A stretch of 64,000 bases of DNA from contig CM074805.1 of NCBI GenBank assembly GCA_037447605.1, positions 4,311,361-4,375,360 on the forward strand, given 5' to 3'. Shown piece after piece: positions 1 to 64,000 of this stretch (positions are counted from its first letter, which is position 1; each line of letters opens with the position of its first letter). The position numbers and the translations under genes were made by a program. The DNA is from Zygnema circumcarinatum SAG 698-1b (lineage: Eukaryota > Plantae > Zygnematophyceae). Below the pieces are notes generated by a model. It had not been told where the DNA came from. It searched no databases and saw only the letters and a list, made by a program, of their open reading frames with translations.

Positions 1-299
1 AACGACCTACGACTCTTTTAGACCCTGGGACTGCTTTGAATGGCCGCATTATGGCATGAGCGCCTTACAGCTTACACCTTATCATGGGCATAAGCATGGG
101 CATGGGCTTTATTGACATGGCGCGAAAATGAGCATCGCCATAACTACCTCACAAAGGTATGCATCTACACGACTATACAGACCCAGATCTTTGTCTAAAA
201 GACGCAAAGAGCGTAAGCAATATTGACAACACTACGGAAGAAAACTAGTTGAAACCTTTGCTTAGCAATGGGTTCCCTGTTCTCCGCAGCCCTTTTCAC

Positions 300-3130
300 T
301 CACATTCTGCTGGAGTCTCGTCCAAAGATGGCTTTCTTGGTCCAGTCGAAAACCACGAGGAACCGAGTACGCCAACTCACTTGCTTGCTGCCCCGTGGCC
401 AGACACTTTCATGTTTCAGTTTTATGAAAAATCCGGGTGCTTTAAGTATATACAGAATGCTACATAGAGAGTGGCGAGAGTAGAGTGGATCGGGGCAGTC
501 ACGAAGCAGATTTCAACGGTCTGACTTTGAGATTCTATTGGTCAAAACATTAGCTTAGCTCAAATGTGTGAATTCTTCTGCATTTCATCAAGCGGGTGGG
601 TTGAACTAAAGACTAAAAGCAGGAAGTTTGAAGCTCACCTCGCGTATACCGAGTACCATAGCCACATTGAAGATTGACCCAAATTGACCCAATCACCCGG
701 TAGCTCGACTCCTGCCTCTCCACTGCCTAAAGGAGCGAACTGTCCGAGATGTCGATACCTGAGAAAACCAACAGCTACCAACATACTGTGAGTTCGGAAA
801 CGAACCCCGACATTCGCTCACCAATTTGCAGCGGCAAGTCTCAAGTAAAAAAAAGCTGTGGCTATCTCTCCCATCTCATACTTAAAGGGCTTAAATCGAT
901 GTCTCCCTGTCCCCCTAACACGCAAGGGGCCTTCAGACGGAGCGTCATCATCCTGCAACTTGTTGAAACATTTTGCCAAATAGTCCCCTTGCTGCGCTGC
1001 AACCTGAGCACTCCCAGCCCAACACACCCACATTCTGCCAATTCATATTTCTGCAGCATAAGAAAAAGAAGCACTGATGCTTTTCGCTGATCAGAATCGT
1101 TCTCCAATTCGAAATCAGCAAAACTTCGGCGGTTGCTCACCTTGCATGTGATATTTGTCAATGCAAAGATTCCAGAAGCCTTTTCACTCTACTTCTGTTT
1201 TTTGAACGAGGAGCAGAATATGGGAACGGTTCGATTCTGAGCGAGTTTTAAACTCCTCAGAGAAACGGCGACGTCAAAATTAGCTTACCTGGGCGGTGGC
1301 AGGAAGTGACTTCATTTGAGAATCAACCTTTCCTAGTGCCCTTTCAAACTCTCGAATGCTGATTTTTTGAGTTTTTTTGGCTAAACCACGAGCTTCCGGC
1401 GCTGCCTCGGGATGTGCGTCCTGCAGAGGAGAAAGTGAAGAAAGTGAAGGAGAAGTGAGAGGAGAGAGAAGACGAGAAAACAAAAGGAGATGACGAACGG
1501 GCAGAAGAGAAAGGGGGAAAAGCGAGACGAGTGAGGAACAGACAATGAAGTTGCAATATCAGCATTGCCTCATCTGCCTCTGTGTGCTGCTGCAACAATG
1601 AGGTTGATGATTTCACACTGTCAACATGAACCGGAATGTAGAAGAGAATCGATGTGCACCCTCAGCAAGTCCCGGAATGTCTGACGTTTAAGAAAGATCG
1701 ACATCTGCGGATATCGCTCCTTCACTTTTTGCAGCACGTCTGTCAGCTCTTTGACAGTTAGCATGCCATCCTTATCTGTATCTGCCATCTCGAAGAGCAG
1801 TGAGATATCGTCCTGCCAGGACGAAAAACAGACCCCGGCACTTTGAAACAATTCAGCAACATTCAAGAAATTGTAGTAAACAAGTGCACACGAGCAATTT
1901 AAAGAGAAAAGTGCTGCTGTTTTTCCTCACTCTCACACGCCTAAGATGGAAACAAGAGTTACAGAATCCCTTTCTCACAACCCGACCTCCTTCCCTCTCC
2001 TCCCTCCATTCCTCTCCCTTCCTTACATTCATCTTGCGCTGCTCTATAGTTGCGCAATCGCCCATCGCCCACACATCGTAGCAGCCCTTCACTCGCAGCC
2101 ACTCATCAGTTGCAAGGGCGCGCCTGTCCCCCTGAGGGAACACGTCCCAGCCAAATTCTGCTTCTCGTCAGACTTCATCCCATCCTTCCCAGCCTTCTCC
2201 CACCCACCCCTTCCCTCCCTCCCCTCCCCGCCCCTCCCTCCCTCCCGCCCCTCCCGGCCCCTCCCTCCCTCCCCTACCTCCCCCTCCCTCCCACCCTCCC
2301 CTTCCCTCCCTCCCTTCCCCGCCCCTCCCTCCCTCCCGCCCCTCCCCGCCCCTCCCTCTCTCCCCTACCTCCCTCCCTCCCTCCCTCCCGCCCCTCCCTC
2401 CCTCCCGCCCCTCCCCGGCCCTCCCTCCCTCCGCCCCTCCCCGCCCCTCCCTCCCTCCCCTACCTCCCCTCCCTCCCTCCCTCCCTCCCTCCCCCACCCC
2501 TCTCCCTCCTTCCCCCCCCTCCTTCTCTCCCTCGCTCCCTCCCTCGTTCCCTCTCCCTTTAAAGCAAGGAAGTCTCAACAGTGCAGAGGAGCTCCAACGG
2601 CGGAGCAAGGTCCGGTTTCCACCTGCCCAACTTTGCACATGAGGGAAGTGATGACCGGCCTCGTGCCGATGCCCGTTGACCACACGATCATGCCATAGTC
2701 GCAACGCTGCTTTTGGCCCGTCCACTTGTCCCGGAACCCAATGTCATGTTCCCCAACATCAATAACTCGGGCCCCTGTCTTCACATAAATGCCATCACGC
2801 TGAAACTTTTTTGTTGCGAAGTCGCTGATTCGCTGGTCAAACCTGCAAACGCCTTTGGACTTTTCTTATCAAGGTTTTGTCATGCTTTTTTTAGATAACG
2901 ACTTGCACTTGCAGGTTTAGCGAGATCCTGGCCTTGACGGCAATGTTTCTGATGACCCTCATCCATGTTGAGGAAACAGGCCGATGACATTGTCATGACA
3001 ATCTTTGACTTACATCTAACGTTTCAAACTTTTAGAACGGCGTATTTGTTAAGGGAAAGAGAGCACATCGAGTAAAGGAAAGAGCTAATGTTTCAGAAGG
3101 GAATGGACAAGGTCCCCTACGACAACTCTC

Positions 3131-3191
<61 letters not shown>

Positions 3192-5462
3192 CCCCCCCCC
3201 CACTCTCTCTCTCACTCCGCGTGTGTACACATTCGTGAACGAGTGAACGATGGAACGATGGTCTCTCATCGTGATGAGAGACCAGGCTCACATGAGACAA
3301 AACCCAGGCTAAACTCACATGTTGAGGATGTGATCGCCAGACTGAATGAGAGTGATGTGTGCCAAATCGGCCAGTCCCGGATACAGCTTCGAAAGGTCAT
3401 CCTTTACAAGATCGTGCAGCTCTGCGGCATACTCGACTCCTGTGGGACCTCCTCCCACCACTACAAAGTGAAGCAACCTGCAGTTCCTCCCACAGAACAG
3501 CAACAACCCGTCTGCTTGAAATGGAGGATAGGACGAGTTTATACATAGGATTTTTTTGTATGCAACCTGAAGGCAATAGTGTGACCAATGGAAAGGACCT
3601 ACCTCTTTTTCTCTTCTTCACTTAACCCAGGCAAAGCTGCCGCCTCAAACAAGTCGACCACATGTTCGCGTATCTTTTCGGCATCTTCGATTTCCTGCAA
3701 GTCCAGCCTTAGATATCAGCCCATTCAATATGTTCTTCCAGGTCTAACTTGAGAAAAGAGAAGAACATAGGTAAAATTGCTTGAATCACCTTCAGAAAAT
3801 GACAGTACTCTGAAACTCCTGGTGTATTGAAGGTGTTGACGTTCGCCCCTACAGCAATCACTAAATAGTCGTAGTCGACGGAAAATTCTTTTTGGCCTAC
3901 TTTTTCTATCGGAGTCACGTCCCGACACCGTACAGTCTTCTTGAACGGATCCATGTCAATACACTCCGCCTCCAAAAACTGGGCTGCCTTATGGTTCTGC
4001 AAACCTCCGGAAGATGATCCTTACCAATCTTAGAAAAATAGAAACTATATGCTAGCACTGAGCTTTTACAAAAACTGAACGATAACTTGTATTTGGCAAG
4101 GGCATTAACTTTACAATTTCCTCAAACAACAAGCGTATAGATCATCACATGCAAAACGCAACCCTGAACAAGTTAGACTGCTCAATCCACATGCACGTGT
4201 TCGTTATGCTTCGTTTGAATCGTTCAAAAACTTTTTGACACCTACTGCATAAAGCTATGGGTGTTTCAAGAATGAAGGAAAGATATTTAATAACTTGGTC
4301 ATTGCAGGAACCACGATTGGACTCTCCTTGCACATTTCCAAGGTAAAGGGTTCATTCATTGTTTGGCGACTGGGCAAGCAAATATCGGCAAAGCTTGGGA
4401 TGTGGCAGAATTGCGTATTTTAGTATTTGTGCTGATGCAGATGGGTCGAAACACGACCATTGTGACCAAACCCTGATTTGCAAACCAAACCTGTCTCTTG
4501 ACCCAAACACTGCTAATTCTTTCTGAAGAGTTGACTTGCCCTAAGGCTTGAACGGAGACTCTCACCCGAACAATAATCCGACGAATGGGCTCCGCAACAC
4601 TCCGAGCCTCTACCGACCCAGAAGTGACACCTGGCAAGAGAGGAGTAAACAGAAAATAGTTGCGGGGGGAGATGACAACAACATCGTATATACTCGTGTC
4701 GAGGTTCTTCAAAAAGCTCATCCCTCCCCAACCAGTGCCCAAAACCACAATTCTTTTCTTTTTTTTCTCGCTAACTTCACTTGTCTCCTGATTATTTGAA
4801 ATTTCGCCTGCTGCCTCCTCTCCTGAAGAGCTGCTAGGTGGTGCAGGGCCTCCTCCGGAATCAGACGAAGCTAGCCCGAGTGTTCCAATGCAACCACTGC
4901 AAAGGCCATGCAAAGTTCAATTTTTAGGAGACTCTCCCTCACACTCCCTCACACCCGTCATCCCCTTCTCTCTCTCTCCCTCCCTCCGTCTCTCCTCCCG
5001 CTCCCACTTTTCCCTGCCTCCCCGCCTCATCGTCCCTCTGCAATCCCGCGCATTCGCTCTGTATGCCTAGCTATAAGCACAGAAAGTCTGCGCTGAGCTT
5101 CATAAAGGTTTAACTTTTTACACAGAAGTGTGCATGTGAAGAACAGGGTGCTAAAGCTAAGCCAAGCTGAGCCTCAGCTTCAAAAAAATGGCGGACTTTA
5201 CTTAGACGACCAAAGGACTAAAATACCTTGCAGCCAAACCAAACAGAAGAGGGCTGAAATTTTGCAGCTTTCTTGTGGATCCATCATCGTTCTTTCCTGA
5301 AAACTGCGCCGCCTGCTGAGTGACAGCGCTCTCACTTTCTACCCCTGTCCGCGGAGTACCACGTGGTAGCTCCCCCTGATTTGCCTTTCTCGGCTGCTTG
5401 CTGCTTCCAAAAATAGAAGACGAGCTTCGCAGGCGGCTGAAGGCTGCCCTGAGTCGCTGCAT
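300..5462 (-). CDS. NDB1: External alternative (type II) mitochondrial NAD(P)H dehydrogenase, NDB family, with EF-hand; 12 exons, 654 aa
   Basis: complement(join(300..387,639..758,882..1003,1289..1420,1660..1812,2027..2131,2623..2842,3319..3477,3603..3694,3790..3996,4566..4896,5227..5462)) = 1965 nt, open frame, all GT-AG. Motifs: [40 protein letters not shown]-hand [54 protein letters not shown]. Confidence 0.93.
2195..2560. repeat. C-rich low-complexity tract in NDB intron 2132..2622 (G-rich on the sense strand)
   Basis: About 360 nt of CCCT/CCCCG-type units; it explains the Pro-rich and Gly/Arg/Glu ORFs in the track. Confidence 0.9.
3130..3188. repeat. (CT)n microsatellite in an NDB intron
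   Basis: Uninterrupted CT run followed by a C homopolymer. Confidence 0.9.
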
Positions 5463-6273
5463 TGTTGCAGGATCCTTCAGAAATTGGAGAAGAGACCACT
5501 CTCACATCACTCTAGGGCGAGAGAAGCATCTGCATCCCATGAATGATCACGAATATTATAATGAGATGTGTTCTTGCTTATCCAAAAAGCGATCAGAGAC
5601 TAACCCTAAAGCAGGGGACGTACTGGAATATACAATCAGCTCCCAGGCTGCATAAGGCAATTCAAAAAGTAGCATGAGACAGCTCTATAACATATAGTGG
5701 CCTCGCCATATCCATACCTTCTTCTCATTCTGCAGCTCCAATAGGGACGCCCTCTGACGCCATGGAAGGAGAAGGGGAGCTTCAGGAAGCCATGACCTCC
5801 TGTGACAGGGAGGGAAGGGTTTTTTTTTTTTCCCCCCTTTCCAGCCTGACCAGATGGCCCCTTCAAGAAATATAGTTGGCACGGTTTGGGCAGCCGGGCA
5901 GCCTAAAAATCTCGTTCCGGGCAGCCCAAAAATTAGCTTCGTTAACAGCCAAGACTGCCACGTCATCTATTCTTCCGAGAAGTCCGGCTTCTTGTTGCCA
6001 CGTGGTACCAATAGAAGCTCGTAAAACTCTTCCAAACTCCCCGTGGATGGTCACGTGGCGCCACCTTGTGTCTCGCGGGGACGCAGCAGGTCCACGTGGC
6101 ACATGGCCCAAATACGACCAGGGAGTCTGAACCTAATCCGACCTGACAAACGTTGTACGGACATGACGTACGGCTTCCCACAAACTTTCTGCTTTGTTGT
6201 TGAACATGAGCATGGAAGTGGCATTGACCTCACGATGGCGATGATGCCATCAAATGTACATAGACAAAATCAT

Positions 6274-6463
6274 CAGCATGGGGAACCACGAGGAACTAAC
6301 TGGGCGCAAAGGACCCAAGGACAAAAGAAAAAAGCAGATGAAGACGAAGATGAAGATCCCGACGGCGAGTTCGCCTAGAAGCAGAGTTTCAGCTCGCAGC
6401 ACTTTCTTTCCATTGTCAATCGGTCCTCTGTGAGCGGTTGGTTCCTCGTGGTTCCCCGTGTTG
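6274..6463 (+). ncRNA. Candidate miRNA/siRNA-like hairpin precursor
   Basis: 6274..6315 pairs ungapped with 6422..6463 (i+j=12737): 34 Watson-Crick, 5 G:U and 3 mismatched pairs on the + strand. The loop has further pairing (GACAA/TTGTC, AAGAAA/TTTCTT, GGCGA-GT-TCGCC). No expression evidence. Confidence 0.5.
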
Positions 6464-6545
6464 CTGTTGTTGTTCGCCATGTCATGTTGTACCTTTCATG
6501 GCATCCCCATCGTGAGGACAATGCCAACCTGCATTCTATCGTGTT

Positions 6546-6619
6546 GTACGGTATATATGGGCAAAGACACAAGACATTGCACAATCGTACATCCGTACGT
6601 TTCTGTTTTCGTACAGTAC
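6546..6619. promoter_or_regulatory. GTAC cluster (SBP/SPL-type or CuRE-like core)
   Basis: GTAC at 6546, 6587, 6595, 6611, 6616, plus 6155, 6168, 6256, 6489; TATATAT near 6553. Confidence 0.4.
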
Positions 6620-6735
6620 GAAACATCTTGTCGGTTCTGCGGGAAGGCGGCCGCGTGGCAGCGCTGCGGCCTCGGAAGTCGGAACTCGCCGGCCGTGTGG
6701 CCGCGTGCCAGCGAGGCGTTCCCGAGACTCGGGAG

Positions 6736-6792
6736 CCAATCGGCCCTCGCCACGTCAGAAGTAAATGACACGTGGCATTGATCATTGATTGG
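6736..6792. promoter_or_regulatory. Dyad CCAAT/G-box module A upstream of CCD1
   Basis: CCAAT(6736)-N10-CACGT(6751), CACGTG(6769), ATTGG(6788). The forward half is exact; the reverse half has N13 spacing. Confidence 0.5.
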
Positions 6793-6884
6793 TCCCGGCC
6801 CTCAAACTGTACTGGGGCGTCGACGAGGCCCCTGCGGCCTTGAAAGTGTGGACAGCGGCAGCTGGTCCTGCGGCTCGGCAGCAC

Positions 6885-7020
6885 AGGGAGAGCGAGGAGA
6901 GAGAGAGGAGAGAGGGAGGAGAGGAGAGAGGAGAGAGGAGAGAGGAGAGAGGAGAGAGGAGAGAGGAGAGAGGAAAGGGAGGGAGGGAGGGGAGGGAGGA
7001 AGAGAAGGAAAGAGGGAGGA
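6885..7020. repeat. GA-rich (GAGAG)n tract just upstream of the CCD1 ATG
   Basis: Purine-only tract 5' of ATG 7029. Confidence 0.85.
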
Positions 7021-7028
7021 GGACAGCC

Positions 7029-7495
7029 ATGGTGCTTGCAGGGGAGCTCGCGCAGAGCCATGGCTCCACAGTGCAGGGCGACAAGGAGGGCGTGCCGATA
7101 TCAATGGCGTTGAGCATCTGGGTGTGCGACGCCATAGAGGCGTACCTGAACCTCTGGAAGCCCGAGGAGAAGTCGAACATGTTTCTGAGCGGCGCGTTCG
7201 GCCCTGTGGACGAGGGCGCGCTGGAGAAGGACCTGCCTGTGCAGGGATCTCTCCCGGTGCGGCCCCTGCCTGACACGTGGTCGCGTGTGTAGGCACTAGC
7301 TACGCATGGAACATATTCAAAGCGTGTAACTATTACGGATATATGAGAAGCATAGAACAGGTGCTGATGGCGCGGGGCGTGATGCAGGCGTGTCTGAATG
7401 GGGAGTTCGTACGGAATGGGCCTAACCCCTACTTCATGCCCAAGCGCGGCTATCACTGGTGAGCGGCTGATAGTACATAGCAGATGGAGAATGAA

Positions 7496-7526
<31 letters not shown>

Positions 7527-10500
7527 AAAGAGATGGATAGGGAGTGGGTGATGAGAATGACAATGTGAGAATGGAGAGTGAGTAGGGAGGCGAAGAGTGT
7601 GGTTGAGGGTGCAAGGGGGGGAGTGATGTGCAGAAAAAGTGATTTTGTGAGGGAATAACAGGGGCGTTTGTGGTGAAAATGGAAGCTGGGCAGTTTAAAT
7701 GAAGGATTTTAAGGATGTAAATATTTGTGGAGGAATATGATTGCGCATGCAATAGAGAGTTGCAGATTTGAGAATGGCAAATGCATTTTGAGAGAAAAAA
7801 AAGGCGAGACTGAGAGAAAATCAGAGGGAGTGCATTGGGGGAGAGGAGAAAAGGTCACTGCTCGAATGGATGAAAGGTGCACTGAAGGAGATATGGAAGT
7901 CTATCGATGAGATGGTATAATGGATGGGAAAGGGAAATAGGCGAGTCTGGCTAATGACAATGATTGGACGCATGGCAGAAGAGTGAGAGCGTGGGGGGTC
8001 GAGGAAGAACGAAACAGAGGGAGAGAGAGTGGGGAAGGGAGGAGCGCGGGGGTTGAGAGTCTTAGCCATATCTTGCAGCCTATTAGCCCTTCCTTTCCTC
8101 CACTGTACGCTAAAGAGGCCTTCATGGATATGTATGTGCTCATGTGCAGGTTCGATGGTGATGGGTAAGTCTCCGTCACTGACATGCTGCTGAAGCGTCA
8201 ACCATGCATGCCAAGCCATCCTATTGTACACCACTAAAAATGTTCTAAGAATGTAGCCATTCTGTCAGAGAAGGTTATTCTCCCGCACTTATTCAAAGCC
8301 CAGTGGAATCTCTGACGTCATCTTCTGTGACAGTTCTGCTCTTCTTCTGGCAAAGCTTTTAGGGTCAACGTTCATATGCATGCTCAGTCTGAGGTGGCTC
8401 TAGACGGCTGCAGAATGTTACATGGAGTGCGTATCCGTGATGGCCGCGCAAGCTATGTCGGGAGATATGTGCAGACTCACCGCTTGAAAACCGAAAAGGT
8501 TTTTGGAGCCCCCAAATTCATTAAGGTGTGGGTGACCTGTTTACAATGGCTAAGTTTAAACACGGGCAATCTCAAATTTTGAGATATGATAGATGTATAT
8601 GATATATACATATATATGTGTGAGATATGGGTTGAGCTGACATGTAAGGGTGGGAGAGGGGTGTGGTAGTGCAGCTCGGAGACATGACCGGGTGGGTCGG
8701 CCTTGGAAAGCTACTCCTTTGGGAGCTGCGGCTGAAGTTGGGGATTGTCGACAAGTCAAAAGGGATGGGCACAGGTGCTATGCTGCGCTGTTCTTCCTTT
8801 GAATTGTGTTCTCTTGAGCATAGTACGCAAAATACATACATATATTCATTCATTCATTCATTCATTCATTGCTTTCATTTTCCCTTATCCTGAGTTCCGC
8901 CACATTTTCCAACTGGAACTTGTGCAGGCAACACGGCTTTGGTGTACCACAGTGGTCGCTTGCTCGCGCTCAATGAAGGAGATGCTCCATGTAAGCAACT
9001 TAGCTTCTCGAAAGGAATGCAATCTGAAGGAGAGCTATTTCGATATTGAGGGGTTCCATACTTTAGCATCCCGATATGGAATCCCAATTTGCTTGTTACG
9101 GATTACGACGTGCTAATGCAGTCGAGGGTCAGAATGCGTAGCAAGAAAATTCTGATTTCATAACGGGAAGCCGAGTCTGAACCCCTTTTTGTGAACAAAC
9201 AATGCAGCCAATTACCTTCTTTCCTTTTCGTACAATAAGGCACTGAGGTCAGGAATAGGGGAATGGGCTGAGCAGATGTAGTGCAAGTTCTTCAAGATGG
9301 GGAGTTGGAGACAGGGGGTCGTCTCACCTATGAAGGAGCCCTTCAGCACAACTTTACGGCACACCCTAAAGTGGACCCTGTGACAGGTCTGTTATTCAGA
9401 CCCGTTTATGAGACTCAAATGTCCGTGCTTAGGGAAGTACAGCCCCTTTAACAAGCTCAGAAATCTCGTTTTATCTTCTCCCACAGGAGAGATGTTCACA
9501 TTCGGCTACAACGCTGCAAAAGCACCCTATGTGGTGTACCGTGTTGTATCTCCCGAGGGGCAACTCAGTGAGCCGGTCCCCATCACCGTCCCCAGACCCA
9601 TCATCATGCATGATTTTGCAATTACTGAACGATATGCCATCTTCATGGATCTCCCATTGCTGTTCAAACCGGAAAACATCCCTAAGGGAAGCTTTCCCCT
9701 CTCTTTCGACTCCTCCATTCCTGCGAGATATGGAATTTTGCCACGATATGCGGACTCGGAAGCTCCGATGAAGTGGTTTGAGTTGCCATCCCACTTCGTC
9801 ATGCACGTCGGTAAGGGCTCTCCTCGCCGAATGAGAGAGAACAAGATAGTGAGAGAGAGTGAGGGGGAAAAGGAGGGGAGAGGGGGGGAGGGGGTGGGGG
9901 GTGAGAAGGAAATTAGTAGGAATCTGTATATTTTTCTTGACTGACAGCCATTCGATGTTCTTCCTGCTTCTGAACTCATCCTCAAAAGCAGTTCTTGATT
10001 CCATACACGTTTTCTGGGATTCTCTGCACGTTGATGCAGCCAATGCGTGGGAAGAAGGGGATGAAGTAGTTCTGATTGCCTGCCATATTCCGGATTTAGA
10101 CCTCTCCAAGATAGCAGACGAAGGCCAGGAGGAGAAGCATCTGAGCAGCTTGTAAGTTTCTTGAAATTAGGGTTTCTGGGAGCTTGAACTTTTAAGTGCC
10201 TAAACAAGTCTCACGCCTCTCTGCTGGTGATAACTCTGTTTGCTTTAACTTTCAGCTTCAGATTCTTGCAAGCATGCAAATCATTTTAGTCGTTTCTTAT
10301 GGATGCTCTGTGATGCTCGCAGACACGAGTTCCGCTTCAATATGGTGACAGGAAAGGCGAGCATGGTCCAACTGGGTGACTTCTTTTCCGACTTCCCCCG
10401 CATCAATGAGGCGTATGTTGGCAGGTATGCTTATTGGCCCTCTCCCACCCGTTTCCCTCTCCCACTCCCTCTTCATTTTCCTCTCTCTCTCTCGCCCTCT

Positions 10501-11332
10501 CCGTCGCACCTCCCGTCACTTTCCCCTTTTCCTCTTCCACGTCCTCTCTCTCTCCCTCTCCCCGCCTTTCAAAAGACAGTAACGTCAACTAACCCTCCCT
10601 TGGGACACCAAATGTGAATTCCACAGGAAGCAGAGGTACGTGTACTGCTCTGTGATGAAGTGCACAAAAATTGTGGGCGTTGCGAAATATGACCTCCTCC
10701 AGAAGCCGGAGATTGTGGGAGACAGCTCTCCCAGAGTAGCCGGCACGTGTGTGGGCTATTTCCCCCATGGACCATCCCGCTTCGGATCTGAGCCTGTCTT
10801 TGTGCCCCAAAAGCCCGGGACTGAGGGATCGGAAGATGACGGATATCTCCTCAACTTTGTTCACGATGAGAGCACGGGGTGAGATTGAAGGGCCTTTGTG
10901 GAGGTAGAGAGTTCGTAGGCTTTATACTGCTGTGTAGATTTCTTTGTGCAAGGTCCTGCATTCATTCATTTGTTGCTTCGGAAGGTGAGAGTGCACATAG
11001 ATTGTTCAAATGATTCTAAACGCTTCAAATCTGAGCTGGGTATTGCAGAAAGTCGGAGATGGTTGTGGTTGATGCTAAAACGATGGCTAAGGAGCCCACT
11101 GCGAGGGTCACCATGCCCCGGCGGGTCCCCTATGGCTTCCACGGAATTTTTGTGAGCGAGGTGAGTAAGGAGAGGGGCACTCTGCGTGAGAGACACTCTG
11201 ATAAATCTGTGGGAAACTGGGAGCTTTACGTTGCCACCTGTTCCTTTGTATGGTGCCTGATACTTTGAGTTGCGCGTTCGTTGTATGTACCAGGAACAAC
11301 TTGCTATGCAGAAGAAAGAACCAGTCATGTGA
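7029..11332 (+). CDS. CCD1: Carotenoid cleavage dioxygenase, CCD1-type; 13 exons, 546 aa
   Basis: join(7029..7256,7388..7458,8150..8164,8414..8525,8675..8774,8928..8990,9276..9386,9487..9810,10040..10151,10323..10424,10627..10878,11049..11160,11294..11332) = 1641 nt. Motifs: [65 protein letters not shown]. The four Fe-ligand His are present; no obvious plastid transit peptide. Confidence 0.93.
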
Positions 11333-12618
11333 ACGAGAACATTACGGAAGATTATTTGTACATCATGGAGAAACTCTGAATGTATGTGTTTGTCTTTGAG
11401 GAGAGTATATCGCGGGAATCGGAAGCTACGACTCAGAGAAAGTTTGGTCTGTGGTAACTCTCATGTACAGTAAGGTTCCTGCAGTCAACGACCCCTTACG
11501 GAGATGTCTGCATAGTTTTGGTTGGGCCAACCGATACTCATTCCTTTTCCCCCTTCTTAAGGCTCTGGGGACCACGATACCTAGGCGCTGTTTGGTGTGT
11601 CCAGGAACCTCGGCTTGTAGCAATTAGAGTCTGAGATGAACTGAGGTGTCCGTATGTCCATGCTTGCGAACAATGTTGTCTTTGAAACACGGGCATGGGA
11701 ACATGCTGTTCACAGCGATTGTGACCAAGTTAGTCGGACCTTTCCTTGTCCAATGGTGTGGCCTGCTCGCTAAAGGAGTCGTGATTCCATCTCTGTTCTT
11801 AAGGGCCGGGAGGGTGGTCTCAGGGGAGCCCTTGGTTGTTTGTCTTTTTTTTTTCTTTTTTTAATGATAGAAGAGCAAATTATGGCGAATCAAGTGAAAG
11901 CCTTTTGTCTTGAGGGGGGTGGTACGTTGATAATCAAGTTTTATCTGATTGAGCTAACTAGTAGAGAAATAACAGTCCTTCGACCTTACTTGGTACAGTA
12001 CTACCATTTTACCAAGTTTGCAACCTGATTATATATTTGTAAGACTTCCAGAGGATTATGCGGAGTTCAAGAGAAAATGTTGTGCCATTGACCAAGGAGT
12101 TCAAGGAGATTGTACATGGTCTTGAAAATCTCAGCGTCTCACCTTAATTGGCTATTTGAAGTTAGTGTGTCCCTCCCGGAAGGAATGGAATTGGAAAAAG
12201 CCTTTCCAAATTTCAAGTGTCCCTCCAAGTTCGGTTGATTCTAATGAGGAGTAGGTCACATTCAACTTCCGACTTCAAAAGATGCCCTACATGTGAAGGA
12301 ATGGCCCCTTCGAACGCAGCGCAATGTCAAGTACATCCTGCAAAGCATTACAACTGCGTAACAAATAATGGAGCCAAAAGTCATTCTCTGCTGCCTTACA
12401 GGTGACACATTTTCGGAGGTGTGGAGGTCCATGCAACGATGCGCATATGAAGTACATGAGTGGGCTGCGAGAGAAGAGAAGGGGAAGGGAAGGGGAGGGG
12501 AAGCCTCGCACTTGAGAAGGAGAGTGGAAGGAGATGAGCCATTGTGTTGGGAGATGAGCGAGATGAAAGGGAAGGAAGTGGCATTGAGAGAGATCGGACC
12601 ATACATATGAACGCTATG

Positions 12619-12677
12619 CCCCCCCCCCCCCCCCCCCCCCCCCCCCNNNNNNNNNNCCCCCCCCCCCCCCCCCCCCC
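12619..12677. other. Poly-C run containing an assembly gap (10 N at 12647..12656)
   Basis: Directly visible; the true length here is unknown. Confidence 0.97.
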
Positions 12678-13247
12678 TTTCTAGAGCTCATACAGAGAGC
12701 ACATGCACTTCACGCAGTTCCATGCTGTTGCTGCCAGTCATACTGTCATGTAACTGGACGTGACTGCGTGCATGGAACCGTCCTGTCCTGTCCTGTTCCG
12801 TGCATGGCCGTCGCGCGTCGCGGCGTCGGACATGCGACGCGCCGGCGGTACGCGGAGGGAAATTCGGCGCGCTTTGGCTGTCACGCCCGCCTCGTCTCAT
12901 CGCAATGTTTGACGCTGCAATGGCGGCCATGGATGGCGGCAACTGCAAAGAGGTCTAAGCGAATGTCTCAGTAGACAGTACTGCATCAAGGCAGGATGTG
13001 TCAACGAAGAGGTACAGCAGGATAAATATAAGGAGGAGGAGGAGGAGGAGGAGGAGGAGGAGGAGGAGGAGAGAAGGAGGCGTGGAGGAGGATAAGCAGA
13101 GATCCGAAGGAGGACGAGTGGGAGAAGAATCAGCTGAAGTAGGAGCTCAGATAGATATATTTTTTCCCACCTTGGGTGGATTTAGGGTTTTTATAACCCT
13201 CAAAAGGTATACAGTTTAGGGAGGTATTGTCTTTGTCCTTCTTTTCT

Positions 13248-13684
13248 ATGGAGCGCCTTCAAGCAGGGATCGTCGCGAGATGCCTGCTCTGTTTGACGAC
13301 GGCGTGGCTGACACGAGTGGGCGGGCAGTCGGATACGTACGTGTACAAGGTTATGCTTTACGGCGCTAACGAGGTGTCCAACCCCGGCGATCCTTCAGCT
13401 ACGGGTGTCGCAACATTGACCTTTAACGCGCTTGCGGGCACTCTTGTATTCGATATCGAGTATGGCTCTTTACCACGTGGGGCTCATATAATTCTAACCC
13501 ACCTGGGATCTGGGTTAATGCTGACTCCTTCGTTGCAACTCAAATCGTATTTTTAAGGCAAGAGAGAGGTCTTGAGACTATATATCACGTGTAATCAATG
13601 TAGGCATGTTGGTTTTCGTGTACGCTCGCGTTTCAGAATAGATGGAAAGATGAATCTTACTGCCAAAGAAGCTTTAGGGTTCAT

Positions 13685-13740
<56 letters not shown>

Positions 13741-14298
13741 AACCTAAATGACATATACAAACCTGCATGCCATGACCTGCAGATGCCAAGGCATCTCCTC
13801 TCCAATCGGCGTCGAGCTCGACTTTGGAGCCTCCGATGAAGTGGGCGGTGCGGCCGGATTCGGAAGCAGCGCTCTCATTTATTCCATGACCTCCGTCAGC
13901 ACAGTCGTGACGGCTTTGGGGCCCAACGAATACTCCATTACGGGCGTTGTGCCGGTGGACGTAGACACCATTTACTACATTTCAGAACAACCTTATAACT
14001 ACTACGTGCAAGTCTACACCATTGACTATCCGTATGGTACGTTTCCCTCTTAACTGTTCTGCGTTTTTCTCAAAAAAAAAGAAAAGAGAAAGAAACTGCA
14101 TCGCCTCACAAAGCGTCCGAACTGGTCAAAGCGGTCAAAATCGGTCAAGCAGATGTCCCTCTTTGTAAGCTCTTTGAATGTGTTTCCTTTCCATGTATCA
14201 TAACAGGCGCTATGCGCGGACAGCTTGCGACCATTGGGGGCACGGCACAAGTCACCGTGTCAGACTCCAACTTCGAAAATTTTGACCCCCTGCCGTAA
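13248..14298 (+). CDS. Secreted single CHRD-domain protein, copy 1; 3 exons, 185 aa
   Basis: join(13248..13459,13783..14036,14207..14298) = 558 nt. Hydrophobic signal-like N-terminus; LYGANEV..P...ATGVATLTF; YYVQVYT.DYPYGAMRGQL resembles the CHRD terminus YVNVHT..P.GEIRGQL. Confidence 0.75.
13688..13738. repeat. (TA)n microsatellite in CHRD copy 1 intron 1
   Basis: Pure TA run. Confidence 0.92.
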
Positions 14299-14876
14299 TT
14301 GTCCAATGGCTCTTTTTCTTTATTTGCACGTCGGCTGCATGAGAGGCCTGAAATTTGATGCCCTTCATGCGTGCCATGCGCGTCAGATTATGGCAAGCCA
14401 TTGGTTATAGGCTACTGCATGATCGAGACCCATTTGGGCTGTGCCCGCGGCCCAGCTAGGCGCAGTCTACGCTTGGCTATAGCCGTCATGCCTAGCAATG
14501 GTATTCTAGAATAGGATGCGTTATTCTTTTAACCTATGGAACTCATATAACTTGATGGTTCGCACCATGGTTCGATTGGCATTGGAAATAATTTTGACCA
14601 AGAGGAATGCTCGTGCATATGACGAGGCACGGCCGCTAGAAACAGTTTCGTTTCTCCATGCTCACAATTTTGAGTTATGGGAGGAAAGTTTGTTTAGGAC
14701 TGAGACTTTATTCTTAAAGATTTTGAGTTCATTTCGACCAAACAAAAGTATAATCATAAAATGTCTCTCCCACCTTCACGCAGTCTTTTAGAAAGCGCCT
14801 TGATTGTTTGTGGCGGTCTTTATCTTTGGTGAAACTGGTTGCCGGGCAACTCTGGCCACTGCTCTTTCTCCACCTG

Positions 14877-15216
<340 letters not shown>

Positions 15217-16321
15217 TTCTTTCATGTCAAATCCAAGTATGCCATGAACTATACTGTACCATATATTTTTTTTTCTATAGCTACAGTCGTGAGAACTCCT
15301 TATAAAGACTGATCAATGATAAGTGTTTTTCGGGGGAAAGTACCATCACGGAGGCATTGTCTGCGGTTTTACATCATAGACACCAAAGTGGGCAAAACAC
15401 ATCTGAAAAATGGTTCAATATGCCCCCCTCCTCATCACTGTAATGCGCGATAGCTGTCAGATCACAAAGGTTACAAGCTTGAACTTGGTTTCTTACCGAA
15501 CAGTGCAAGCATTGGTGCACACGCGCTCCCTTCTTCGAACACCTTCACCAGAGAGAGGGCGAGCATTCAAACACGTTCCAATTTTTTCCGCTACGCAGAT
15601 GATTTTGGTTTCTTGATTACAACGTGGAGCAGGAAACTATGCACCGCTCTCTCTTGCGTTTCCTGGTGGCATATTTTCAGAACGGAGGCCTTCCATGCAG
15701 CGATGAACCAATGAAGCACATGAGAGGGTTGAGAGAGAGAGAGAAGAGTGGAGAAAGCCTCACCCTAAAGAATGAGAGAGAGACAGGATGGAAGGCATTT
15801 CTGGAAAGCTTGAAAAGTTGGCACTGGATGGGGGACGTCCCGAAAGGCCCCAGTCACGAGTGCTCGAAAATTGGGTTTGAAACTTGGGCGACTTGTGACA
15901 GCCGAAGTGAGGACTGACCGAAAAGATCGAAAATAACGTACGGATTTGCATGGCGCTGCATGGTCCGTCGGTCGCGCGGTGGGACTCTGGGAAATCGCGC
16001 CGTCTCCTCGCTCCGCACGACGCCGCTGTGGCGGCCATGGCGACACTGCTAGAACATTTCACAGAAGGAGGAGGTGGAGGATGGAAGAGGAGGTGGAGGA
16101 AGAGGGGGGAAAGGAGGGAGAGGCGAAGGGGGAGAGGAGGGAGTGGCCGAGGGGGAGAGGTGGAAGAGGAGGGAGAGGCGGAGGAAGGGGAGCAGGTGGA
16201 GGAGCATCAGCCGAACTACGAGTTAAGCCAGAAATTTTCTTCCCCCTCGGTGAATTTTAGAGTTTCAATTGTTCCCAAAGCAAATAGCTTGAGGGAGGTC
16301 TTCTTGTCCTCTTTCCCAGGA

Positions 16322-18253
16322 ATGAAGGGCCTACGAGCAGGGATAGTGGCGATCTGCCTGCTCTGCTTGACGACGGCGTGGCTGACACGAGTGGGCGGGC
16401 AATCGGATACGTACGTGTACAAGGTGATGCTTTATGGTGCTAATGAGGTGTTGAACCCCGGCGATCCTTCAGCTACGGCTGTCGCAACATTGACCTTTGA
16501 CGCGCTTGCGGGCACTCTTGTATTCGATATCGAGTATGGCTCTATACCACATGGGGTCCGTAAAAAGTTAAATTCAACTGGGTTATGGGTTAATTCAGCA
16601 CCCATGCTTAGAAATGCAAGGGCGTAACCAGGCAAAAGAAAGGAAGCTTGAGGCTTCAGACCATGTTGCCTCATGTTGACTTTCACGTTTCAGACAATTA
16701 TCAGAAGTGAAGTCAAGATAACCTTTAATTTATAATCCATGAAGGGATGTGCCTTTTGCATAGTGAAACACGCTTTCCTGCATGCCATGACCTGCAGATG
16801 CAAAGGCATCTCGTCTCCAGCCGGCGTCGACCTCAACTATGGAGCCTACAACGAAGTGGGGGGTTCAGGCACGCTTGGAAGCAGCGCTCTCATTGTCTCC
16901 TTAACTGTCATTAACACGAAGGTGATCGCTGTGGGGCCCAACGATTACTCCATTACGGGCGTTGTACCAGTGCCAGTAGACGAAATTTCCGCCATTGCAG
17001 CGGATCCCTATAACTACTACGTGCAGGTGTACTCGTGGGACTATCCCTACGGTGTGTTTTCGGGCTGAATTCCCTACACACTAACTGTGCCTTGCCTCAC
17101 AAAGCAGTTACATGACCTAAATTTTGGCTTCTCTGTAAAAGAATGAAGAGCTTCTACTTTCTTTTCGGTGGTTTCCTTTCTAATATTTTAGGGTAGTGAT
17201 ATTTCCACCCCTTTTTTGGATCCAAACACCCCTTCCCGGCCGGGCAGATTTCAAAAAGGATTAAAAACGGAAAATGCTTTTTCACACCTTTTTGGAATCG
17301 ATACCCACCCTCCATCGGCAGATTTTATTTTTGCGAAACAAGGAAAATGATAACCCGTCACCCCATTTTGAATATCCCACCTACCTGAATTTTTTTCACG
17401 TTTGCGGTCAATCGCAGCCGTCGATTCCCTCGCAGATCGCAACACGGCAGATCACTATTTGATCTGCAGCCGGGCTCGGTCACAGCGAATGGCACTTGCC
17501 CACGTATCCCGCCAAACTCGTCTCAAAAGCTTGTCCGTACAAATGTCGTACGGTCGCAACTTGAGAAACCCAAAATTTCGTACATTGAGACCAATCAAAA
17601 ATTTCCACGTCAAAAATGTAACACGTGGCAAATGTTGATTGGCTGAGAGCTGACAATGAACGAGATCTCGGGCCGAGGGAAGCGCGCACTCGCTCGTGCG
17701 ATCCGGCTTTGGCGGGACTCGTGGGCGCTTTCCATTCGCTGAGATCGAGCCCGGCTGTAGATCGAACGGTGATCTGCAGTGGTGCGATCTGCGAGGGAAT
17801 CGACAGCTGCGATTGACACACACGTGTGAACGACGGACACCCGCGAACGATCTCGTGGCGGACGGATCTTCCGCTCCGAGCGGATTCGGGCAGGCAGATA
17901 TTTCTTTTCCTCAAAAAAAAAAAATTAGGGAGGCGGAATACAGTATTCAAAATGCGGTGACGGAGTATCATGTGCCTTGGTTAGCAAAAATAAAATCAGC
18001 CGACGGAAGAAGGTGGGTATCGATTCCAAAAAGATGTGAAAAAAGCATTTTCCGTTTTTAATCCCTTTTGAAATCTGCCCGGCCGGGAAGGGGTGTTTGG
18101 ATCCAAAAAAGGGGTGGAAATATCACTACCCATATTTTATCCCCCTAATGTTGCATAACAGGTGCTATGCGCGGACAGCTGGCGACTGTGGGAGGCACCG
18201 ACCAAGTCACTGTGTCAGACTCCAACTTGGAAGATTTTAGTTCGCCGCCTTGA
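16322..18253 (+). CDS. Secreted single CHRD-domain protein, copy 2 (tandem paralogue); 3 exons, 185 aa
   Basis: join(16322..16533,16798..17051,18162..18253) = 558 nt. Exon lengths are identical to copy 1 (212/254/92); intron 2 is enlarged by a transposon. Confidence 0.75.
17191..18131. mobile_element. Non-autonomous fold-back / MULE-like DNA transposon, 941 bp, in CHRD copy 2 intron 2
   Basis: Ends GGGTAGTGATATTTCCACCCC... and its reverse complement; more than 60 terminal nt are identical and the TIR runs about 210 nt. Inverted similarity continues internally (about 17400..17505 vs 17720..17830). 8-bp TSD ATATTTTA at 17183..17190 and 18132..18139. Absent from the paralogous intron (170 vs 1110 nt). 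No transposase ORF. Confidence 0.9.
17591..17642. promoter_or_regulatory. Dyad CCAAT/G-box module B in the transposon loop
   Basis: CCAAT(17591)-N10-CACGT(17606) and CACGTG(17622)-N10-ATTGG(17638), both exact; three CGTAC immediately upstream. Confidence 0.5.
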
Positions 18254-19083
18254 TCCTTACGAGGCTTTCTTCATGTTTCCATGTCGGCCTAACAAAGGCA
18301 TGGTCCTAGCGCCCTCCTTGTGCCTCGTTAAAGGCTTCGTCTGCTAGGTTTCGTTCCAACACTCGCCCCGTAGGCCCTTTGGGGCCAAACATTGACGGAG
18401 GTTTCCACATTATGGATATAGGTTTCTGGATGATGGATATCTCCATGCAGCCAAGGAATGTCGACACGCATTGGGCTTTGGCTATTGGCTAACTTTACGC
18501 CCTACCTCGGCACAGTGTAGGTATTTACGAATGTTGGTTAGCCCCTGGCACGGGTTGTTGTCATTTGATGCCTTGCACCACAGCTTAAATGGATTTAAGA
18601 AGTGTTTGAGCAAGAGCCAAGAGCCAATCAAAATTCTCTCTCTGAGACGAGGCAAAGCTGCAGTGGCTGCTCGGAAAGCTGACTGACTGTACCACACACC
18701 CTGAAGATTGGGTTGTAAGATTGCGCCAATCAGCGAGCTGAAGCGTACTCCAAACTACAGAGGGGGAAGATGATAGCACACTACTTTAGCACCTGACCAG
18801 TCTCAATCAAATTCCGTAAAGGGTGGCAACTGACGAAAACCTTGCTCAGGATGAATTTATAAAAATAGAAATGAAACGAGATCAACTTGATAATGACAAT
18901 CCCTATAGTCTAACCATGACTACAGGTACTTCCGGCGAAAGCTGGAAAGGAAGATCTCGATATTGCGAACAGTCAAAACTATCCGAAACGTCAGTCCTTT
19001 CAGAACCGTTCAGTTGATCGGGTACAGACGAACATCAGAAGGGTGGCCCGCGAATAAAACATTTTAAGGCTTCACTCATCATT

Positions 19084-22000
19084 TCAGTGCGATGCACTTG
19101 GTTCTGCAAATGTTGTATGGAATTGAAGCCACCTCGGTTGATGGCTGGCATCATCCTGTTACATCCAACGCAACATTTGAATCAGCATAAAGCCACAGCT
19201 TCATGTTTGAAAATGCAACCCCAAGAAGACTTAAGCAGCCAAATGGCTATCAATAGGGCCAACGAACGTTATCTTATTAGCCGTCATTGAGCATGGCAGA
19301 TCCCTAGAACTATGCTGACTCTGTCGCCCTAATTCTTGGTCAAGAGTGATTCTGTGAGTCTGCAATCTATAAGATTATCCCCTACACAGCGCAGGAGCGC
19401 AGGAGAGGAAAGAGCGAGGGGGGACAAGGGGGAGGGGGGGGGAGGGGGGGAGGGGAGGGAGAATGGGAGGGAGAGAGTGGACGAGAGAGTGGGCCGGGGG
19501 TGAGAGATGGGCTTACCTTCACCCCGAGTAGGGCTGTCGCAATCTGCACATTCTGACCACCTTCTGCAGTATCACATAAAGACGAAACGAGCATTAGTTT
19601 TTCCGCAATAGCAATAGCAAGAACCGAAAAATCACCTCTATCCACTTTGAAAGTTTAAAAATTCTGCAAGACTCCAACCTACTCTTCACTCCTGTCTTCC
19701 TGTCGATAGCTTCGCTTAGCGTACCTTCAACATGCTGGTGAAGGTTGAACCTAAGAAGCCAGAGCTTTTCTGGAACAAGCTCACTTGATCGCATTCGGTC
19801 AACCCACATCTTCAAGTTTTTTCCTTTCAAGCTCCCGTAGCTCCGACTGAACTGCTCCCCCCACTCTTCTCTAGTGACTTCTCTCCCTGTTGGTAAAATC
19901 TGTAGAAAGTCGTCACCCTGAATGCCGGCAAAAACAGGTATTTGTCAGCATTCCCTCCAGTGCACTATTGTCGTGAATATTTTGTGATAAGCGCCCTCGT
20001 TTCCTAATCCCTTTCAAAACAGGCGGATTTTTTCTCATTGAACCCTTACCGCCAAAAGCGACACTTGCTTCTGAACGTTTCCATCGTGCTCAATCTGTCC
20101 CGTCAACCACTGCTCTGTAAAGATGAAAAATTGAATGACGTGCCTTTGCACATCCGCCAATGACTTCACCTCCTGCTGAAGGAGAATTTCCTGCAAGCTG
20201 ATAAGCTGATCGCGGGGGGAGTTCGCCGGTAAAAACTTATTGTGTTGCATTGCTTGAATAATCCCGGATGCACACCGTTCTGTTGCTCGAAAGACGTGAT
20301 CTTTTTCCGTTTGCTTCTCATACCATTGCACTAGTTCATCCATGGCATTGCCCACCTGGCAAGAACAAATTGCTCACTTCAGAATTGTCGGCCATGTGTG
20401 CCATTTGGTCCAGTCTTTTATTGATGTATCACAGGCCCTACTTCGTGCTCAAGCGCAAGCTAATCTGATTTATGATAGTGCTAAATCTTGAAGAGTTAAA
20501 GAATGGTCAGCAATGGCAAATTGGCAATGAACAATCCAAAACCTTGACCAAAAACTTATCTCCACGGCTTACAGACGCTGATTTTGCAACCAAAAAGGGC
20601 TTAGGATTTCGGAAACGTACAATGACTCCATTAGCACCCTGCACTTCAAACAGCTCTGCATCGTTTCCCGAGTCTCCGCAAGCCAAAACATTGTTTGGAC
20701 GCCTATTTTCATCGCTAAACTTCTTAAGAAGATAAGCAAGCGCTCCACCCTTTCCAGCCGCCTTTGGAAGAATGTCAAGGTCGCTTCCTCCGCTGTAGAT
20801 AAATTTCACTTGGAGCTGCAGTCATGAGCTTGCTGTTAGCTGTAGACCTTCATCATTAACTTCATGTACTGTCAAAACAGTGAAGCGCATGCATTATTAA
20901 GACAGCTGTCATGATATTTTGGAGCAAAAGTTTAATGACATTGATGCGTCTCTAACAAGTAACGTGATTCTAGTAAAGGGCTGGCGTCATTCTGTCTACA
21001 TAGTGTGTCATAGGGTTCACCCAAACAATATTAGAATGTCTCACCCCTTCTTCGTGCAGCCGTTTAGAAAGCGTCTCGATGATTTGTGGCGCTTTTTCTT
21101 TGGCAACACTAAAGCTTACTTTGTGTGGCCGCTGCTCTGTCTCCACCTGCAACATCAGAAGAAACTGCTGTCAACTCGAAGTAATGCTGGAGAGTGCGCA
21201 GAGCGAGGCACTGACTGCAATTTTACAGTTGCTGAGTGGTCGGTTCCAATAAATCAGAACAAAAGATTAACCTGAATTGCGGGTCTAGAAGGTCATGCCC
21301 AGGGGTACGGCTGATGCCATTGGAGTCAGAACATTCAAGCCCTACCTGAAAGGTTAGATTTGGAAGTTTTTTAGCTTCTGTCACAATGGTATCTCTATTC
21401 CATCCTTGGTTCAGAATGGCTTCCCATCCGGCATCGGCAGTCATCGTATCGCCATACATTATCTCCGTTCCTACAGACATGATGAGAATTCCTGAATACA
21501 AACAGACAATCCAGGACAATGGAGAAAATAAGCATTTATCTTTGTAAGAAACTCCTTCATTCCTGTATTTTTGAAAACTTTACATATTAAATGAGTACAC
21601 ACCCGGTGTCAATAAAGGCACATGTTCTCGAAGCTGCTTGTAAAGAGTCGGCGACCTTCCAGTTGAAAAGACAAGCAGCGAGTCATGCGCATACTCCGCC
21701 TCCCAAAGCGCATTAAACCGCAGCAACGACTTGTGGGCAGGATCTTGGTGATCAACCTGAGAGAATTAATGCCGGCAAGAGAAAGAGTCTGGATATAGCA
21801 GGCAAAGAGCTTGAAAGAGCAGCGGCAGTAACAAGAGTACCAAAAACCAATGCCAGAACAGCAGCAGCAGCAGAAGCAGTGGAAGCAGAATCAAAAATAC
21901 AAATGGACGGTTCATATGCTGCAGCTTGATTCCAGACTGAAGCAGCTTAAAAACAGGATAAAATCTGCTGGAAAGCTGTAGTACTTCTACAATATGGCTG

Positions 22001-22119
22001 AGTTAGAGCGTGTGAATGCCGCATATCACTCGTACCATGGTGTTGTCAAGATCTGACACGATCATAAGCCTGGGAGCCCTCCGGCCCCTGGCTATGGCGC
22101 CCTCGCCTGTGGCTCCCAT
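19084..22119 (-). CDS. SPP: Sucrose-phosphate phosphatase (HAD domain plus plant C-terminal domain); 9 exons, 432 aa
   Basis: complement(join(19084..19155,19517..19563,19725..19917,20050..20355,20621..20815,21045..21146,21346..21491,21603..21756,22036..22119)) = 1299 nt. Motifs: [65 protein letters not shown]. The three 3' exon boundaries are less certain. Confidence 0.88.
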
Positions 22120-22368
22120 TTCTCACGTGAGCAAGGCCTGCTGCCAGTGCAACACACACGCTCCACAAATATCTGAGCAAACTTTATTAAATGCGCTATT
22201 TTTTCGTTTCTCCTCCCTCACCTTTTCCCTCTCCGCCTCCCTCTCCCTCTTCCTCACCTTCTCCCTCGCCCTCTCCGTCTCCCTCTCCCTCTCCCTCTGC
22301 CCTCTCCTCTCCTTCTTCCCTCTCTTTTCCAGTTGTAGGGTGGGACTTCATGGGGATACCCGGATCTT

Positions 22369-22421
22369 CCAATCAGAAAATTCCACGTGTCCAATATACA
22401 CACGTGACAAGCCGTGATTGG
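22369..22421. promoter_or_regulatory. Dyad CCAAT/G-box module C upstream of SPP
   Basis: CCAAT(22369)-N10-CACGTG(22384) and CACGTG(22401)-N10-ATTGG(22417), both exact; further ACGTG boxes to about 22770. Confidence 0.55.
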
Positions 22422-23109
22422 TCCTCATAGAAACCTCCCGAGCGCCCCCCTGCCCTCTTCTCGGTTCCCAGATCCAGGGCCCACTCCCGTCCAAAAGACC
22501 CTGTTGGCGACGTGGCGGGTGCACGGCTCCAATGTTCGCCACGTGTCCTAATGAACTACGATACTCCCAATGAGAACTTGCCACGCCATTACAGAACGCA
22601 ATGGCAGGATCCTTGCTGCGCACGTGGCGAGTCCTCCGCACTCCTTGGTTACGGTGCCACGAGGCATTCTCTGAGTCGCTAAGAAGGGATCCACTAGGCG
22701 CACAGCTCTCTGCACCGTACGGTCGTTGCGGGCGCCCGCGATTGGTCGGACGGGAGGCCGTCGCGCCACGTCAGCTGCGGCGGGGTCAGAGCCCAATAGG
22801 AAGTATGGAAAACTGAATATAAGAACTAAAACACGTTTGGGTTTGGTGCGTTGTTGTGCCTAGGCGTAGTTTTCCGCTCCTAGCTTCGTTTTATTGTGTT
22901 TCGGTCCTTTGTGACCAGTCCTTCGTGGTTCCACATTTTGCCTTTATCCATGTAAATTTGATGGCCTCGCCATCGCGAGTTCAATGAAAGTTTGCGTATT
23001 TGTGTTTGGGGTTCTATGTATTGAAACATCGGAGTAAGGAGTACTTTTTTTCGATGACAAGCCCCTACTTAGTACTGGAGGGCCTCTGGAAAGGGCAGGT
23101 ACAAATGAA

Positions 23110-23161
23110 CCAATCATGGCGTGCCACGTCGGATTTATACCACGTGACAGGTTGTGATTGG
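23110..23161. promoter_or_regulatory. Dyad CCAAT/G-box module D between SPP and the fucosyltransferase-like gene
   Basis: CCAAT(23110)-N10-CACGT(23125) and CACGTG(23141)-N10-ATTGG(23157), both exact; GTAC at 23041, 23072, 23099. Confidence 0.55.
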
Positions 23162-23242
23162 TTTCAGTTCGCCTGAGTTTTTAAAAAGTCCGTTCCTGAG
23201 GGTCAACGTCAAATTCTAATGATGCCCTCTGCCAGGCACCGT

Positions 23243-24334
23243 GGGAGAGGGAGGGCGAGGGCGAGGGCGAGGGAGAGGGAGAGGGAGAGGGAGGGAGAGG
23301 GGAGAGGGAGAGGGAGCGGGAGAGGGAGAGGGAGAGGAGGGCGAGTGAGAAGGAGGGCGAGGGAGAGGGAGAGTGACAGGGAGAGGAGGGCAAGGGAGAG
23401 GTAGAGGGAGAAGAGGGTGAGGGAGAGGGAGAGCGAGAGGGAAAGGGAGAGGGAGAGTGCGAGGAGGGCGAGGGCGTGGGCGTGGTAGAGGGAGAGGGAG
23501 AGCGAGAGGGAGAGGGAGAGGGAGAGGGAGAGGGAGAGGGAGAGGGGAGAGGGAAAGGGAGCGGGAGAGGGAGAGGGAGAGGAGGTCGAGTGAGAAGGAG
23601 GGCGAGGGAGAGGGAGAGGAGGGCGAGGGAGAGGTAGAGGGAGAAGAGGGTGAGGGAGAGGGAGAGCGAGAGGGAAAGGGAGAGGGAGAGTGAGAGGAGG
23701 GCGAGGGCGTGGGCGTGGTAGAGGGAGAGGGAGAGCGAGAGGGAAAGGGAGAGGGAGAGGGAGGAGAGGGCGAGGGCGTGGTAGAGGGAGAGGAGGACGA
23801 GGGAGAGGGAGAGGGAGAGGAAGAGGGAGAGGAGGTCGAGGGAGCGGGAGAGGGAGAGGGGAGTGGGAAAGGGCGCGGGAGAGGGAGAGGGAGAGGAGGT
23901 CGAGTGAGAAGGAGGGCGAGGGAGAGGGAGAGGAGGGCGAGGGAGAGGTAGAGGGAGAAGAGGGTGAGGGAGAGGGAGAGCGAGAGGGAAAGGGAGAGGG
24001 AGAGTGAGAGGAGAGGAGGGCGAGGGCGTGGGCGTGGTAGAGGGAGAGGGAGAGCGAGAGGGAAAGGGAGAGGGAGAGGGAGGAGAGGGCGAGGGCGTGG
24101 TAGAGGGAGAGGAGGACGAGGGAGAGGGAGAGGGAGAGGAAGAGGGAGAGGAGGTCGAGGGAGCGGGAGAAGGAGAGGAGGGCGAGGGAGCGGGAGAGGG
24201 AGAGGAGAGCGAGGGAGAGGGAGAGGGAGAGGGAGAGGGAGAGGGAGAGGGAGAGGGAGGGAGAGGGAGAGGGAGAGGGAGGGAGGGAGAGGGAAAGGGA
24301 GAGGGAGAGGGAGAGGGAGAGGGAGAGGTAGAGG
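23243..24334. repeat. 1.1-kb (GAGAGG)n-type purine satellite with higher-order repeat
   Basis: Hexamer-based. The marker GAGG(T/G)CGAGTGAGAAGGAG recurs near 23336, 23581 and 23895 (periods about 245 and 314). Confidence 0.92.
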
Positions 24335-24504
24335 CTTAGCTGCAGCAGGTCCTTATTACTGCGCATAAGACCTCCTCCGCTGATTGACCACGGCTCAAAC
24401 GGATGGGTGATCAGATGGATGGATGGATGACTATAGAGGGTTGGCTGGAGGACAAGTTATAGGAGGAGGAAGGGGAAGAAGGAGAGAGAGTGGGAAGCGC
24501 AGCC

Positions 24505-27332
24505 ATGGCGAGCCCGCGAGGTGGAGTGGGAGGTATCCAAGGCAGGAGGAATCTGTATGCGGTGCTGCTCCTGTACGGTCTGCTGGCCCTGCAGGCAATG
24601 TGCGGAATGGCAGGCAGTAGATCCCAATCAGCGAAGGTGAATTTGTCGATAGTCTCTTATTGGATGTAACCTCCCTCTTTTTCTCTCTCTCTCTCTTCCC
24701 ACCCTTTCTCCTGCCTTTATTTTGTTCCCCACTTCCTACACTCATGTCATCCTTCTCTCTTGCCGTCTTTTCTCGATTTTTCCGCTTTTATTCAAAAGAG
24801 ATACAGAGAGAAATAGAACGGGAGAGGGGGTGAGGGGAGAAGAGGAGGGACAGGAACGGATGCGCAAAGGGGTGGGAGAGAGGAAAACTCTTTCCTTTGG
24901 AATAAAATGAGTAAGATTTGTTTGTTCAAGATGTGCAGAAGCCCCGGGATTCCAAGTCCAGCAGGACAACCGCAGACATTTTGAAAGCTGCCGACAGGGA
25001 GAAAAGGATTGCGGAGAGAGAAGCTGCTAGGCAAAAGCGCCTTTATGGAGGACCCAACTGGAAAAGAGAAAGTGAAAGAGAGTACAGTAGAGAATGGCCC
25101 GTCCTGGTGAGTGGCATCAACGCTGACAACCAGCTAAGGTCCATTAAGAAATGCGATGTTTCATGGTTGTTTCGCATCTAGCATTTCGCATTGTTTCTTG
25201 GATCGGAGAGACTCTTGTGGCTCGAGAAGGAGATTGCATTGACCTAATTCTTCTTCAGCCAGACCGGTACCTTTTTCCAAGCCCTAAAGCTCCGAACGTT
25301 CGACGAGAAAACCGCACATGCAAACATTGTCAGACATGGGGAAAAAACTTATTCCCTGCGAAGCAATACATTGCCCACCTCATTACTTTGCAATGTCCTT
25401 CCTTGCGATGTTTTTTTTGTTTCCTGAAATCATCCATTGCGTTTCCATGTTTGGTTTGGAGGCGTTGCTTTCTTGCCTTGTCAGCATGAGCAGCTTTAGG
25501 GTGTAGAAAGTCAAGGCGAGAGTTCTGAAAATATCCAACCCCTTGAAAGCTCTGAAATCTCCCAGAATATTCCAAAACCGTTAAATGTTTTCAAGCTCTC
25601 CTTAACCGTCGTCTGTAAAAATGGCTTCTGTTGTTTACCAGGACAAACAAGCTTGCCTGCCTGCAGGTCTACCCACAGCCGCTCTGATGCGAACAAAGGA
25701 GCTTGGGCCCCCCATTTCCCACATGGACAATTTGACTTCTCCAGAAAGCTACGCCCTTCTTGTGTATCCGCGGCACGGCCTTGGAAACTCCCTTCGAGGG
25801 TTCAAAAGTTCGTTCGTGTTTAGTTTGTTAACTGGGAGGAGGCTCGTTGTTTTCGAGGGCGGACCTCACTGGAAGGTGAGAAGTTTAAAGCTCCCGGATT
25901 CTGAAAAAATTTTAGGCCAGTTTTTCGGTAGTCGCATTTTAGAAATGGAGTGTTTCAGAGGCTCCTGAAATGGAGGTAAATGACGTACAGGTTTGGAGGC
26001 TTTGCTGAGTTGGCAGCATTTCGATTGACTGACATCCTTCCTTCTTCAGACTTGAGAAGGCATGATGCAAAAGAAGCTTGAGATAAGAAAGCGAAAGAAA
26101 GGTTTACAACACCTAGAAGCTGTTTGATTCCAGATGTTGAAAGATTCAACGAGCATATTCTTTCCCCTCTCCGTGCTCCGTCCAGGTCCTCCACATGCTC
26201 TGCAATGGGTTTTCCTGCACCCCGGATCTCATTATAGACAACAGGAACTCTACTCTCGAGAAGGCCTTGAAGAAAAGGCGACCCCCCAATCTTACGTCGG
26301 GCGAGGAGGTGAAGGATGTCCTTGAGAAGATGCACTCCAATGTTTCTGTAATGACAGTACACAGCGGAAGCCACTTTGACGATTGGTGGTGGGCCGAGGA
26401 TGCAAAAAGGACGTGTGTCTTGAAGTCGTTGAACTGTCATTCGCTTGCATGTGTCCGTTCAAGAGCCCTTCACTTCCTGATTGGAGCCGGCCCTTCTGAA
26501 AGGTTGGAGGGCGTGATAGAGGAGTTTATACAAGGGTCGAAGGCAGGGAAGGGGTTGGAAGCTGTCACGCCGGGCATGGGTCTCCTCTTGACTTTCGATA
26601 TCGCCTTTCACATTAGAACACTAACAAGGTGAATTCCCTTCCCCAGCCCCCTCTCCCTCCCTCTCCCCTCTCTCCCAAATGTTTGGCACATGGGCCATTC
26701 CTAATTTCTACAGGGACATTGCTGACCACGATTAATTCATTAACGGGAAGTCGTCTAAGTCATAATTCATGATGCCCCCTTGCAGGGAAGTCGAGGGGTT
26801 CAAGAAAGACAAAAACTGTTTGTTGAGTGAGGCGGCGTGCAAGGAGGAGATGGAGGAAAAAGAGAAGATAAATATGCTGACGGTTTTGAAGTCCAGCTTC
26901 TGGACGTGCCTAGGGATGTACTTAAAAAGCCTCAAGAAGGAGCTTGCCACCAAAAGGGACAGGAAACCGATCCCAAATATTTGGCTTGCAACCGACAGCG
27001 AGGCCTTACGGCCGGTATTTGCTAAACGGTTACAGAAGCATGGAGCCTGCTACTACTCGACGGGAGGAGTGACACACTCTTCCAAGAAAGGAGCGGAAGG
27101 GGCGCAACTCCCCACTCTAGCCGAGTTTTATCTTCTGAGCAGGGCGCGCTTTACAGTCGTAGTGAGCCCTCTCTGCCCTTTCTTGAGTTCCTTTGCAGCA
27201 GCTGCAACGGAATACGGAAACGGAACAGTGGCTTTTTTCGGACGAGAAAATGGGAAATGCCAACTTCATTTTCCAGATCTAGGCATAGACACTCCATTGA
27301 CTAAATTTGTGAGAGCATTCTCTGACGGGTGA
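24505..27332 (+). CDS. Type II membrane fucosyltransferase-like protein (GT37 xyloglucan FUT / GT23-like fold); 5 exons, about 507 aa
   Basis: join(24505..24636,24939..25106,25642..25875,26186..26628,26786..27332) = 1524 nt. N-terminal TM LYAVLLLYGLLAL; HGLGNSLRGFKSSFVFSLLTGRRLVV; IAFHIR; IWLATD; TLAEFYLLS..SSFA. These match the fucosyltransferase motif series. Substrate unknown. Confidence 0.7.
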
Positions 27333-27606
27333 TGTGCCGCACGCCGAGTCATCGTTGAAGGACTTCTCACCAAGCAGCCTATTGGATTGGATTGTAAACG
27401 GTGAAGTTTGGCCATGATGCAGTATGCCCAGAACAGCAAAATTCTAGTCCTAAACGAGCGGAGACATATGATGTGAACATGCCTCGCACCACGAGACACT
27501 TCCCAAAACTATCCAGGGCCTCACTCGAACCCCACTCTTCGAATTATTCAAGGGTTTCCGTGGAGGCAAAATCTAGATGGCTACAAAACGAAGCAGGTCC
27601 ACGGGC

Positions 27607-29738
27607 TTATGCAATAGTCACGCCGCAACCTGCTTCGAGCCGTTTCACGTTCATTCGACACCTCACGGGCTCTTTCGCGCACCACTCACTCTCAGCAACA
27701 GATTCCGCCGCATCTCGCCATTGCTGCAAAACCCAAATACGAAATAGAAGATACTTCAGTGAAGGAACACAATGGCTCAGACATTTAAAGGAAAATTCAA
27801 GGATAAATAGCCCCTAGAAAATTCCATGACAAACCGGACCAAACCGCACATCCAGAATCGCGTAATACTACTGTACAAGTTTACGTCCGGATTCGCGTAT
27901 TCAACGGCCTAAGCTCAATATTCATTCCAAAGATGATTTGCTTTAATGGGCGTTTCCTTGCCTTGCCAAAGTCAGATACACCTGCGCTCAAAAGCTCTTG
28001 TTTGCACTCTTCCAGGTTTTCGTCGAGATTGTAGCCGTAGCCTATGGCGTGGTATCCTCGTCCGGAATCGTAACTGCATGGGTGGGCTTGCTCGTATGCT
28101 TGAACAGCTTTCTGAGCTGCCGCCATACACTCCCTGGAGACTGGCACTATGGTCTTGCTATTGCAGCCCTGGGCGAGAGCTTCAATGCTTCTCCGGCAGC
28201 GCCATCCATTGCGGCGACACCACCGACTCCCCTTCAAGTTGCGAGCCGCCTCAACCCAATCCTGCAGGGCAAAGCAAGTTAATGAATTTATAATCTTCTG
28301 TACACAACTTGTGAAATGCGAACGGCAAATGTCACTAACCTCGATTGCAATCGCATGCATATTAGCTGTCAGAACAGTTGTTGCGATTGAAAGAGAGGCT
28401 GTGACTAACTTCCAGCAAAGCGGACTCAGAACCTACAGGAATTTTATCCTCACACTATAACAGCTGAAAGCATACACCTTATATAAAAGTGAAAGTCACT
28501 CCTGCAGCAAGACACTTGATAAGGCCGGCATCAGCATTTGTTACAACGGGTCCCACCTGAGTTTCTATACTCGGAAGGAAGGCCTTTCCCGCAGCATCCT
28601 GCAGCTCCTCCCCTAGGAAAAGGCTGAAATATATAGTCAGGATTGTCGCCTGCACATTGCAGCATAGCTGGCCGAGGTGAGGCACGTCCTTCTGAATGGC
28701 TCCGCAAGATCTGCGAACGCTGACGGCAGCCAGTTCGTCTATAGCGAGATCATCAAGGCACTGTACGCCACTGTATACCTGCAACCATAGACAATCAACT
28801 TGTTATTTGGCTGAATGTATCGGAGTCCTGTCGGTTAAAATTTCAAAATAGACGAGGCATGCGGTAACACAGACTGTAAACCTCGACCAATGGCTTGTCC
28901 TAGGAAGCTATGACGATGTGGTCATTCATGGAAGTAAATATTTTTTAAGCATGACACCCATGCCAGAACTTAATGCACTCAAACGTCGCTAGGATTTCAC
29001 ACGCTCAGAAATAACCCACATCAGTAAATTCAAGATGTCTCACCTGCGCAAAATCTTTGGAGACTTTGTCCAAGTCCTGGCTGATCTTCTCACGGTTTTT
29101 TTCCAAGTTGTAGCCGACGCCAACAGCTTTATAGCCCCGATTCGTAAGGTATGCACACCTGTGGCGTCCTTCACTCTGCTCAAGTCGGTTGAGTATCTGC
29201 AAGGAGCACTGCGTTCTCAAGCAACTTTCCTTCAGTACGCAGATTTCAAACGCCGATGAAACAGGTGGCACGGTGTCGGTCGAAAGAAAGTCATATTAAG
29301 AAGAATCAACTGAACAGTAACTTAAGGGCCTGGCTGCAATTCAACTGATTATTCTCTGCAAATGCCCTCAACAGCAAAACTTCTTCGCTCACTCAGTTGC
29401 AAGTTGCTTGGCCAGATTAATCTTCAAAATTTTGAACAGTTGGTTGTTCCAATTATAGAACTTCAGATACCTGGTGTATTTCACGCTTAGAATCCTCCCA
29501 CATACTAGCCAAAAGCTTGCAAGAACCATACCTTCTGGCAAACATTTACAATATTCCGAGCACGTTCAGAAGATTCCTTCTCTTTCGACATCTCAAAATT
29601 ATCAAGCATTCGAATTCCAATCTCCGGAACAGGATCCTGAGAGGCTACAGCAGCATGAGCTCTTTCCAAATGGCAACTGATGCGTGCAAGGAGCAGCAGA
29701 AAGCTCTGCAGGATCAGAATCAGTTGTAGCCCCGCCAT
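27607..29738 (-). CDS. Secreted protein with two tandem T4/phage-type lysozyme-like domains
   Basis: complement(join(27607..27723,27962..28261,28557..28778,29044..29208,29532..29738)) = 1011 nt, 336 aa, assuming a GC donor at 27961. Signal peptide. SEGRHRCAYLTNRGYKAVGVGYNL and YEQAHPCSYDSGRGYHAIGYGYNL align ungapped with T4L [35 protein letters not shown] and QWRDAAESVAESEW match T4L WDEAAVNLAKSRW. The middle of domain 2 is not found. Confidence 0.75.
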
Positions 29739-30825
29739 TTCCACAGCATGAAATTATTCAAAACACGCTTCCTAGCGGCAGCAGCTTCCTCCCCTCGCTG
29801 TTCAAGGGCTCCCAAAAGCGCTTCAGGAGCTCCAAAACAGATGCGCTCGGGCACAGATAAGCTCTCATACTCATAAACCGCCTCATAAGCATGGCGGAGA
29901 GGGAGAGGCGATGGAGGAGAGCATGCTGCAGGAGGTGGTGGCACGTGCGAGAGAGCTGCCGCCATGCCTTCGGCGTTACCTGCTTGGAGCATGCACGAAA
30001 GCCGCAATGGCTGCCAGGGGACCCTGTTCCATGTACTTACAGTCCCGTGCTCAAAACGGGAACGGCAACTGCAACAGCGACATGTCTCCGTTCCTTGGGC
30101 CATTCTATGTTCAAAACTACACTGGAGACTGTCAACGGGTACGTTACCACGTGTGCAGATCTGGAACTGGAGCAGTTCGTACATGGAGAGAGGCCGTAGG
30201 ATAACTGCCAGGCCGCCACGTGGCGGACAGAGGACAAGGGCACCGACAAAATGTGTCGGTTTGTGCGTAACATAGCCACGTAGCCGCAACCGCCTGCTGA
30301 CACGTGGACGAGTGTTTTGGAGCGCACGTGAAAAGGTCTGACAGGAATCGTAAAAGCCGTCCGATGAGGATCGTACGAAGAGAAAATGTCGACACGTGGA
30401 AAGTCTTCCCGCAGTCAACGGCGGCACGCAGGGGCAAACGACAAGCGCTGCTCCTCTTGCCAAATGAAGAAAAGGTACAATCTGTCGCACGAGATGCCAG
30501 CGTGGCGATACTATCGGCGATTTGCGATGTACCGTATTGAGAAGATCGTCTGCTGAGGGAGGAAGCATGTTCGTGACAAAGCCTCGGTTTCTGGTTCGGA
30601 AGCCGTCTGGTTTTTCGTACCGATAAAAAAAATATTTGGACGGTCAAGATTGAATTTTGGATAGCTATGATGACATGGCATTGGAAATAACCGTCGATAT
30701 TTCCGAGCGACATGCTCGGGGCTGGCTCGGGGCTGGCTCGGAAGGCTCACCTACTCTTGCAAGGCCGAAGCTGAAAAAAGGCGACAAAGCGAGCGCCGTC
30801 GAAATTTTTGAGCTTAGGAGATGGG

Positions 30826-31105
30826 CGCGAGAGAGAGAGAGGGATAGGTATTAAGAGGGAGGCAGGGGCGAGGGAGAGGCAGAGGGAGAGGAAGAGCGAA
30901 CGGTAGATTGAAATAGAGAGAGAGACAGAAGGAGAGGTAGTGAGAGAGCAAGAGATTGCGAGAGTGAAAGAGAGGCATAGGCAGAAGGAGAGGGAGAGAG
31001 AGGAACGAGCGAGGAAGCGAGAGGCAGAAGGTGAGGGAGTGAGAGAGCGAGACATTGAGAGAGAAGATAGGAGAACGATCGAGAAAGAGAGAGGCAGAAG
31101 GATAG
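30826..31105. repeat. GA-rich low-complexity tract upstream of ATG 31110
   Basis: Purine-rich degenerate GAGA tract. Confidence 0.8.
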
Positions 31106-31109
31106 AGCG

Positions 31110-32314
31110 ATGGTGAAAAAGGAAGAAGGGGGGAGAGAGAGACCAATCATGAAGAAACCCATCAGAAAAAACCGCGTATTTATTGATCTCACGCTGAACC
31201 TTGCGCTCTCTCTCAAGCCCCGCAAGAAGAGAGCCTTCGGGCCAGGCACCGGGCGGTACGGTCTGGAGCCAAAGGACCTCATTATTGACTTCATCAACCT
31301 ATGCATCGACGAGAAAGAGGGAGAGAGAGAGAAAAAGGAAGACGAGAAAGAGGGAGAGAGAGAGAAAGAGGAAGACGACAGCTGCATCGTTCTCCCGCCG
31401 CCTCCACCTTCTTCCGCTGGAAGCCATGGTGAAAGTGACTCCCAAAATGAAGACTTTGCCATTTTGGGAGTAACGGGTGAAGTCGCGACTCGAGACTTCC
31501 CGCATTCACGGGAACACTGCGGGAGCTTAACTTTTTCTAAAACGCCAGCGCCTGCAAATGCGCTGTACTGCAAAAAGGTATGTATGTCCAAAAAACATTC
31601 GTTTATCCCTCATATTAGTAAAGGTGAGTTTTGTTTTGCTGCGCTAACCTCTTGTGTTTTTCCTGAATGCTTTATCTGCTGCTGATTTTTTCAAGTTTGA
31701 TGTTCCGGGTTGTAAAATTGGGTTTGGCGGGCTGACCTTGTTTTGGCGCAGGATGATGATGTCCTTTGGTTATGGAAGCTCTTACGCTGACCGTGATGGT
31801 TGCGTTGACCGTGCTCGTGATGGTTGCGTTGACCGTGCTGGTGCTGTTATGTTATGTGAGTTTCTGGAGGGCTTCGCGTGCACAGGGCGGCAGCGCAGTG
31901 CTTAGAGAGGGACTAATTTGAAAGAGAAGGAAAAAATGTTAGGAAAGGAAAGAGAGACAGCGAGGGCTGAAAGAGAGAGGATTGCAGACTCACAAAGGGG
32001 TTTTTCTGTGCTTGTGGGTTTTTTATTGCACTTGCGTCCAGGATTTTTGTTAACAACGATGGACCTAGATGATGGCAATCAAGTGATTAGAACTATATGT
32101 TTTCTTTTTTCATTTAATTTATGGCCAATGTAGAGATTCAAACCAAAAAAGTAGCTCAAAAATATCTTACATTTGGAGGTGTTGGGCGTTTTTTCTGACT
32201 GGTGCAGTGCTTCTGCGCTGTGTGCCAAACGCCGGCGCCATGTGCTTTTTGGGGCGATGGAGAGAGCCACACTGGCCACTGCCACGCACGCTACATGGAT
32301 AAATACAAGTTTAG
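31110..32314 (+). CDS. Cys/His-cluster protein resembling the plant RPM1-interacting protein 13 (RIN13) family; 3' end unresolved
   Basis: Exons 31110..31577 and 32208..32314 join to give VATRDFPHSREHC...YCKKCFCAVCQTPAPCAFWG....GHCHA. The next acceptor at 32699 gives either a short stop (32727) or, in another phase, the ORF ending at 32920. Confidence 0.6.
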
Positions 32315-33645
32315 GTGATTCCTCACTCCTTGTTATACAAGTGCAGAATTATGTTTATTCCCTTTATTTTCCATGTGCTACTACTCCATCGTCTTCCATA
32401 GCTCCTGCGCCTCCCTCCATACCGCCTGCTCGTTCCCTATTACAGTTTCTTTTCCTTGTCGTATTTCTACTAAATGACGTCTCTTTCTAATGAAGTGATT
32501 TGTTTTTTGATTGCTGTGCCGTTTCAGTTTTTCTTCTAGTTATCCATGCTTGTGCTTTTTGTATGTGTTGGTGTAAACTTCGTTTCAGTTTTTTAACTGG
32601 ATATCCATGCTTCTGCTTTTTGTATGTATTGGTGTAAATTTGGAAGGTATATGCATATCACTTATTGACATTGCTGTTCCCTCGGCATGTCTTGCACAGG
32701 GCTCCATGCCTTCGACTTGATTATTGAATTTTTTCATGGCATCACGGCACAGCATGGGACAAACGACCTGACAGTGAAGAAGGCGGTCGAAGTTCGCCTT
32801 CAAGGAGCAGTCGGAGTCATGAGAGAGCTTGCTTTGAGGAGCTCAGACAAGGGGGGGGCGGCGGCCAGGGTCAGCCTGTATGCAGAAATTGCTTATTTAG
32901 AAGGTCTTTATGCTGTATAGGCTGGCGATGGAAGGCTATAAATAGCACGAGATAACATGAAAGCAATGGATCCAGTGTTTAACAGACAAATGTTAGGCCA
33001 TGAGAGAGAGAGGAGGAGGAAGAGAGAGCATGAGGCATTATGGTCTTTGAATTTATTTGAAAGGATTTATTCAAGGATTCCCTTTTGTTAGATTGTTGCG
33101 ATGCCGGTTGCAATCTTCACTTCTCTGCAGATCGGTGTTCTTTTCTAATTAAGACACAGAAATGATTTCGAAGTGGCGTGTTCTAAAGGTTGAAAGTGCT
33201 TAATGTCCTATGTCAACGGCTCATAATTCGTGCATGCATTTTTAGATTTCATGCTATCGTGGGCACCTCTCAGCCTTTCTCTCGCTCTTTATTTCCCACT
33301 TTTTGTTTATTGTAATTGGCCTTTCCCATTCTCCATTTCCTGCCCTGGGGCAATTTCCCAAATCATTGGAGTGCCGAGGCATCCAACCAAGGAACGATTT
33401 TTTGGGGGTTTATCCGCACCCCCTCTTGGTAAATCGAAGATTTTTTCTGGTCAGGACAGAGCTTCCGCAAGCAACCGGTCTGTATGGGACTTGGCATCCA
33501 TGAGTGACCCCTGGACCTATAATGAGAGTTAAAACAACGAAAAGGGTATTCTCTGAACCCTTTCAGTATATTTACGGGATCCTGTGTGATGCCAAGGTTG
33601 CCCTGCCATTGCTTCGCCACGCCAGGTCTAGAAGGCAGCGAAAGC

Positions 33646-36600
33646 TCAGAAAAGGTTCACCGAGCGCTTCTTTTGGTCTTGCTTCCATTTGGGCATCGCG
33701 TAGAAGGCTACTTTCGGTATGCCAAGATATTTCTCAAACTCCGCATTTGACAAGTAGGACTGCACCCATGATGTCACAAAGAGAGGCCGTCAATTTTCTT
33801 CATAGCATGCTCTAACCGGTTCTAATACATTCAAACTCAGACGATGACTTCATAACTGGCTCATTATTGCAGGAATCACATGATATACGGACAGATAGAT
33901 CAGCCGCCCAGTACGAGGCCAGATGAGACGAGCCGCTTACCTCTCGTTTTGTAGCGTCCAGGCCCGGAGCAGGATCAGCCGAGTCGGTTGTCAACCGCTC
34001 ATATGGAATGGCTCCCTCCTCCGCCGAAGCAGGTATTTCGGTCACAGCAGGCTCGGGAGTGGGGGGTGCTTCAGGCTCGGGCTCAGGCTCGGGCTCAGGC
34101 TCGGGCTTCGGCTCAGGCTCAGGTTCAGGCTCTAGTGCAGGTTCCGGCTTCGGTTCAGGGACGGGAGATGGAGCTGATGTTGGCGGCACTGCTTTTGGAG
34201 AAGCTTTGGATGAAATTGTGCTCCATCCTCCCGCTGCAGAAAGAAGGTGGATCAATCACATCAACTACAATTAGCAGGACCACATACATCCCTTCCAAAC
34301 GTTCTCGTGAGGAGCTGTTGTGCCATTATAACAGGGAGACACCCAGAGTCTGAAACAAGCAATCCCAGGTTTATAAGGCTTCAGCGAAGTCTCAGGGTTT
34401 GAGCTCACCAGAGGGTTTTTCTGCTGTGAGAGCACCCGATAGAGCTGCAAGTGCTGCAGCTCGCTGGGAAGCTGCAGAAGGAGTATGTGGGGGGGCAGGA
34501 GATGCCGATTCTGCCTCAGCAACCTCTACACTTGGTTCTGCCTCGGGAAGCTTAGGTGGCTCGGCAACAGGAGGAGATTTCTTAGCACCCAATGTGGGGC
34601 CCACTGAAGCAGAGAGAGCTGCAAGGGCTGCTGCCCTCTGTGAGGCTGCACTGAGGGGAGGGGTGGAGGGGCCTTTGACCGGCTCTGACTCAACCTCTGG
34701 GGGAGGGAGAGGGGCTGAAGGTGCAGCTGCTGTGGGTTTTTCGGAGGTTGATGTTTCTTTGTGATGCAATCCGAGCCGGCGTTTCTGCGCCTGCATATTC
34801 CACAGCAATCTGAAACGATTAGTTTTTGCATGAAACACAGGGGAGTGTTGAGATTCGTCCCCTTTCTGATTTTTCTATGTGCAGCACAGTCGAAGGCGAC
34901 GATGCCGATGCCAAGAGAACATACCTCAGAGAGCTCGATGGGCCGGTCATGGAGCTCTGCCAACTTCCTCTCGTAAGGATCGATAAAGGTCTGCTCAAGG
35001 AGAGGCGCAGCCAAACCCACTCAGACGGACTCCAAAAAACATCACCAGGATGAATCCATAGTTGATTGTGTGCAGACTAATTCATAAAACAAACGAGGAC
35101 CATGCAAGACATGCATCCATCGAACCTCTCAAACGAGGTTAAAAGTAGGTTGCGAGGTAAAAGCTGTAAGTGAAAAATCGGACGAATGAATACCGTTGGG
35201 AGCATAGTTTCAACCCTTGGCAGCTCATAAAGAGAATTCATAAAGAGAGTTCACACATAGAAAGATGCTTACCGAACTCCTCGCCGGGTCCCATGCAAAG
35301 TGAGCGGTAAACATTGGGGGCTCATTGCCCTCCTGCACCTTCAAGAGAGTGGTGTCTCTAGATCGGCCCTCTGTGGCCACCACAAGGTCTAAATACTTCT
35401 GCAAACAGCAAGGCGCGGAACATAGATAGTTCGTAGGGTCTATTAGTAAATGCTAAGTGCAACTGTTCTAAAATGCAAGTATGCGAGCATCATCCACCTC
35501 TCGTAATCTCCAACCACCTCAGGACTTAAGGCAACAGCAAGTGGAGTGGAGTGCAGTGCAGTGGAGTGACGCAAGCCCAAGAAGACTGGCTAGACATGTC
35601 GTAATTTATGTACCTGAGCGAGGTTGAAGGCATCCTTCTTCTCTTGATCATTTGCTTGAGACCCCACCCACACGAATACTTCGCTGTATGTATCGAGGAT
35701 CATGATGTCCTCACTCATCAAGTCTTCCTGGATGTAATTGTAGACTTCTGTCACCTGCAAACAGCCATCGAATGGTTGACAACCATGAGATGTGGGATTA
35801 AAACAGAACAAAGCAAAACTGTTTGTACACTGGCTGTAAGGCACATGCTAGTTTGGCACTATTCAACCTGCTCCTGCTTGCACATCCGACAAAGGACGAG
35901 TCGAAATACAACGGACATTCGCGAGAGGGATTGGAAGAGGGAATCAAGAATTTACCTTCAGGGAGCCTGATACATCCCCCGGGCCACCACCAAAGCAGAC
36001 ATCAAACACAACCAGCAAACGGGGAAATCAATCTCAGTGGATTTGAGCTTTAACCAACCCCTTAAACATAACTACTGTAACTGTCTAGCCACCAAAAAAT
36101 TCGACCTTGGAGCAATTGATAGAACCAGAAAAGCCCAACCCAGAGAAGCCCAGGAATTGGGAGGAAATGGAAGGGCAAAAGGGGAGGAAGTGCCGCATAC
36201 AAACATAATGCGGGATTACATGCAACAACTGTCCATCGATTCACGAAAGTTCGACTCAAGTTTCTGACTGTCAATTATGATCTCTCTGTGTCGCGTCATC
36301 AGCCCTGCTAGAGATAAGAAAATTGAGTAATGGCCAGTCCTAAAAAAACCTTGCAGTCAGTCAGTCGAGCATAACTCGAGCATAAGGATGTTATATTTTT
36401 CTGCTCTTCTGGCAATTCCGCCCACCTGTGGAATTGGAAACTGCAAAAAGGCGAGCATCCCTTGCAGGGTCCTTAGACTCCCTCGAGGTTGCATACTCTC
36501 CTTTCCCTCCTAGTTGGGTCCAAAATGCTGAGACCTCCTTGCCTTCGACCTGTTGCTTAGGAGCTACTCCAGGCTGTAACAACACCAAAAAAAAGAAAAG

Positions 36601-39600
36601 GAAAAGTTAGACCTTCCACTGTAAGAGATGAGACCCCATTGCTTTCCTGAATATCGGGGAGACATTTCACTCACCTTCACAAGCTCTGCTGCCATGGCTG
36701 CTGCGTTCTTCTCCATATCGGAACTGAACTGACCGATCCATGTGTAGATTGTGCCCGAGGTTTGGAGAACAAAGCAGTCCGACGAGCTCAGTGACTTTGA
36801 TGTCTGCAAAACGAATGGCCTGATGATGGTTAGTTGATGCAGCGGCACAAAGCTTAAAACAGACAGATGTTACCAGAGGCCCTTAGTTCTTAATTCCTGA
36901 TTCTTCCAATACACGGCAGAGGTGAAACAGGCATAGTTCTTAATTCCTGATTCTTCCAATACACAGAGGCAGAGGTGAAACAGGCATAGTTCTTAATTCC
37001 TGATTCTTCCAATACACAGAGGCAGAGGTGAAACAGGCATAGTTCTTAATTCCTGATTCTTCCAATACACAAAGGCAGAGGTGAAACATGCACTCACAGG
37101 CTCCACTTGCGTGATACGAACTCTGTCTCCAGAAGCTCCCTTCACATGTAAAAGGGCCATAGAGCCTGGTGTGTACGTGTCATCCGCTGAGCCCACAGCC
37201 TCCTTATAGTAGCTGCTGAGGCCTCCCTGCAACCCGAGCCCAGTTTTTCAATTCCCATTCTTAATAGAACTTTCAAAAAAATATCTGCTGATATCTAATA
37301 CTTCTACAAGATAAAGCTGGCAGCTCTGGATGTTTAGCAGCACAATTTTGAAGAAGTCAAAAGGACTACAACAGACAACATAACTAACATACCTTCAGGA
37401 AAAGGAGATGCCCCTTGAAGAGAGAGAAAAACTGCTCAGGCTCCTTCCCTTGGACTACGCGAACCTGGACAAGACAGCAAATGGAGGTCCCTGAGAGGCA
37501 ACAACTTTCAGGAATGAATTCCTGCAAGCTGGGGACCTCTACAAGAGTAATCTCTGGCTCAACAAACGACATTATTACTAGTCGCAATGATACTCTTTCA
37601 GGCAAGTGGATGAGTGCAGGTGGATGAGTCCTCCTCTTAATTTCGTTTATAAGCTAGTATGGCACATAGACTGTGCATACAAGTGGGATAGGAACTTACC
37701 AGAATGTGCTGTCCACGTAGCTGGTCGGCCATCTTCGTAGCGAGTATAGCTGCTGCACCCTTTGACTCCTGCAATACACACAAAAAATGCGCAGGCAGAC
37801 ATCCGTCCTTAGAGGTGCTAAAATGACATGTCATATTTTTACTCAGAAAGAAAGGACCTCTAGCAGATTAACCAACAGCACATGGTAATCCGGCCGGCAC
37901 AGTGATAAGCGTGAGCAGACCTGCGTGCTTTTCTTGCCCAGCCAGAAAAAAATGAGGTATTCACTCTTGCGTTCCTTGAGGAAGGTATAGAGCACAATGT
38001 AGCAGTCTCCGCTGTAGAATCGGCCAATTTCTGAGGCAGGAACAGGAGTCTTGTCCTTGCCATCAATCCGCCAGACCTACAAAAGCAAATGGAAGTAAGT
38101 AAGTAAAGGAGGCAAGACCGTGTGATAGGTGTAGCTTGAAGCTTGATTACCAAATCTGAGGCTCAACTGACAATTTTACAGTCGTACACACGTTGGAAAC
38201 CAAAGTGGTTGACTGCATGCATCAAACATGCAGCAGCTTCTCTTCAGAATCCCAATGCGTGATGCACTTGCAGATGACATTACATCGAGCTTTCCGGATA
38301 CATCTGTTAAAGGAGGGAGCTTGGACTCCTCTGCAGGCGAGGCAGATCCTTTCGCCATGGCCTTCACGTCTACGACGCCTGCTTGCTTCAGCATTCCTGC
38401 AAAAACGAACAACAAGAAACAACTTAGAACAACATGATATGCTGTCGATTCAAGGAAGGGAATGGCAAATCATCTCAGGCTGAAAGATAAGAAACGTAAC
38501 CTGATCAGTGCGATCGTAAAGGAAACGGCAACCAAGAACTATAGCGCGCTATTCATGAAGGTCAATAATCGAGCAGCAACGTCGCAAAGTAGAGATCGAG
38601 TCACCTTTCAGGCGGCTGCTTGCACCTTCCCCGATGACTGGAACAACAGGCCACTCGTCAAAGTTGGATTTGAACATAGCAGTCTCATAGCGATCTGACA
38701 CACGGGTGATTCGCGTAGATAGTGGTCGCTTCTCCTTCTTGATGAGATCCTGATGAGAGAAAAGGGGCAGTGAAAGGGAAATACCTAATTTAGCAACTGC
38801 AAAAACGATTGTACCATACGGCAGTCACGCTCCGAGTATGTGGGCCTCACCTCAGCTGCAATGCTTGCATTTTTTCTCTCGTCTAAAGGAGAGATGCGGC
38901 CGATCCACACAAAAACCTCGGCTCCACAGTCTAGCAGATAGCACTTGTTACTCTCTAGCATACTCTTCTTTAAGCTACCACTTGGAGCTTCCTTGAGGCC
39001 ATCTCTAGCAGCCCTGCACGCAGAGGGATAATGGGAAGTGTCATAAGTGCCCACTCACGGTTGTCTAGTAACATAAACACGCTTTTTTTTTCGAGTGAAC
39101 AATTGAGTTTGTGTCTCACCAAATAAGCCTTGCGGGAGTAACCTTGGCGTCCACATCGTCCTCACCAGTGCCTTTCTTCGAGATAGGGGCATAACCACCG
39201 AACTGCGCCCAAAACTCCGTGGATGCCTCATCGCCCATTTTACCATCCTCTGCAAACCATAACTAATTGATCTCATCAAAACCCAGCGACTGCACCTTGC
39301 TTATTTGTGAACTTAAAAAAAGGGGGGGAGGGGAGGGGAGAGATATTTGATATAGCAACCACTAGGTCAGTAGGTAAGAGAGCTATTTGAACCAGAGCGA
39401 GTGGCAGGCGATAGAAAGAAGCCTACCAATAATCTCAACGGGACATTTACCACCCTCATGTTCAGCCTTCAACGATATAGTGACTTCCATGGCCTTCCCC
39501 TGCTCTGTTCTGCTGCAATTCGCCCCATTGAACTGAAAAATCTTTGTGGGAGTATCTAGGATGAACACATCGGAATGGGTCAGGGATGTACGGGTAAAAG

Positions 39601-40968
39601 GCACCTGTTATTTCTCACACAAACAAAGTTATACAGAAATCAGATCGACGCCTTTGCACTGAAGTAATACAATTGTAAGGTGTGCATCGTGGACTTATCA
39701 ATCAGATACAAAGCACGAAAACGGCACCACGTCCCCCCTAATTCCTTAAACTACAAGAAGCCGAGCTGCTGCCTTAAGCTAAAAAAAATTAAGCTGTCAA
39801 GCATCTTGGTGACTGTATATGTGCCATTCTCGGATATGCTTTATGCTTTAAACAGGGCAGTTACACTCAGACCGCTAATATAGCAATTTGTCCGGGTAGC
39901 TATACAAGTGGGAACTATGTTTTTTGGGCTTACAGGTTTAATTCCAGTTAATGCATTAATCTCAAAAGTCACAAGACCAATCCTGGTTAAACTTGTAGAA
40001 GTTGAGGGCTTGCAGCATACATGCCTGCCTGACACGAACAAAACGTTTGCCCTTGACTTGATAGAGGCAGGTCTCTTTTCTCCGTTCTTCTGGCGGCTTA
40101 AAACCGGATGCTACTCCACCTGGTCGAGCAATAATGCAGGGCCGGAAGTAAGATAAAAATAGGTCCGATTCATGACCTTGAACCTCTCTGTACTGGACTG
40201 CCTTTCCTCCAAGATAAGCGTCCAGCTCCACCGTCTTGATTGCTGCCGCACCAGCCTCATCCTGTCCTCAAACAAGCAGGAATGACTTAATTTCTTAAGC
40301 TTCTGTTAAAAAAGAATGGCCCTTGCATTCTCGAAACATTGGTGTCCCATTGGGACTACAGCTCCAGCGGTGACTTTGACAAGCAAGGGGCAGGCACCGG
40401 TCAGCTACATACACTCACCTGACTTGTCTCTTTCCCAAGCCAAAAGTGAATCGCAAAAGAAAACCCGCCAGACTTCAGTGCAGTCGTCTGACAAACACCA
40501 CATAGCCAGCTTGTTAGAGTCGGTCCAAGAGCTATAGACACTCCTTCTGATAAACTGCTTGATGGAGGTTATTGTGAGGAGATATTATCATTTCTTGTCA
40601 TTTCGTGTTGAGCACTCTGGCTGAAAAAAATTTCACCTTCAGAACAATGTAAGAATCGCCGGTATAAAATGTGCCATAACTTGCTTTGGGGATGCTGACC
40701 ACCCTAAGCTGCTCAATGCGCCACATTTCAATGCCACTGAGGATAAAGAAGTGAAGGAAACAGTTTGCAAGCAAAAGAAAATGATTCGTGTGGAGGTACC
40801 AGCGCGCAAAACTTAAGCAGCCAAAGCAAGATATTTTTAGAACTGCAGGCACTTGTGAACTCCATCAACCGAAACAAAATAATGGGATCAATTACATAAA
40901 GGATACGCTTTCGGGCTTCCCAGAGCTAGAAAGGCAGGGTCCAACTCTTTAACATTGATCTGCGACAT
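33646..40968 (-). CDS. VLN: Villin (gelsolin repeats, Pro/Glu linker, headpiece); 22 exons, about 1010 aa
   Basis: complement(join(33646..33759,33941..34233,34409..34790,34925..34990,35273..35398,35614..35754,35956..35966,36426..36573,36675..36803,37098..37226,37393..37464,37700..37768,37921..38076,38284..38396,38605..38749,38851..39013,39120..39249,39427..39604,40025..40261,40419..40487,40637..40736,40907..40968)) = 3033 nt. Motifs: [35 protein letters not shown], headpiece [16 protein letters not shown]. Confidence 0.93.
36884..37091. repeat. 53-bp tandem minisatellite, about 4 copies, in a villin intron
   Basis: Unit TAGTTCTTAATTCCTGATTCTTCCAATACACAGAGGCAGAGGTGAAACAGGCA; the first copy is 3 nt shorter. 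Confidence 0.93.
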
Positions 40969-41735
40969 TGTGGCAGTCAAGGAAGGCCCTGCAACAAAGA
41001 TAGGAGCAAGCACAGGGATCAGCGAAGAAGGCAATGCATTATAGCAATTCCAAACTTTCTGTTCAGTGAATACGACGTCTGTACTATTTCAAGCAAAGCA
41101 CAAAATCTCAGTAAAGTTGCCACCACTTGAGGAAAAAACCAAGTAATGCGAAGACATGCAGAAATGCACCCTTGGTCGCGGAAAACTCTCCATATCGGCT
41201 AGCATCCTCTCTATTTTACAATGAGTTTAAAAATTAGCTCAAACAGCAAGAAGCTTACAGGCACACGAGCAGAATTTGAAACGTCTCTTGCTGAATGCTA
41301 CAACCAACTGAAGTCGCACCGCGATTGATATTTCTGGAAAGATTTAGAAAAAAACTAGCGCAACAGGTAACCAAATTCACATTATACGCAAAGCAAAAAT
41401 CTGATTGTCTCCAGCAAAAGTTAAAAGCTTTCCTTATGAAGGGGAGGGTGACAGCCGCTCCCGCGAGGGACGACGGGGGAAGAATGAACCAGCAGTACCT
41501 CAGAAGGGTACCAAAACTGACGGACGTAAAACCTTCCTCGAAGGACGTATCGGATGAAAAGGTAAGCTTTCGGAGGACGACAGTCTGGTAGGTGTCGACG
41601 TTCTAGTAGGCCACGTGTCGTGCTCAGAATGGCTGGGGGGGCAGGAACGGCCGGCTGGTCCCTGGGAGGTCGCCTGCAAGTTCGGCAGTTGGCAGGCGGA
41701 CGGTCCCTCATCCTCATGGCGGAGTCGCAGGCATG

Positions 41736-41887
41736 CCATGGTGTCATGGCATCCATCGGCCATGGTGTTATTGCATCCATAGGCCATGGTGTCATGACAT
41801 CCATCGGCCATGGTGTCATGACATCCATCGGCCATGGTGTCATGGCATCCATCGGCCATGGTGTCATAGCATCCATAGGCCATGGTG
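41736..41887. repeat. 24-bp CATG-rich tandem repeat, about 6.3 copies, between villin and ELP3
   Basis: Unit CCATGGTGTCATGGCATCCATCGG with few substitutions. Confidence 0.92.
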
Positions 41888-42504
41888 GAGGCGCTTGGAG
41901 ATGGCAGGGACAACTGTGCATGAGAGTGCCCGCATCGGCATGGCATTGCATGACATGCCCATCAACCGCATGGCATGATGTGATCAAAGAAAGTCGCAAA
42001 TCGCAAATGCCATAGCCCATGGGCAAAGGGACAGTGTGGCATGTTGGTTGTGGTATGTGCAAAGCATAGACATGGCACATGAGCATGGGTGACCTCGCAT
42101 AGGTTGCTGAACCTGCTGCTACTACCTGCTACCTGCTGCAATTGCTCAATGGAGGGTCCAAGGGTCCATTACCTTACCATCCTCAAACCCCCACACGGAT
42201 CAACTTTTCTTCGCCCCCTTCACATTCTTTTCTGCAATTCTCCCTTGAATCCTTTGCATCGTGCACTCCCTTTCGGCTCTCCACAGCCTCCTCTGCTAAG
42301 GTCCTTTCAACCTACAAATTACACTAGGTCCATGAAATCCCATAACATTGCTAAACACCTCCAACACAGAATTTAGGGTACCCGATCAAACGGCCAAGCA
42401 GAGAAAGGCAGCAGGAGTAACCAAGGTTGTGCAAGGCCTTTTGCTTTGGAAAACTAAAATGTCACTGTACAGAAATAGTTTTCCCCTACTTCATTCGTCA
42501 CCTC

Positions 42505-46650
<4,146 letters not shown>

Positions 46651-46892
46651 TGCTGCCACTTCCTGCCTGCAGGCTCCTCTTCCCTCCTCCCAGCACGCAC
46701 CAAGACGATGAAGGCGAGCGAGGCGCCGCCGACCAAGCCAGACAGCCTGCTCCGTGCATATGCTGCTGCCCCACTTCGAACTGTAACTGAAACTATGACA
46801 TCGCTACTTACAGTGCATATGAACAGTAGACCTGAGACGAAATGGAGCACGTACCTTTCCACGCTCCCGTTTTCTCCCCCTGCAATGCCTTC

Positions 46893-46930
46893 CATGCCAT
46901 GCCATGCCATGCCATGCCATGCCATGCCAT
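46893..46930. repeat. (CATGC)n pentamer array in the ELP3/VPS15 divergent spacer
   Basis: About 7.6 copies, followed by CATGCA at 46931 and 46951. Confidence 0.9.
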
Positions 46931-47132
46931 CATGCACGCAGGCGGCATGCCATGCAGTATAGCCGGCTAGAGGCCTCGCGCCTGAAGGCTCAAGGAGGAG
47001 GCTGGAAGGCTGGAAGCTCGGCCTGCAAGCGCTTGTTCTGCACTTTTTGAGGGCTTTCTGCTCTCCTTGAAAGAAGGGGAGGGGTGGCTCCCTCGGCAGG
47101 CTAAGGTAAGGGTGCACAGGCGGGGAGCTGCA

Positions 47133-50100
47133 ATGGGCAACCAGCTCGCCAGCACGAAGCCTGTCGCCTCGCCGTCAGACTATGCTCTTCACGAGCTGCC
47201 TAACAATGTGGTGTATAAGGACACTCTTGGAAGCGGGCGATTCCTAAAGACGTTGCAGTGCTTCCACGACGAAGGCCTGGTCGTTGTGAAGGTCTACTTC
47301 AAACGCGGAGAATTATTCAATGTGAAGGTATTTGCACGTGTCCCACGAGGGGGATTTTCTGGTTTAATTTGGGAGTGTATCTCGTCGACGAGATTAAAAT
47401 GATCTCATGACCGTCTCGGAATGATTGATGAATTCTTGCAGGAACATGAAGAACGTCTTCTTGAGATTCGCCAACAGCTGTCAGGGTTTGAGCAATCACA
47501 TGTTTGGCCATTCCAGGTTCGTTGTTGGAATCTCAAGCTTTTATTAAAATATTAATAACCTATTTATTTACGAATGAAATTTCTATTTTTTGAGAGATGT
47601 GGTGCTCTATCCCTCATCTTTGAAATGTCATTAGACGTGACTAGCATCCACTTATTCATTAAGCAGGTTACTGGTCACTACTAGTAGTCTATTTATGCTT
47701 TGATAAACCTTCATTCGAACAAATGGTGGTCTCTTCTGTGGCGCAGAGATGGCTGGAGACAGACAAAGCGGCTTACCTCTTGCGGCAGTATTTCTTCAGC
47801 AACCTTCATGACAGACTCAGTACTCGTCCCTTTTTGAGTCTCATGGAAAAGAAGTGGCTTGCGTTTCAGGTACTGTGACCTCTGCTTCTCACCTAAATAA
47901 TCATTCGGGCCTGTCTTTTCTCACTTAAGGTGCCGGAAGTCCTCCGCCTAGTCAAGCAATCTCCTTTATCTCCAAGTCTATTGGAAATACTTTTCGTCCT
48001 TCAAGCTTAGACTTCTGAAGTCGAATGAGTGAGATGTGATTCGCAAATTGTGCATCTCCTAACTTTTAATACCGCAGTCAAGTTGTGCTCTAACGGATGC
48101 AAACCTGCGAACTTTTCCAATGGGAAGCAGCCACTTTTCTAGGAGGTCTCAGTTTTACAATTAACATGAACATGGCCCGCGCGATTCTTTCCTGTCTTCT
48201 TCTGACCTCTGCTTTATAATGTCGTTTATGGAGTACTGGCATTAGTCCCTCACGGTTATCGACCAACTGAGGGCAATAATGATTGATTCCTGTGCAGCTT
48301 TTGAAGGCAGTGGAGCAAAGTCACGATAGGAACGTTTGCCACGGTACTTTGCACTTCCACCCTTGCAAGTTAAACAATGCTCTTGTGCTATACATAGTGC
48401 AGTGCACACAAACTTGGATAGCGGGAGTAATACATAGAAAGCCTTTCATATTTCCGTCGTCCTACTCCTAGTTTATTGCTCGCGTATAATATGCATGTAT
48501 TGGCATGAGAGGCGGTGGAGGGAATGTTAAGCAGCCAACCAATCCAGATAGCCTTGTCAAGAAAAGAAGGATGAAAGTAAGAAAGATGAACGATGTTCAT
48601 GCTGGGAATGTGGCACAGGCGACATCAAGTGTGAGAATGTGCTGGTGACGTCCTGGAATTGGCTGTATTTGACCGACTACGCCTCATTTAAACCGACTTA
48701 TCTGCCAGCCGACAATCCTGCCGATTTCTCGTTTTTCTTTGATACTGGAGGACGAAGGCGATGCTACCTTGCGCCTGAAGTAAGCTTCAGCATCCAGGAA
48801 GCACACTGCCTTTCAAATAGTATAGATTGATGTCGATCTTAGTACGTTATTCTGCAAGCCCACGGGAGAATGGTATGTTCGGCCAAATGAGACTGAATTA
48901 TTCCGGCGAAAATACTATTGATGACCGTACAGAGTGTCACTGCTTAACTGTATGATGTACACATAATCATTCCCATTGTTGTCCATATCTTATTCGTGCG
49001 TCCCTTCTACCTTTTTCTGGCCAGCTAAGGAATAGTTGGCATGGCGCTGCGTACGTTGCTGTCCGTCCCTTAGGATTGCAGGACTTTGTTTTCCCTAGGT
49101 GATGTATCTTTTGCACGGCCTTGTCCTTCAGAGATTTTACGATCCAGGAGATCCCAATTCAACTGCGGTCAACGCCGCGCTTTCTCCAGCCATGGATGTA
49201 TTTTCTATGGGGTAAGGCGCCTGGCTCATGATGCATGGTTATGTGGGTGACTAATGGTTTCGAGACGTCTTTTCTTTTGCGTGGTAAAATAATGAGGGAA
49301 GCTTTGCAAGTCCTGACCATGTGAGTTATCCTGTTTGAACACGCTTTTGCATTGGTGCTCCACTCGCTGATCATTTAACATCGTGCAATGGCACTTTGCT
49401 CTGTCTGATCGTCCAGCCTCCACTTCTAGTCTCCACGTGCCCTTGCTTCAGACAATGCAGGCGATTAGCCGTGATAGAATAGATAGTTCGGGAGAGAAAC
49501 TGCAGCATCATTCTTGTTGTATGGGGATCCCTTGGCTGCAGGATTTGCACATAATGCATTCACTGTCTCATTGGAAGCGTTGTAAAGTTCAACCCCAACT
49601 GTTCAGTAGCGAGAAGCTGGTCCTTCTGCAGGCCTGCCAGTTGATCATGTGTGGTTGGCCTTTGTTTAAGGTGTGTGATAGCGGAGTTGTTCCTGGAGGG
49701 ACAAGCACTATTTGACCTCTCAGCACTGCTGGCCTATCGCAATGGCAAGCACGAGCTTCAGCCCCTTCTTGCGAAGGTATGACTCCATGGCCTGTTTTCT
49801 GTATGGTGCTGGAACTAACCAATTTTACTCACTTTGGTAGTAGGCACTGTTTTCCATGTACGGCGTGACTTAGATTAAGCCTGCAGTGGGCCTGGAAGTC
49901 TTGGATTAAGAAACAACAGCAACCTTATTACTGGCATCTTGCTGATTCTTATGTGTTGCTTTCATCGGAAAGTTATGTGTTCTGTGTCTAAGGGCTTTGT
50001 GTTCGCATGTATGTAGGTGTTCATCGGACTGTTAGTGTCTGCCATTGTTTGCAGATTCCAGATGTTGGAATACGTGATATGGTTGCACACATGGTTCAGT

Positions 50101-53100
50101 TAAGCCCCGCTCTCCGCCTCAGTGCAAGAGGATATCTTCAGACATGGGCCCCACAAGTCTTCCCTTCCTACTTCTCACCATTTCTCCACGATTTCTTTTC
50201 TGGAATGACTACTATGGACGTGGATGCCAGGGTGAGTTATTGACAAAAGTGAAAGAGGAGGTTTCCCCCCAGAAATTGGGAATGGGAGTCTTAAGTTAGG
50301 AGTTCGTTCCTAGCTTTCATCTGGGCTCATATTAACTTTCTTAGGCACGGTCCATGTATCTCTCCTCTTAAAAGTGAAAGTATTTGGTTATTTATATACG
50401 ATAAGTGGGGCAATGCTATGTGCTAAGGTTTTCTTAACAGATAAAGCCCGATCGATGGCCTTCGACCTCCCAGCTTGAAACGGAGAACTTGTCAAACTGT
50501 GCATTTAAAGTATGGATGTAGGTTGCTCCTCTTAACTTTTGAGCATGTACTGATGTGCGATGTTTGGCTTACCATAGGTGGCAAGAACTCTTGAGGCCTT
50601 TGGTGAGATTCACGAACACATGTTGGCAGATGCACTTCAAGTGAACAAGTCCCATTTGCGAAATCTGGAGATGCTTCATATTCAAGATTCAGCACCAAAC
50701 TCCAGCCAGTCTGTTGAAATGGGGGCAGGCGTAGACTACATTACTGCAAGCAAAGAGAGGGCATTTGCACACAACCATGTTAAGGGGCAGATGAGGGGCT
50801 TAGAGACAGATGGACAAAACGATCTCATCACTGATCTTAAGAAACTTCTTGGAGACACAGAGCGGCTTCGAGCAGGAGCATCAATAATGGCTGGACCTTT
50901 TTCAACCGTCGATGACAGTATTGGCAGTGCAAGAAAAGGGAAAGGTCAAGACAGAGAGAGTAGCTCAAATAGTACCCGCAGTCGAAAGCAGTTGGTTAAC
51001 TCAGGTGGTTTTTTAAGCGGTCCTGCTTTAGTCGAAAGTCGAAACGAGCCTCCAAGTCATGGCTTTCAGAAGACTATTGCTCTGCAAGATGCATGGCATC
51101 CTGAACTGGGAGGTGATGGAGGAAGAGATGGAATCCTCGCCCAAGAAGATCGTCTTCGGGAGTTTTCAAAGCTTGATTTTGCAACACGTCCGAAGAATCT
51201 TGCAATAGCATTTGTTGAAGCAACGTCTGATGTTGAGGAACTTGTTATGGAGGAGGTGAGAAGTCACTCCTTATTGTCCCTGTTGTTGTAGGAAAGGCAT
51301 AGTCAAACCCCATTCAGACAGTACAGGCAAAACAAGAACATATATGGTGTGCCCCAAGTTCTTCGTTAGAAAATCTAGTGACTGAGTTGGACTTCTCGGA
51401 CTGTGTTTGAACCTACAAAACAACTTATAGCTCTCCAGCATCGTTTCTCGTTCAAAAGTTCACACTTTTCGATCTAGCAAGCCCGCTGCTACATTCAAAA
51501 TCCTAAGAAGATGTGGGTTATCTCGTTGACACGTCACCTTAAGGATGGACTGCACTGTTGATTATGACGACTGGAGTCTTTACTTCTTCCACTGTTTCAT
51601 ACAGGTTTACGAGTACGAGGTGCGAGAAATTGGAGCATCGTCCAATCCGCAGTCGCCTCATGCCAGCAATTCTGTGGGCATGTGGAATTCGTGGGGATTG
51701 AGCCGGCGGAAGGAAGACACGAGCTTGCCTTCAGAGGGAGGTTGGCGATGGGATGGCGAGTGGGAACTCGATCTCAGTGGCGGATCTGGAGGTGGGTCAA
51801 TGGTCACTAAGGAGCTGCATTTCGTATGCTAAGGTTTATTTTAAGGAGTCCAATGTCCTGAGGGCTTGCTTGACTGTGTAGATTTGTTTTCAAAACTATA
51901 ATTTTACCTTCCGCAAGGATCGTAAAGTAACCTCCAGGAACCGATTGTGTAATCAATCTTTCGCTTTTTCGAAATGAGTTGTAAGTTGTAAACATCCAGA
52001 ATATTACCATTGTGAAGGGAAGCAAGGCATCCTGTTGGGTAATCGTGAAGGTATTTTAGGCCATCGTTGGTACCTAAGGGCTGCAATGTTTCTTTCACCT
52101 TTCAACCAGGTCTTGGAGCTGATAAGGAAGGTTGGCGATATAGGACTTCATCAGCAAGAGAAGAGCCCTCTGAGAGTAGTGGGATGGAAGGAGTGAGGCC
52201 GGGAAGGACTGACGATTCAAAAAGTCGCAATGGCCCACTCCGAGACCGGCGGCTTGCAGGCCAAACCTCCGTCTCTGGATATGGATGGTCAAATGTTTGC
52301 ACTCCTACCAGCATGTGGAGGCAAAGGCGATGGATTCGCAGACGCAGAAGAAAACCACCCTCTCCCTCAATAGTTTCAGGTGCAGGTGAATCTAAGTTCC
52401 CTTCGGTAACATGGCCTCGTAGAGGTCAGCGACTTCCGACTGGTCGCACTGTTGGGAAATTGGGTGAGGAGGAACTCGGACACCAAGTGCGTTGTGAGGG
52501 AATGGTCCTTATTGCCGGCCTTCTATGCGGATGTTTGCGTAACCTAAAACTGCCCCAGTATCGACGAGCCTGCGTTGAACTCCTACGAGATGCTGCAGCC
52601 CACTGTGATGACGATACCCGGCTGCAACGGGTGGTGCCCTTTGTTGTCTCTCTGCTCTCTGACAATCGCGATGCATCGAACCTAGATAGTCCCGCGGTAG
52701 TCAAATATGCGGCATTGTATGCGCTAGCGGATGTTCTTGACATGGTGCGTTCGTTTCCAGCAACTGATGCCAAGATTTTCCCAGAGTATCTTTTTCCTTC
52801 TTTATCGTTGCTTCCTCAGCACAATGAGGAGACTGTGCGGGCAGCTTATGCAGATAACATCTCTAAGTTTGCGGAGTCTGCACATCGGTTCCTGATCTGC
52901 TCATCGCATGTTAGTGGATTTGTACATTCGGAAGAGGCGGGTAGCAAACTATTGACGGAGGCAGGACTTCTGTCTAGTCCAAAAATGACAGGGGGCAACG
53001 GAGTTGTAGGAGGGGAGGTTAGTGTTCTCCAACGCCAACAACTGCAGTCGCATTATGATGTAGAGTTGAACAACTTAAGGGACGCTGTGAAGGGGGTTGT

Positions 53101-56100
53101 TGAAGAGCTTGTAACTGGCCCAAGGAGCACGTCGGCTGTCCGAAAAGCCTTGTTATTACACATGGCAAGTCTGTGCCGCTTCTTTGGTCGAAAATACAGC
53201 AACGACTTTCTTCTGCCTTTACTTATCACTTTTTTGAACGACAGAGATGATCAGGTTCGAGCAGCGTTTTTTGAGCATGTTGCTCAAGTGTGCGTCTTTG
53301 TAGGGCGGACATCCTTGGAAGCTTTTCTCCTTCCCTGTATAGAGCAAGCACTTAACGATATGGAGGAGGCAGTTATTGTCAGTGCTCTCGGCTGTTTGAC
53401 TTCTCTGTGTGTTAAAGAGCAGCTGAGAAAGCGGGTTCTTTTGGGAGCAGCAGAAAGGACTGCTCCTCTTTTGTGTCACCCAAGTGCATGGGTGAGGCGA
53501 GCAGCGGTTGCTTTCATTGCCGCTTCCGGGGCTCAACTTGCCCCTGCAGATGCCCATGCTCTGTTAGCCCCTCTTTTAGCTCCTCTTGTGAGAAGGGAGC
53601 CCACCAGTCTTTCCTCAGAAGCTGCAATACTGACATGCCTGAAACCGCCAGTTTCTCGGAGGTTTTTCAACTTAGAGCTGAGCAATGCCCTGCAGTCGAT
53701 ATCGAGCACTGCCAATGTGGGGGGGTCTAAACCGTCAGATAAGCTGCCTAGCAACTTTCGGCAAGTGAGGCTCAATGGTTTGTCAGCTTCAGATCTTGTG
53801 GCATCTCCCTTCTCTGCAGGCCGAGATCATAATGGTGTCAGTAAACAGTCACTTTTGTCTCCCTCAAAGCGAGGCATGTTGGATGGAGGAGCAGGCCCGA
53901 CAAGTCCCTCTGGAGATTCTGGAGAAACGGAGGATGGCGAGAAAGTTCGAGCACTACAAGGCTATATTCGCAATTCTTCTAGCGTAATTCACTCGAAGAT
54001 AAAGCAATGGGAGGCAGAAGGGACTGACAAATTCAGACCGCCGGTGCCATCATTGCGTGCAACTTCTGTTGCAGGCCCTGCACAGAACCTCGGAAACTTT
54101 GATGGAGGGCAGGATTTGCCTTCTGTCGGAATCCCTGTTTACTCCCTTTTGTTACCCGAAAGAAAGCCTGAGCCTACATCTGCAGATGGCGATGCGGGTC
54201 AAGGAGCCGAACCAAGCGACTCCTTTGTCAGCTCAGAGTGGAATAGAGCCGTTGGGGTGCGGCGGGCAGCCTTAGGAATGGGAAGTGCGTTTGCAGGGGA
54301 GCCAAGGGGGCCCGTAATTAACCTCGTTGCACCACCCACAGGCCATTCCTTCTTGCCAGCCGCCTCTCAGCACATGCAGCGGTCTATAGCGCTTGCAGGC
54401 CCACCTTTAGTGCATAATTCTATAGCCACCTCTCGGTATTCCGGCGTTTGGGAAGACGTTACTAGGACCCTTGGACCAGTAGCAGCACTTTCCGGGTCGG
54501 TTACTGCAGGAGGGATTGGTGGTGCTGTGCCGGCAAGGATGAAGCCGGCTGGAAATTCACAGGTTGGAATTGGGACTTCTTCGCCGGTTGGAGAGAATGC
54601 CTCTTCTGACGGGCTCATGCGGGACCCTGTAACAAAGCTAGTAGGAATAAGCTTCACAATGGGAAGTTCAACAGACCACACGTGGCGGCCTAAGGGAGTG
54701 CTGCTAGCTCACCTTCATGAGCATCAGAAAGCTGTAAACCAGGTGGCTGTATCACCGAGCAACAGTTTCTTTGCCAGTGCTTCAGATGATGGCACAGTGC
54801 GAATCTGGGACTGCCGGCGATTGGAGAGGGATTTGTTATTCAAAAGTCGCCTTACGTATGGAGGCTTGCAAGGGAGGGCCTTGTGTGTTACCATGCTAGA
54901 TGGGAACCTTGTCGCAGCATCCTCAAGCACTGGGTCTGTTCATGTCTTCCATGTTGACTATGTTGCTCGTAGTGAGACTAGTCCTGAACGCTATACTGGC
55001 GTGTCGGATGTGCGGAAAGTAGAGGGCAACCAAGGCCCTGTTCTTTCCCTACAAAGCGTTACGGGAGACGGGCCAGTGCTAGTCCTTTACAGTTCTTTGA
55101 AAGGCGGTTTGCACCTTTGCGATACGCGTCTTCAAAAAGAGGCATGGGTCCTGAAACAGCCCTCCTCATACGGCTATATTTGCAGCTCTACCCTGCATCC
55201 CGGAGACCATTGGGTTGTGTCAGCAACCTCCCGAGGAGTGCTGACATTGTGGGATCTACGCTTTCGCCTTCCAGTGAATATCTGGCAGCATCCCTCGGGC
55301 GGCAAAATTGATGCTTTGGCTGCTCTCCTCCCAGGAGTCGGAGCTCTTTCAGGACCAGCTTCTTTTCCTCCTCCACATGCTCGGCCTTTGGTGTACGTCG
55401 CTGCTGGCAGAGAAGAGGTCGGACTTTGGAATGCTGAAAATGGTACATGCCATCAGGTGAGACAGCATGCCGTCAGCTCCTTTACGTCAACTTTCTGTAT
55501 TGTCGCTCCACGTGGGACGAGAAAGAAAATTAGAGGAGTGGTTGCTGTTTCATAGACGTTTGGAGAGGAGGCTGTGATGATAAGATGTGCTTTACACGCG
55601 GCATATAAACTCTGTGACATGCATGAGAGTGTCAGTGTGGAGATGTATGCTTATGCATTACAGCAACTCGAGTAAATGTCCTGTTACAGTTGGTTGGTCA
55701 AAATCGTAAACAGAAAGGTAATATTGATCGATGAATCAACCTGATTTTTATTGAGGCTTCAGGCATGGAGATTGTTAGTTGGCTTAATTTTCCCTTCATG
55801 GTCAGCATAAGTTCATGGGTTCTTGCAGAAAGCGACATCGCGCGTACACGTAGACTACGCTGCAATGTGTGCCCCAATATGGCTCGTCGTTTGTGTATTT
55901 AAGGTGTTTTGAGTGCAACTTTTTCTTACAGAGTCTACCACAAACCTTCCTTTTCTTGTAGGTTTTGCGAGTTGCTTCACCATCAGCTGTCAATGAACGA
56001 GCAGCCCTTTCCGAAACACCTGCAGCACTTCTGCCTGTACGGTCCAGCATAGTGCTCCCTACGAATGCGAAGACGCAAGGGGGAGGAAAAGCCTCTCCGG

Positions 56101-56967
56101 CAGGAGACGTCCTTGGAATGGAAGAGCTGAACTCCCCTGCTCCTCCTCTTCCTGGGTTTCGAGCTCTCCTACCTGTTGTAGGAGGGGCCACACTGATAAC
56201 AGCAGGAACAGACTGTCGGATTCGGCAATGGGATCGTCTGAGGTGGGCTCAACCATACCTCTTGCAACTATCACTTGGACTATGTTTCAGACTGCAGTTT
56301 GGGTTTTGGGTCCGATTTGCTTCATTTGAATCTTCCTTTGTGATGCCCCCCCCCCCCCTCCCCCCAATTCGCTGAGGAAGCAAAGGGTATCGTTTGACTG
56401 TGACGATTAAGATCGAACCGGACCGCTTCTATGTACCTCTTAACCATGTTGGTGTGTGTTTTGTACCGGCCGGCGGCTGCAGGCCCGATAAGAGCCACTG
56501 GATATGTGGACCCCCTGTGCCTGGGGAGGTCCCCAAACTGCAGTACGATTCACGTACTCACAGTGGCGTGCGCGTTTTGCAGGTCAGGGGCTGCCACATA
56601 GCTCCGTCTCATTCTTGGCTGAATTCCTTTTGCATCCTTTCCATCCGATCATGTTTGTTGCTCATGCTCCGGACACAAGTATGAACAAATAACGGGACTT
56701 CTGGCCTTGCTCTGCTGTCATAGAAACATGCGAAGCTCGTAATTTGACTGTTGTGTTAAAAAAAACGTTTTGCAGGAGCTGGTCGGCCCTTCGAACAGCA
56801 CTTCTGTAGAGGGAGGGGCGCGATTGCAGCAGAATTTCCTCTCGGCAGCAGCCAATGATGGCGCAGGATGCCACCGAGATACTATTTTGTCCTTATCTTC
56901 GGTGCAAGTCAGCCAGAGACTGCTCATCTCAAGCAGCAGAGACGGCGCCGTCAAGGTGTGGAAATAG
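47133..56967 (+). CDS. VPS15: VPS15 / PI3K regulatory subunit 4 (pseudokinase, HEAT, WD40) with an inserted DysF-like segment; 14 exons, about 1915 aa
   Basis: join(47133..47327,47442..47516,47747..47869,48298..48343,48619..48779,49132..49211,49671..49776,50055..50231,50578..51255,51605..51791,52110..55456,55962..56242,56483..56582,56776..56967) = 5748 nt. Motifs: MGNQ myristoylation-type start, [41 protein letters not shown]40 [19 protein letters not shown], terminal [11 protein letters not shown]. Confidence 0.93.
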
Positions 56968-58092
56968 CTTCTGCCCGAGGGTCCACTTGTACTATGGGCT
57001 GCGACCTTTCCATGTACACGCAGTTACGGTTATGTAGCACGGACTTAGATCGGCGAGAGGACGGGCGGCGAATTGCACACTCGGTATCATTGAGGCCTCT
57101 ACAATTCTTCACTTCAACTGATTAACATTTTTTATGCGGCCTCTGTGTGGGTGAGGTGTGCCCTTACCCGTCTCTGTGTAGGCTTGTACATTCTATACGT
57201 GTGCTTACAGGACACCAGAAATAAGGAGTTGCGGTCTGTAGATTCTGAGGAGTGAATAAAATGGACCATTGTTGTAAATTACTTCATTCCAACCGTGTTG
57301 TCACTGAATGCCAAAAAATGGCAATGCGTGTTCAATCCAATTTTTTAGGTACGTTTTGCCCCGTTTCAGTTTGATTAGTTCAGCCTGCAACACGTATGTG
57401 CGCAAGCTTCTTCATTAACCAGTTGAAAAATCAAACAGTTGGATTTTAGGATTTGTAGGGTCTCAGTCATTGTAGGGTTTTGGTTTTATCGTAGGCTTTG
57501 TAGGAAGTCCAGGGGGAACCCACATTTACGTCTAACTTCTTTACAAGTTGGACCCAGACAACAAGTTGGATTATTATCAACAAAGTTTTCAAGGAAAATC
57601 GAAAAACCTTGGCAAGATTCGCAAGCATTCGAAAGCATATATGACTTAATTCTTGCCTGAAAGAGAAAAACGAAACTGTCTATATAGGAATGCCAATTTC
57701 CATTGATCTTCTTTCAGCAAGAACTAGAGTCCACTTCTGTCCATTTTTTTTGGGAAGTGTGATTCGAATTCTTTTTCAACGGGCGGAACAAAACATTGGT
57801 TGTGATAAGCAGGGATTTTTTTATTTTTCTTTCAATTCAACAGAGAACTGCAAGTACAACGGGATTCCGTGCTCAGCAACTGCTGTGCACAGTGCGGTAC
57901 ATGTTGGAACAGAAACAAAAGGACAAACGACATGCAGAAATGAATCAGCCGCATAGAAGACGAGACCAGTTCCCACCAAAAACTGAAATTGCACACCTCC
58001 CATGCTGCAGCTGCAAAGAGGTGAAATCTAGCGCCCCTGAGTGCAGCTCAAGAGAAAATTCCACCAAAATATGGACATTCGGAGAAAATCTT

Positions 58093-61000
58093 CTATTGCT
58101 TCGATTTCTTTGATGGTGGAGGCCCCATTGTACTGCTGATATCTGGTTTCCGTTTAATCCCCAAGAAGTGCTCCACCTGCATGCCTCATCCCCCCCCCGT
58201 AAGATGGTAAATTCAAATCAGTCGATTTGGAAATATCATCGTTTGAGCAGCCTTTACCTCCACAGATCACACGCGCCTCAGAAAATGTCCTCTAAAGCAC
58301 GTACATGTTCAAATAAAACCCCCTCGAATGACCCATAGATAATTCCAGTGATATCGTCGTCCCCTCTATATAAGCGGGTACAACAGAGAACCTCCACTTC
58401 TTGGACCACCTAATCGTCAACCCATCCTTCGGTCTTTAGGGTTCCAAAAGTGGAAATCACAATCACAATTGTTCAAATCGGCTAACAAGCCTTTTGCGAC
58501 GTTCACACAGCTTGCTGCCAATTTTCCCTCCCAGTCTCTCACCTTGCTGTCGCCAAGCATAGGCGTAAGGCTGCCTGGAATCTTCTTGTCTCCCAACATA
58601 GGGGTCAGGCTCCCAATGTGCTCCTTCTCCACTCCAAAAGTATTACGAGGATCACTTGTCTGCCTGCCACTCTCCCGCCATCTCACCGGCTCGGTCAGAT
58701 CCTCTCACACATGATAAAATGAAAACAAATACGCCATAACAAAAGCCAATAAAAGGGAGGAAGGTACAAAGCTTCAAAACTCACCCTGGTTTAATCTGCC
58801 CACTGATCACAATGTAGGGCGCATTCATCTGCGCCTGCACCTCACGCATCCTCTCCATGGACATGAGAGGGGTGTCTCCTGCAGTCATCTTCTTCCGTTT
58901 GAGCTCCTCATTGTACTGTTTGATCCTCTTCTCCTGCTTCAGCTTTCCAGGGCCCTTTCCATGGAACTTGTGTGAAAGAACCCGGAATGCCTCCTTCGGA
59001 GTCATCTGTATACAGCCCTCCACAAGACACGAAGGTGTCACACATGAATTCTCTGCCTCTCTCATCCTTGTTCTAACCTCCTCATTCACGATCACACACC
59101 CTCATGTGTTCTACTGCTGTCAAGCAAAACAACACATGCAAATCAGAGACAGTTTCGCCTACCATCCAATCTTCCGCGGTAGAAAAGCAAGCACCATGCA
59201 ACCAAGAACTTCACTCTCATATCAATCTCTCCATTCTCAAATAGTGCAATTACCATAAATGTGCATTTTTTCTACCCACAGTTTCATCCACTATCGTAGA
59301 GGTAAGGAGGACATCTCTCTAAGACCTCACCTCTCGTCCGAACTCATCCCGCCGATCAATGCGAATTTCCTTCTGTCCCGATGGTGCTACAGAATCCAAA
59401 ATGCCCACAAGCTTGCTCTTCTTTTTGTCCATATTCCGACCGCCCCATTCAGGGTCTTTCTGCAGAGCCCCTCTATCCTTAAGGAGATGCAATATCCCAG
59501 CAAGTCCCTTGCCTACAGGGGCCTCTGCAATTGTATCGTCATCTTCATCCTCTCCCTCCTCTTCCTCCTCCTCCTCCTCTCCCTCTCCATCCTTTCTCCC
59601 ACTACCCTCCTGTTCCCCTTTCACTTCCCTCCACCCCCCCCCTCCCTGTTCTTCAGCAATAGGCTCTGCAGCTGCTTCCTCCTCCATAACAACTTTTGCC
59701 TCTTCCTCCTCCTCTGCAAACACGTCTTTCTCTGCAATTCGCCTCGTGATAGCTGCACAGATAACACAAAGATAAAGAGAACCACAAGCACCTTGTCATC
59801 CTTAGCGTTTGATTACTCTATCATGCCATCGTTTCAGTTTCCGCAGTCAAGAACTGAACCGCTTTCCCGCTTCTCTATGTTTCACACATCCCAACTCCCA
59901 CAATATACCTTGCTTACAAAAACCAGAAATCATTAAGGCTGCCCCATAAGCTGAGAGGGAAGGCTGTCCCAATACATACCATCATCCAACTGCAAGCTTC
60001 GGCAAAACTCCCCTGTATCTGTGAATATTAGCCCTCCTCCGAACCCCGCTTCACCTCCTCCCTCCCTTGGCTCCTTCTTCACCTCCTTCAGCTCTGCCAA
60101 CCTCTCTACCAGCGTCTGACGACCAGCCATGGCTGCCGTCTCTGCTCTCTTCCTCAAAGCAGCTTGTCTCGCCATTTCCAACGACCTCTCTAACTCTGCA
60201 TCCTCCTCTGCACCAATCATCATATCCTCCTCCTCTTCCTCCTTCACCTCTTCCTTCACCTCTTCCTTCACCTCTTCTTTCACTTTTCCAGCACCATCCA
60301 CATCTTCAACAACAACAGCTATCTGCCCGCTGTTCCCTCCATCAACATCCATGTCTACCGTCTCCCTAAGAACTTTCGAATTTTCTACAGCTTTGTTGTA
60401 GGCTTTCTCATATGCAACACGCTTTTCTTCTGCCACTCTCTCTCTCTCCGCTACCTCCTTAGCAGCTCTGCGACTCCCCCGGTCTCCAATGGTTTCAGCT
60501 CCTCCAAGGCCCATTGCCTTCGCCTCTGCTTCAAGAGCATCATAGTCGAGAACCTCCTTTCTGCTTCGCACTTTTTTCTTTTTCTTAGGCTTTCTCATCT
60601 GTGACATTTCTTCATTTGTTAAGTAGTCACTCGACTTGACCAATATTGGACCCCCAAGGCTCTCCTTCTGTCCAGTCAAACCCTGCAACTTTCGTCTCAC
60701 CTGACCCACCCCGAAGCAAAACACATCCCTCCTTTCAGGTTAGGAAAGCTCCCTCGGACTTCCTCGGAAACCTAAAGCGAAAATAAGAAAATATTGTTGT
60801 TCCACATTCGAAAAGTTCAAATGCCAAATGCATTAATTTTGGTGACATTCGCGGAGTAAGGATTGAAATCAGCATCAACTGCATGCAAGACACAAATGCA
60901 TAAAACAAATGCATTGCTTTGGTAATGTCAATGTAAATGTTAACGAAGGTATGCTTCCTTACCTCTTCCAGCCGTTTGCGATTCTCCTCATCGATTCCTC

Positions 61001-61418
61001 CAGTAGCATCCAGTACTATGCCCTGCGAGAAAGAGATAGAAGCAACAAGGGGGGTATCTAGTCATGTTCAAAAGGATGAAAGGTCAAGAAGTAGAGACAG
61101 AAAGTTTCAAATGCTTCAGAAGTGAGCACATGCGCATTCATGCTGGTGACTTCAACCTTTAGTCCAATGCATGAAACAACAAGCGACGAGGAGGATCAAA
61201 TGAAAGCACATGAAGAAAACTCTCACCTCCTCAGGAAGAGCTTCATCATATTTGGCCAATACTGAACGAGGTTTTTGGTCTATGTCATTGTCGAACCTGT
61301 TGATATGAGCCCCCAAAACAAAGTTCTGCTTCAATAACGCTCTGACCTCCAACTTCATCTTCTCTCCCTCCTCACTGCTTCCCTGCCTCCCCTCCTCCCC
61401 TCCCCCTCTCTCTCTCTC

Positions 61419-61470
<52 letters not shown>

Positions 61471-63980
61471 CCTCTCTCTCTCTCTCCCTCTCTCTCTCTG
61501 ACATCTCCCTTCCACCCGCCTCGCCCCCTTCCCTCACATCCTCGCTCATCCTTACCCTCACACCATTCTAATTTTTCCACCCACTCCTCCGCTCTCCCTC
61601 GAAAACCCTGGCAAGCATGTGAACTGTACTAGTGGCCCTCTTGAAAGTGAAGGGTTAGCTTTCATGCTTGATAGAAGCCCAATCGGAGCGGAAACGGATG
61701 CCATGGAAAATCGTACTCACTTGTCTTCGGTATTGCCGTAGGTTTTCTTTGCCTCCTTATACGCTTTCTCGCGAGCCAACTGCTCTGCGATCTCAATGTT
61801 TTCCAGCTCGTCCGTAGCTGCATATGGCAAACCCAGAATGAAAATATGAAAGCTGGTGAGGTCTGATGTGCAGCTACCATCCAATGAGAGTAGAGGGCTT
61901 TACGATAGATGCTGTGTAGCTCTATTGATGTGAATCCCCACTCTGACGCAAATCCTGGTTTAGAATTCATGTATTCATGAATAGCATGGACAACTTTGGC
62001 AGTAGAGGCAGCGAAAGCCTACATATTCACTTTACCGAGTCACCAAGGGAGTGAAACACTATATCTTCTCTTTCGGGAATTCTTAGCCAGACTATGCATA
62101 GCAGTGAATGGGAACAAACAAAATAAACAAATGAGTTCATACATTTCGAAGGAGGAGCCATTTTGGATTCAACAAACTCAAACACTCACAACGAAAATGC
62201 GTTTCATGTAAATTTAGGGCTCCGGAAAAAGACTCTTGAACTAGCGTCAGTGACTCACTGACCTTCGTTGACATCTCCACCGTCCAAAATTGAGGAATCC
62301 TTTAAAGTGAGAATCACCCCTCCTCCCTCCATGACTTTGTCGAGACCATGTCTGACCTTCAGTCCCGCAAGATCTTCTGTTCCCTTCACACCACCCTGCA
62401 TCTGAGTGAATCTCCTAAAAGTAAAGCTCCATCATAAGCATCAGTAACTGCAGCTCTAGCAAAGCTTATACGAACGAAAAGCTGAGAACATGCAAATTCA
62501 ATCAAGGAATCCTTAATCGTGCTTTACTAAACCTCCTGGCACAGATTTTCAGACCCAAAACAATTATGGAAGCATTCGTGTGTATTAGAAAGACAGGTCT
62601 GTCAAGTTGCCCCGTATTTGCTTACTTGAGTCATAGGCAGAATCTTGTGGAAAATCCTCGTCCTCGTCTGCACCTTCATCCTGTAACATGCAAAGTCCGA
62701 GACATATTCAGCGAAAAAACGTCTCATTTATACAAGGATTACAACGCGCAAAGGTCAATCATAAGGTCAGTAACTTGATTCAAAAAAGGAGTGTAGGAGA
62801 AAGCAAGATCCTGCTAGGCTGTATAGGAAGGTGAAGAAAATCACCATTTCTGAAAGCATTCTTGCAGTGCGAGCAGCTTTGGCTCTTTCCTCTGCCCTCC
62901 TTCTCTCTTCTAAGATCCTGCTCTTCATGACCCAATCTCCAATATCATCCTCTGCCTCATCTGCAAGCGGAGATTCACCTGCCCTAGTCTTCTTCTCCTT
63001 GCTCTTAAGTCGCTCCTCCCTCATCCTGCACACCACCAGAACAGCTGCTCAGACCCTCACTATCGTCAGCATACCCCATACTTCAATGATCTGCAACAAG
63101 CAGAGTCACGGAAACATGGCATTAACAACGTTGCCAACAGCATCAGCTTACAGCAATGCTTCAGTTTTAGAATACCGTGAATGGTTCAAAAAAAGAAATG
63201 ACGGAAAAGAAGAACATGGAGGTTACATTATTGCGAGAAGAAAGCACAAGAATGCAATGTGAAGAATGTCTTCAAGTGAAATAATGGCTGGTTTACGCCA
63301 AGAAACGAGCCACGTTATTGATATTGCTTTTAACCCGAAGTTCACAAGACCCTAGATAATTCATTGCCGACCATAAGTAAGTGGAAGAGTCTCCGAGTCC
63401 TGCATATGCAAGTAACTTTATCTTGAGAACTGGTCTAAGAGAAAGCTACGCTGCAAAGGGTGAAAACATGAAGTTCGCTATTGAATGTGGCAGACTATTC
63501 AGGAATTAAAGAACAAGGAGGCTGACCTCGAGTATGCTATTAGCCGCACTTTATGTCATTTCGAAATATTGGTGCTTGATTGCATGCATAATCAGATAGT
63601 AGTGACAAGAATTGTTCTCAGAAGTACAGTGTACATTTTTTTAATCACGATATCTTCAGTGTACTTCCTCAAATTAATCATCCCTGACTTGCTTAAGCAA
63701 AGTGCTTATCAAAACACTAAACGTAAAATTGGTAGTAACTTCAACAAACCAGCTTTTACTATGAAGGTAACTCATAGTTAAGCATCACAGCACAAAAATG
63801 CCGTCTTTGTCAATTGAATTGGATTCTCCTTCAACCTTCGGGAAAAATAGCTTACCTGACAATCTTGTCCTCCAGCTCACTGCTTGACGCCTCTGCCCCT
63901 TTTGCTGCTTTAGTTTCTCCCCGTCCTGTACTCCTATGCTCCGCGTGCTCACGCCTTCCATGGCGGTCCGGCTCTGTTCT
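58093..63980 (-). CDS. SART1: SART1 / Snu66 / DOT2 U4/U6.U5 tri-snRNP protein, 5'-partial (start lies beyond the window)
   Basis: Exons (minus strand): 63856..63980, 62845..63025, 62626..62680, 62263..62376, 61721..61817, 61227..61296, 60963..61022, 59980..60700, 59331..59731, 58785..59005, 58543..58663, 58093..58176, all phase-compatible. Motifs: [71 protein letters not shown]. Confidence 0.9.
61385..61500. repeat. (CT)n tract in a SART1 intron
   Basis: CT dinucleotide run with few interruptions. Confidence 0.88.
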
Positions 63981-64000
63981 CTGATCAGCCACATTACTTA

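Follow-up and report, generated by a model that had tools for sequence, protein, structure and literature searches.

A minus-strand gene of the zygnematophyte alga Zygnema circumcarinatum, at positions 29738 to 27607 of the window (that is, of the whole 64,000-nt stretch of DNA analysed here), raises the question of whether a eukaryotic protein that resembles T4 lysozyme (T4L) is still a lysozyme. Among algae, the zygnematophytes are the closest relatives of land plants, in which we know of no use of T4-type lysozymes. The original prediction, made from the letters alone, was that the gene encodes a secreted double T4-type lysozyme with a rewired catalytic set, acquired horizontally long ago, supplied since with introns and cysteines, and duplicated internally.

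RNA contigs from public runs (X1, X2, X3, and X6) were compared with positions 27300-30000 of the window, a comparison that yields splice forms without isoform quantities. A single 1952-nt contig from run X1 joins all five proposed exons, in blocks 27300-27723, 27962-28260, 28556-28776, 29042-29208, and 29532-29966; exon ends were taken from this contig, with ambiguity at the joints settled by use of the reading frame (Table 1). All exons are in phase 0, and the resulting open reading frame (ORF) encodes 336 aa. Introns 1-3 are GT-AG introns, and intron 4 is a GC-AG intron; all four are seen spliced in the X1 contig, and introns 1 and 2 are spliced also in X2 and X3, which come from two other studies. 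Introns 3 and 4 are retained in contigs from three of the four runs; their retention would truncate the protein, with a computed translation stop after 223 aa for retention of intron 3. We conclude that the alga, a streptophyte, expresses this nuclear gene, and that its intron-containing structure is the one originally proposed.

Table 1. Features of the gene and its transcript, in window coordinates. RNA contigs are named by run; aa numbers refer to the 336-aa protein.
Feature	Position	Strand	Content	Evidence
5' UTR, minimum extent	29739-29966	-		X1 contig reaches 29966; ATG at 29738
Exon 1, aa 1-69	29532-29738	-	hydrophobic leader (aa 1-22), then linker of ~45 aa	RNA, ORF
Intron 1	29209-29531	-	GT-AG, 323 nt, phase 0	joint 29208/29532 in X1, X2, X3
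Exon 2, aa 70-124	29044-29208	-	domain 1 helix A and beta-hairpin lobe; family cysteines C70, C87	RNA, ORF, T4L alignment; family alignment for cysteines
E82 (exon 2)	29172-29170	-	T4L Glu11 equivalent	T4L alignment
T91 (exon 2)	29145-29143	-	T4L Asp20 equivalent	T4L alignment
A97 (exon 2)	29127-29125	-	T4L Thr26 equivalent	T4L alignment
Intron 2	28779-29043	-	GT-AG, 265 nt, phase 0	joint in X1, X2, X3
Exon 3, aa 125-198	28557-28778	-	domain 1 core helices; C131, C163-C164	RNA, ORF, alignment
Intron 3	28262-28556	-	GT-AG, 295 nt, phase 0	spliced in X1; retained in X2, X3, X6
Exon 4, aa 199-298	27962-28261	-	domain 1 C-terminal helices (W200, AA, WC213, R219-C220, GC231), then N part of repeat 2 (C243, E255, C260, S264, A270, GYGYNLD)	RNA, ORF, alignment
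E255 (exon 4)	28093-28091	-	T4L Glu11 equivalent in repeat 2	alignment
Intron 4	27724-27961	-	GC-AG, 238 nt, phase 0	joint 27723/27962, plus-strand ends CT..GC, X1
Exon 5, aa 299-336 and stop	27607-27723	-	C part of repeat 2, QW..AA..WC313..R319-C320..GC331	ORF, alignment
3' UTR	27300-27606	-		continues below 27300 in contigs

Exons scanned singly against Pfam gave no match. With exon 4 alone as query, a phmmer search of the PDB placed T4L first, in a weak but specific match (E = 0.16) to T4L residues 126-156 and 18-46, and HMMER, run exhaustively over 1.84 billion representative proteins, returned just 14 relatives, the top ones being hypothetical proteins of Closterium and Spirogloea together with transcript contigs, and the weaker ones being metagenomic proteins labelled GH24 lysozyme. 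The weaker matches, which we term 'marine', pass Pfam PF00959, whereas no streptophyte relative exceeds 17.1 bits, short of the cut-off of 22.3. A profile built from the streptophyte and marine groups matches T4L residues 6-156 in the PDB with an E value of 3.4e-11. The spliced 336-aa protein was then scored against local profiles built only from PF00959-positive proteins, and reached 152.8 bits with the marine profile (best of 2000 shuffles, 6.9) and 84.9 bits with a cysteine-free, bacterial-type profile (best of 2000 shuffles, 4.8). The match consists of residues 65-239, aligned to profile positions 29-196 and amounting to a complete domain, and of two pieces in repeat 2, residues 246-283 (positions 35-72) and residues 298-333 (positions 155-190). 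We conclude from these profile matches that domain 1 is a complete T4-lysozyme-type domain, homologous to GH24.

P0002, the closest relative, shares 36-41% identity with domain 1; its AF2 model has a pLDDT of 87.5 and matches T4L in Foldseek with a probability of 1.00 and a target-normalised TM of 0.71-0.75 over 160 residues. Domain 1 is thus predicted, through the model of this relative, to adopt the T4L fold. Of the comparisons with T4L and GH24 that had been proposed as a check on the lysozyme assignment, the model provides a structural match for P0002, and the profile scores provide evidence of homology for the window protein.

The protein begins with a hydrophobic leader, MAGLQLILILQSFLLLLARISC, for which the Kyte-Doolittle mean reaches 2.75, in agreement with the N-terminal signal sequence originally proposed; for the linker that follows it in exon 1 no relatives were found, and a Pfam scan of the exon was empty. 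The protein contains 17 Cys residues, 16 of them after the leader and thus in the mature form. Domain 1 holds all eight Cys columns of the family (C70 through C231; Table 1), and repeat 2 holds five (C243 through C331). We use the term '8-Cys clade', a definition made in this analysis, for eukaryotic GH24 proteins that have eight fixed Cys columns and an N-terminal leader, both of which are found for domain 1.

All eight Cys columns are common to the streptophyte and the marine proteins. Proteins of the streptophyte branch, which carry no annotation beyond hypothetical or unnamed, come from Closterium, Spirogloea, Calypogeia (a liverwort), and a few transcriptomes; the named marine members are from Noctiluca and another dinoflagellate, Prymnesium (a haptophyte), and Acanthoeca (a choanoflagellate), and keep the full E/D/T triad. 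The Calypogeia fissa member, found with a trimmed-alignment search, has three exons and lies on a 16-Mb contig; its sequence shows that the streptophyte branch reaches land plants. In a maximum-likelihood tree, the 8-Cys proteins form one clade (support 100/99), within it the streptophyte proteins group with domain 1 (100/99), and domain 1 branches as sister to the remaining streptophyte members (98/93), with a branch length of 2.08 vs. a median of 0.35, the longest in the family. By this measure, domain 1 is the fastest-evolving member of the streptophyte branch. A literature search on GH24 or phage-type lysozymes in algae, Zygnematophyceae, dinoflagellates, and haptophytes found no paper describing this family.

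The phylogeny called for by the original prediction thus places the streptophyte branch inside a eukaryotic 8-Cys clade, with the cysteine-free sequences outside it. Two of these lie in ordinary bacterial chromosomal neighbourhoods; the nearest ones are encoded on bacterial chromosomes and start with leader-like sequences. A phage collection searched with P0002 gave one weak match, a Pelagibacter phage lysozyme (26% identity, E = 2e-3), and a direct phage origin was rejected. An old bacterial origin of the eukaryotic 8-Cys clade is plausible, and any transfer from bacteria or phage would have occurred at or before the base of that clade. Because the eight Cys residues are common to streptophytes and marine protists, they predate the streptophyte lineage. 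The claim of an old horizontal acquisition therefore stands as plausible, the nearest cysteine-free relatives being bacterial, but its corollary that disulfide cysteines were gained afterwards in this lineage falls: the equivalent Cys residues that had been remarked in both repeats (before Tyr18 and in the WC, RC, and GC motifs) are present, and are family-wide.

Of the domain, repeat 2 has only ~50 residues from the start and ~35 from the end. The segment missing from it, ~82 profile positions (73-154; roughly T4L residues 53-124), takes in the inter-lobe helix and the greater part of the C-lobe core, and corresponds exactly to the exon-3 unit of repeat 1 (~74 aa), with three of the eight family Cys residues. 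The end of domain 1 runs into the start of repeat 2 within exon 4, with no intron between them, and a single intron (27961-27724) supplies both the donor after DFGK and the acceptor before QW; that is, intron 4 stands where two introns and the middle exon of repeat 2 would be. Since all exons are in phase 0, loss of the middle exon left the reading frame intact. Neither a remnant of the repeat 2 equivalent of exon 3, searched for in intron 4 and the rest of the window, nor a further copy of the gene within the window was found. In the part of repeat 2 that is left, 19 of the 20 family-conserved columns still covered are intact, and EQ stands in place of EG after the glutamate. Lacking ~82 profile positions, repeat 2 cannot form the full T4L fold. 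We conclude, on the basis of its alignment to domain 1 and the family, that repeat 2 is a half domain made by exon loss and not a lysozyme domain. The description of the protein as a double lysozyme has to be given up, and the claim that introns fall at equal positions in both repeats needs amendment: the sites correspond, but in repeat 2 the two are one intron.

The two repeats are alike beyond chance, giving tblastn self-matches within the window with E values of 8.8e-8 (N part) and 0.011 (C part), and their identity is ~37%, which implies that the internal duplication is old. The intron after D(F/Y)xx, that is, between D(F/Y)xx and (V/L)Y, is present in both repeats of this gene and in both Closterium repeats, and is absent in Calypogeia. 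The intron before DW or QW is present only in the two repeats of this gene, introns of Closterium and Calypogeia lying ~18 codons upstream. The restriction of the DW/QW site to these two repeats supports the internal duplication that had been predicted; the sequence tree neither confirms nor rejects a clade of domain 1 and repeat 2 (AU test, p = 0.25). The two domains of the Closterium protein are both complete and pair together in the tree (100/100); the duplication in Closterium was thus independent of the one reported here. In the Zygnema gene, the internal duplication would have come first, followed by loss of the middle exon from the second unit.

The general acid of T4L is Glu11, and the attacking water is handled by Asp20 and Thr26 (PMC5606550, PMC5674055). 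Columns were compared across nine streptophyte relatives, 17 marine proteins, and six cysteine-free proteins (Table 2). The general-acid glutamate is present in both repeats, neither repeat has an Asp (or Cys) at position 20, and neither has a water-positioning Thr or Ser at position 26, exactly as had been read from the alignment to T4L. However, the replacement is no peculiarity of this gene: Asp20 and Thr26 are replaced in all nine streptophyte relatives. We conclude that, across the columns compared, loss of Asp20 and Thr26 is the state of the whole streptophyte branch. Domain 1 also departs from the family in its exon 3, where substitutions affect five of the 13 columns that the family conserves (Q to A, A to I, V to T, D to T, and G to L); in the rest of domain 1, 19 of 20 conserved columns are intact.

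Table 2. Residues at T4L catalytic and neighbouring positions. Fractions give the number of proteins with the residue.
T4L position	Domain 1	Repeat 2	Streptophyte relatives	Marine	Cysteine-free
E11	E (E82)	E (E255)	E 8/9	E 17/17	E 6/6
19	L (L90)	D	D or N (9 proteins)	various, no D	various, no D
D20	T (T91)	S (S264)	S, H, or L (9 proteins)	D 17/17	D 6/6
T26	A (A97)	A (A270)	A or G (9 proteins)	T 17/17	T 5/6
R145	R	R	R 7/9	R 17/17	R 6/6

With the Asp20/Thr26 pair gone, classical inverting hydrolysis, and with it the role of a classical T4-type muramidase, is unlikely. The reading that we somewhat favour is that the gene encodes a secreted protein, derived from the GH24 fold, that binds peptidoglycan or another glycan or acts as a weak Glu-only enzyme: the changes in the cleft region of domain 1, together with the lack of a cleft in repeat 2, favour a binder or a weak Glu-only enzyme. 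On this reading, the protein would be exported from the cell and would engage bacterial peptidoglycan or a similar glycan, and the half repeat would serve as an extra mini-module in which helix A and the beta lobe are joined to the C-terminal helices, and which cannot form a cleft alone. Glu11 and Arg145 of T4L form a salt bridge. Retention of the Glu and the Arg may therefore be structural, and is not proof of catalysis; it could equally mean that the protein is still an enzyme.

It is possible, although on balance doubtful, that the protein is an active antibacterial enzyme, with a site re-engineered to use Glu alone or a new base (Asp19, or His20 of the relatives), and that it is a fast-evolving effector in an arms race, cleaving peptidoglycan as a muramidase or as a lytic transglycosylase. 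Retention of the glutamate in domain 1, in repeat 2, and in eight of nine relatives, from zygnematophytes to a liverwort, is consistent with such an activity, as are the D or N at position 19 in all nine relatives and the D there in repeat 2, and a leader and conserved cysteines suit an extracellular enzyme. Glu-only cleavage is documented for members of the lysozyme superfamily, including goose-type (GH23) lysozymes, the phage lambda lytic transglycosylase, and Burkholderia phage AP3gp15, all of which cleave peptidoglycan by use of a single Glu without an Asp partner (PMC5674055). These would be the mechanistic precedent if the Zygnema protein is active, but they belong to other families without detectable sequence relation to it, so that the likeness is one of logic and not of descent. 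GH24 genes of phage origin in bivalves are, moreover, antibacterial (PMC5303276). However, domain 1, with L90, T91, and A97, has a hairpin without any candidate acid or base; the family-invariant Q, D, and G columns of its exon 3 are changed; and repeat 2 is without the core helices.

A distinctly improbable alternative is that the gene is a decaying paralogue, released from constraint after duplication and transcribed without giving a useful protein. The long domain 1 branch, the five of 13 exon-3 columns lost, and the intron retention are compatible with decay, as is the exon lost from repeat 2; transcripts that retain introns 3 and 4, in contigs of three of the four runs, would yield the truncated 223-aa product. 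Yet the ORF is intact over five exons, the four introns are correctly spliced, all eight structural Cys residues of domain 1 are kept, and two extra Cys residues keep the total even. Moreover, repeat 2 is old yet retains nearly all of its conserved columns, which argues for purifying selection after truncation. That the gene is contaminant DNA from bacteria or phage, or that it reached the alga recently and directly from a phage, although suggested by the occurrence of the GH24 fold mainly in phages and bacteria and by a best phage match to a Pelagibacter phage lysozyme, is refuted by the four spliceosomal introns spliced in RNA within a 64-kb eukaryotic stretch, by the weakness of that phage match, by a tree in which the nearest relatives are eukaryotic 8-Cys proteins, and by an intron site held in common with Closterium.

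The favoured reading, that of a secreted glycan-binding protein or weak Glu-only enzyme, can be set beside known systems. T4L and the GH24 endolysins (PF00959) are homologous to the Zygnema protein, which keeps Glu11, Arg145, the G-x-G-x-N-L hairpin, and the W..AA..W C-terminal helices; the Zygnema protein differs from them in being eukaryotic, in its introns and leader, in its eight conserved Cys residues, in the replacement of Asp20 and Thr26, and in its partial second repeat. The marine 8-Cys GH24 proteins (Noctiluca A0A7S1FB58, named 'Lysozyme', those of Prymnesium polylepis and Acanthoeca spectabilis, and many metatranscriptome proteins) have the same eight Cys columns, leaders, and domain length, but they keep the E/D/T triad, pass Pfam, and are automatically annotated as lysozyme, whereas the streptophyte branch has lost Asp20 and Thr26. 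The bivalve co-opted phage lysozyme (BCPL) genes (PMC5303276) are likewise phage-type lysozymes in a eukaryotic genome, with introns gained, repeated duplication, and changes in gene structure, and for them an antibacterial role was proposed and activity shown by experiment; in a comparison made by description, they differ in representing a separate animal acquisition nested among phage sequences.

The streptophyte GH24 branch, unnamed and comprising so far zygnematophyte algae and at least one liverwort, has its Asp/Thr pair systematically replaced. If its proteins are active, the known chemistry of GH24 is widened; if they are inactive, the lineage that colonised land among soil bacteria has made a binding protein out of an antibacterial enzyme. 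A bolder proposal, which we regard as improbable, is that the streptophyte 8-Cys branch as a whole passed from hydrolysis to sensing or binding of peptidoglycan, or to a new Glu-only chemistry, with apparent retention of the branch between zygnematophyte algae and liverworts, and that exon loss at this locus carved out an autonomous, disulfide-held mini-domain that acts as a second glycan-binding module; if true, this would be a natural instance in which a lysozyme became a tandem, lectin-like receptor or effector at the surface of the alga. What is new at this locus is the architecture, together with the wider phylogenetic frame of the family: one gene displays remodelling by internal duplication, phase-0 exon loss, a GC-AG intron, and rapid sequence change.

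A Pfam search of the ORFs neighbouring the gene gave no match. At the 3' end, the RNA contigs extend for 406 to 960 further bases below position 27300, running on into a convergent plus-strand ORF at 26769-27332.

A short sequence resemblance suggests that the unit duplicated within the lysozyme-like gene may have begun upstream of present intron 1. The peptide TIVPVSREC, where domain 1 meets repeat 2 (window positions 28145-28160), weakly matches NIVNVCQKC, which is encoded by the end of exon 1 (29532-29552) and the start of exon 2; this likeness could be due to chance. Repeat 2 contains no counterpart of intron 1.

A two-domain relative from Closterium, P0016 (397 aa), comprises two complete, almost identical 8-Cys domains, each of them split by introns. 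An intron also separates the two domains of P0016, whereas the window gene has no inter-domain intron. P0016 is a separate tandem duplication within the same family. The streptophyte branch also includes the liverwort protein P0111, which carries a His-rich stretch after its leader and has Asp19-His20 at the positions occupied by Lys19-Asp20 in phage T4 lysozyme. The P0111 gene adjoins a PTR2 transporter gene, and the closest relatives of P0111 in the tree are the transcript-contig proteins P0002 and P0102 (support 100/96). One of the 14 matches of an exhaustive search with exon 4, P0009, was rejected as a family member: it is an unrelated 437-aa protein built of GNGWTCQRGFKQLGDGCVAVQVPKNAEINVF repeats, and its alignment is restricted to a short NGWRC stretch within that exon.

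Relatives and flanking reading frames of the lysozyme-like gene
Feature	Location	Strand	Source or context
282-aa ATG ORF	window 29720-30568	-	spans 5' UTR region of lysozyme-like gene
187-aa ORF	window 26769-27332	+	convergent to lysozyme-like gene
P0111 gene	L009 6001-8707		Calypogeia fissa, liverwort; 16-Mb contig; three exons
P0016 gene	L003/L004 6001-8980		Closterium NIES-67/68

In assembled contigs of RNA runs X2, X3, and X6, introns 3 and 4 are unspliced (window 27300-28782), and in X2 and X6 the depth of the piece containing these introns is 65-69, vs. 6-19 for the 5' exons. A transcript that keeps intron 3 would encode a protein truncated at 223 aa; were intron 4 alone kept, translation would stop at 324 aa. 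The unspliced contigs possibly reflect regulated intron retention, pre-mRNA, or an opposite-strand transcript.

On the 5' side, the 282-aa ORF overlaps the start codon of the lysozyme-like gene by 18 nt. Because it is rich in Pro, Arg, and Ser and matches no Pfam family, it is probably non-coding. On the 3' side, the 187-aa ORF, which also lacks a Pfam match, is apparently the final exon of a convergent gene and terminates 275 bp from the stop codon of the lysozyme-like gene. RNA contigs bridge the two genes, whose 3' ends therefore probably overlap in a tail-to-tail arrangement.

Follow-up and report, generated by a model that had tools for sequence, protein, structure and literature searches.

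A DysF-type module in the kinase–HEAT linker of a Zygnema VPS15, shared with green algae, mosses and a lycophyte

The VPS15 gene found in a 64,000-nucleotide stretch of Zygnema circumcarinatum SAG 698-1b DNA (the window) appears to carry a complete DysF domain in the linker between its pseudokinase and HEAT repeats. On balance, we favor the reading that this module is ancestral, that it was lost repeatedly and that it most likely serves as a second membrane-contact or lipid-recognition element. VPS15 is the scaffold of the enzyme complex which starts autophagy and vacuole traffic, and is generally regarded as an unvarying assembly of three parts, kinase, HEAT and WD40. In the literature searched, no paper describing a DysF domain in VPS15 was found. 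The features discussed below were the following:

47133 to 56967, plus strand: VPS15 (PIK3R4) gene, ~12 exons, boundaries outside the DysF module approximate
50578 to 51255, plus strand: VPS15 linker exon, 678 nt (226 aa), open frame, AG at 50576-7 and GT at 51256-7
51229 to 51255, plus strand: DVEELVMEE, last 27 bases of the linker exon, first half of strand 1 as assigned by alignment
51605 to 51791, plus strand: exon A, 187 nt, ending in phase 1, N-terminal half of DysF
51792 to 52109, plus strand: intron, 318 nt, phase 1, splitting a glycine codon inside the DysF module
52110 to 52354, plus strand: start of exon B (first 245 bases), C-terminal half of DysF
52355 to 55459, plus strand: rest of exon B, with a short linker, the HEAT/helical solenoid from near 52490, followed by a long linker and then the initial WD40 blades

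By sequence, the window gene is a VPS15 orthologue. Its best hits were the VPS15 of Physcomitrium, Sphagnum, Marchantia and Diphasiastrum, with E values reaching 6.7e-257 and identities of 42–46%, and tblastn with VPS15 of Physcomitrium, Sphagnum, Diphasiastrum, Marchantia, Chlorokybus and Spirogloea gave collinear HSPs between 47133 and 56964, so that best hits and collinearity agreed with named VPS15 proteins along the whole length. The gene begins with the start codon of MGNQLAS and stops after DGAVKVWK. The domain order was that of VPS15: N-myristoylation motif, pseudokinase, helical/HEAT region and WD40 propeller. Exon B matched PF22956 (VPS15 helical domain, E 2.4e-20), as well as HEAT and WD40 families in Pfam, and WD40 exons were recognized by tblastn also at the C-terminus. 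The 3' end of exon B is uncertain, with candidates at 55456 and 55471 in a splice-site scan, and the protein length of roughly 1,900 aa depends on exon boundaries that are partly approximate.

The 226-aa stretch ahead of the module, regarded in the first-pass annotation as a further insertion, is a real exon, whose start and end align to VPS15 orthologues. It encodes the end of the kinase-associated region and then the long polar kinase–HEAT linker, with a length variable between species, and no Pfam family matched it. Its last residues are homologous to K(A)AA.AM...EEVV.EE, which precedes the module in other species. The linker sequence around the module is polar and poorly conserved.

In frame, the module follows the pseudokinase and precedes the HEAT solenoid; it is spread over three exons (51229..51255, 51605..51791 and 52110..52354). 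DVEELVMEE aligns to S/ALEEVVTEEV.E.Q.R of the orthologues, and residues 3-16 of the homologue model described below form a strand. Exon A contains the rest of strand 1 (VYEYEVRE), a long loop with GMWNSWGL...RRK and the stack tryptophans W-x-W-x3-W; counterparts were found by tblastn in moss, lycophyte and Chlorokybus. The start of exon B, which aligns to all orthologous modules, contains GADKEGWRY, then a polar loop, GYGW and the final strand, which bears the stack arginines. The peptides quoted in the first-pass annotation for these two exons translate as given there, and its motifs LP..GW.W...W.(I/L)D, EGW.Y and RRRW.R were read correctly. Strand 1 of the window lacks the canonical glutamine of E.Q.R (YEYEVRE), and the window loops are longer than those of other species.

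The splice sites around the module are canonical: exon A lies between AG at 51603-4 and GT at 51792-3, and a pyrimidine tract precedes the AG at 52108-9. The intron 51792..52109 has the donor GTGGGT and the acceptor ...TTTCAACCAG. Skipping of exon A would shift the frame and lead to a stop at 52196 (ORF 52035..52196), and exon A is therefore needed for the HEAT and WD40 parts. No transcript or cDNA of the window species was found, and the use of the exon rests on frame, splice sites and orthologues. An artefact of the gene model, with exon A unused or belonging to another transcript and the mature VPS15 lacking the module, would fit with the missing cDNA and with the in-frame alternative donor at 51776 and acceptor at 52119, use of which would make a loop 5 or 3 residues shorter, respectively. 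We consider it very improbable, because the skipping of 187 nt breaks the frame, the same junction is present in deposited proteins of six genera (Physcomitrium, Sphagnum, Diphasiastrum, Chlorokybus, Tetraselmis and Spirogloea), and the intron is conserved in both phase and position.

A module HMM built only from VPS15 of other species recognized exon A with 46.2 bits (HMM positions 10-66) and the start of exon B with 49.5 bits (positions 72-144), adjacent to each other. The next best of the 1394 six-frame pieces of the window reached 8.0 bits, and at the sequence level the match to the VPS15 module is far beyond chance. In the alignments, a conserved block V.E.Q.R...LP.EGGW.W.G.WEVD...G.D.EGW.Y...GW...RQRRWIRKRRR was present in 10 to 17 rows (A2, A5); between chlorophytes and a lycophyte its W, R, LP and GG positions did not vary. 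Full-length guide rows were needed for a correct alignment of the module; MAFFT alignments of the exon halves alone (A1, A3) placed EGWRY under GGWRW and were discarded.

At the same site of VPS15, the module was found in Tetraselmis (chlorophyte), Chlorokybus, Spirogloea (zygnematophyte), Physcomitrium, Sphagnum and Diphasiastrum (lycophyte). Both paralogues carried it in Physcomitrium, one had it and one lacked it in Sphagnum, and Marchantia had none. The phase-1 intron was located at the identical codon position in four loci, that is the window, Sphagnum and two further genomic loci, which had the same exon pair ahead of the VPS15 HEAT repeats. Likewise, the split codon of L002, L003 and L004 precedes the A/G-D of G.D.EGW.Y by four residues, and the deposited protein P0008 bears out the Sphagnum junction.

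The range of the module was surveyed with an HMM made from seven DysF-bearing VPS15 of Physcomitrium, Sphagnum, Diphasiastrum, Chlorokybus, Tetraselmis and the metagenomic homologue P0069. It recovered the building lineages, as expected, and also Spirogloea, which was absent from the build (E 5e-11), and gave nothing at E<=10 in the remaining sampled VPS15. The module was thus not detected in the sampled liverwort, Selaginella, fern, gymnosperm, angiosperm and Chlorella-type (trebouxiophyte) VPS15, with Selaginella, fern and Ginkgo represented by a single gene model each. A word search with the Physcomitrium module (P0002 residues 425-575) returned only the two Physcomitrium paralogues and Diphasiastrum, being too insensitive for assessing the range, and a metagenome scan with the L001 module gave no relative. 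A profile of the N-terminal halves (A4) gave eight hits in the whole library, which holds one representative per 50% cluster, so that clusters with a DysF-less representative hide the domain. Three of these hits were real (P0069 and two exon-sized ORFs), and the other five were spurious repeat proteins matching loop columns.

From the presence of the module in chlorophyte to lycophyte VPS15 and its absence in other sampled groups, we conclude that DysF in VPS15 is probably ancestral to green plants and was lost several times. The first-pass annotation had proposed a lineage-specific graft of a lipid sensor, which would make it a recent addition to VPS15, and the Arabidopsis-type and all sampled seed-plant VPS15 do lack the module. 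This origin is wrong, given the same-site module in VPS15 from the chlorophyte, Chlorokybus, the zygnematophyte, the mosses and the lycophyte, and an intron position and phase common to four loci. The same annotation had considered that the architecture might already be standard in non-seed-plant annotations; the architecture is indeed common there, but in the precomputed Pfam lists consulted it was flagged on one Physcomitrium isoform only.

The assignment to DysF was approached by profile, fold and structure searches, all with single window exons or with homologues. In Pfam, the C-terminal part of Pex24p (PF06398, curated gathering cut-off 26.8 bits) corresponds to DysF. Pex24p was the only Pfam family found for the module stretch in four independent VPS15 genes, with collinear hits at profile positions ~231-358. 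The best match was Physcomitrium P0001 (26.6 bits, E 3.8e-6), followed by the L001 module (18.4 bits, E 0.0012), a Sphagnum exon (15.4 bits, E 0.0096) and the single window exon A (12.3 bits, E 0.085, profile positions 292-316), all of them below the cut-off. The C-terminal half encoded by window exon B gave no Pfam match when scanned alone. The profile check suggested earlier thus singled out the expected family, collinearly, but no hit on any VPS15 module reached the curated cut-off. Protein-language-model neighbors were the Pex24p and Peroxin/Ferlin clusters. Sequence searches of the PDB (phmmer with the L001 module and window exon A, and a profile of the N-halves, A4) gave no DysF chain, only weak matches of designed ankyrin repeats to a loop.

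The DysF fold consists of two long antiparallel strands that form a finger and are held together by Trp/Arg stacks. The stack residues of the module are W47, W49 and W53 in exon A, and EGW(R)Y, R70, R72, W74, R76, R78 and R80 in exon B, giving the series W-x-W-x3-W ... GW.Y ... R-x-R-x-W-x-R-x-R, mapped by spacing and not by residue-level structural alignment. They are kept in all orthologous modules. The spacing equals that of TECPR1 (W116/118/122; R159/161/165/167) and dysferlin (R1038/1040, W1042, R1044/1046/1048) (PMC10476172, PMC3898210).

The fold was predicted on the natural intron-free homologue P0069 (L001:1264-1683, from a metagenome), to which the window exons were aligned, and so refers to this homologue and not to the window's own spliced domain. 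Two AlphaFold models had strands at 3-16, 66-81 and 125-138, the first model with a pLDDT of 60 overall and 73-82 in the strands. They displayed the two long antiparallel strands and the long wrapping loop of DysF. With model 1, the top 10 Foldseek matches were all DysF and the next match had E>3, and among the 48,161 chains searched exhaustively with VIA only 4cah, 8p5p and 9h6x reached Z>=5 (24-30% identity). Model 2 gave the same outcome, the top 9-10 Foldseek matches over both models being all DysF. The top hits of the two independent fold searches were only dysferlin, myoferlin and TECPR1 DysF, with 21-30% identity over 83-91 aligned residues. Low-confidence loop makes up about one third of the model, which kept the scores modest (Foldseek E about 2e-3, Z 4.1-5.7). 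By structure prediction, the homologous module of the intron-free relative was shown to fold like dysferlin, myoferlin and TECPR1 DysF, and for this homologue the structure check proposed in the first-pass annotation came out in favor of DysF.

The signature could also have arisen by chance in a Trp/Arg-rich, low-complexity piece of disordered linker. The polar and poorly conserved surroundings, the Pfam hits staying under the gathering score and the missing PDB DysF chains in sequence searches would suit such mimicry. It is nevertheless highly unlikely, as the block is conserved from chlorophytes to the lycophyte with its invariant residues, four independent genes hit the same single family collinearly, and only DysF stood on top in two fold searches. 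An in-frame DysF-type domain between pseudokinase and HEAT, as originally claimed, is thus in agreement with Pex24p as sole family, with the homologue fold and with the stack spacing.

In yeast and human complexes, the VPS15 domain before the module lies at the membrane-touching tip beside VPS34. Adjoining this domain, the DysF would be an extra membrane-contact or lipid-recognition element, and may help to set which membranes, or which lipid state, receive PI3P from the class III PI3K complex. We infer this role because the module follows the membrane-tip domain and because the distal tip binds membrane lipids in the two DysF domains whose ligands are known: the Pex30 DysF binds phosphatidic acid (PMC12101078, PMC12101077) and the TECPR1 N'DysF binds sphingomyelin (PMC10476172). 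Lipid sensing by the VPS15 DysF would be by analogy only, and is a guess, since most DysF domains have no known ligand and sphingomyelin binding is limited to one of the human ones (PMC10476172). By the same analogy, an anionic lipid such as phosphatidic acid appears more plausible as a putative ligand than sphingomyelin, which is unlikely; the tip loops are not conserved among VPS15 modules. To our knowledge, green plants make no sphingomyelin.

A real, folded DysF could alternatively act by protein contacts or intramolecular regulation, for example by docking a partner, or by keeping the pseudokinase and the N-myristate inactive. [quoted passage not shown] We regard this as possible but rather unlikely, considering that lipids are bound by both DysF for which a biochemical activity is defined (PMC12101078, PMC10476172), that the insert adjoins the membrane-proximal end of VPS15, and that no partner is known.

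With the membrane-contact or lipid-recognition reading preferred, a further, speculative step is that the green-plant ancestor and many extant algae, mosses and clubmosses had a class III PI3K complex with its own DysF lipid sensor. A stress lipid (e.g., phosphatidic acid) on the target membrane would then directly trigger PI3P synthesis, and the sensor would later have been lost or outsourced in liverworts, ferns and seed plants. We hold this scenario to be doubtful. If true, it would connect a stress lipid to PI3P and to autophagy or membrane repair, as a built-in counterpart of the role of TECPR1 in animals.

DysF in VPS15 looks old, and not like a local novelty. From chlorophytes to a lycophyte, VPS15 would gain a further folded domain, one of a class that binds lipids, at its membrane-facing end, and VPS15 would become the third protein context for DysF, after Pex30-type and TECPR1/ferlin proteins. 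Its absence from the searched literature would be explained by loss in the most-studied plants. The module may offer a means of studying how PI3P synthesis is directed to particular membranes, with the differences between Physcomitrium, Sphagnum and Marchantia as natural and engineerable contrasts.

Like canonical VPS15/PIK3R4 (yeast Vps15, human PIK3R4, Arabidopsis VPS15), the window gene has the MG myristoylation motif, the pseudokinase, the PF22956 solenoid and the WD40 propeller. In described VPS15 the kinase–HEAT linker is short, whereas in the window, several algae, mosses and the lycophyte it contains a DysF of ~150 aa; besides DysF, the window protein has some 200 aa of extra polar linker. 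The Pex30/Pex24p DysF resembles the VPS15 module in its ENQR-like, LP..GW.W..W.vD, dGW.Y and RRRRW.R motifs, but Pex30 proteins reside in the ER membrane and have a reticulon-homology domain, which the window VPS15 lacks, and compared with the Pex24p family the VPS15 module has much longer loops and scores just below the cut-off. The N-terminal DysF of TECPR1 (8P5P) resembles the homologue model (Z 5.5, 83 aligned residues, 24% identity), with the same W/R stack spacing, and both proteins belong to autophagy-related machinery, TECPR1 as an ATG5-binding E3 subunit and VPS15 as the PI3K scaffold. The TECPR1 tip residues W77, K152, K153 and W154, which recognize sphingomyelin, are not conserved in other DysF (PMC10476172). 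The best structural matches were dysferlin's and myoferlin's inner DysF domains (4CAH, 2K2O, 9H6X; Foldseek E 1.5e-3 to 2.3e-3, Z 5.7 and 5.5, 27-30% identity), with Arg/Trp stack residues common to both sides. We know of no ligand established for the ferlin DysF domains. These occur as nested pairs in multi-C2 proteins, whereas the VPS15 module is single.

VPS15 is encoded in the window by a single multi-exon gene on the plus strand, which opens with MGNQLAS at 47133 and closes with a stop codon at 56965-56967. It aligned collinearly, exon by exon, with full-length VPS15 of Physcomitrium, Sphagnum, Diphasiastrum, Marchantia, Chlorokybus and Spirogloea. A large exon (exon B) carried the PF22956 VPS15 helical domain (E 2.4e-20), plus HEAT and WD40 repeats. 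Its word search matched VPS15 orthologues only, the best (bryophytes, lycophyte) at 42-46% identity. These matches point to a green-lineage source that lacks close relatives among the database entries. Three exons contribute to the DysF-type insert, hereafter the module:

50578..51255, plus strand: exon of 226 aa preceding exon A, real by alignment to orthologues
51605..51791, plus strand: exon A, 187 nt, phase 1 end, with AG at 51603-51604 and a GTGGGT donor at 51792
52110 onward, plus strand: start of exon B, preceded by a pyrimidine tract and then AG

On re-reading of the window, the coordinates and peptides of the first-pass annotation were correct, and the ~226-aa stretch it had reported at 50578..51255 is a genuine exon, both ends of which align to VPS15 orthologues. 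Its first residues align where the kinase-associated region ends, the middle is a polar, non-conserved linker, and the last residues align with K(A)AA.AM...EEVV.EE of the orthologues, which places the first DysF strand from ~51229. This strand departs from the consensus, with YEYEVRE in the window versus (F/Y/W)E.Q.R in most orthologues.

The end of exon A splits a glycine codon (G|GT). Without exon A the reading frame would change and meet a stop at 52196 (ORF 52035..52196), so a functional VPS15 needs this exon. A scan for frame-compatible GT/AG pairs detected an alternative donor at 51776 and acceptor at 52119, which would leave the WELD-GADKEGW loop five and three residues shorter, respectively. 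The 51791/52110 pair had a better consensus and gave the loop length of the moss orthologue. The intron, in phase 1 and in the codon four residues before the A/G-D of G.D.EGW.Y, was identical in position and phase in the window, in Sphagnum (contig L002) and in two further genomic loci (L003 and L004); the Sphagnum junction gave back the deposited protein. No cDNA of the window species was found.

A module HMM was built on the module columns of seven aligned natural VPS15 proteins from other species, with the window left out. Exon A scored 46.2 bits (HMM positions 10-66) and the start of exon B 49.5 bits (positions 72-144). Among the other 1394 six-frame pieces, taken from the whole window, the highest score was 8.0 bits. 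Judged by these sequence scores, the match exceeds chance.

The only Pfam family matching the module stretch was Pex24p (PF06398), a family with DysF as its C-terminal third. Four separate genes matched it at collinear profile positions, all below the curated cut-off of 26.8 bits: window exon A (E 0.085, positions 292-316), the Sphagnum exon (E 0.0096, 293-316), the module of P0069, an intron-free metagenomic VPS15 homologue (E 0.0012, 250-358), and Physcomitrium VPS15, P0001 (E 3.8e-6, 26.6 bits, 231-335). The window C-half scanned alone had no Pfam match, and PDB sequence-only searches with the module, exon A and an N-half profile gave no DysF chain. Language-model neighbours of the Physcomitrium module were Pex24p and "Peroxin/Ferlin domain" clusters (scores 0.83-0.84), leads only.

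For structure prediction we used the P0069 module (L001:1264-1683), uninterrupted in the DNA; its alignment consisted of orthologues at full length together with the two exons from the window. Model 1 had a mean pLDDT of 60 (strands 73-82) and long strands at 3-16, 66-81 and 125-138. Its best ten Foldseek matches in the PDB were all DysF, including myoferlin 9qle (E 1.5e-3), dysferlin 4cah, myoferlin 2k2o and TECPR1 8p5p; the next one had E>3. VIA-align, independent of Foldseek, gave model 1 a Z>=5 with only three of 48,161 representative chains: 4cah_B (Z 5.7, 88 aligned, 30% identity), 8p5p_A (Z 5.5, 83 aligned, 24%) and 9h6x_D (Z 5.5, 84 aligned, 27%). Model 2, from a 17-row alignment, had a pLDDT of 64 and only DysF among its top nine Foldseek matches; a second look with VIA gave Z 4.1-4.9 over 85-91 residues. 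Loop makes up a third of the model, which keeps the absolute scores modest. The matches were specific to DysF and covered nearly the whole 107-123-residue targets. The structure check proposed in the first-pass annotation put DysF structures on top for the predicted fold of this homologue. Three independent kinds of evidence agree on a DysF identity.

The streptophyte modules in the 17-row alignment had in common a C-x-P-x-C pair (…STCTPDCVWRQRRW…), placed immediately ahead of the last DysF strand. The window has C-T-P-T-S in its place (52298-52321), and chlorophytes differ. No counterpart elsewhere among DysF domains is known to us.

The module was present in both Physcomitrium paralogues, one Sphagnum locus (S. 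fallax, S. troendelagicum), Diphasiastrum, Chlorokybus, three Spirogloea models with shortened loops (E 5e-11), the chlorophyte Tetraselmis and P0069. A whole-library profile search added two exon-sized ORFs on genomic contigs, P0216 (L004) and P0217 (L003), where an N-half exon and an intron are followed by the C-half and VPS15 HEAT repeats. At E<=10, an HMM built from module-bearing VPS15 proteins found none in VPS15 of Marchantia, Riccia, Calypogeia, Selaginella, Adiantum, Ginkgo, Cryptomeria, Taxus, Chlorella and Parachlorella, in ~150 angiosperm sequences, or in sampled fungal and other eukaryotic VPS15-like proteins, several of these absences coming from single gene models only. It was not detected in the second Sphagnum paralogue (S. 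jensenii, S. compactum, S. troendelagicum). The Sphagnum types with (P0003-P0008, P0017) and without the module (P0009, P0012-P0014) offer a natural within-genome contrast. Marchantia keeps the KAAAIAM flank and the HEAT start CEGMVLIA around a short unrelated linker, which looks like a deletion.

The first-pass annotation had read the module as a lineage-specific graft. This reading did not hold, as a homologous module occupies the same site in chlorophyte, Chlorokybus, Spirogloea, moss and lycophyte VPS15, and four loci share the intron. From the common insertion site, sequence homology and shared intron we argue for one origin, predating the chlorophyte-streptophyte split. Placed on the accepted phylogeny of plants, a single origin of this age requires no fewer than five losses (trebouxiophytes, liverworts, Selaginella, euphyllophytes and one Sphagnum paralogue).

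Full-text searches for VPS15 with a DysF or dysferlin domain returned co-mentions in unrelated contexts only, and we found no description of the architecture in the literature searched. Among precomputed Pfam lists of ~200 VPS15 proteins, PF06398 occurred once, on a Physcomitrium isoform; module sequences are therefore public, one of them machine-flagged.

Spirogloea muscicola P0132, P0153 and P0214 (2110-2153 aa) carried an N-terminal amino-acid transporter family (PF01490), and are probably two adjacent genes fused by annotation. For the eukaryotic VPS15-like P0071 (ENA, 1910 aa), the precomputed Pfam list included a DEP domain (PF00610), and no DysF module was present. VPS15 may have acquired different accessory domains in other lineages.

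Upstream, a minus-strand ORF (46144-46659) that resembles the N-terminal part of the Elongator subunit ELP3 is in head-to-head orientation with VPS15, ~470 bp (46660-47132) before the VPS15 start codon; given this layout, the two may have a common bidirectional promoter. Within the intergenic region, a CATGCCATGG-like unit is repeated in a short tandem array (~46880-46950), translated in ORFs as MAWHGMAWHGMAWH and MPCHAMPCHAMPCH. Downstream, minus-strand ORFs 58781-59095 and 59933-60724, with acidic and lysine-rich stretches, resemble a gene for the tri-snRNP protein SART1/Snu66, in tail-to-tail orientation with VPS15.

Established structural work on the complexes of yeast and human places the myristoylated VPS15 pseudokinase next to the kinase domain of VPS34, at a tip that touches the membrane. 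A DysF finger tethered directly after the pseudokinase would be well placed to contact the same membrane. Phosphatidic acid binding by the Pex30 DysF was reported both in vitro and in simulations, with a general DysF role in PA homeostasis suggested by the authors (PMC12101078, PMC12101077). The N-terminal DysF of TECPR1 binds sphingomyelin via exposed tip residues, as no other human DysF does (PMC10476172). Given the pseudokinase-adjacent position and the lipid binding of Pex30 and TECPR1, our preferred reading is that the module serves as a second membrane or lipid-recognition element, which would bias the site of PI3P synthesis. In a green alga, sphingomyelin would be an unlikely ligand. 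An aromatic-basic patch in the window's first loop could be the lipid-contact tip; in the 17-row alignment it was not conserved in other species. Action through protein contact or autoregulation is a serious rival to the lipid-recognition reading.

The published DysF stack residues were all present in the window with the same spacing (W47, W49, W53, the EGW Trp, R70, R72, W74, R76, R78 and R80). By spacing only, W47, W49, W53 and the EGW Trp correspond to W116, W118, W122 and W138 of TECPR1, and R70, R72, R76 and R78 to its R159, R161, R165 and R167 (PMC10476172). Likewise by spacing only, R70, R72, W74, R76, R78 and R80 match R1038, R1040, W1042, R1044, R1046 and R1048 of dysferlin (PMC3898210).
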